The position numbers and the translations under genes are program-made. The notes under the pieces are model-generated. The model was not told the origin of the DNA and ran no database searches. It saw only the letters and a program-made list of their open reading frames with translations. From the NCBI GenBank assembly GCA_022564515.1, contig JADFLH010000018.1, positions 1-27,693 of the forward strand: 27,693 bases of DNA, read 5' to 3'. The DNA comes from Nitrososphaerota archaeon. Lineage in GTDB: Archaea; Thermoproteota; Nitrososphaeria; Nitrososphaerales; Nitrosopumilaceae. This document shows positions 1 to 27,693 of this stretch, piece by piece (within the stretch, counting starts at the first letter, position 1; each line of letters starts with the position of its first letter).

Positions 1-67
1 TCAATCCAATTGACCATGTCAACGACTCTTTTGCACTCCTCACTTCAACATTTTCTGAGGTTAAAAA

Positions 68-1177
68 ATGAGACGAGTTGCAGTTACTAATTTTGGAAAT
101 ACAAAATTTTCACGTGATGATACCCCAATTGAATCGTTATTATTATCTGCCACAAAATCACTTTTTGATCAAACATCAAACCTATCTCAAAAAGATATTG
201 ATGTTGTTTTAGTTTCAACCAACGAAAATTCAAAGTACTTAGCTGCAATTCTTTCTGAACTTTCAGGAATTGCTCCCAGAATTTCACATACTGTAGAAAA
301 TCTTTGTAGTTCAGGAACAAATGCAATTGTATCTGCATATTCGTATATTGCTGCAGGATTGGGAAATGTTGCCTTGGTAGTAGGAGCTGATAGATTTGAT
401 AGCCCTGGGCAAATTTTAGAATGGGACAAATCAAGAGGTGAGTATAAACACCCAATTTTTTGGGCATCGATTTTTACAAAATCATACAAAAGAGCATATA
501 ATGTATCAGCAGAAAATTTAGCAATCATTTCTGTAAAGAATCATAGAAATGCAAAAGACAATCCTAACGCATTTTCAAACAAAACATATACAGTTGATGA
601 TATAATGAATTCAAAAAATCTAACTGAGGATTTAAGAATTTTAGATTGTTCTCGTCCCTGTACTGGGAGCTCTGCTGTTTTATTGACTTCAGAAGATTTA
701 GCAAAAAAATTCACGGATATTCCTGTATGGGTGAAAGGGATTGGCCAAAAAACAATCTCAGCTAGTTTTACAAAAAATCAAAATTTCAACCACATGAATT
801 CAACCAAGGATGCTGCAAGAATTGCTTTTAGCATTGCTAAATTGAAACAGAACGATGTTGACGTAGCTGAAATTCATGATGCATTTTCTGTTTGTGAACC
901 AATGATTATTGAAGATCTTGGTTTTGCCAAAAAAGGAGAGGGCTTAAGGTACTCTAAGAGTTTGTATGAAACTTTTGATAGGAAAATCAATCCACGAGGT
1001 GGATTGATTGGGGCAGGACATCCTCTCGGTGCAACAGGCGTAGCGCAAACAACAGAAATTGTACAACAGATTCAGGGAAAAGCACAAAAAAGGCAAATAG
1101 AAAATACCAATGTTGGGCTTGTGCACAACATGTCAGCTGCAGCAACATCATCCACGGTGTTAATACTAAAATCATGA
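68..1177 (+). CDS. Thiolase-family acetyl-CoA C-acetyltransferase (archaeal acetoacetyl-CoA thiolase type)
   Basis: 369-aa ORF. Thiolase-like motifs: ENLCSSGTNA (nucleophile Cys region), GGLIGAGHPLGATGV and C-terminal NMSAAATSS. The stop overlaps the start of the DUF35 gene (ATGA at 1174-1177), the pairing usual for archaeal thiolases. Confidence 0.85.
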   Translation: MRRVAVTNFGNTKFSRDDTPIESLLLSATKSLFDQTSNLSQKDIDVVLVSTNENSKYLAAILSELSGIAPRISHTVENLCSSGTNAIVSAYSYIAAGLGNVALVVGADRFDSPGQILEWDKSRGEYKHPIFWASIFTKSYKRAYNVSAENLAIISVKNHRNAKDNPNAFSNKTYTVDDIMNSKNLTEDLRILDCSRPCTGSSAVLLTSEDLAKKFTDIPVWVKGIGQKTISASFTKNQNFNHMNSTKDAARIAFSIAKLKQNDVDVAEIHDAFSVCEPMIIEDLGFAKKGEGLRYSKSLYETFDRKINPRGGLIGAGHPLGATGVAQTTEIVQQIQGKAQKRQIENTNVGLVHNMSAAATSSTVLILKS

Positions 1178-1497
1178 AATTTGATTCTGAAATAAAAAAA
1201 GGTAATTTTGTAATTGGCAGTTGCCAAAATTGTAACAAAATAGTCTGGCCTCCAAGTGAACTTTGTAATGGTTGTTTTGGCAAGATAATCTGGAAAAAAG
1301 CATCACGAATTGGTAATATTGTAGAATATTCAAAAAAGGATAATGAGGATTTTTGTATTGCTGAATTTGAAGGTGGGGTTCGAATTATGGGCACACTTGT
1401 CGTAAAATCAAAAAAGCCTGAAGTAGGCTCTAAAGTCATACTCGTAAAATGTGGAACTGCGGGTGAAAATTATATCTTTGTCATGAATTTGTTATAG
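1174..1497 (+). CDS. DUF35 family Zn-ribbon/OB-fold protein (thiolase/HMG-CoA synthase scaffold type)
   Basis: 107 aa. Zn-ribbon CQNC-x10-CNGC followed by a short beta-rich OB-like tail. Translationally coupled to the upstream thiolase. Confidence 0.8.
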   Translation: MKFDSEIKKGNFVIGSCQNCNKIVWPPSELCNGCFGKIIWKKASRIGNIVEYSKKDNEDFCIAEFEGGVRIMGTLVVKSKKPEVGSKVILVKCGTAGENYIFVMNLL

Positions 1498-1661
1498 TGT
1501 TTATATCTTAATTGACGATTTTCAACGATAATGTGATCATTGATAATTATGTCAAATCACGAATTTTTAGCTAAAAGTTGTGTTAAATGATTTCATATAA
1601 AAATAGACACAGTACTACTCAACCTGGAAATTATTAATTCTTTGTTTAGTCTAACGGTTGT

Positions 1662-2897
1662 ATGAATTCGGTTATTGTCTTCCTTGCAATCATTGCTATT
1701 GTTGGAATAATTATCAATCCTACTTTTGCACAACAGTTTGTGGAACCCGATTATGCTATACGTGGTGGAGAAATTTTAGGTTTTGAGATAGATACAGAAA
1801 ATACCTCTCTAATAATTTCATTAAAACCTAGAGCTAGTGGTGAATTAATCATAACATTGCCAAGAAGTTTGATCGATGCAAAAATTGGATCGGAGTATAT
1901 TGATTTTGTTGTCTTAATCGATGGTTTAGAATTTTATTTTATTGAGGAAACATCAACATCATATTCTAGAGCGATTACAATTCCATTTGAAAGATTTAAC
2001 TCTGAAATTAAAATAATTGGAACACAGGTTTTTTCACAAGAAGCTTCTCCGCCAGCTATCTCCCCACAACAACAAATAGAAAATAGAATAAAAACAGAAT
2101 TACAGTCAGAAATACCTCAAGGTAACGCAAAACTTTTGATATTTTCTGACACTAGATGGTCAGGTGCACTTCAGGCTTCGGGTTATGATTTTACCACAAG
2201 AAACGGACAAGATGACAGAGTCATCATTTTTGCATGTGAGTCATCCTTTTTTGAAAAGGGGGTTTATGCCGCAAAATTTCAAAAAATGACAAAAGATGGT
2301 TACTTGCAAATTGTTGCAATTCAGAATCAAAAAATTTTGAAAAAGAGTTCAACACAATTGCCTTTTGGAGAAATTGGCTCTGACGAGTCGGAATGTGCCA
2401 TATGTAATTACCTGATGGTAAAAATGCCCGAAGCAAAAATTACTGAAGAATGGATGGAATTTGGCGGAAAATCCTTTCAAGTAGTTAGCATATTTGGTAC
2501 CTGTGCTGAAGAGAGTGTTCTTTCTGGAGGGGGGTGTCTCATCGCAACGGCCACTTATGGTTCAGAGTTTTCAACACAAGTGCAAGATCTCAGAGAAATT
2601 AGAGACAACAAGGTTCTAAAAACAAGATTAGGAACTGCCTTCATGACTGGATTTAATCAATTTTACTATTCGTTTAGTCCAACTATTGCAGACTGGGAAA
2701 GAGAAAATCCAATCTTTAAACAAACTGTAAAGCTCGCAATCACACCATTGTTGACTTCACTATCTGTTCTAAATTATGTTGATATTGATTCAGAATTTGA
2801 AGTACTGACCTATGGAATTAGTTTGATTTTGTTAAATGCTGGAATGTATTTTGCAGCTCCTGCAGTCGTTATTTACAAAATTAGAAAATTTCTTTAA
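1662..2897 (+). CDS. Secreted/membrane-anchored hypothetical protein with a C-terminal GGCLIATATYGSE box and hydrophobic tail
   Basis: 411 aa. N-terminal signal/anchor MNSVIVFLAIIAIVGIIINPTFA. Near the C-terminus: GGGCLIATATYGSEFSTQVQDLREIRDNKVL, then hydrophobic segments (ITPLLTSLSVL, ISLILLNAGMYFAAPAVVIY). Confidence 0.6.
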   Translation: MNSVIVFLAIIAIVGIIINPTFAQQFVEPDYAIRGGEILGFEIDTENTSLIISLKPRASGELIITLPRSLIDAKIGSEYIDFVVLIDGLEFYFIEETSTSYSRAITIPFERFNSEIKIIGTQVFSQEASPPAISPQQQIENRIKTELQSEIPQGNAKLLIFSDTRWSGALQASGYDFTTRNGQDDRVIIFACESSFFEKGVYAAKFQKMTKDGYLQIVAIQNQKILKKSSTQLPFGEIGSDESECAICNYLMVKMPEAKITEEWMEFGGKSFQVVSIFGTCAEESVLSGGGCLIATATYGSEFSTQVQDLREIRDNKVLKTRLGTAFMTGFNQFYYSFSPTIADWERENPIFKQTVKLAITPLLTSLSVLNYVDIDSEFEVLTYGISLILLNAGMYFAAPAVVIYKIRKFL

Positions 2898-3114
2898 TTC
2901 TGAAAATTCTTGTGTTATAATAAATTCATTGGCAAAAAGTAAAAAGGCATTTCCCCCTTTTGTTCGTAGAAAATCAACATGATTGATGTTATACGTGCAT
3001 TATGATTTGTTGGAGATTAATCTAATATTGTCGTCTAATTAGTGAGTATTATTAGTAATTGAAAATTGAGTTATTATGTAATTACCCTCTTACTATATCT
3101 TAATTGTTAGAGAT

Positions 3115-3708
3115 ATGTTATTGAAGCAAGTCAATCAAACCAAAACTATTCTAGATAAACCCAAAACCATTTCTACTAAAATACGAATATTAAAGAAAAA
3201 CAATAAAAAGATTGCAAAAACACGAAGACAGCGTGGTTACAATTGGGAAAATACAATTGTTAAAAGATTCAATGGTTTGAAGGATTGGAGTGCCTTTAGA
3301 TTGGGATCTCCAAGCGTAGGTTTGCCTGATGTTTTGGCTGTGAGTACTAAAAATGGAACCATATTTACAATAGAAGCAAAATCTGGTACGCTAACAACAC
3401 TTCAAGTCCCATACGATCAAATAATTAGATGTCTAAAATGGATTGAAACATTCGAATTATACAAAACCAGAAAGGTTATTCTGGCCTTCAAATTCTTATC
3501 TAAAAAAAGAATTGGACTTGGCAAATACGAAAGTAGAGAATTGAGAGAATTTTTCAAAGTTTGGGATGAATCTAGGAGCATTACAGATTGTATTTGTACG
3601 TATGCAGGTGAGACCTTTGCTTTTGAAAATGGGCAAAGAATTAAGATCAATCTTAAGGATCATCCCATGCCCTTTAAGTCAAAACATCAAATCATATCTC
3701 AACCATAA
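3115..3708 (+). CDS. Hjc-like Holliday-junction resolvase family (PD-(D/E)XK) nuclease with basic N-terminal and extra C-terminal extensions
   Basis: The core aligns by eye to archaeal Hjc: RGYNWENTIVKRF (E), GLPDVLAV (D), FTIEAKSG (E-x-K), VILAFKFL. It is preceded by a ~45-aa Lys-rich extension. Confidence 0.6.
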   Translation: MLLKQVNQTKTILDKPKTISTKIRILKKNNKKIAKTRRQRGYNWENTIVKRFNGLKDWSAFRLGSPSVGLPDVLAVSTKNGTIFTIEAKSGTLTTLQVPYDQIIRCLKWIETFELYKTRKVILAFKFLSKKRIGLGKYESRELREFFKVWDESRSITDCICTYAGETFAFENGQRIKINLKDHPMPFKSKHQIISQP

Positions 3709-3756
3709 ATTCTTAGTTTCAGATCATTTTTTAGTAGTGAACTATAAAGAAATAAC

Positions 3757-4413
3757 ATGCCTTCTAAATCTGAAAGGGATGATGAACCAGAATCTACTTC
3801 AGAACCCGAATTAGGATTAGCATCAAAACTAAAGCCTATTCAAAAATTAAAGCACTTTACAAAGTATTTCAAAAAATCTCAACCAAAAAAGCAACCAAAA
3901 TCAGAATTAATTGAATCAGTAAAACAAGAAACATCTGTAGAGCCTCACACAGAAATAGAAAAACCTGAACCCACAATAAAAAAAACAGAATCACATATAG
4001 TAAAATCACTTTTAAGACCAGAAAATGAACCAAAAATAAAGTTTGGACCAGCTTATCGCTCTGAAGAATTTCTTAGTGAACGTATTTTTACTAGCAATGA
4101 TTTTTTTGGTAAAAAAAAGATGAAAATCAAGGTTTTAGAAGTATCTGATGAACATTCTCCTCGTCAATGGAAGTTTGGTGATAGGGTAAAAGTTAACAAA
4201 ATTCTTGTCACAATAACCCATTTGGAAAGCTCAGAAATCGAAGAGGCGGAATTCAATATAGAAGCAATTGAGAAAGAGTTAATAGAAAAAAGACATTATT
4301 CCTCATCAAATCGTTGGGTACCTACAGACGAGATAAAAAATGGTTATGTCCCAAATTCACGACATATCTCATTAATTAGTGATGCTTTTGCACTAGAATA
4401 CATTGCATTTTAA
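3757..4413 (+). CDS. Hypothetical protein. The N-terminal half is a K/E/P-rich low-complexity region and the C-terminal ~110 aa look globular.
   Basis: 218-aa ORF with no recognised motifs. Coding call rests on ORF length in an AT-rich, stop-rich background. Confidence 0.5.
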   Translation: MPSKSERDDEPESTSEPELGLASKLKPIQKLKHFTKYFKKSQPKKQPKSELIESVKQETSVEPHTEIEKPEPTIKKTESHIVKSLLRPENEPKIKFGPAYRSEEFLSERIFTSNDFFGKKKMKIKVLEVSDEHSPRQWKFGDRVKVNKILVTITHLESSEIEEAEFNIEAIEKELIEKRHYSSSNRWVPTDEIKNGYVPNSRHISLISDAFALEYIAF

Positions 4414-4491
4414 TTTACGAGTAATTTAAAATTTTATTCTGATCAAAAAATTCCAAAAAACCTTTAAGAGTAATTATTTCAGAATTTATCT

Positions 4492-4824
4492 ATGATTACC
4501 AAACAGGTTGAAGTAAACGGTACTTCTTTTAGGCTTATACTTACTGATCAGGCAATAACTCAGGTCAATAATTTGAAAAATCTTTATTCTACGGCTTATG
4601 AAGATCCAGAAAGTTTTGAGGAGGTAAGTTCGGAAATCTCCGCAACAATTAATGAGATAACCACAGCAGTTGAACCGGCGCCTTCTGATAGTGATTTAGA
4701 TGGACTAATTCAAGAAATTATTAAGACTGTTGAAAATAAGGAGGCCGAGGTAGTAAAACAACTCAAAGAAAAACCTAGCAAAACATCAAAAACCATCAAA
4801 TCTAAAAAAAAGTTAAAATCATAG
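4492..4824 (+). CDS. Hypothetical acidic protein with a Lys-rich tail
   Basis: 110-aa ORF on the same strand as its upstream neighbours. No recognised motif. Confidence 0.45.
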   Translation: MITKQVEVNGTSFRLILTDQAITQVNNLKNLYSTAYEDPESFEEVSSEISATINEITTAVEPAPSDSDLDGLIQEIIKTVENKEAEVVKQLKEKPSKTSKTIKSKKKLKS

Positions 4825-4896
4825 TAACCGGTTTTTAGTAAGAAATCAGATACTTTATTGGTATTAGTTATATTTTGTAATCTCCATCATTAAATC

Positions 4897-5016
4897 ATGA
4901 CAGCTTGCGAATGTGGGATTTGCGGTCATTATTTCAGATGGGAATGCATCAAAAATAAATGCAAATGTTGTTTAAATTTTCACCTTAGATCTGGTCCAAA
5001 AATTAAAAAAGTGTAG
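4897..5016 (+). CDS. Small Cys-rich protein (39 aa, 8 Cys), putative Zn-binding
   Basis: Hand-translated: MTACECGICGHYFRWECIKNKCKCCLNFHLRSGPKIKKV. Below the ORF-track size cut-off. Confidence 0.35.
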   Translation: MTACECGICGHYFRWECIKNKCKCCLNFHLRSGPKIKKV

Positions 5017-5048
5017 AACAATCTTCATGCAAAATTATTACAAATGTT

Positions 5049-5156
5049 TTAATTTTTTTTATAGCAACTACATGTTTTTGAAAAATGTCTAACACATCCC
5101 ACAAGTTTGTGATCTTTGCAACCACACAGAAAACATTTTTTCCCAGATTTTTTCAT
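5049..5156 (-). CDS. Small protein (35 aa) with a CX2CX4HX4C zinc-knuckle pattern
   Basis: Hand-translated from the minus strand: MKKSGKKCFLCGCKDHKLVGCVRHFSKTCSCYKKN. The segment CFLCGCKDHKLVGC fits C-x2-C-x4-H-x4-C exactly. Confidence 0.35.
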   Translation of the reverse strand: MKKSGKKCFLCGCKDHKLVGCVRHFSKTCSCYKKN

Positions 5157-5169
5157 AATTAGCATTAAA

Positions 5170-5544
5170 TCATTTAGACTTGAAAATAGTTTCTACTGTT
5201 TCCATTAGCTTCATGTCTTGAAGAGAATCAATTATCTTTAAACGGATATTTTTCAATCTATTTGGATCATCATAATATAGGTTTGACATCGTATCAATTT
5301 CTCTATTAAATTCATAATTCTCAAGATAATGTTTTGATAGTTTTGATAATTTAACATATTCATTAGAATTAATTTTTGATAATTCTATTTTTTTGACAAT
5401 TACTTGAAACAATCCATTTGTTTTCAGTAATTCCGTTTTAATAATCTCCAGATCTCCTGATTTATCATTAAGATTCGATAGTCTTTGATAAGATTCTAAA
5501 ATCTGTTTTAAGATCCCTTTAACGTATTCATCAAATGAGGTCAC
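5170..5544 (-). CDS. Hypothetical, predicted all-helical protein
   Basis: 124-aa ORF with no recognised motif. Confidence 0.5.
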   Translation of the reverse strand: MTSFDEYVKGILKQILESYQRLSNLNDKSGDLEIIKTELLKTNGLFQVIVKKIELSKINSNEYVKLSKLSKHYLENYEFNREIDTMSNLYYDDPNRLKNIRLKIIDSLQDMKLMETVETIFKSK

Positions 5545-5668
5545 TAATATTTCAAATTAACTTTAACTAATCTAAAAGTATAGAGGATGACATACAAATT
5601 TTACCTGAGAAGGCAAATTTTAGAACTCATTTTTAACTTTAAATTGTTACTACATATGCTAACTGACA

Positions 5669-7006
5669 TTGCAAAAAAATACCTACCTTAAGTGTATTGA
5701 TGTACATTGTGGTTTAGAATATTCAATCTTTTCTACTAGAATCGAGTGTGAGAAAGGTCATCTATTAGACGTAAAATATACACAAAAACCCTCAGAATCA
5801 TTAAAGGAAAGATTTCTTTCCAGACGAAATCCTGAAGGCAGTATTTTTAACGAAAGTGGTGTCTGGAGATTTAGAGAACTACTAAATTTTTGTCAAATCG
5901 ATACTGAAAGTATTGAAGATTGTGCTTCCTCTTTAGTTTCTTTGGATGGTGCTGAAGGTAGACAATCAAAACCATATCATATGTCAAAGGTAGCAGATTT
6001 TGTAAATTTGTTGGTCGAAGGCTTGTGGTTACAACCAGAAGGTTACAATCCTAGTGGTTCGTTTAAAGATAATGGCATGGCAGCAGCTATCACTCATGCC
6101 AAACTTGTAAATGAAAAAAAAATTGTTTGTGCATCTACAGGAAATACTTCTGCATCAGCTGCAATGTATGCAGCAAATGAAGGAATGGAATGCTTTGTGT
6201 ATATTCCATCAGGTCAGATTGCTCCCGGGAAACTAAGTCAAGCATATCAGTTTGGAGCACAGTTAATTGAGGTAGATGGAAATTTTGATGATTGCTTGGC
6301 AAAATCATTAGAAGACGCCAAAAAATTTGCGGGTTATACAGTTAATTCAATTAATCCATTTAGAATAGAAGGTCAAAAAACTATTTCTTATCGTTCATTA
6401 GAACATCTTAACTGGAAGGCACCTGATTGGATTATCTATCCAGGTGGAGCGCTAGGTAATACCTCAAGCTGTGGCAAATCATTAATGGAATTATATGAAT
6501 GGGGGTGGATAAAAAAAATTCCTAGGATAGCAGTGATAAACTCTGAAGGCGCCAGCACTCTTTCAGATCTTTATAATGGAAAGTTTGAAGGAGATGAATT
6601 AAGATGGAATAAAGGAAACCCAAACTATGAATTAATTAAAAGATACTATGCAGATTTAGACAGTAAAGGGATAAAACCAAAAACAAAAGCCACCGCCATT
6701 CAGATTGGAAGACCAATCAACATTCTCAAAGCATTAAGAGCGCTTGAATTCACAAATGGCGTGGTGATTACAGTTTCAGATAATGAAATGCTTGATGGAA
6801 TGGCAGTTGTGGGGCTAAATGGCTTTGATTGTGAAATGGCTTCAGGAGCAGTACCATCTGGTATAAAAAAACTAATCAAAGAGCAAGTAATCAAAAAAGA
6901 TGATATTGTTGTAGGAATACTCACTGGAAGACAAAAAGACGCCATGCTCCCTGTAGATTACCACAACAATCCTGAAAATCGTTTTGCACGCCCACCAAAA
7001 AATTAG
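5669..7006 (+). CDS. thrC: Threonine synthase
   Basis: 445 aa. N-terminal Zn-ribbon-like LKCIDVHCGLEY...CEKGH. PLP-lysine motif NPSGSFKDNGMA. TTG is the only start between the upstream in-frame TAA (5660-5662) and the conserved N-terminus. Confidence 0.9.
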   Translation: MQKNTYLKCIDVHCGLEYSIFSTRIECEKGHLLDVKYTQKPSESLKERFLSRRNPEGSIFNESGVWRFRELLNFCQIDTESIEDCASSLVSLDGAEGRQSKPYHMSKVADFVNLLVEGLWLQPEGYNPSGSFKDNGMAAAITHAKLVNEKKIVCASTGNTSASAAMYAANEGMECFVYIPSGQIAPGKLSQAYQFGAQLIEVDGNFDDCLAKSLEDAKKFAGYTVNSINPFRIEGQKTISYRSLEHLNWKAPDWIIYPGGALGNTSSCGKSLMELYEWGWIKKIPRIAVINSEGASTLSDLYNGKFEGDELRWNKGNPNYELIKRYYADLDSKGIKPKTKATAIQIGRPINILKALRALEFTNGVVITVSDNEMLDGMAVVGLNGFDCEMASGAVPSGIKKLIKEQVIKKDDIVVGILTGRQKDAMLPVDYHNNPENRFARPPKN

Positions 7007-7164
7007 GCTCAAAAAATCAAATTATTATTTACTAGTAAAACAAAAAAAACACGTCAAGCCTTAAAAGCCTGTTTAGGTAATTAGAATTATCCAAAAAATG
7101 TGGTGTAATCAAAAATAAAAAGGATAACTTCGTCGATATTCAAAAAAGGTTTATGGAGAGATAA

Positions 7165-8418
7165 ATGGTTGAGATATGGATTGAGATAGCAGTATTAGCT
7201 ATTCTTATTGGCCTATCTGGTTTTTTCAGTGGATTAGAAGTTGCACTAGTTAGCCTAAGAAAGTCAAAGGTGCAACAACTGCTTAATCAAAATGCAAAGG
7301 GAGCAAAAGCACTTCACAAGCTAAAATCAAATCCTGGCTGGATGATGTCAAGTGTAAACCTAGGTAATAATTTAGTAAACGTAGCTGCGGCTGCAATTGC
7401 TACAAGTATCGCAATTCGAACTTTTGGAGATGATGGGTTAGGAATAGCAATCGGAATAGTGACATTTTTTATTCTAATCTTTGGAGAAATTACTCCAAAA
7501 ACTTATTGTAATGCCAATGCGGTAAAAATTGCACTTAGATTTAGTCCAGTATTACTTGGATTCAGTTATGCATTCTATCCTATTGTCAAACTTTTTGAAA
7601 TCATAACCCGTGCCATGGTAAAGCTTACTAAAAGCAGCTATCATCCACCTGCATTAACAGAGGAGGAAATTAAAGGAGTGATAGATCAAGGTTTGCTTGA
7701 TAAGGCCATAGAAAAAGAAGAAAGAGAACTTGTACATGGAGCATTACAATTTGATGATACTGTGATTCGCTCTGTAATGATTCCTAGGCCACAAATGTTT
7801 ACATTGAATTCAAAAATGCTTCTCTTTGAGGCTTTACCATTGATCATCCAAAGCGGACATTCCAGAGTACCAATTTATGGTTCTAGCAAAGACGAGATTG
7901 TTGGATTTGTTCATGTTAGAGACATTCTAAAAGAATTAGAGCAAGATAACAAAATGATTCGCCTTGAACAAATGGCAAGAAAGCCTATTTTTGCCTCCAA
8001 AGAAAAAATGATTAGTTCTCTGCTAAAGGAGATGAAAGGAAGAAAAATACACATAGCCATAGTTTTTGATGAATTTGGCGGTGTAGAAGGTTTAGTAACT
8101 CTTGAAGATTTGTTAGAGGAAATTGTAGGAGAGATTGAGGATGAAATAGACAAATCAAAACCAGCAGAATTTCAATCAATTGATCAAGATACTATTATTA
8201 CGAATGGGGACATTGAAATAGATACCATAAATGAGATTTTCAAAACTAATGTTCCTCAAGGTGATGATTATGCATCTCTTAATGGATTATTGCATGAAAG
8301 ACTACACGACATTCCAAAAGAAGGAGATAAAGTCGAAGTTGATTCATTACGAATTGTTGTAGAAAAGGTTTCAAAAAACAGACCTGAAAAGATCAGAATT
8401 AAAAGAATGAAAAGCTAA
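7165..8418 (+). CDS. CNNM/HlyC/CorC-family transporter (DUF21 TM domain + CBS pair + CorC_HlyC C-terminal domain)
   Basis: 417 aa. N-terminal TM helices with GLSGFFSGLEVALVS and FGEITPK. Central CBS-like region (VMIPR..., HSRVPIY, HIAIVFDEFGGVEGLVTLEDLLEEIVGEI). C-terminal transporter-associated domain. Confidence 0.9.
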   Translation: MVEIWIEIAVLAILIGLSGFFSGLEVALVSLRKSKVQQLLNQNAKGAKALHKLKSNPGWMMSSVNLGNNLVNVAAAAIATSIAIRTFGDDGLGIAIGIVTFFILIFGEITPKTYCNANAVKIALRFSPVLLGFSYAFYPIVKLFEIITRAMVKLTKSSYHPPALTEEEIKGVIDQGLLDKAIEKEERELVHGALQFDDTVIRSVMIPRPQMFTLNSKMLLFEALPLIIQSGHSRVPIYGSSKDEIVGFVHVRDILKELEQDNKMIRLEQMARKPIFASKEKMISSLLKEMKGRKIHIAIVFDEFGGVEGLVTLEDLLEEIVGEIEDEIDKSKPAEFQSIDQDTIITNGDIEIDTINEIFKTNVPQGDDYASLNGLLHERLHDIPKEGDKVEVDSLRIVVEKVSKNRPEKIRIKRMKS

Positions 8419-9467
8419 ACTTTTTTGGCAAATTGTTCTTGAAGTGCTTTTTTCTTTTCTTCCATGTGGAATAGCCCTTCAGCATGTTTGAATGCTTCTT
8501 CATAAGGTCTTTGGAATAACATTGCTTGCATCAGCATATGGTTTTCAGGAATAACGATTCCTGTTTGATCATCAGAGTACATCAATTTGACTGTGTCTTC
8601 TATGGATTCAATCATGTTTGCATGAATATGAACCATGTTTGTATCTGTAAAACTGAAATTCATTGTATTAGCAAAGTCTCTAACCTCTTTGGTGCCTTTT
8701 GCGGTCCACAAGGTGACCACCCCATATTCATTCTTGAAAATTTCTAAAATTTCAGAAGGTTTTGGTGCCTTATCTTTGAATCTAATGTCAACTATGTGTA
8801 AGTGCATCTGTCTTGTTGGAACTTTAATTGCACGCAAAAAAAGTGGGGTCTCTTTGCCAAGATAGCTTTTTACATCGTCAGCATGATGCGGATTTTCACT
8901 CCATTCAATGGTGTCTTTAAGATCTATGTTTGTTTGTTCAATGTCCGCCCATCTTCGAACTAGAATAACATCAAATCTTACTAATCTGTCACCATATTTT
9001 TCACGAAGAGGCTGAAGAATTCGTCCAATTCCAGTAACATTACAGCTTCCTTGCATAACGTGTTTTTTTCCAAACGCCTTAGTGTAATTCACTCTAGAAT
9101 TAAAAAGCAAGTCGGAAACTGCCTTTTCTCCATAGATTGTTTCACCTCCCTGATAAATTGCCATAAGCTTTTTTGGTTCGTAGAGATTTTTTTTGTTTAT
9201 ATAACCATTGCCGCTTGGAGCGGCATCAATAACTAAATCACAATCATTTAATGCAGATTCTATGCTGCCAACAATTTTAAAATTTCTAAAAGTGTCTAAT
9301 TTTTTTTCTGGAACAAAAACATCTAAACCACGAGAAATCGCAACATTCACTTTTTCATCCGGAGAATATTTTCCTACACCAATAACTTGAATCTCTGGAT
9401 CGTCTTTGATAAAAGAAGTGATTCTGCTACCAATAACACCATAACCATTTACAAAGACCTTCTTCAT
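8415..9467 (-). CDS. gap: Glyceraldehyde-3-phosphate dehydrogenase, archaeal (type II) form
   Basis: 350 aa. Rossmann start VNGYGVIGSR and catalytic-Cys motif GSCNVTG. Length and layout are typical of archaeal phosphorylating GAPDH. Confidence 0.9.
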   Translation of the reverse strand: MKKVFVNGYGVIGSRITSFIKDDPEIQVIGVGKYSPDEKVNVAISRGLDVFVPEKKLDTFRNFKIVGSIESALNDCDLVIDAAPSGNGYINKKNLYEPKKLMAIYQGGETIYGEKAVSDLLFNSRVNYTKAFGKKHVMQGSCNVTGIGRILQPLREKYGDRLVRFDVILVRRWADIEQTNIDLKDTIEWSENPHHADDVKSYLGKETPLFLRAIKVPTRQMHLHIVDIRFKDKAPKPSEILEIFKNEYGVVTLWTAKGTKEVRDFANTMNFSFTDTNMVHIHANMIESIEDTVKLMYSDDQTGIVIPENHMLMQAMLFQRPYEEAFKHAEGLFHMEEKKKALQEQFAKKV

Positions 9468-9654
9468 GATTTCATTTCAGGCAGGACATTTATTTAGATA
9501 TGTGGCGAAAATTAAGTAACGAAATTAGATATATTACTATAATATTGCCTTTGTTTTGTTTACTTGGGTTACTAGAATAACCGCAAAACTTTCGTATTGT
9601 TACCTATGGCACCAATAATACTAAATGTTAAGAAAATTGTAAATCTAGTAAATC

Positions 9655-9975
9655 TTGATTAATCTGGGAAAAATTTTCCTTCAACTTGGATTTGTTTGTA
9701 CCGGTAAAGATAATGAAAATCTTGAGACATTACAAAAGCAAATCCAAGAACGAATCAATTTTCTTAACGAACATAATATGAACAGTTACAATGATCTCAA
9801 ACTATTAGAGTATTACGAACTGTACAATCAAATTCAGCAATGTATTTTTCAGGATCACACCGATCAATACTTGCTTATTGCAGGAATTATTATAGGCATT
9901 TCTCTTTTCGTTTACTTTCGTTGGTGGATGATAAAGAAAGGAGAGTCTAAAAAGAAGTTAAATTTCAAGGAATAA
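9655..9975 (+). CDS. Hypothetical small protein with a C-terminal TM helix
   Basis: 106-aa ORF from a TTG. The true start may be the internal Met (MNSYNDL...). TM segment LLIAGIIIGISLFVYF is followed by a basic tail. Confidence 0.35.
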   Translation: MINLGKIFLQLGFVCTGKDNENLETLQKQIQERINFLNEHNMNSYNDLKLLEYYELYNQIQQCIFQDHTDQYLLIAGIIIGISLFVYFRWWMIKKGESKKKLNFKE

Positions 9976-10200
9976 TTCTTCTCTTTTCTATTCCAACAAA
10001 CAAACTCAATACTATAATGTGGATTATGATTATTTTTTACGCATGAGAGGAGGGCAATCTATTTTTACTCCTTGTCAATGAATTCGTTAGGACTTTTGAG
10101 AAATAAATGTCAAATTAGACCATTTTGTTAGATTTAATTGAAAATAATGTTGCTTTGAAAATTACAAAAGGATAAATTTCATTCATAAATCAACTGAACA

Positions 10201-10941
10201 ATGAAATTACAAGGTACATCACTTGGAATTGGTGCAGGAGTTGCAGTTGTAGCTATCATAGCTGCATTTTTTGCATTTAATATTATGTCCGAAGAAAAGC
10301 AACTAGCATTTATTCAAATTGATAGCCAAAAACAAGAAACAATTTTAGAACAAGCTGAAAGCATAAAACAAGAACCACAAAAAATACATGCGTCTGTCCT
10401 TATAGAAAATGGTTCACCATATCTTGGTGATCCTGCAGCTCCTATAACATTGGTTGAATTTGGAGATTACCAGTGCTTTTTTTGCAACAAATTCTTTCAC
10501 ACCACAGAGCAAGATATCTTATCAAACTATGTTGAAAATGGTAAAGTAAAAATCATCTTTAAAGATTTTACAATCATCGGTCCTGATTCTGTAACTGCTG
10601 CTCATGCGGCTCATTGTGCAGATGATCAAGGAAAGTTTTGGAAATATCATGATATTTTGTACAATAATTGGACAGGAGAAAATAATGGATGGGCAAGTTC
10701 TGAGAATCTTCATCGATTTGCTCAGAATGTTGGATTAGATATTAATGAATTCTCAGAATGTATGAAGAGTGAAATTCATAAACCATTAATCGCTGCTAGT
10801 GTTGAGGATGCTAAAACCCTAGGACTTACAGGCACGCCTGGCTTTTTCGTAATAGGGGTTGATAATCAAATTACAAAGATCCCTGGGGCACAACCATATA
10901 GTGTATTTGAAAGTATTTTTGATTCAGAGCTAGAAAAGTAA
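10201..10941 (+). CDS. Membrane-anchored DsbA-family thiol:disulfide oxidoreductase
   Basis: 246 aa. N-terminal TM anchor, thioredoxin-fold active site GDYQCFFCNKF, and a DsbA-like helical insertion plus C-terminal GTPGFFV motif. Confidence 0.85.
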   Translation: MKLQGTSLGIGAGVAVVAIIAAFFAFNIMSEEKQLAFIQIDSQKQETILEQAESIKQEPQKIHASVLIENGSPYLGDPAAPITLVEFGDYQCFFCNKFFHTTEQDILSNYVENGKVKIIFKDFTIIGPDSVTAAHAAHCADDQGKFWKYHDILYNNWTGENNGWASSENLHRFAQNVGLDINEFSECMKSEIHKPLIAASVEDAKTLGLTGTPGFFVIGVDNQITKIPGAQPYSVFESIFDSELEK

Positions 10942-11050
10942 AGGATTTGGCTAAATACACTAAAAAGTTATTAAAAAAATTGCATATTTTTCCTTCTATG
11001 TGTTAAAATTAACTCAATAACCTTATATGACCATTCTCGAAGGCTAGCTC

Positions 11051-12445
11051 ATGGTAGCTGGAATTGACGATATGGCAGTATACATACCTAGACTCTATGT
11101 AGCTGCATCTGATTTGGCAAAAGCTCGAGGAATAGACCCCGCTAAGCTAGAAAAAGGCCTCGGCATCTCTAAGATGGCAATAGTTGATACCAACCAGGAT
11201 CCTGCATGTCTTGCAGCTAATGCTTGTCTAAAAATTATGCAGAAAAACAAGCTATCACCTGAAGACATCGGTAGGCTATATGTTTCCACAGAATCAGCAT
11301 TCGATGAATCAAAAGCGATGAATTCGTATGTAATCGGAATGCTAGAACAGATCTATGGTTCTGGCTCATTTGAGCATTGTGGCGGTATTGAAACAAAATT
11401 TGCTTGCGTATCTGGCTCATATGCATTATATGATAACACAAACTGGATAAGAGCTGGTGAGGCTGAAGGAAAATATGCAATAGTTGTAGTGTCAGACATC
11501 GCAAAATATGATTTAGGTTCATCTGGGGAAGCAACACAAGGAGCAGGAGCTATATCCATGTTACTAAATGATTCACCAAGATTATTAGCATTCGATCCTA
11601 AAGTTACATCAACAAGCATAAAAGATGATTATGATTTTTACAGGCCGTTTGGAAAAGAAACCCCAATCGTTCATGGCCAATACTCAAACCTACTTTATTT
11701 CATTCAGATAAGGAAAGCCTTTGAGGCCTGGAAAAAAAAAGTGATTTCGTCTGGATTGATCGAAGTTGGCGAGGATGAAACAGTTCTGGATCATATTGAT
11801 TATCTAAATATGCATCTTCCATATTCAACCATGGGCAAAAAGGCTCTTGCATATTTATTGCGTCATGAATGGCGCTGTCTTCCAAGATGGCAAACACTAA
11901 TTGACAAGATTGGATTAACAGAACCATATCCAAAAGATCCACGTGGTACTATTGAATCACTTCTTAACGACCGAGAATTCATGGAAAAAGACCATGAATT
12001 TACAAAACGCTTTACACAAACTGAAGAATTCCAGGAATTATATGAATCAAAACTTGCAAGCTCTCTCATAGCTTCAAAGGCGATTGGCAATCTTTACACC
12101 GCATCTCTATATCTTGGATTTAGAAGCTGTTTAGAATTTGAGTTTCAAAATGGAGTTGACTTGGCTGGAAAGAGAATTGGATTTGGATCTTATGGATCTG
12201 GTGCAAGTGCAATGGTCTTTAGTGGGGTTATTCAACCAGAATATAAGGCAGTAGTAAAAGACATGAATATTGAAACTGAGATTGGAACGAGAGAGAAGCT
12301 TTCTTTTGAAAATTACGAAATGATTCACGAAAACAAACTTTCCCTAGATCAAGCACTTTTGACTCCTAAGAAGGAATTTGTCTTAGTTAGGATTGAAACA
12401 AAACCTGAAACAAGGGGCGAACGTCGGTATATATTCAATGAATAG
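11051..12445 (+). CDS. Hydroxymethylglutaryl-CoA synthase (mevalonate pathway)
   Basis: 464 aa. HMGCS catalytic signatures: VSTESAFDESKA (Glu), KFACVSGSYAL (Cys), NMHLPYSTMGKKA (His), GSYGSGA near the C-terminus. Confidence 0.9.
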   Translation: MVAGIDDMAVYIPRLYVAASDLAKARGIDPAKLEKGLGISKMAIVDTNQDPACLAANACLKIMQKNKLSPEDIGRLYVSTESAFDESKAMNSYVIGMLEQIYGSGSFEHCGGIETKFACVSGSYALYDNTNWIRAGEAEGKYAIVVVSDIAKYDLGSSGEATQGAGAISMLLNDSPRLLAFDPKVTSTSIKDDYDFYRPFGKETPIVHGQYSNLLYFIQIRKAFEAWKKKVISSGLIEVGEDETVLDHIDYLNMHLPYSTMGKKALAYLLRHEWRCLPRWQTLIDKIGLTEPYPKDPRGTIESLLNDREFMEKDHEFTKRFTQTEEFQELYESKLASSLIASKAIGNLYTASLYLGFRSCLEFEFQNGVDLAGKRIGFGSYGSGASAMVFSGVIQPEYKAVVKDMNIETEIGTREKLSFENYEMIHENKLSLDQALLTPKKEFVLVRIETKPETRGERRYIFNE

Positions 12446-12642
12446 AATTTAGAAATTGTTTAATGCCTTAAGAAAATCCTGTAAAGAAAATTCCTTATAA
12501 TTAATTTCAAAAAACATGATTCTAATTTACTTAAAAGAATTAACTAAAAATAAAAGATTCACTACACAAAAGAAAACATTTGGCTTTGTTCATAAAAGAA
12601 ATTTGATGTTAACAAAAAGATTTTATTTAAAAAAGAAATTAC

Positions 12643-13332
12643 TTAATTTAGGATTTTTAAATTAAATTTAGTTTGAAAGATGTTTGCTATTTGATCAATA
12701 TCCAAAGTCTTAAAAAAAGGAACTGTTCCTAAAACCGAAAATCCTGTAACATCTTCAATATCATCTTTTAAAACATTAACATCATAACCATCCAAATCAA
12801 TTTGATTTATTATAATTCCCCTTACATGTATACTGTATTTTTTTGCCATTTTACAGGTCATAATAGTATGATTTAATGTTCCAATTCTTGTTCTTGTTAC
12901 TATGATGGTTTCTAAATTTAGATCATTTATCAAATTTGTTACGTAATAATTTTTCAAAATTGGCGTCATTATTCCGCCCATACCTTCTACAAGCATGAAA
13001 TCATGAATCGATGACAATTTTTTGAAATTTTGTAAAATTAAATCAACATTAACTTTTACATGAACTTCAGAATTTTTCATTGCAGTATAAGGTGATGCAG
13101 GAATTGGAAAAAATTGTGGATTAACTAAATTTTCAGGATCATTAACTTTCGCTGCCCTTGATAAAATTTCAACATCTTTTGATTTAAAACCAGTTTTTTG
13201 TAAAGTCCCGGCTGCAAAAGGCTTCATAATCCCAATGTTAACGCCCATATTTCGAAAAGCCCTAGCTAAACCGGCAATAATCCATGTTTTTCCAACATCG
13301 GTATCCGTTCCAGTGATAAAGTATGATTTCAA
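12643..13332 (-). CDS. bioD: Dethiobiotin synthase
   Basis: 229 aa. P-loop GTDTDVGKT, EGMGG motif. Divergent from bioA. Confidence 0.9.
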   Translation of the reverse strand: MKSYFITGTDTDVGKTWIIAGLARAFRNMGVNIGIMKPFAAGTLQKTGFKSKDVEILSRAAKVNDPENLVNPQFFPIPASPYTAMKNSEVHVKVNVDLILQNFKKLSSIHDFMLVEGMGGIMTPILKNYYVTNLINDLNLETIIVTRTRIGTLNHTIMTCKMAKKYSIHVRGIIINQIDLDGYDVNVLKDDIEDVTGFSVLGTVPFFKTLDIDQIANIFQTKFNLKILN

Positions 13333-13409
13333 TACAAATGCTGATGGTTTTTTTGTAGATTAAGCTTTTATCGTTTGGTTATTAAGATGACTCAAAATAC
13401 TATCGATGA

Positions 13410-14723
13410 ATGAAACAAGATAGTTTTGTCTGGCATCCAAATACTCAGATGTCTGAGTGGAACTCTTTCGATAAAATAGTTCGAGGTCAAGGAATGTGGT
13501 TGATTGATTCTCAAGGCAATAAACTCCTAGATGGAGTGGCGAGTATGTGGTGCAATGTTTGGGGGCATTCTAAAAGAGAGCTGATCAGAACAATCATATA
13601 TCAATCAAAAAAACTTCAACACTCTTCACTGTTTAACTTAACAAATGAGCCTGCTGAAAAACTTGCATCAAAACTTGTAATAATTTCTCCTGGCATGTAC
13701 AAAGTATTCTACTCTGATAACGGGTCTACGGCAATGGAGATTGCATTCAAAATTGCTTTACAGTACTGGATAAACAAAAACATTAAAAATAAAACAAAAA
13801 TTGCAACATTAGAAAACGGTTATCATGGAGATACATTTGGTGCAATGTCGGTGGGATACATTCCAGAGTTTTTCTCAAAATTTAAGTCAAAGCTTTTTTC
13901 TACAATCCGAATTCCTGTTCCTAACAAATATCGATTGCCAAAAGGGTACACATATTCTGAATTCAAAAACTATTGTCTAAATAAATTAGAAAAATTATTT
14001 TTAAAAGATAATTCGATTGCAGCATTTGTTATGGAAAGCGGCGCTCAAGTTGCTGGAGGAGTAATAATTTATCCTGTCAATTTTCAAAAAAAGATTAGCA
14101 AAATTTGCAAAAAGTATGGTGTTTTACTTATTGTAGATGAAGTCGCAACAGGATTTGGGAGGTTAGGATCAATGATCCAATATAAGGCACAAGATAGTCA
14201 ACCAGATATTATCGCTTTTGGAAAAATGTTAACTGGCGGTTATCTTCCCATGGCAGCTACTTTGACAACAAAAAAAGTATATGATTCGTTTTTAGGTGAA
14301 TTTCATGACTTTAAACATCTATTTCATGGACACACCTATACTGGAAATCCAATTGCAGCTACTTTAGCGAATGAGAATTTGAAATTATATGAAAAATTCA
14401 AACTAATTGAAAAAATCCAAATAACCTCTAAAATCTTTGAAAAGTATTATTCTGAAATATTGGAGCTAAAGCATGTGGGTGACATTAGACATAAAGGCAT
14501 GCTTATGGGAATAGAAATTGTAGACGAAAAAAGGAGAAAAATCCCATTTTCTTCTAATAAATCATTAAACAAGATTGTGTTTGAAAAAGGAAAAAAACAT
14601 GGGATTTACTTAAGAACACTTGAAAACATAGTGATGCTTGTTCCCCCACTTGCAATTTCTCACAAGGATCTGAATTTACTAATCCAAAGAACCATTGAAA
14701 CGATAAAAACATTGGAACATTAG
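13410..14723 (+). CDS. bioA: Adenosylmethionine-8-amino-7-oxononanoate aminotransferase
   Basis: 437 aa. N-terminal WHP motif, class-III aminotransferase DEVATGFGR, PLP-Lys FGKMLTGGYLPMAA. Confidence 0.9.
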   Translation: MKQDSFVWHPNTQMSEWNSFDKIVRGQGMWLIDSQGNKLLDGVASMWCNVWGHSKRELIRTIIYQSKKLQHSSLFNLTNEPAEKLASKLVIISPGMYKVFYSDNGSTAMEIAFKIALQYWINKNIKNKTKIATLENGYHGDTFGAMSVGYIPEFFSKFKSKLFSTIRIPVPNKYRLPKGYTYSEFKNYCLNKLEKLFLKDNSIAAFVMESGAQVAGGVIIYPVNFQKKISKICKKYGVLLIVDEVATGFGRLGSMIQYKAQDSQPDIIAFGKMLTGGYLPMAATLTTKKVYDSFLGEFHDFKHLFHGHTYTGNPIAATLANENLKLYEKFKLIEKIQITSKIFEKYYSEILELKHVGDIRHKGMLMGIEIVDEKRRKIPFSSNKSLNKIVFEKGKKHGIYLRTLENIVMLVPPLAISHKDLNLLIQRTIETIKTLEH

Positions 14724-14764
14724 AATTTCATTTTTAATCAATAATTCAAAAAAGTATTTCATAG

Positions 14765-14780
14765 AATTTCATATGAAATT
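14765..14780. promoter_or_regulatory. Perfect 16-bp palindrome AATTTCATATGAAATT upstream of bioB (candidate operator)
   Basis: Self-complementary as read. Lies in the 146-bp bioA-bioB spacer, ~90 nt upstream of the bioB TTG. Confidence 0.25.
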
Positions 14781-14869
14781 TTAGCAATTATAGGTAAACC
14801 AAATAAATAACAATGGTTAACAATTACAATAATATTATTTAGAATAATAAGAATCAATCAGGTGACAAA

Positions 14870-15844
14870 TTGGAACAAAAAATTATCAATAAGTGTAAAG
14901 AAAAGGTGTTATCAGAAATAAGAATAACTTTTCATGAAGCAAATTCGCTCATCAATATTTCTGAAAAACATGTAAGAATTCTTGCAAGTGCAGCAAATGA
15001 GATAACTCGAAAATTTAATGGAATAAAGGTGGATGTTGAGCAGTTAAATAATATTAAAAAAAATGGATGTAGCGAAGATTGTATTTTTTGTGCACAATCA
15101 GCTTTTTATGATACACGAATCGAAAAGTATCAACTTCCTCCAGTATCTGAAATAGTTAAACAAGCTCAAAAAGCCAAAGATGATGGTGCTATATCATATT
15201 GTTTAGTTGCAGCTTGGAGAGAACCATCACCTAATGATTTTAAACAAGTTTGCCAAATAATTAATCAAATCAACAAAAATGTTGGAATCAAAGTTGATTG
15301 CAGCCTAGGCTTTCTAACTCCAAGTCAAGCAAAAAAACTAAAAGAACTCAAGGTACATCGGTATAATCATAATTTAGAAACTGCAAAATCAAAATTTCCA
15401 GAAATTTGTACTACACATACTTTTCAAGATAGGCTTAACACTCTAAAAATAGCTAGAAATGCAGGGCTCCAATTGTGTACCGGTGGGATTATTGGAATGG
15501 GTGAGACAAGAGCACAAAGATTAGAATTAATTTTTGATATTTTATCTATATGTCCAGAAGAAGTTACAATAAATATCCTAGTTCCAATGCCAGGTACCCC
15601 ATTAAAATATCAAACAAAGTTATCAACATCAGAAATTGTAAGAATGTTTGCTGTTCTTCGATTTTTGTTACCAAAATCTATTATCAAAATTTCAGGAGGA
15701 AGAGAAATAAATCTTGATGATGATGGTGAAGAACTACTCCAAAGTGGAGCCAACGGAATTATTACATCCGGATATCTTACTATGAGTGGAAACAATCCTA
15801 AAAATGACATTCAAATGATCAAGAAGATAGGTCTTGAAGTCTAA
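14870..15844 (+). CDS. bioB: Biotin synthase (radical SAM)
   Basis: 324 aa. CxxxCxxC cluster motif CSEDCIFC. Sits in a bio-cluster context. TTG start (no in-frame ATG before the radical-SAM motif). Confidence 0.9.
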   Translation: MEQKIINKCKEKVLSEIRITFHEANSLINISEKHVRILASAANEITRKFNGIKVDVEQLNNIKKNGCSEDCIFCAQSAFYDTRIEKYQLPPVSEIVKQAQKAKDDGAISYCLVAAWREPSPNDFKQVCQIINQINKNVGIKVDCSLGFLTPSQAKKLKELKVHRYNHNLETAKSKFPEICTTHTFQDRLNTLKIARNAGLQLCTGGIIGMGETRAQRLELIFDILSICPEEVTINILVPMPGTPLKYQTKLSTSEIVRMFAVLRFLLPKSIIKISGGREINLDDDGEELLQSGANGIITSGYLTMSGNNPKNDIQMIKKIGLEV

Positions 15845-16964
15845 GCTTAACTATATCCTACCACAACTTGAAAAAATTAAAAAAGAAAATCTTTACAGAC
15901 AATTACGTTTTGGGTATGTAGAAAGAGCCTTTATCATAATCAACAAGAAAAAGCTTCTCAATCTATGTTCAAATGACTATCTTGGAATGCCTACAACAAA
16001 ATTACCTTTAAAACAAATGCAATCCAGTTCACGTCTTGTTTCAGGAAATGACGCTTCTTTTGAAATTCTAGAAAAAAAACTTGCAAAACACAAATCACAA
16101 CAAGGAGCACTAATTTTTTCAAGTGGTTATATGGCAAATTTAGGTTCCATAACTACTATAATTAAAAAAAATGATTTAATTTTAAGTGATGAGTTTAATC
16201 ATGCAAGTATTATTGAGTCCTGTAAATTAGCAGGTGCTAGAGTTTTAGTGTATAAACATAACAACATAGACGAATTAAATTCAAAACTAAAACAAAAAAA
16301 TAAAAGAAAATTCATCATAACAGAGGGAATATTTAGTATGGATGGAGATTTTGCAAATCTCAAACAAATAACGGAAACCGCAGAAAAAAAAAACGCAATT
16401 ACCATTTTAGACGATGCTCATGGTGATTTCACTGTGGGACAAGATGGAAAAGGTTCAGCAAACCATTTTGGTGTTTCAAAAAAAATTGATTTGTATATCA
16501 GCAGTTTAAGTAAAGGTCTTGGATCATTTGGAGGATATATTACCTCTCAAAAAGAGCTCATTGATCTTTGTATTAACAAATCAAAGTCATTTATCTATAC
16601 TTCTGCACTTCCTTCTACTCTTGTAGAATACTCTCTCAATAGATTCAATTCAGATAGGGAAAAATATAGAAAAAAACTAGATACAAATATACACCATCTT
16701 TCATCAGGATTAAAGAAATTAGGTTATGAAATCAATTCACAGACTCACATAATTCCAATTATTATTGGAAAAGAAAAAACCACTCTTGATTTTGGAAGAT
16801 ATCTGTTCGAGCGTGGAATCTATTCGCAGCCAATACGATTTCCAACAGTCCCAAAAAATAAAGCCAGAATAAGAATATCGATTACTTCATGGTTTTCAAA
16901 AAATCAGATTGAGAAAATTTTAGATGTTTTTGATTCTGCTGGCCAGAGATTCAAGATGTTTTGA
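15834..16964 (+). CDS. bioF: 8-amino-7-oxononanoate synthase
   Basis: 376 aa. SNDYLGM, DDAHG, PLP-Lys SSLSKGLGSFGGY. TTG start overlapping the bioB 3' end by 11 nt. Confidence 0.9.
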   Translation: MKSKLNYILPQLEKIKKENLYRQLRFGYVERAFIIINKKKLLNLCSNDYLGMPTTKLPLKQMQSSSRLVSGNDASFEILEKKLAKHKSQQGALIFSSGYMANLGSITTIIKKNDLILSDEFNHASIIESCKLAGARVLVYKHNNIDELNSKLKQKNKRKFIITEGIFSMDGDFANLKQITETAEKKNAITILDDAHGDFTVGQDGKGSANHFGVSKKIDLYISSLSKGLGSFGGYITSQKELIDLCINKSKSFIYTSALPSTLVEYSLNRFNSDREKYRKKLDTNIHHLSSGLKKLGYEINSQTHIIPIIIGKEKTTLDFGRYLFERGIYSQPIRFPTVPKNKARIRISITSWFSKNQIEKILDVFDSAGQRFKMF

Positions 16965-17069
16965 TCATCTAGATAAATCAAAGCCACCAAACATTGGTGA
17001 ACCCAAAAAAAACGCAATTGTGATTATTGATCCAAGAAGAATTCCAACAATCACAAATCGTTTGTTCAT
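16965..17069 (-). CDS. Candidate single-TM mini-protein (34 aa)
   Basis: Hand-translated: MNKRFVIVGILLGSIITIAFFLGSPMFGGFDLSR. Basic N-terminus plus one hydrophobic helix. Its stop abuts the bioF stop (TGATCA). Confidence 0.3.
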   Translation of the reverse strand: MNKRFVIVGILLGSIITIAFFLGSPMFGGFDLSR

Positions 17070-17165
17070 TATCACAAATATTTTGTGCCTGAATAAAAAG
17101 CAATTGAACAACTTTTGAAAAAGATTTGGAAGAATGCTTTAATGATAAAATGCGGAGATTTACAC

Positions 17166-17900
17166 ATGGCTGAAGTAACCCTTGCCATAGCTGTCTTAGC
17201 AGGGCTGGGGTCGTTTGTGGCCCCATGTATACTGCCAATGATACCTGCTTTTCTGGCATACCTTTCAGGAACTACTATTATGGAACTTGCGGGTAAAGGT
17301 GAAGCTAAAACCATTTCTGTAAATAAAACCAACGTGATAATGAATACGGTATTTTTTGTTCTAGGCTTTACAGTTGTGTTTTCTACGTTCGGGGTGCTGA
17401 TTAATAGTGTACTGGGTAGTGCTGCTGGCGAATTTGTTGACGGATTCAACCAAATTGGGGGGGTAATAATAATTGGTTTTGGCGTTTTCATCATTCTAAG
17501 TACTAAACTAAAATCACTAAATATTGAAAAGAAATTCATTCCCAAAAGATCCAAAGCTAGCTATCCAATGTCATTTTTGTTTGGTTTGGCTTTTGCAGCT
17601 GGATGGACTCCGTGTGTTGGACCAATTTTGGGCACAATTCTAACACTAGCAACCACAACTCCGTCATTTGCATTCAACTTATTGCTTGCATATTCACTCG
17701 GATTAGGAATTCCATTTATTCTAATGGGCATATTCTTTTCAAGAGTAACTGGAATTATTCGAAAAATGAGTAAACATCTAAAATATTATTCAATTATTTT
17801 GGGAGGATTCATAGTTGTTTTAGGAATTTTGGTATTTACAAATCAGCTTGCATTAATTGCAAACTTTCCACTTCTTAATGAGCTTGTCTTGCTAGGATGA
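17166..17900 (+). CDS. ccdA: CcdA/DsbD-family cytochrome c biogenesis-type thiol-disulfide transmembrane electron transporter
   Basis: Multi-TM protein with the two conserved Cys motifs VAPCILPMIPAF and WTPCVGPILG. The ORF track starts at TTG 17115. ATG 17166 (MAEVTLAIAVL...) is the more plausible start. Confidence 0.85.
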   Translation: MAEVTLAIAVLAGLGSFVAPCILPMIPAFLAYLSGTTIMELAGKGEAKTISVNKTNVIMNTVFFVLGFTVVFSTFGVLINSVLGSAAGEFVDGFNQIGGVIIIGFGVFIILSTKLKSLNIEKKFIPKRSKASYPMSFLFGLAFAAGWTPCVGPILGTILTLATTTPSFAFNLLLAYSLGLGIPFILMGIFFSRVTGIIRKMSKHLKYYSIILGGFIVVLGILVFTNQLALIANFPLLNELVLLG

Positions 17901-17904
17901 ACAA

Positions 17905-19023
17905 ATGAAAACAGAGTCTAAAACTGCGATTATTTTGGGAGGAATCATAATAACCATAATTGTTGGAATTAGTGTTGGGCTTTCATCACTAGAATCAACT
18001 TCATTGGAACCAATCCAAACTATTCAAAATGGAGATAATGCGTTACGCCTTACAAATATTGATAAATCCAGATTCAAGGTGGTGCCTAATTTAGTCGGAA
18101 TATCTGATTATATCAATACAACACCTGAACAGCTAGCTAAAGATATTGAAGGAAAAGTGGTTTTGTATGATATTTGGACATATAGTTGTATTAATTGTAT
18201 CAGAACTTTACCCTATGTTACTGCCTGGAATGAAAAATATGCCGATGAGGGATTATTAATAATCGGGATTCATTCTCCAGAGTTTGAATTTGAAAAAGAT
18301 GTAAAAAATGTACAAATGGCGGTAGACAAACATGGTATTAATTATCCAGTTGTTCTCGATAACGAAAAGCAAACTTGGAAAGCTTTTGAAAACAGATACT
18401 GGCCAAGAAAATACATTTCAGATCATGAAGGATACATTAGATATGATCACATAGGAGAAGGCGCTTATCAAAAGACAGAAAAAGTGATACAACTGCTACT
18501 TGAAGAAAGAGCGATAGCACTTGGAATGCAACCCGCTTCTGCAGAATCTTTAGTGGATATTAAAGAATTTCAACATACTTCATTTAGAACTCCAGAATTA
18601 TACTTTGGATACAAATTTGCACAAGGAAGGAATCAGCTAGGAAGCCCTGAAGGATTTAATCCTGGAAGGGATGTAACTTATTCTATTCCACAAGACCTAA
18701 AACAGCACTATTTCTATTTGGATGGAACATGGCAAAACTTGCAAGGAAGTATGAAATTGATTTCAAATTCAGGGTCCATCGTTCTCCCATATCATGCAAA
18801 AGAGGTAAACATAGTAACTGGCAGTGAAGGAGAGTTAGAAATCTTACTTGATAAGAAACCAATCCCCGTTTCTTATGCCGGAAAAGATGTTGTTTCAGGA
18901 ACTGTGAATGTTCAAGTGCCAGACCTATACAATATTGTAACAAGTGAGGATCCTGCCTCACACCTGCTTAGAATCAATATTTCAAAGTCGGGTTTTGAGA
19001 TCTTTACCTTTACTTTTGGTTAA
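17905..19023 (+). CDS. Membrane-anchored thioredoxin-like (redoxin/DipZ C-terminal type) protein
   Basis: 372 aa. N-terminal TM anchor, active site WTYSCINCIRTLP, IGIHSPEFEFEK...YWPRKY typical of the thioredoxin part of DipZ-like proteins, plus a ~170-aa beta-rich C-terminal domain. Starts 4 nt after ccdA. Confidence 0.8.
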   Translation: MKTESKTAIILGGIIITIIVGISVGLSSLESTSLEPIQTIQNGDNALRLTNIDKSRFKVVPNLVGISDYINTTPEQLAKDIEGKVVLYDIWTYSCINCIRTLPYVTAWNEKYADEGLLIIGIHSPEFEFEKDVKNVQMAVDKHGINYPVVLDNEKQTWKAFENRYWPRKYISDHEGYIRYDHIGEGAYQKTEKVIQLLLEERAIALGMQPASAESLVDIKEFQHTSFRTPELYFGYKFAQGRNQLGSPEGFNPGRDVTYSIPQDLKQHYFYLDGTWQNLQGSMKLISNSGSIVLPYHAKEVNIVTGSEGELEILLDKKPIPVSYAGKDVVSGTVNVQVPDLYNIVTSEDPASHLLRINISKSGFEIFTFTFG

Positions 19024-19146
19024 TTTGTAACACTAGTGGTATGTCACTGAGGTTACAGTTTAGAAGGCTACAGATTTCTTTAAAACCTATTTCTAAATCA
19101 GATTATGAGGATTCATAATTTGATACTAAAGTTAGGTGGAACCAAT

Positions 19147-19767
19147 ATGCGAGGAGGCTTTTCACAAAAAGTATTTGACAAAATAAAACCTGAGGCACCA
19201 CTTAAAAATAAAATTGATGATGCACAAAAAAAGCTAGAACTTCAAATTACAAAATTAGATGGCATTCATGAAAAATTACAGAAAAAACATGAATTTGTTT
19301 TTGAGAAAATTGTTAATGCTCAAAGATCTAATAATTATACATATGCAAAAGCATATGCAATTGAACTTAATCAAATTCGCAAGATGAGAAATATGATTGG
19401 CGGAGCAAAACTTGCCATGGAACAAATTAACATTAGACTTGATACCGTTTCTGAATTAGGAGATGTTGTGGTTACACTTAGTCCAACAATGTCAATAATT
19501 AAAGGACTTAGTGCATCTCTTAGCGGAATAATGCCTGAGGCAAATGTGTACATGCAAGATCTATCTAACATTTTAGGAGATGTACTGAAAGGCTCTACAG
19601 TTAGTGGAAACAATGCTTTAGGTATTAATGATAATTCTAATTCAGAGACATTGGCGATCCTAGAAGAAGCACATAATATTATCGAAGGAAATACAAAGGC
19701 AAGTATTCCTGAAGTGCCTTCTGAACTTAATGAAAAAGTGGAATTAAAAAAGGAAGCCATCATTTAA
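19147..19767 (+). CDS. Snf7/ESCRT-III family protein (CdvB-like paralog)
   Basis: Helical-hairpin N-terminal half (KNKIDDAQKKLELQITKLDGIHEKLQKKHEFVFEKIV...AKAYAIELNQIRKM) and an acidic C-terminal tail. An alternative upstream ATG at 19105 would add 14 aa. Confidence 0.8.
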   Translation: MRGGFSQKVFDKIKPEAPLKNKIDDAQKKLELQITKLDGIHEKLQKKHEFVFEKIVNAQRSNNYTYAKAYAIELNQIRKMRNMIGGAKLAMEQINIRLDTVSELGDVVVTLSPTMSIIKGLSASLSGIMPEANVYMQDLSNILGDVLKGSTVSGNNALGINDNSNSETLAILEEAHNIIEGNTKASIPEVPSELNEKVELKKEAII

Positions 19768-19822
19768 TGGAACGATCTGACTATTCAATTTCATAGTTCC
19801 TTTTACTTGAAAAAAAATTATT

Positions 19823-20164
19823 TTATTTTGATTTTTTTCTGCTTATTTGAACCAAAATTTTTTTGATTCTTGAAATAGTAGGATAGCTATAACCGCGTCG
19901 TCTGTAATTGGCAATCATCATTTTCCAATTTTTAAGACGCCATTGAGCTTGTTCATTTGTGACAGAATGTACTTCTTTTTGAATAATGCTTTTTCTTCCA
20001 ACTTTAAGAATTCCAGCATCTTTTGCAGTCCATCTATTTTTAGCAAATTTCAATCCAGCAAGAATTTCTTCAACAGGCATTTCTCTAAAGTAAACTTTTA
20101 ATTTTTTTAATTGAATATCAGTAAGGGTATTAGATATAGTTAGTTCAATTTTTCTACTTTGCAT
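19823..20164 (-). CDS. Hypothetical basic protein
   Basis: 113-aa ORF with an Arg/Lys-rich C-terminus (ANYRRRGYSYPTISRIKKILVQISRKKSK). No recognised family. Confidence 0.5.
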   Translation of the reverse strand: MQSRKIELTISNTLTDIQLKKLKVYFREMPVEEILAGLKFAKNRWTAKDAGILKVGRKSIIQKEVHSVTNEQAQWRLKNWKMMIANYRRRGYSYPTISRIKKILVQISRKKSK

Positions 20165-20246
20165 ACTTTATCTTGTATCTTATTGCTTAAGAAAATCATG
20201 CTAAACTAGATTTTACAAGATATTGAAAAACGTACTCAATTTTTTA

Positions 20247-20369
20247 TCAACAATCTACAATATTTACATTGGAATTTTTACAAATCGTATTATAAATTCC
20301 AATGCCGAAAATAATGACCCCAAAAATTACTAATGGCAAGACAATCAATAACTTGGACCTGAGTCCCAT
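20247..20369 (-). CDS. Candidate single-TM mini-protein (40 aa)
   Basis: Hand-translated: MGLRSKLLIVLPLVIFGVIIFGIGIYNTICKNSNVNIVDC. Lies in an otherwise empty 258-bp gap. Confidence 0.3.
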   Translation of the reverse strand: MGLRSKLLIVLPLVIFGVIIFGIGIYNTICKNSNVNIVDC

Positions 20370-20422
20370 AACATTGTTTTAAAAATCATCTATAAATTCT
20401 AATAAAAATCAATCATCCTTGA

Positions 20423-20839
20423 TTATTTAACTTCAATTGCAAAAATTCCCTTCGAATTAGGATCCTGTAATAATTTAATCATTTTTCTTGGGATTGAATT
20501 AGATGCCTTATTACAACACACAGCTAATGTTCGCGGGCAAACAAAATTACTTTTTCTTATTACAATATCATTGGGATGACTTAGAACAAGATCTTTGTGT
20601 CCTTTTCCTATTATTTCAAACGATTGATTATCCACCTTTATTGAAAATTTAACAACCGAATTGTGGTTTTTCAACTTTTTTTTGATTTCTTTTGGTATGT
20701 CATTGCAACCACTTGCTGCATTTACGCCTATAATACAATCCCCCGCAGTTGTCAAATCAGATTCTTTTGTAATCTCTATAGTTTTTTCATGAAGTGATCT
20801 AATATTTTTATGACCTGAAAATTCAATTTGAAAACGCAC
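20423..20839 (-). CDS. DUF371-family protein
   Basis: 138 aa. The N-terminal pattern GHKNIRSLHEKTIEITKESDLTTAGDCIIGV resembles the archaeal DUF371 signature as I recall it. Divergent from psmA. Confidence 0.6.
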   Translation of the reverse strand: MRFQIEFSGHKNIRSLHEKTIEITKESDLTTAGDCIIGVNAASGCNDIPKEIKKKLKNHNSVVKFSIKVDNQSFEIIGKGHKDLVLSHPNDIVIRKSNFVCPRTLAVCCNKASNSIPRKMIKLLQDPNSKGIFAIEVK

Positions 20840-20891
20840 ATTTTGAAGGTGTGGCTAGACTTAAATTAAACTTTCAAAACATGAAAATGAA

Positions 20892-21632
20892 TTGCTTCCT
20901 GCACAACAAGGTTACGATAGAGCTATCACAGTTTTTTCTCCGGATGGTAGATTGTATCAAGTTGAATATGCTATTGAAACTGTAAGAAGAGGTACCATTG
21001 CAGTCGGAATAAAAACAAAAGACGGTGTCGTAATAGCAGTTGAGGAAAAACCTCGGAAATTACAAATTTCAGAAATTGCACAAAAAATTTTTCAAATAGA
21101 TGATCATATAGGAGTTGCCGCCGCAGGATACATACCAGATGCGCGTAGCCAAGTGGATAACGCTCGATTCTTTTCACAAAGTAACAAGTTGATTTATGAT
21201 GTACCAGTGGATATTGAAACCGTAGTAAAACACCTAGCTGATCAGTGTCAACAATTCACACAATTTGCAGGGGTCAGGCCATTTGGGGTTTCATTGATAA
21301 TTGGAGGAGTTGATGATGATAAAAAAAGTCAATTATTTCTTTCAGATCCAAGTGGCACTTACATTTCTTATGATGCAGTAGCGATTGGTTCGGGTTCTGA
21401 ACAAGTAACAGAATTTTTAGAAAAAAACTACAAAACCGATATTTCACTTGAAGATGCCTCAATTTTAGCAACTGCATCGATTTATCTGTCAAGTGAAGAT
21501 AAGGAAGGCACCAAGCACATAAGGATAGCTCAAATCAAATCGGATTCAAAACAATTTGAAATTATTTCAGAAAAACAAGTAGCAAACCTTGCAAAACTTG
21601 CCAAGGAAAAATTTCCTGCTGAAGAGAGTTAG
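20892..21632 (+). CDS. psmA: Proteasome subunit alpha
   Basis: 246 aa. Canonical N-terminus GYDRAITVFSPDGRLYQVEYA. TTG start with no in-frame ATG upstream of the conserved motif. Confidence 0.95.
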   Translation: MLPAQQGYDRAITVFSPDGRLYQVEYAIETVRRGTIAVGIKTKDGVVIAVEEKPRKLQISEIAQKIFQIDDHIGVAAAGYIPDARSQVDNARFFSQSNKLIYDVPVDIETVVKHLADQCQQFTQFAGVRPFGVSLIIGGVDDDKKSQLFLSDPSGTYISYDAVAIGSGSEQVTEFLEKNYKTDISLEDASILATASIYLSSEDKEGTKHIRIAQIKSDSKQFEIISEKQVANLAKLAKEKFPAEES

Positions 21633-21654
21633 AATAGATTTTTTATAATTAATT

Positions 21655-22497
21655 TTGAATGAATTGTTGTTGACCATATCAATCGCAATACCTAATTCAT
21701 CATTATCAGATGGAGTTACTCAATTGGAAAAGACTAGAAAAATTTCCGATATTGCTAGGGCGTGCGCAATCTTCAAAGTAGATACTATCTACTTGTATAA
21801 AGAAAGTGATAATAAAGATGATAATCAACTTTTGATTTCAGTTCTAAAATATCTAGAAACGCCCCCTTTCTTAAGAAAAAGACTTTTTCAGAAAATCAAT
21901 GAATTAAAGTATGCGGGGGTCTTACATCCTCTAAAAATTTCAAGTCATGTAAAACATGCAGATTCAAAAAAAATCAAAGTAGGCGAAATCAGAGATGGTG
22001 TGGTTATTAGTTCTAAAGGAAAAAAATTTGTTGATTTAGGAATAAACCAACTAATGCAGTATTTTGGTAAAGCAAATGTTGGAAAACGAATAACAGTGCA
22101 ATTTAGGAAAGGATATCCTGACTTTATCATAAAAGAAATTTCAAATGAACAGATTCCGGAATATTGGGGCTACAAAGTCAAAGAAAAAGGAAATTTATTT
22201 TCACTTATCTCATCTTGGTCAGGAAAAATCATTTTAACTTCAAAAAAAGGCAAATTGATCACAAAATCACTAATCAAAAATTATTTGAATCTAAATGAAC
22301 CAATTCTTCTTGTTTTTGGATCACCATCCAAGGGTATTCATGAAATTTTAGGTAGTAAAATTAAACAAACTCAAAATGCTAGATTTTTGAATTTTTTTCC
22401 TGTACAAGCAACTGAAACAATAAGACTTGAAGAAGCAGTTTTTGCTAGTCTCGCAATTTTAAACTTTGAACAATCCTCTACAATTAATATGAATTAA
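21655..22497 (+). CDS. DUF171-type SPOUT superfamily putative RNA methyltransferase
   Basis: 280 aa. N-terminal LTISIAIPNSSLSD...KISDIARACAIFKVDTIYLY and C-terminal LLVFGSPSKGIHEIL (knot-like region) match the DUF171 layout as recalled. TTG start. Confidence 0.7.
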   Translation: MNELLLTISIAIPNSSLSDGVTQLEKTRKISDIARACAIFKVDTIYLYKESDNKDDNQLLISVLKYLETPPFLRKRLFQKINELKYAGVLHPLKISSHVKHADSKKIKVGEIRDGVVISSKGKKFVDLGINQLMQYFGKANVGKRITVQFRKGYPDFIIKEISNEQIPEYWGYKVKEKGNLFSLISSWSGKIILTSKKGKLITKSLIKNYLNLNEPILLVFGSPSKGIHEILGSKIKQTQNARFLNFFPVQATETIRLEEAVFASLAILNFEQSSTINMN

Positions 22498-22505
22498 GAA
22501 TAGTT

Positions 22506-22616
22506 ATGGTGGAACCAAAAAATTTTTTAATTTTAGCTATTGTGATGGGCGTAATTGGAATCATTATTGGTAGTGTTAGTCTTTGGTTAACAACAACTAA
22601 ATTGTTACAACCATAA
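22506..22616 (+). CDS. Candidate single-TM mini-protein (36 aa)
   Basis: Hand-translated: MVEPKNFLILAIVMGVIGIIIGSVSLWLTTTKLLQP. Starts 9 nt after the stop of the DUF171 gene. Confidence 0.35.
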   Translation: MVEPKNFLILAIVMGVIGIIIGSVSLWLTTTKLLQP

Positions 22617-22788
22617 AGATTATTTTCATAAAAATTTCAAAAAATTATACAAAATTTTAGTAGGCATACAAAGTGGTATTTTTTAACCCTATTAGAACAC
22701 TGAAAAGCTAAATCTTCGTGATGAAAGTCTTAACGAATTCATTGACAGAGAAAAATGCATTCCCACGTGTAGTCGTGATTTACTCACA

Positions 22789-23373
22789 TTAACTAATTTT
22801 ATCTAAAACCATTCTCATAAATTTAAGACTGGGATCATCATCCCATAAATTATCTAAAATGGATTCAACATGGACGTAAACATTTCCCTTAACGCATCTT
22901 AATTCATAAACTTGTTTTGGATAAGAACCATTTGATGTTGATTTGTACGTTCCAAAACATGTTGCATTATAAGCACTGGATTTGGTTGTTTCAAAACTGC
23001 CGTCATCTATAAGATGTTGTGTTTGCCCAGTGTAGAAATTAAAACTGTTTAACGGATTATCAAACATGAAAACCCCAACTGAAATTGAAGTTATAAAGAA
23101 ATCCTCTGTCTTGACATAACGTTGAGTAGATCCTATTGTAAATCCTTCTGCATCCAGAGTATTCTCCAAGTGAGATGACTTTATTTCCAAAATTGTTCCA
23201 ACATCACTTCTTGTTGGGAGTAACTGCTCTGGGGGTTTTGTAACGATAATTTCTCTTGGCTGTTCGCTAACTTCGCTAGGAGATAGTTCATAAAAGATGT
23301 CTCCCAATATTATAATTCCTATTACAGCTATTCCAATAAATGCAATACCAGCAATAATTTTTTGCTTTCCCAA
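22789..23373 (-). CDS. Membrane-anchored extracytoplasmic hypothetical protein
   Basis: 194 aa. N-terminal anchor IIAGIAFIGIAVIGIIILG, then a beta-rich domain with two Cys. No recognised family. Confidence 0.55.
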   Translation of the reverse strand: MGKQKIIAGIAFIGIAVIGIIILGDIFYELSPSEVSEQPREIIVTKPPEQLLPTRSDVGTILEIKSSHLENTLDAEGFTIGSTQRYVKTEDFFITSISVGVFMFDNPLNSFNFYTGQTQHLIDDGSFETTKSSAYNATCFGTYKSTSNGSYPKQVYELRCVKGNVYVHVESILDNLWDDDPSLKFMRMVLDKIS

Positions 23374-23557
23374 TCAGAGTAACAATGTAAAAGTAATAAA
23401 TTAACATTTTTTATATGGATTTGTGAATTTTTTTTCAGAATTTTTGCTTTCTAAACGCAAATCAATTCAAGTGGCGATTTCAAGTCTGAAACGATAAGTG
23501 TTCTTATAATTTTCAGTTTACATCAAATGAAAAAATAAAGAAGAGCCGGTTTTATTT

Positions 23558-23842
23558 CTACAGTATTCTACTACTCGTTCCTCGATTTGTGACTATAATA
23601 CAGCCATTCGTTGAATAGATCTTAGGTCTTGATTTTGGATAATTTTCAACTTTTACGCAGGCTGTGCCTCTACATATCGTCACAGTCTCGTTTGCTGAAA
23701 CTCCTTTCATTTTTTCTTGTAGATACTCTCGATAAGGTTCCCCCGCCCAATTTGGGGAATGTACATCAATTCTTTGGACTGTAGTACCTCTTCCGCTTAC
23801 CAGACTTGCTCTCATAATCAATTCATAAAATGAATATGACAT
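23558..23842 (-). CDS. Hypothetical protein
   Basis: 94-aa ORF with no recognised motif. Confidence 0.45.
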   Translation of the reverse strand: MSYSFYELIMRASLVSGRGTTVQRIDVHSPNWAGEPYREYLQEKMKGVSANETVTICRGTACVKVENYPKSRPKIYSTNGCIIVTNRGTSSRIL

Positions 23843-24173
23843 AAAACCAGCTGTCTATTTTTTTTTGTGTACTATGATGTTTATGAAATATGAAAAACTT
23901 ATTTTTTCATAGTTAGACTCATAAATTTTTTAGTTAATAAAAAAAATTTTATTCATTTTTCATGAATTGAAGTGAATTTTTATAAAATTTATGGGTGTAT
24001 ATTAATTGACAATTTTTCCCTAGTTTTTTACAAACAATTCGTATCAAATGTTAAATCCGTTGTATATTCAAGAATTTTTCCTTGTATTTTATGTAACGGA
24101 TATTTTTCTTAATTTGATTGAAAAGCATCAAAAATCAAAATAATATAACCTTAGATTGCATAATTAAAATTTA

Positions 24174-24404
24174 ATGAGTAAGGGCGAAGAATTTCATTTT
24201 CCTCCAGAAATTGATGAAGAATATCAAAAATTTTGTTATGAATTATTCCTGAGAGATAAAAAGGGTGAAAAAATTGATTATGCAAAAGAATCAATGAATT
24301 TTTGGAACCAAAAAATAAAGGAAGCAGTTGATAGTGTAAAAACCTTAACTGATAATGTTGTAGATCAGTTAGAGCACGATAAACCTGGGAAAAAAGTATT
24401 CTAG
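24174..24404 (+). CDS. Hypothetical small acidic protein
   Basis: 76-aa ORF preceded by a 330-bp AT-rich spacer. It ends 27 nt before repeat copy 1. Confidence 0.45.
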   Translation: MSKGEEFHFPPEIDEEYQKFCYELFLRDKKGEKIDYAKESMNFWNQKIKEAVDSVKTLTDNVVDQLEHDKPGKKVF

Positions 24405-24431
24405 TGTTTACTAGGCGTGCAGATACTCTTC

Positions 24432-24747
24432 TTTAGTTTTATATTCATTGTCTGGGAATTTTAATTACATACAACCAAACTTAACTCGTTTTAAATAATT
24501 GATATTGTATCCCCCAGCAAATCATGTCTTACCTCTTTCAACCAGTAAAATTTTTGGGGGATACTCCGTATTTTCACAATAGAACATAAATCACTCTTGA
24601 TCCAGATGTATCTAAGATAAAGTGCTAATTAGTATAGACCGAAATAGCCCAGTTCGCAGAGGGATGGAATAAATGATGCCGCTCTTCTTACCCTTTTTTT
24701 GTTTTGATTAAATAACGATACTCTCTTTTAGGACTTTTTTTACATTT
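24432..24747. repeat. 316-bp direct repeat, copy 1 (identical to 25952-26267)
   Basis: Compared base by base with copy 2 at a constant offset of 1520 bp and found no mismatch. The flanks diverge immediately on both sides. No ORF longer than ~21 codons. Confidence 0.97.
24507..24564. other. GC-rich inverted repeat/hairpin inside repeat copy 1 (10-bp perfect stem GTATCCCCCA/TGGGGGATAC, 38-nt loop)
   Basis: 24507-24516 is the exact reverse complement of 24555-24564. This is G/C-rich in an AT-rich context. Confidence 0.8.
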
Positions 24748-25085
24748 CATAACAATTGTTTACAGTTTGCATCAAATGTAAATCAAGATTCTTTTTCTAG
24801 AGATGGGATGAGAATAAAGCCAGAATTGAGAGATGGGTAGTGCAAACATATAGGCTATGACTTTATTCTTCAAGGTAATCTGACGCGGCTTGGAATAAAA
24901 GTAGGCTGGAAAATTAGTTCAAAATTAGTTACCAAATTGGAAATTCAATTCATTAAATCTGTTATCAGTTCATATCAAACTAATCATGAAAATTCGTAAT
25001 TGATAAAGTAACTAAACAAAATTAGAGTAAAAGTTACAAAGTATCCAATTTAGGAACGCAAATAACAATTTAGTTATAGGTCATT

Positions 25086-25343
25086 ATGCAATGGGTTGAA
25101 GCACTCCTAAGAAAATCATGTGATAAAACATTAACGAAAGCAGAGGTTTTGCATAGTCTTTTCCACATGATAGAAGTAAACGAGAATACCTTAAACCACA
25201 TCCAAACGCATAAGAAAGACTTTGGACCTGAACTTGAAGAAATCACTCAAACGGAAATCCACGATTTAGACTTTCATCTAAAGTATTATCGTAGTCTTGT
25301 AAATTACATTAATTCAATGCCTGAAAACAAAATTGTTGAGTAA
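25086..25343 (+). CDS. Hypothetical helical protein (first gene of the repeat-bracketed cassette)
   Basis: 85-aa ORF, 49 nt upstream of and co-oriented with the NUMOD3-repeat gene. Confidence 0.45.
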   Translation: MQWVEALLRKSCDKTLTKAEVLHSLFHMIEVNENTLNHIQTHKKDFGPELEEITQTEIHDLDFHLKYYRSLVNYINSMPENKIVE

Positions 25344-25392
25344 ACTCCGTTTTCCTGAAAATTCTTAATTCTTAGTTTAATCCAGAAAATTC

Positions 25393-25893
25393 ATGAGTTC
25401 CAATGATGATGAAAATGCCACTCCCGAAAAATTAAAAGTACATCATGAAAAACCGATGAGGGCAAGACATCATTCAGAAGAAACTAGAAGAAAATTAAGT
25501 ATTGCACAAAAAGGAAAACGTCATTCAGAAGAAACTCTAAGAAAAATGTCCGAATCTCACAAGGGCCACACTCCATGGAACAAAGGAAGAAAGGGCGTCT
25601 ACTCAGAAGAAACCCTAAGAAAAATATCCGAATCTTTGAAAGCTAGAACTTTAACAAGAAAAATAAAGAAATTATCATTATCAGCTGGAAGAAAAACGTC
25701 GATATCTCACAAGGGCCACACTCCATGGAACAGAGGTAGGAAAGAAATAAGATCAAATGTTTTACACAAACAATCATTATCTCATTTAGGAAAAAACCCC
25801 ACTTTAGAAACTCTGAGAAAAATATCCGAATCTCTTGAAGAAATGAAGACATCCTTGAAAGAGTATGAGAAACAACTTAAATCGAAAAAGTAG
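25393..25893 (+). CDS. Protein made of tandem NUMOD3-like DNA-binding repeats, with no nuclease domain
   Basis: 166 aa. Repeated units are HSEETRRKLSIAQKGK, HSEETLRKMSESHKGHTPWNKGRKG, YSEETLRKISESLKAR, KTSISHKGHTPWNRGRK and TLETLRKISESLEE. They match the HSEETK-x-KIS-x-x-x-KG pattern of NUMOD3 modules of GIY-YIG/HNH homing endonucleases. A 29-bp perfect internal DNA repeat occurs at 25554-25582 and 25704-25732. Confidence 0.7.
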   Translation: MSSNDDENATPEKLKVHHEKPMRARHHSEETRRKLSIAQKGKRHSEETLRKMSESHKGHTPWNKGRKGVYSEETLRKISESLKARTLTRKIKKLSLSAGRKTSISHKGHTPWNRGRKEIRSNVLHKQSLSHLGKNPTLETLRKISESLEEMKTSLKEYEKQLKSKK

Positions 25894-25951
25894 TTTATTT
25901 TTCAATACAATAATCTGCAAGATTAAATATAAATCCACAGGGATGCGAACA

Positions 25952-26267
25952 TTTAGTTTTATATTCATTGTCTGGGAATTTTAATTACATACAACCAAAC
26001 TTAACTCGTTTTAAATAATTGATATTGTATCCCCCAGCAAATCATGTCTTACCTCTTTCAACCAGTAAAATTTTTGGGGGATACTCCGTATTTTCACAAT
26101 AGAACATAAATCACTCTTGATCCAGATGTATCTAAGATAAAGTGCTAATTAGTATAGACCGAAATAGCCCAGTTCGCAGAGGGATGGAATAAATGATGCC
26201 GCTCTTCTTACCCTTTTTTTGTTTTGATTAAATAACGATACTCTCTTTTAGGACTTTTTTTACATTT
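25952..26267. repeat. 316-bp direct repeat, copy 2 (identical to 24432-24747)
   Basis: See copy 1. It begins 58 nt after the stop of the NUMOD3-repeat gene. Confidence 0.97.
26027..26084. other. GC-rich hairpin inside repeat copy 2 (same as 24507-24564)
   Basis: Same sequence as the copy-1 hairpin, shifted by 1520 bp. Confidence 0.8.
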
Positions 26268-26549
26268 GACATCTTAAATATTGGAATGATATTCATTTTT
26301 TGCGTTGGAGTATTTGGAACAGAATTATAATTTTAAAAAATTTATAATGTTTTTAGCTTTAATTCCAACCTTCACATTATCTTTAACTGTTGATCATTTT
26401 GAGGACTCTCACGCTGAAGATTATTCCCTAGGAATATTTCAGTTAAAGCTAAACTACTACGAAGTCAGTCGCTGGTAGGAGATGTATTTTGGATCATTAT
26501 TGAAGAGGACAGAGGCACCATTGTAGTATCTTCCCAAAAAGGAATAATT

Positions 26550-26795
26550 GTGATTAGATTTGAATTTCAAGATCATGAGAAATGTTATGATAAACAAAAT
26601 ACTTTCTGTCTTAAAGCAGCTCTTACTGAGACTAAAAATACTTACTTTACTAAAGTTGGCGATGAGGCAACTATAATTCTTGAATATCCTAACAAGTTGA
26701 CTTTTTCAATTTTGAGTGGGGATCTAGTAACTAATACATTTGAACTTGAAATAGAAAAATTAAGAAAAATTAATATTCCAACAGATCAGAGCTGA
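26550..26795 (+). CDS. Hypothetical protein, possibly the 3' part of a frameshifted gene starting at 26347
   Basis: 81-aa ORF from GTG. The same frame stays open and protein-like upstream to 26418 without a start codon. A 43-codon ORF with a hydrophobic N-terminus (26347-26478) overlaps it in another frame. Confidence 0.35.
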   Translation: MIRFEFQDHEKCYDKQNTFCLKAALTETKNTYFTKVGDEATIILEYPNKLTFSILSGDLVTNTFELEIEKLRKINIPTDQS

Positions 26796-26826
26796 TTTTA
26801 CCTTGAATGGACATGGAAATACAATA

Positions 26827-27693
26827 ATGAAAATCAGTCTATTTCTTGCATTAATTCCAATAATTCTATCAATTGGGATTATACCTGTTATACCATTTAC
26901 CAATGCTGAAGTTGAATTACAATGCATGAGTGGAGAGGTTACTGTAGTACGTACTACTAATCCCGACCCTATCTGTATTAACGAAATCACTGCTAATAGA
27001 TGGGTACAATTAGGAATTGCAGAAATTATTGGTGAACCCATGGAAGAAGAGATGATGGAAGAAACCATGGTAGAAGAGAAGATGGAAGTAACGGTAGAAG
27101 AAAAAATCGCAGTGGGAGTAGAAGTAATGAAAGACGCAATGGCAATGAAACTTCATGAATGGATTACAGCAACTGGAACAATAGACTCGATGCAAGACCA
27201 AGGAATGGGACATGAATCTCATCAGCTTGCAATCATCTTACCGCCAACGGATAAGATCTACAAAGGAATTCTATCCTATTCTGCATCAGAACCAATTCAA
27301 CTGATAGCACTACACGGTCCACTAGCCGAAGGTGAGGACAAAGGACAGCCAATATGGGCACCAGATGACAAAACAAAGTTTGCTTTGACATTTGTTGATA
27401 AGGAAACCTCAACGGGTTCTTGGCTTTTCACAGGTAATGCTCTTGCAGTACATACCAAGAATACAGAACAATTTACAGTAAGCTACTCTGTTAGCTACTT
27501 AGAAAAAGAAATGTCTGATACCGTTTCCACTGCAACAATGGAATCTGTACAAGACCCAGGAATAGGACATGAAGCACACTCTATAGTAATCATTCTTCCA
27601 CCAAGTGAAATGACATACAGTGGGATGTTGACCTATTCTGCATCAGAACCAATTCAACTGATAGCACTACACGGTCCACTAGCCGAAGGTGAG
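26827..27693 (+). CDS. Secreted repeat protein (3'-truncated by the window end) with a Met/Glu-rich linker and tandem ~119-aa GHExH-containing domains
   Basis: Open frame of 289 codons running off the window, so it is absent from the closed-ORF track. Signal peptide MKISLFLALIPIILSIGIIPVIPFTNA. Linker EPMEEEMMEETMVEEKMEV...MKDAMAMKLHEW. Two repeats containing QDQGMGHESHQLAIILPP / QDPGIGHEAHSIVIILPP and the identical SYSASEPIQLIALHGPLAEGE. Confidence 0.7.
   Translation, partial: MKISLFLALIPIILSIGIIPVIPFTNAEVELQCMSGEVTVVRTTNPDPICINEITANRWVQLGIAEIIGEPMEEEMMEETMVEEKMEVTVEEKIAVGVEVMKDAMAMKLHEWITATGTIDSMQDQGMGHESHQLAIILPPTDKIYKGILSYSASEPIQLIALHGPLAEGEDKGQPIWAPDDKTKFALTFVDKETSTGSWLFTGNALAVHTKNTEQFTVSYSVSYLEKEMSDTVSTATMESVQDPGIGHEAHSIVIILPPSEMTYSGMLTYSASEPIQLIALHGPLAEGE

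Follow-up and report, generated by a model that had tools for sequence, protein, structure and literature searches.

A perfect non-coding direct repeat around a two-gene cassette in a Nitrosopumilaceae island: a probable old duplication recently evened out by gene conversion

Concerted evolution by intrachromosomal gene conversion is known in prokaryotes, for instance at the tufA/tufB genes and the rRNA operons, and offers a point of comparison for the locus described here, in which two 316-bp direct repeats (R1 and R2, jointly R) flank a two-gene cassette. The locus lies in contig JADFLH010000018.1 of the Nitrososphaerota archaeon assembly GCA_022564515.1, of which a stretch of 27,693 nt (hereafter the window) was analysed. 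As in concerted evolution, the R copies of the window are identical within the genome and 7-13% different between lineages, their identity appears restricted to pre-existing homology, and the R1 and R2 types appear position-specific in sister lineages. Unlike tufA/tufB and the rRNA operons, R is short, non-coding and intergenic, has its partner 1.2 kb away and is not a highly expressed gene; and unlike classic concerted evolution, homogenisation is seen in one lineage only, by a mechanism that we infer. To our knowledge there is little work on recombination in Nitrosopumilaceae and these organisms are not yet genetically manipulable; the locus would provide a clean natural case in which a short non-coding repeat of this family evolves in concert.

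Other described systems resemble the locus in part. Direct repeats that flank a cassette with sharp boundaries recall Campbell-type integration and loop-out, but unlike such integration the locus has yielded no empty site, free or viral copy, or replication or recombination gene in the contigs and scans given below, and its junctions are common to diverged lineages with decayed repeats. The second cassette gene is similar to free-standing GIY-YIG/HNH homing endonuclease genes (phage seg/mob-type, I-TevI-like) in its NUMOD3 repeats (~35-74% identity) and its intergenic position in a variable region; unlike them it is without a nuclease domain or remnant, is not sporadic and is apparently under purifying selection. 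Flexible genomic islands occur in ammonia-oxidising archaeal populations (bioRxiv 10.1101/2024.04.23.590705). Like those, the island that contains the present structure is lineage-specific, lies between core genes, has many structural versions among close relatives and encodes several predicted secreted or membrane-anchored proteins (N-termini judged by eye). Unlike them it is small (~7 kb), adjoins the rpl3 ribosomal-protein operon and is, to judge from sequence similarity, partly built from paralogues of core small genes; it is not among the islands described in that study. The R-cassette-R structure is ordinary island dynamics, and the locus documents a small flexible island adjoining a ribosomal-protein operon.

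Table 1. Features of the repeat-flanked cassette and its surroundings (window coordinates)
Feature	Position	Strand	Basis or remark
Lineage-specific island, ~7.2 kb, containing the whole structure	22498..27693, on past the window end to rpl3	.	L005
p76, left-flank gene	24174..24404	+	paralogue of a 61-aa gene usually between CLC channel and TFB genes
R1, left copy of 316-bp direct repeat	24432..24747	.	exact identity to 25952-26267
TATA-like box TTTTAAATAA	24489..24498 (R1), 26009-26018 (R2)	+	26-35 nt upstream of ATG at 24524
Predicted hairpin, 10-bp GC-rich stem GTATCCCCCA/TGGGGGATAC, 38-nt loop	24507..24564 (R1), 26027-26084 (R2)	+	DNA fold
Candidate 21-codon micro-ORF (MSYLFQPVKFLGDTPYFHNRT) or small-transcript 5' end	24524..24589 (R1), 26044-26109 (R2)	+	ORF list
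Conserved R tail, two T7 runs (terminator-like) and motif GATACTCTCTTTTAG	24691..24742 (R1), 26211-26262 (R2)	+	
Cassette between repeats, 1204 bp	24748..25951	+	
169-bp cassette segment absent from L052-, L050-, L058-, L023- and L054-type lineages	24777..24945	.	
p85 gene plus 76 bp of its own upstream DNA; paralogous to an 87-96-aa gene conserved in Nitrosopumilaceae	25010..25343	+	
NUMOD3-repeat protein without nuclease, 166 aa	25393..25893	+	Pfam
R2, right copy of 316-bp direct repeat	25952..26267	.	exact identity to R1
Right-flank gene	26347..26795	+	

The repeat pair and its layout in sister lineages

R1 and R2 are identical at 316 of 316 positions, with an offset of 1520 bp, and outside each boundary the 100-bp flanks are only 25-26% identical, which is the random level. 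The GC content of R is 32.0% versus 32.8% for the whole window. The exact, non-coding 316-bp repeats with abrupt edges that the original prediction had reported from the sequence alone were borne out by sequence comparison and by public assemblies. Its further observations also held: a hairpin and oligo-T tracts are present inside R (a 10-bp stem and two T7 runs), the longest ATG-initiated ORF within R has 21 codons (28 if alternative starts are allowed), in agreement with its ceiling of about 21, and two co-oriented ORFs, one of them NUMOD3, lie between the repeats. A tandem duplication was rejected: with the sequence flanking R at random level, the cassette cannot be a diverged duplicate of the left or the right flank; descent of R from the usual loci of the p76 and p85 paralogues was likewise rejected, no R homology being found in those loci.

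The island is bounded by a methyltransferase gene and by rpl3. These two genes are neighbours in 21 other Nitrosopumilaceae genomes, rpl3 following the methyltransferase gene within ~220 bp, and the island genes are absent there. Other genera were therefore rejected as a syntenic empty site: the whole island is missing there, so that they do not inform on the state before the cassette. The right-flank gene is intact in L053 (~150 aa, with a signal-peptide-like N-terminus) and frameshifted in all window-type contigs.

Sister lineages with 86-94% identity share the order left flank-R1-cassette-R2 with the window. All sampled island-bearing relatives have left flank-R1-cassette, with R2 or what is left of it in those that extend further. 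In three assemblies (L052, L050 and L058) the left flank is followed by a full R1, ~87% identical to the R of the window, and then by the cassette, after which come R2 positions 1-131/143 and a deletion that reaches into the M10 peptidase region. A short R1 (positions 1-143 + 286-316) lies between left flank and cassette in L053 and L056, in which the R tail alone (290-316) separates cassette and right flank; in L011 the cassette is followed by a short R2 (1-132 + 266-316) and the right flank. The L053-type deletion has GATACTC microhomology at both ends. A complete R2 was found in none of the sampled sister lineages, and the cassette was found in every sister-lineage contig extending that far, at 89-92% identity. 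As these junctions are common to lineages 6-14% diverged, the duplication is older than those splits; and since R1 and R2 differ from each other in the sister lineages, the contigs of the latter are unambiguous.

The divergence of the two copies in L052 (91.5% identity over positions 1-131) is comparable to that between lineages (90-93%), and sister-lineage R copies match the R of the window at 87-93% identity. In a neighbour-joining tree built from R positions 1-131, the sister R1 copies come together in one clade (63-65% bootstrap) and the sister R2 copies lie on the other side, together with the R of the window, which gives modest support to a grouping of R copies by position. The diagnostic sites of the window R are a mixture of R1-like and R2-like. 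Conservation between lineages amounts to 90-92% at R positions 1-135 and ~85% at 136-285, like nearby intergenic DNA; given that R diverges like its intergenic neighbourhood, selection alone cannot hold 316 of 316 bases identical.

The two cassette genes

The 85-aa ORF had originally been regarded as an orphan, which proved wrong. The p85 protein (CDS 25086-25343) belongs to a conserved small-protein family with 987 matches in a protein search, among which those listed are 79-99% identical and those named are all from Nitrosopumilaceae. DNA homology of the p85 gene to its usual locus is confined to 25010-25338, at ~79%. At the usual locus, the paralogue adjoins a stand-alone 105-aa GIY-YIG gene. 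The AlphaFold2 model of p85 is a helical hairpin (pLDDT 91), and a search of this model against the PDB gave no significant match (best E = 0.26). An assignment of function from structure was accordingly rejected, the model being confident and a significant PDB match lacking.

The 166-aa ORF matches NUMOD3 (PF07460) with E = 2.8e-15 in two stretches, and Pfam finds no other domain in it. Its close homologues number only three; other NUMOD3 relatives are 110-290 aa long, ~35-74% identical over the repeats, and many of them have a GIY-YIG or HNH domain. Searches by tblastn with full-length GIY-YIG/HNH-NUMOD3 relatives recovered no nuclease remnant in the window or L005, and a split or decayed nuclease was thereby rejected. 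Of the full-length relatives examined, the nearest has neighbouring genes (HTH_3, Peptidase_S24 and HNH) that give it a prophage-like setting; this neighbourhood is uninformative on archaea and was rejected as a pointer to the source of the gene. The NUMOD3 gene occurs in all sampled island-bearing lineages.

Between lineages dN/dS is 0.09-0.22 for p85 and 0.22-0.43 for the NUMOD3 gene, and both genes are, to judge from these ratios, under purifying selection. Because dN/dS is low for both, the cargo is not recent. The NUMOD3 gene would document a homing-endonuclease DNA-binding module that is kept under selection without a nuclease.

Explanations for the perfect identity

We consider it probable that R-cassette-R is an old local duplication that was recently evened out by gene conversion in the lineage of the window. 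A 316-bp intergenic block would have been duplicated long ago in a non-tandem fashion and then fixed, inside a structurally unstable ~7-kb lineage-specific island of an uncultivated Nitrosopumilaceae clade. The cassette would pair a nuclease-less NUMOD3 DNA-binding protein of the homing-endonuclease kind with a paralogue, captured along with its own promoter region, of a small protein conserved in Nitrosopumilaceae, and selection would keep both genes. In the sister lineages the R copies would have drifted apart and been partly deleted, and in the window lineage intrachromosomal homologous recombination would recently have overwritten one R with the other, R2-type sequence probably replacing R1. 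It is from the pattern of the sequences that we infer gene conversion as the homogenising mechanism. The sharp edges of R would be the edges of the old duplication, because conversion cannot pass existing homology. By comparison with relatives, the junctions date as old, whereas the identity dates as recent. The original prediction had offered recent duplication, insertion or ongoing conversion; conversion is the part that we retain, and a recent insertion or duplication does not stand, the junctions being old. Conversion alone does not explain why R is without polymorphism in the window-type contigs, in which segregating sites reach ~1.2% in the right flank and up to ~2.4% in the cassette.

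A function of R might help to explain this absence of variation. R could be a small functional gene present in two copies, whether as a leaderless micro-ORF of 21 codons or as a small RNA of ~190 nt carrying a 5' hairpin, a reading that would supplement the old duplication, with conversion still acting, and that we regard as unlikely. The TATA-like box precedes a conserved ATG at the spacing of accepted genes in the window; its function is uncertain, and the variation of its central base between lineages speaks against the small gene. The hairpin, with arms at R positions 76-85 and 124-133 (24507-24516/24555-24564), has a predicted DNA fold of -8.6 kcal/mol (z = -2.2), and its stem shows a single compensatory change in L018 (C-G to A-T). 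Codons 1-13 of the micro-ORF contain several synonymous changes, for example CTC to TTA, about equal in number to the non-synonymous ones (counted by hand in the lineage alignment), a substitution pattern that is suggestive only as a sign of coding. The T7 runs, at 24694-24700 and 24735-24741 in R1, lie near the R end, and L052-type lineages have a stronger predicted stem right before the first of them (dG -7.8 kcal/mol, z = -2.3). Against these signals, R had no match in Rfam at gathering or permissive thresholds, a tRNA scan of R gave nothing, the whole-R fold on either strand was no better than shuffles (z = +0.8 and +0.9) and in the alignment fold the covariation term was close to zero for either strand; a known RNA or tRNA was rejected as the identity of R, and a global RNA structure of R finds no support in these folds. 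Furthermore, the middle 140 nt are only 76-88% conserved and have been deleted independently in two lineages, truncating or altering the ORF, and the overall conservation is that of neighbouring intergenic DNA. Our best guess is that R is intergenic DNA carrying signals that resemble a promoter and a terminator, possibly yielding a small transcript. A 15-nt motif, GATACTCTYYTTTAG, occurs both at the junction of left flank and R1 and within the R tail.

The structure had originally been read as a 1520-bp module that is excisable, or that was recently integrated or mobilised: a circle of the cassette and one R that entered by homologous recombination at a resident R and can loop out again. We now hold this to be distinctly unlikely. 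Its geometry is exact, with four sharp junctions and perfect identity, and any 316-bp direct repeat could in principle recombine and delete the DNA between the copies. The short-read graph of the window-type samples, taken by itself, is also compatible with a left flank-R-right flank arrangement plus a free cassette-R circle, and the integrated form in the window-type population rests on the window, one independent scaffold (L015) and the analogy with sister lineages. Four Logan contigs begin exactly at the R2 start (25952) yet continue through the R2 end into the right flank, an asymmetry that is counted in favour of this reading. However, relatives share the layout with R copies that are diverged and differently truncated by independent deletions, so that the junctions predate the lineage splits, and the cargo genes appear to be under purifying selection between lineages. 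A layout common to the relatives is an outcome that the original prediction had itself named as refuting the module. None of ~45 related contigs joins left flank-R-right flank as an empty site with a single repeat would, the short window-type contigs breaking within R. When metagenomes were scanned with an invariant R core of 25 nt, the 7 loci recovered were all at the present locus, and two viral scans for R had no matches; in these exact-pattern searches R occurs only at the present locus, and a dispersed or viral repeat was rejected. Pfam scans of the cassette, the flank and other window ORFs, and the gene table of L057, contained no integrase, transposase or recombinase, and no replication gene was found in the 1520-bp unit. 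The R and cassette ends have no terminal inverted repeat, and no target-site duplication was seen on reading the junctions. The original prediction had itself remarked on the lack of an integrase, transposase or terminal inverted repeat, and in this it was right. Perfect repeats that enclose a small group of genes are not in themselves evidence of recent mobility; current views are unchanged by this case, whose main use is for annotation and as a warning where scans single out repeats.

That breakage maintains the identity seems highly improbable. Here the R hairpin would be fragile or a target of cleavage, and the NUMOD3 protein might recognise it together with a separately encoded GIY-YIG nuclease, and repair from the other copy would amount to a homing-like self-conversion. 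Three independent deletion or truncation breakpoints do cluster within ~10 nt 3' of the hairpin, the NUMOD3 gene appears to be kept by purifying selection though it has no nuclease domain, and a candidate nuclease exists in the GIY-YIG gene beside the usual-locus p85 paralogue. This support from sequence is circumstantial, however; sister lineages with the NUMOD3 gene and the hairpin still have non-identical R copies, hairpins are general hotspots of replication slippage, and slippage is compatible with the GATACTC that borders the L053-type deletion on either side. Very little credence can be given to an extended version, in which R would combine a promoter, a hairpin transcript or micro-ORF and a terminator, with the hairpin as a programmed break or recombination site for predicted binding by a domesticated NUMOD3 protein, perhaps together with the stand-alone GIY-YIG nuclease; if true, the cassette would keep its own flanking repeats identical and could loop out, as a self-conversion or phase-variation device that an ammonia-oxidising archaeon derived from a homing endonuclease.

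Assembly evidence for the exact repeat

In the window-type population, for which ERZ27251160, ERZ27267525 and ERZ23498856 are examples of samples, R1 and R2 are exact copies of each other. Three samples yielded MEGAHIT k141 contigs that break off precisely 141 nt into R, whichever of the four sides they come from, and window-type contigs coming from the left flank end 141, 123 or 55 nt into R1. R2 is covered in full at 100% identity in L006, L015, L016/L051, L009, L010, L012 and L014, and L015 independently has left flank-R-cassette-R-right flank on one scaffold, with both R copies 100% identical to those of the window. The contig breakpoints verify the outer 141 nt at each R end, and the middle 34 nt of R1 are covered by the window and L015 only. 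It is extremely improbable that the second R or its perfect identity is an artefact of repeat collapse or mis-threading in metagenome assembly: the window is probably metagenome-derived, assemblers pop bubbles in repeats and may thereby erase small differences, and the R1 middle has the narrow coverage just given, but the breaks fall exactly k-1 or k nt into R on four sides in several assemblers and samples, so that k-mers must be shared at both ends of both copies, the full structure recurs in L015, and the unambiguous sister-lineage contigs show the same gene order.

L023 was rejected as a second NUMOD3-R unit: at both contig ends it is joined in inverted orientation to the same region, one of the joins forming a perfect palindrome of 103 nt, and it was read as a chimeric assembly. 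L018, with flanks 99% identical to the window, has an R1 that is only 87% identical; its divergent tract (24414-24685) reaches 18 nt outside R and therefore has the look of DNA imported from a different lineage rather than of an allele that simply escaped conversion.

Repeat pair and its recovery in independent assemblies

The exact direct repeat with abrupt edges that had been predicted from the sequence was confirmed: its two copies (R1 on the left and R2 on the right, collectively R; Table) are identical over all 316 bp, and in the 100 bp outside each boundary the identity falls to 25-26%, i.e. the random level. In GC content R (32.0%), the two-gene cassette enclosed by it (32.6%) and the window (32.8%) are about equal. 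The absence of coding capacity was borne out for ATG starts, the longest such ORF being 21 codons (28 codons if alternative starts are allowed). A tRNA scan of R found no tRNA, and no Rfam match was recovered even on allowing E-values up to 10. Both the hairpin and the oligo-T tracts of the original prediction are present, the latter as two T7 runs; the fold of R as a whole is no better than that of shuffled sequence on both strands (z = +0.9 and +0.8).

Public contigs of the same organism (>=99% identity, termed window-type) were gathered by exact-protein look-ups. MEGAHIT (k = 141) contigs from three samples stop exactly 141 nt inside R from all four sides, namely the left flank, both ends of the cassette and the right flank, while the first base of Logan contigs is exactly 25952 and those from SPAdes and JGI terminate 55 or 123 nt inside R1. 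Such breakpoints arise only if the two R copies share k-mers at each of their ends. Moreover, an independent scaffold of 2575 bp (L015) runs from the left flank through R1, the cassette and R2 into the right flank, with both copies identical to R of the window. Hence, the repeat pair is not an assembly artefact. The short-read assembly graph also fits a left flank-R-right flank chromosome accompanied by a free circle of cassette and R; that the unit is integrated in the window lineage rests on the window, L015 and the sister lineages (86-94% identical to the window), whose contigs are unambiguous. Four Logan contigs (L009, L010, L012 and L014) start at the first base of R2, yet continue past its end into the right flank, which a simple two-copy repeat graph at k = 31 does not predict; this asymmetry may reflect tip-clipping near a 169-bp indel, or another allele.

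Features of the repeat locus and its structural types in related contigs
Feature	Position or contigs	Description
R1	24432-24747	316 bp, exact match to R2
R2	25952-26267	offset 1520 bp from R1, exact match to R1
Cassette	between R1 and R2	1204 bp
p85	25086-25343	85-aa cassette ORF
NUMOD3 gene	25393-25893	166-aa cassette ORF
p76	24174-24404	left-flank gene
Hairpin in R	R positions 76-85/124-133	10-bp stem GTATCCCCCA/TGGGGGATAC; DNA dG -8.6 kcal/mol, z = -2.2
Breakpoint cluster	R positions 131-143 = 24562-24574 and 26082-26094	sister lineages
TATA-like box	24489-24498	TTTTAAATAA; 26-35 nt upstream of conserved ATG (24524)
Island	22498-27693 and beyond window end	continues as L005 1-3632
Type (a)	L052, L050, L058 (three assemblies); partly L054, L023, L059	left flank-R1 (full length, ~87% identical to window R)-cassette without 24777-24945-R2 positions 1-131/143, then deletion straight into M10 peptidase region
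Type (b)	L053, L056	left flank-short R1 (1-143 joined to 286-316)-complete cassette-last 27 nt of R only-right flank
Type (c)	L011	cassette-short R2 (1-132 joined to 266-316)-right flank
Type (d)	L018	flanks and cassette 99% identical to window; R1 only 87%

Age of the duplication and origin of the repeat identity

A metagenome scan with a 25-nt core of R (TAATTACATACAACCNAACTTAACTC), which is invariant across all variants seen, recovered seven loci, 7/7 of them at this same locus. Together with the look-ups it defined four structural types in lineages 86-94% identical to the window (Table). The original prediction had seen in the arrangement a recently mobilised or excisable module, such that relatives might show an empty site with one R, and R might flank genes elsewhere. 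Its statement that integrases and transposases are absent holds within the window; the mobile module itself is unsupported. None of the contigs compared passes from the left flank through a single R into the right flank, no R turned up outside this locus or in viral contigs, and what is observed in relatives is the same arrangement, diverging, an outcome that the prediction had itself linked to an old structure. Since lineages 6-14% apart have in common the junctions of R with both flanks and with the cassette, and the copies there are already divergent and decayed, both duplication and cassette are old and fixed. R1 and R2 of the L052 genome share 91.5% identity across their first 131 nt, and this within-genome distance equals that between lineages (90-93% identity). 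The divergence rate of R is about that of nearby intergenic DNA, with 90-92% identity in the first 135 nt and ~85% in the middle.

For R1 and R2 to be perfectly identical in the window lineage, they must have been homogenised recently. The simplest explanation is intrachromosomal gene conversion between the copies, 1.2 kb apart, which would have homogenised R in this lineage and would account for an identity that ends exactly at the old homology boundaries. In a neighbor-joining tree of the first 131 nt of R the R1 copies of the sister lineages form a clade (65% bootstrap), with their R2 copies placed opposite, alongside R of the window and R1 of L018. This hints that R2-type sequence might have overwritten R1, with the diagnostic sites being mixed and the direction uncertain. 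On balance, we favor as the best explanation an old fixed duplication, located in a small flexible island, the R copies having recently been made uniform by gene conversion; R-cassette-R would then be a further example of a process already known.

Candidates for the origin of the duplication itself are a long-ago Campbell-type event and a template switch at the motif GATACTCTYYTTTAG, which recurs at the left flank/R1 junction (24422) and in the tails of R (24717 and 26237). The degenerate form GAT[AG]C.....TTTAG occurs at 24422, 24717, 25942 and 26237, i.e. at both left R junctions and both R tails. The copy at the left flank/R1 junction, GATACTCTTCTTTAG, matches the tail copy at 13/15 positions, 10 of which lie outside R. 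The motif may have served as microhomology in the original duplication.

Variation within R and its potential function

Three independent breakpoints, namely the L052-type truncation and the L053-type and L011-type deletions, lie within ~10 nt 3' of the hairpin. The L053-type deletion is bounded by two GATACTC repeats (R positions 129-135 and 286-292), which fits slippage between them. Among about eight window-type sequences R has no segregating sites, as against ~1.2% in the 650 bp of right flank that follow and ~2.4% in the last 500 bp of the cassette (manual count); by a Poisson estimate, P(0) is about 0.02 to 0.0005. This lack of variation could reflect constraint, recent spread of this allele, or bubble-popping by assemblers. 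The divergent tract of L018 (JGI 3300022690) corresponds to window positions 24414-24685 (~270 nt, ~85% identity); it begins 18 nt outside R1 and resembles no other sampled R type, in flanks 99% identical to the window. It is probably an import from an unsampled lineage by inter-lineage recombination.

It is also conceivable, if rather unlikely, that R is a small functional unit, a proposal compatible with homogenisation of an old duplication. A TATA-like box precedes a conserved ATG at the same spacing as at real genes in the window, but its central base is variable. In the first 13 codons of the 21-codon ORF starting from this ATG, synonymous changes among the variants are about as frequent as non-synonymous ones (manual alignment count) and include a double synonymous CTC to TTA change. 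T7 runs lie downstream, the first preceded by a stable stem in L052-type lineages, and the hairpin of L018 shows one compensatory C-G to A-T change, although an overall covariation signal is absent. Also arguing against a function, the middle 140 nt of R are poorly conserved (76-88%) and have been independently deleted in two lineages. If not functional in this way, R is an intergenic stretch whose signals resemble those of terminators and promoters.

Cassette genes and the surrounding island

The 85-aa product of the first cassette gene (p85), originally taken for an orphan, has 987 database matches; the 120 listed are 79-99% identical, and those among them that carry a name are all from Nitrosopumilaceae. 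A 29-sequence alignment of the family has 46 invariant positions. For the cassette p85, dN/dS between lineages is 0.09-0.22, and AlphaFold2 confidently predicts a helical hairpin (pLDDT 91), to which no PDB entry matches significantly. The usual locus of the family, conserved across other genomes (the complete Nitrosopumilus sp. S4 genome among them), comprises genes for eRF1, HIT, dihydroxy-acid dehydratase, a helicase and a 105-aa stand-alone GIY-YIG protein, followed by the p85 homologue. DNA homology of this locus to the window (~79%) is confined to 25010-25338, i.e. the p85 coding sequence and 76 bp upstream, and no other genes of that neighborhood are present in the window, which identifies the cassette p85 as a captured paralogue carrying its own promoter region. 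The family gene, which encodes 87-96 aa, lies 275-370 bp downstream of the GIY-YIG gene in 5/5 contigs (L024-L028, four of which encode the same protein), and p85 of the window instead adjoins the NUMOD3 (endonuclease DNA-binding) gene; these associations could be a coincidence or a functional link.

The predicted NUMOD3-repeat protein was confirmed in the 166-aa ORF (Pfam E = 2.8e-15). Its only close homologues are three fragments from the same clade; other matches are NUMOD3 proteins of 110-290 aa (~35-74% identity over the repeats), many of which carry a GIY-YIG or HNH nuclease domain. Such a domain or its remnant is absent from the window and from the downstream contig L005. With a dN/dS of 0.22-0.43 the gene is not decaying, and the protein looks like a homing-endonuclease DNA-binding module kept alone. 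The JGI contig L023, considered as a second NUMOD3-R unit, was rejected: both its ends (1-103 and 2282-2801) are inverted joins to the NUMOD3 region, one an exact 103-nt palindrome, and are read as chimeric assembly. Within the non-coding left part of the cassette, 169 bp (24777-24945) are present in window- and L053-type lineages and missing in L052-type ones; the Logan contig L022 breaks there. Elsewhere in the window, NUMOD3 repeats from several endonuclease proteins give a weak recurrent tblastn match (best E ~0.06) to 8444-8527 (- strand), the C-terminus of a 350-aa ORF (8415-9467) that has no Pfam match.

In 21 Nitrosopumilaceae genomes an RNA methyltransferase gene (homologue of 21655-22497) is followed by rpl3 within ~220 bp, with none of the window-lineage genes in between; in the window lineage ~7.2 kb separates the two. 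Across lineages with 86-94% identity to the window, this island occurs in four or more structural versions. It encodes an M10 peptidase and several predicted secreted or membrane-anchored proteins (N-termini assessed by eye), and other versions also carry a response-regulator receiver and further genes. Ammonia-oxidising archaeal populations are known to harbor flexible islands of a broadly similar kind (bioRxiv 10.1101/2024.04.23.590705). The family of p76 is small (17 clusters), and its usual member, of 61 aa, is encoded between CLC channel and TFB genes; homology of p76 to the usual-locus members (L060-L067) is confined to 24173-24342 (~85% identity). Like p85, p76 is a captured paralogue of a core small gene, and thus the island is partly built from copies of such genes.

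An inverted paralogue of p76 and its upstream region (24034-24342) is found at L005 2996-3336 (85% identity), ~3 kb past R2 and beyond the window end; in window-type genomes this places it close to where the island ends on the right, and the L052- and L053-type versions lack it. The right-flank gene (26347-26795) is a single intact ~150-aa ORF with a signal-peptide-like start in L053, and has a frameshift near 26425-26430 in the window and every window-type contig examined, with an extra 4-nt indel at 26461-26465 in L007 and L013. Further right, 27172-27336 and 27529-27693 form a 165-nt internal direct repeat (79% identity) inside a predicted secreted-protein gene, which is a domain duplication, an intact 363-aa version being seen in L053.

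Follow-up and report, generated by a model that had tools for sequence, protein, structure and literature searches.

The open reading frame at positions 25393..25893 (+ strand) is a real chromosomal gene of a small Nitrosopumilaceae clade, and the 166-aa protein it encodes is an array of six NUMOD3-type units that lacks any nuclease domain. We consider it probable that this protein is an exapted DNA-binding module of a homing endonuclease, that is, a non-cleaving DNA binder. The window, by which we mean the entire 27.7-kb stretch of DNA that was analysed, is part of the chromosome of an ammonia-oxidising archaeon of the Nitrosopumilaceae (~32% GC) and comprises proteasome alpha, a Snf7/CdvB homolog, DUF371 and further archaeal housekeeping genes. 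The composition of the NUMOD3 gene resembles that of its host (GC 0.349, GC3 0.275, codon choice likewise), which fits a long residence there. Given these host-like values and the selection acting on its orthologs, we rejected a recent arrival of the gene.

The ORF is intact in the ORF list of the window and its product is basic (K+R 25%, D+E 12%). The original prediction had described this product as a NUMOD3-like array of five to six repeat copies, and a profile search bore this out: Pfam NUMOD3 (PF07460) matched with E=2.8e-15 and 56.4 bits (gathering score 20.4) in two independent stretches, the best of which covers residues 41-79. No family beyond NUMOD3 was significant in Pfam or NCBIfam, and homing-endonuclease families of PHROGs matched via the NUMOD3 region only. 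The repeats are NUMOD3 repeats, and the protein belongs to the NUMOD3 domain family and to no homing-endonuclease family. Six units were found in total, with AF2 helices predicted at the same six places. Three of them are canonical and follow the pattern (H/Y)SEETxRKxSxxxKG, namely unit 1 (HSEETRRKLSIAQKGKR, residues 27-43), unit 2 (HSEETLRKMSESHKG, residues 44-58) and unit 3 (YSEETLRKISESLKA, residues 70-84), and three are degenerate (units 4, 5 and 6 at residues 94-108, 121-134 and 136-150). The HTPWN(K/R)GRK extension that had been noted on two copies follows units 2 and 4 (residues 59-66 and 109-116).

Along the gene, all on the + strand, four segments can be distinguished. The N-terminal 26 residues (MSSNDDENATPEKLKVHHEKPMRARH; 25393..25470 in the translation) are acidic and non-repeat, modelled by AF2 as coil (pLDDT 60-68), without any family match and mostly conserved among orthologs. 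They are followed by the canonical units 1 and 2 (residues 27-69; 25471..25599), unit 2 being extended by HTPWNKGRKG, which are near-invariant in orthologs. The third segment (25600..25797) comprises unit 3 (residues 70-93) and the degenerate units 4 and 5 (residues 94-135) with the repeat families D3 and D5; unit 4 bears the second extension, HTPWNRGRK, and most ortholog substitutions fall into this part of the gene. Finally, unit 6 leads into a long amphipathic helix at the C-terminus (residues 138-165; 25798..25890), which is again near-invariant.

A nuclease domain is absent from the 166-aa protein. Both this protein and the product of the 85-aa ORF upstream had been proposed to be free of catalytic regions, and searches of Pfam, NCBIfam and PADLOC delivered no GIY-YIG, HNH or LAGLIDADG match in either of them. 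For the 166-aa protein, this includes PF01541 (GIY-YIG) as well as PF01844, PF13392 and other HNH families, while TIGR01453, the NCBIfam group I intron endonuclease, stayed at 11.8 bits (cutoff 56). Outside the repeats, no His/Asn/His or Cys-pair motif was found. Since only 26 residues precede unit 1, as opposed to the ~90-100 aa of a GIY-YIG domain, a nuclease domain could not be accommodated. In addition, the 120 best homologs, most of them with a GIY-YIG, HNH or Vsr-like domain, were compared with the 27.7-kb window by tblastn, and no significant match was obtained beyond the ORF. That a longer nuclease gene was disrupted in this genome only is refuted by the same start in all orthologs and by the lack of a flanking nuclease remnant. 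The 85-aa ORF was considered as a broken-off nuclease N-terminus as well and dismissed, as in >80 genomes it stands alone and ends in a stop codon of its own.

The AF2 model of the 166-aa protein (50-sequence alignment; mean pLDDT 78, pTM 0.31) comprises helices at residues 29-40, 46-56, 72-91, 96-106, 121-132 and 138-165, which are centred on the repeat cores and joined by extended linkers, and no packed globular core is formed. This beads-on-a-string prediction agrees with the shape anticipated for NUMOD3 modules. Comparison with the PDB revealed no match to the protein either by sequence or by fold, the latter because the model is non-globular. The last helix (138-165) was modelled at pLDDT 92-96 and displays a 3-4 heptad spacing (L140, I143, L147, M150, L154, Y157, L161) that is conserved in orthologs. 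Judged from this heptad pattern, it may serve as a coiled-coil dimerisation helix. Monomeric endonucleases, in contrast, lack such a long C-terminal amphipathic helix.

NUMOD3 has been described as the minor-groove-binding alpha-helix of the GIY-YIG enzymes I-TevI and I-BmoI, the latter with three NUMOD3 repeats, and of the HNH enzyme I-HmuI, and GIY-YIG homing endonucleases act as single-chain monomers (PMC3664794). If compared with GIY-YIG homing endonucleases such as I-TevI, I-BmoI and T4-type Seg enzymes, the 166-aa protein has the same SEET-x-RK-x-S-x-x-x-KG core and WNKG-type linkers and keeps the NUMOD3-containing modular DNA-binding part that is typical of the GIY-YIG endonuclease C-terminus. 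However, it is without the GIY-YIG domain, neither a zinc finger nor a C-terminal helix-turn-helix was detected, and it possesses six NUMOD3 units instead of one to three. Furthermore, its gene is vertically conserved on an archaeal chromosome, whereas the genes of those enzymes are intron-borne or free-standing in phages. With HNH homing endonucleases of the I-HmuI type it has the NUMOD3 tether in common, but not the HNH motif; NUMOD3 + HNH proteins are found among many of its matches (for example P0013, P0043 and an ORF of L008).

A phmmer search of 1.84 billion cluster representatives gave 9604 proteins at E <= 1e-3. Only three of these were close matches, all of them fragments of orthologs, and almost all other top matches are 190-560 aa long. 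Among the 120 best word-indexed homologs, 114 possess a non-repeat extension of at least 60 aa, which is GIY-YIG, HNH or Vsr-like where identifiable, and two of the six others (P0083 and P0089) bear nuclease motifs too. The closest full-length relatives are GIY-YIG + NUMOD3 proteins of 279-284 aa with 42-45% identity; they are encoded in phage or prophage DNA, where a tape-measure gene, an S24 repressor and an HNH gene are their neighbours. The matches on viral contigs were one GIY-YIG + NUMOD3 protein and one NUMOD3 + HNH protein, and the closest annotated phage matches are termed 'Seg-like homing DNA endonuclease'. An ancestor-like full-length nuclease gene was not found in any thaumarchaeal locus. 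Based on the architecture of the ~40-50% identical relatives, whose similarity is largely that of the repeat itself, the 166-aa gene most likely originated from an endonuclease gene.

The NUMOD3 domain and nuclease-free NUMOD3 proteins in databases are already known. Such NUMOD3-only proteins occur sporadically, for example the plant protein ClNUM1 and the metagenomic proteins P0076, P0367 and P0321, of which P0367 (99 aa) likewise ends in a charged helix. They are not orthologous to the 166-aa protein, being at most ~63% identical and only in the repeat cores. ClNUM1 has been studied through overexpression phenotypes only (PMC11201747). While all four are without biochemical characterisation, the gene described here comes with comparative evidence of purifying selection in an archaeal lineage.

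Orthologs of full length, with 163-166 aa and 86-100% identity, are present on eight further metagenome contigs from independent assemblies, among them L001, L094, L095, L096, L097, L100 and L101. L001 and the short contig L002 were obtained through protein and DNA searches, and L094 to L100 via a 25-nt motif from the flanking repeat described below. Seven of the eight contigs encode exactly 166 aa and one encodes 163 aa due to an earlier stop; L101 holds an exact copy of the gene in the window. Despite the slippage-prone repeats no indels were detected among the orthologs, and in every such contig 50-63 nt separate the gene from the 85-aa gene upstream of it. The orthologs form three lineages separated by dS of 0.13-0.26, and pairwise comparison between these lineages (Nei-Gojobori) gave dN/dS of 0.22-0.43 with a synonymous excess at binomial p values from 0.012 to 1.3e-5. 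Substitutions cluster in the linkers and the degenerate units, largely sparing units 1, 2 and 6 and the C-terminal helix. The gene is conserved and under selection. Its full-length orthologs, the lack of indels and its dN/dS argue for a maintained gene rather than a decaying fragment, and the ratios point to purifying selection of only moderate strength. Among the three origins offered originally, a domesticated DNA-binding protein therefore fits best, with eight further full-length copies free of indels, while a decayed endonuclease remnant conflicts with dN/dS values significantly below 1. A pseudogene was rejected on account of the missing frameshifts and the constant length of 166 codons in seven of eight copies along with the dN/dS range. 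Two seemingly irregular copies were discarded: a second, truncated copy (P0001) lies on L001, a contig with two inversion junctions and a fold-back end, and was attributed to chimeric assembly instead of true duplication, and the 98-aa version on L002, a 1.2-kb contig that diverges mid-gene, was not counted as evidence of decay.

The repeats are conserved at the DNA level as well. The 29-nt perfect repeat reported earlier is exact, with copy 1 in unit 2 (25554..25582, +) identical to copy 2 in unit 4 (25704..25732, +), and the three near-identical GAAAC segments are present as repeat family D5, GAAAC(T/C)CT(A/G)AGAAAAAT(G/A)TCCGAATCT, at 25530, 25608 and 25806 (83-86% identical over 35 nt). 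A recent internal expansion had been deduced from them, which our comparison does not support. The six-unit layout is common to all orthologs, including lineages at dS 0.15-0.26, and the array thus existed before the three lineages separated. Only the window and the near-identical L095 show identity of units 2 and 4 at 45/54 nt with the 29-nt perfect run, and unit 4 reads HKGHTPWN there; in other lineages it reads LKGKTPWN, the identity is 36-40/54 nt and the longest runs measure 8-13 nt. Since the perfect repeat is restricted to the window and L095, it results from recent intragenic gene conversion and not from recent expansion.

The upstream neighbour (25086..25343, +) encodes an 85-aa three-helix protein with invariant residues C12, H23, H27, H38 and H64. 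It matches no family in Pfam or NCBIfam, and its confident three-helix AF2 model (pLDDT 90) showed no significant match to PDB folds and is thus neutral as to a link with nucleases. We found 987 homologs at >=79% identity, the named ones being Nitrosopumilus or Nitrosopumilaceae, and a scan of GTDB species genomes delivered 80 Nitrosopumilus/Nitrosarchaeum loci with 77-87% identity. Matches named as Nitrosopumilus and Nitrosarchaeum, combined with the gene content, suffice to assign the window taxonomically. Highly conserved, the 85-aa ORF belongs to the core genes of the Nitrosopumilaceae and is not a NUMOD3-specific partner. Within the clade of the window it always precedes the NUMOD3 gene, and in this lineage it stands outside its usual genomic context. 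That context was derived from 86 loci with an 85-aa ortholog, which include 80 species-representative genomes and four metagenome or genome contigs: a 105-aa gene is located upstream in 81/86 loci at a distance of ~335-370 nt, and a convergent 178-aa gene lies nearby in 82/86. The 105-aa protein scored 21.8 and 25.2 bits against Pfam GIY-YIG (cutoff 22.6). Neither gene is present in the 27.7-kb window, and the 105-aa gene is absent from all contigs of the clade.

The NUMOD3 gene in turn was not found at any 85-aa locus outside the clade of the window. Searching GTDB species genomes with the 166-aa protein revealed no relatives, including among the 80 Nitrosopumilus/Nitrosarchaeum genomes, and consequently the genome of the window is not a GTDB species representative. 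Given its absence from related genomes and from 85-aa loci elsewhere, the NUMOD3 gene is a rare, lineage-specific accessory gene, and it is restricted to one clade. The expectation that nuclease-less versions recur beside the 85-aa gene is thus borne out, but only in one narrow clade. As regards mobile-element behaviour, it is confined to this clade and missing from 80 genomes of related species, and within the clade it occupies a fixed locus and is under purifying selection.

A feature overlooked earlier is a non-coding direct repeat of 316 nt, here called 'A', which brackets exactly the 85-aa gene and the NUMOD3 gene. Its left copy (24432..24747, +) and its right copy (25952..26267, +) are 100% identical, and both contain a conserved hairpin of the form TCCCCCA-N38-TGGGGGA (24510-24561 and 26030-26081). 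Folding as an RNA gene was considered and rejected, as Rfam gave no match at gathering score and only chance-level ones at E up to 5, and z-scores for folding ranged from +0.8 to +0.9 on either strand. Likewise, the hairpin is no widespread element, for it is confined to the loci of the clade and absent from 80 other Nitrosopumilaceae loci. L001 possesses both 'A' copies in diverged form (~88% identical to those of the window), and therefore the A-B-A layout is older than the lineage of the window; the two copies in the window probably owe their identity to recent homogenisation. Homology between the window and L094 stops ~13 nt beyond the 3' end of the hairpin (at 26094), and that between the window and L096 stops 1 nt beyond it (at 26082). 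In L097 and L100 only ~27-31 nt from the end of 'A' flank the module on both sides (CTCTTTCTTTTAGGAyTTTT..ACATTT), forming imperfect direct repeats of ~29 nt whose right boundary, ACATTT, is the same as in the window. The surrounding genes vary between contigs; the two-gene module is constant and lies a few kb upstream of rpl3. This pattern could reflect an old cassette-type insertion or merely a recombination-prone region.

With these data at hand, alternatives to an exapted DNA binder can be weighed. Homing endonucleases are expected to decay after fixation in a population, and the NUMOD3 gene might be what remains, without function, of a degenerated homing endonuclease, caught late in its life cycle and not yet disabled by mutations. 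This would account for the loss of a nuclease domain that is present in nearly all relatives, for the degeneration of three of the six units, and for a dN/dS (0.2-0.4) that is relaxed compared to the ~0.1 of the 85-aa gene; one close pair, L094 and L096, even shows dN/dS of ~1.2, a value from 17 changes, and the gene lies within a recombination-prone variable region. However, a leftover should hardly have kept an intact frame of equal length in three lineages (dS 0.15-0.26) despite slippage-prone repeats, nor a significant synonymous excess (p down to 1.3e-5), nor a conserved start codon, conserved canonical units and a conserved C-terminal helix. We regard this scenario as unlikely, although it is the strongest competitor. 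It is quite unlikely, in our view, that the 166-aa protein recognises DNA as one subunit of a split nuclease whose catalytic partner, for example a small GIY-YIG protein, acts in trans, with the 85-aa protein as a possible adaptor. The idea is appealing insofar as the 85-aa ortholog adjoins the 105-aa GIY-YIG-like gene in 81 of the 86 loci and the NUMOD3 array here, so that both would correspond to the two halves of an I-TevI-type enzyme. However, the 105-aa gene and the NUMOD3 gene were never found together, the former being missing from the window and all contigs of the clade, and no interaction domain was identified. PADLOC defence-system models match none of the 166-, 85-, 76-, 94- and 105-aa proteins, and the GIY-YIG homing endonucleases known are single-chain monomers (PMC3664794). 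The split system put forward in the original prediction thus finds no nuclease gene at the locus, the 105-aa gene beside the 85-aa ortholog elsewhere being the sole hint.

The flanking repeats suggest yet another scenario, which we judge very unlikely: direct repeats could delimit a small cassette, mobile or excisable, that carries the 85-aa and NUMOD3 genes as cargo, and the NUMOD3 protein would serve this cassette, for example by recognising sites when it recombines. Perfect 316-nt direct repeats enclosing exactly the two genes, the shorter imperfect repeats around the module of L097 and L100 with their shared right boundary, and the end of inter-contig homology at or just past the conserved hairpin within 'A' would all fit such an element, as would the position of the 85-aa gene outside its canonical context and two loop-like short-read contigs of ~1.5-1.66 kb that span just this unit (L095, L101). 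However, a de Bruijn graph should produce loop-like contigs wherever an A-B-A repeat occurs, and the shared ~29 nt hold T-tracts and could be a reused terminator or promoter segment. Neither the module nor its vicinity contains an integrase, transposase, other recombinase or nuclease gene, neither an empty site nor a further insertion site was found, and every contig long enough to show flanks has the module at the same chromosomal position. Least probable of all we consider a combination of these ideas, in which the NUMOD3 array would be the DNA-targeting half of a two-part system around the 85-aa protein, with a mini GIY-YIG partner in most Nitrosopumilaceae and the NUMOD3 array here, in a repeat-bounded, possibly excisable cassette. 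If true, homing endonucleases would have been dismantled into modules that now work as separate subunits of a cellular system for DNA transactions in archaea.

The exapted, non-cleaving DNA binder that we favour could have arisen as follows. Free-standing (Seg-type) endonuclease genes usually settle beside highly conserved host genes, and one such homing-endonuclease gene may have landed just downstream of the conserved 85-aa gene. Its nuclease domain would then have been lost, and the NUMOD3 array would have been retained by purifying selection as a DNA-binding protein that no longer cleaves. Since NUMOD3 tethers I-TevI, I-BmoI and I-HmuI to DNA, minor-groove binding without cleavage is most likely for the 166-aa protein, which would lie along the minor groove over an extended site. 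By analogy with these enzymes, DNA binding is what we infer as its most likely activity, and a regulatory or protective role appears plausible: it might act as a local transcription regulator or as a protector that occupies a site. I-TevI itself is also a transcriptional autorepressor through its own DNA-binding domain, which would set a precedent for either role. To our knowledge, few cases are documented in which a module of a homing endonuclease was retained for a host function. The scope of our finding is modest, as the domain is known, nuclease-free NUMOD3 proteins are already in databases and the function is deduced. Nevertheless, a NUMOD3 array alone has been preserved by purifying selection in an uncultured marine or sediment lineage of ammonia-oxidising archaea. 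Should a defined site be bound by the protein, its six tandem NUMOD3 helices would constitute a natural, 'programmable-looking' reader of the minor groove and provide a handle on how NUMOD3 specifies sequence, which is relevant to I-TevI-based genome-editing fusions.

Directly 5' of the start codon of the NUMOD3 gene, a conserved stretch of 40 nt (TCCTGAAAATTCTTAATTCTTAGTTTAATCC...; 25353..25392, +; family D16) forms an invariant block in the alignment of the window, L001 and L002, and is possibly an archaeal BRE/TATA-like promoter of the gene. As a separate observation, a motif resembling this stretch is located at 24984-25001, upstream of the 85-aa gene.

The 85-aa gene (25086-25343, forward strand) and the NUMOD3 gene (25393-25893, forward strand) are enclosed as a pair by two copies of repeat A, a non-coding direct repeat of 316 nt. 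Its left (24432-24747) and right (25952-26267) copies are 100% identical to each other. Orthologs of repeat A on other contigs share only about 88% identity with those of the window, and the two copies on L001, a metagenome contig of the same clade, are not identical to one another. Consequently, the two copies of the window were probably homogenised recently.

Each copy of repeat A contains a conserved hairpin, TCCCCCA-N38-TGGGGGA (24510-24561 and 26030-26081), which is restricted to loci of the window's clade. It is also found in L001, L002, L094, L095, L096 and L098, with a different loop sequence in L002. Homology between contigs stops repeatedly at this hairpin or just beyond it (window positions 24574/26094 and 26082), and the structure has the appearance of a site or breakpoint of recombination. 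A segment of about 170–200 nt (24777-24945) lies between repeat A and the upstream region of the 85-aa gene. The window shares it with L097 and L100, whereas L001, L002, L094 and L096 lack it, and diverged copies of a motif of about 30 nt (TTCATAACAATTGTTTACAGTTTGCATCAAA / TTCATTAAATCTGTTATCAGTTCATATCAAA) are located on either side of it. Other small genes are likewise preceded by a CAGTTyryATCAAA-like motif, at 23514 and at 24035.

Immediately upstream of repeat A, two small ORFs without family assignment were detected, encoding 94 aa (23558-23842, reverse strand) and 76 aa (24174-24404, forward strand). Both are confined to contigs of the window's clade, with 68–99% identity, and belong with repeat A to one lineage-specific variable region. 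On the other side of the module, the ORFs of 57 and 81 aa within 26305-26795 are the two halves of a single 149-aa gene, which is unbroken in L097 and L100. The frameshift lies near 26423-26425, where the window reads CCC whereas L097 reads CCCC. The interruption is either a real frameshift, which would make this gene a pseudogene, or an error in sequencing the homopolymer.

The 85-aa protein is extremely conserved among Nitrosopumilaceae: in a comparison of 27 sequences, about 48 of the 85 residues do not vary, C12, H23, H27, H38 and H64 among them. It has no family assignment, and its confident three-helix AF2 model gave no significant match in the PDB. The protein may bind metal. In most Nitrosopumilus and Nitrosarchaeum genomes, a conserved 105-aa gene is found about 335–370 nt upstream of the 85-aa ortholog, for example at L003:7312-7629 and L004:7349-7666, two loci outside the window's clade. 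This gene occurs in 81 of the 86 Nitrosopumilaceae loci with an 85-aa ortholog and is missing from the window and its clade; its product matches the Pfam GIY-YIG profile at borderline scores (21.8 and 25.2 bits, cutoff 22.6). It is curious that the 85-aa gene adjoins a GIY-YIG-like gene in most genomes, yet a NUMOD3 array in the window.

In contig L001 (JGI 3300022690, 2801 bp), the NUMOD3 gene is involved in two inversion junctions and a fold-back end, which give rise to an apparent second, 5'-truncated copy (P0001, 115 aa). Most likely this reflects an amplification artefact or a chimeric assembly rather than a real duplication. The 1.2-kb contig L002 may be chimeric as well. Upstream of its hairpin and 85-aa gene it carries an ORF fragment (L002:15-326) that, on visual inspection, is reminiscent of a GAF domain end followed by a GGDEF domain start, which is unexpected in a thaumarchaeon.

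The last ORF (26827-27693) extends past the window end and encodes a protein that looks secreted and has an N-terminus resembling a signal peptide. The gene is missing from L094 and L096; its homologs in L097 and L100 comprise 313–322 aa. It contains a Glu/Met-rich tandem repeat with units of 24–27 nt (27042-27116) and an internal direct repeat of 165 nt (27172-27336 and 27529-27693; 79% identical).
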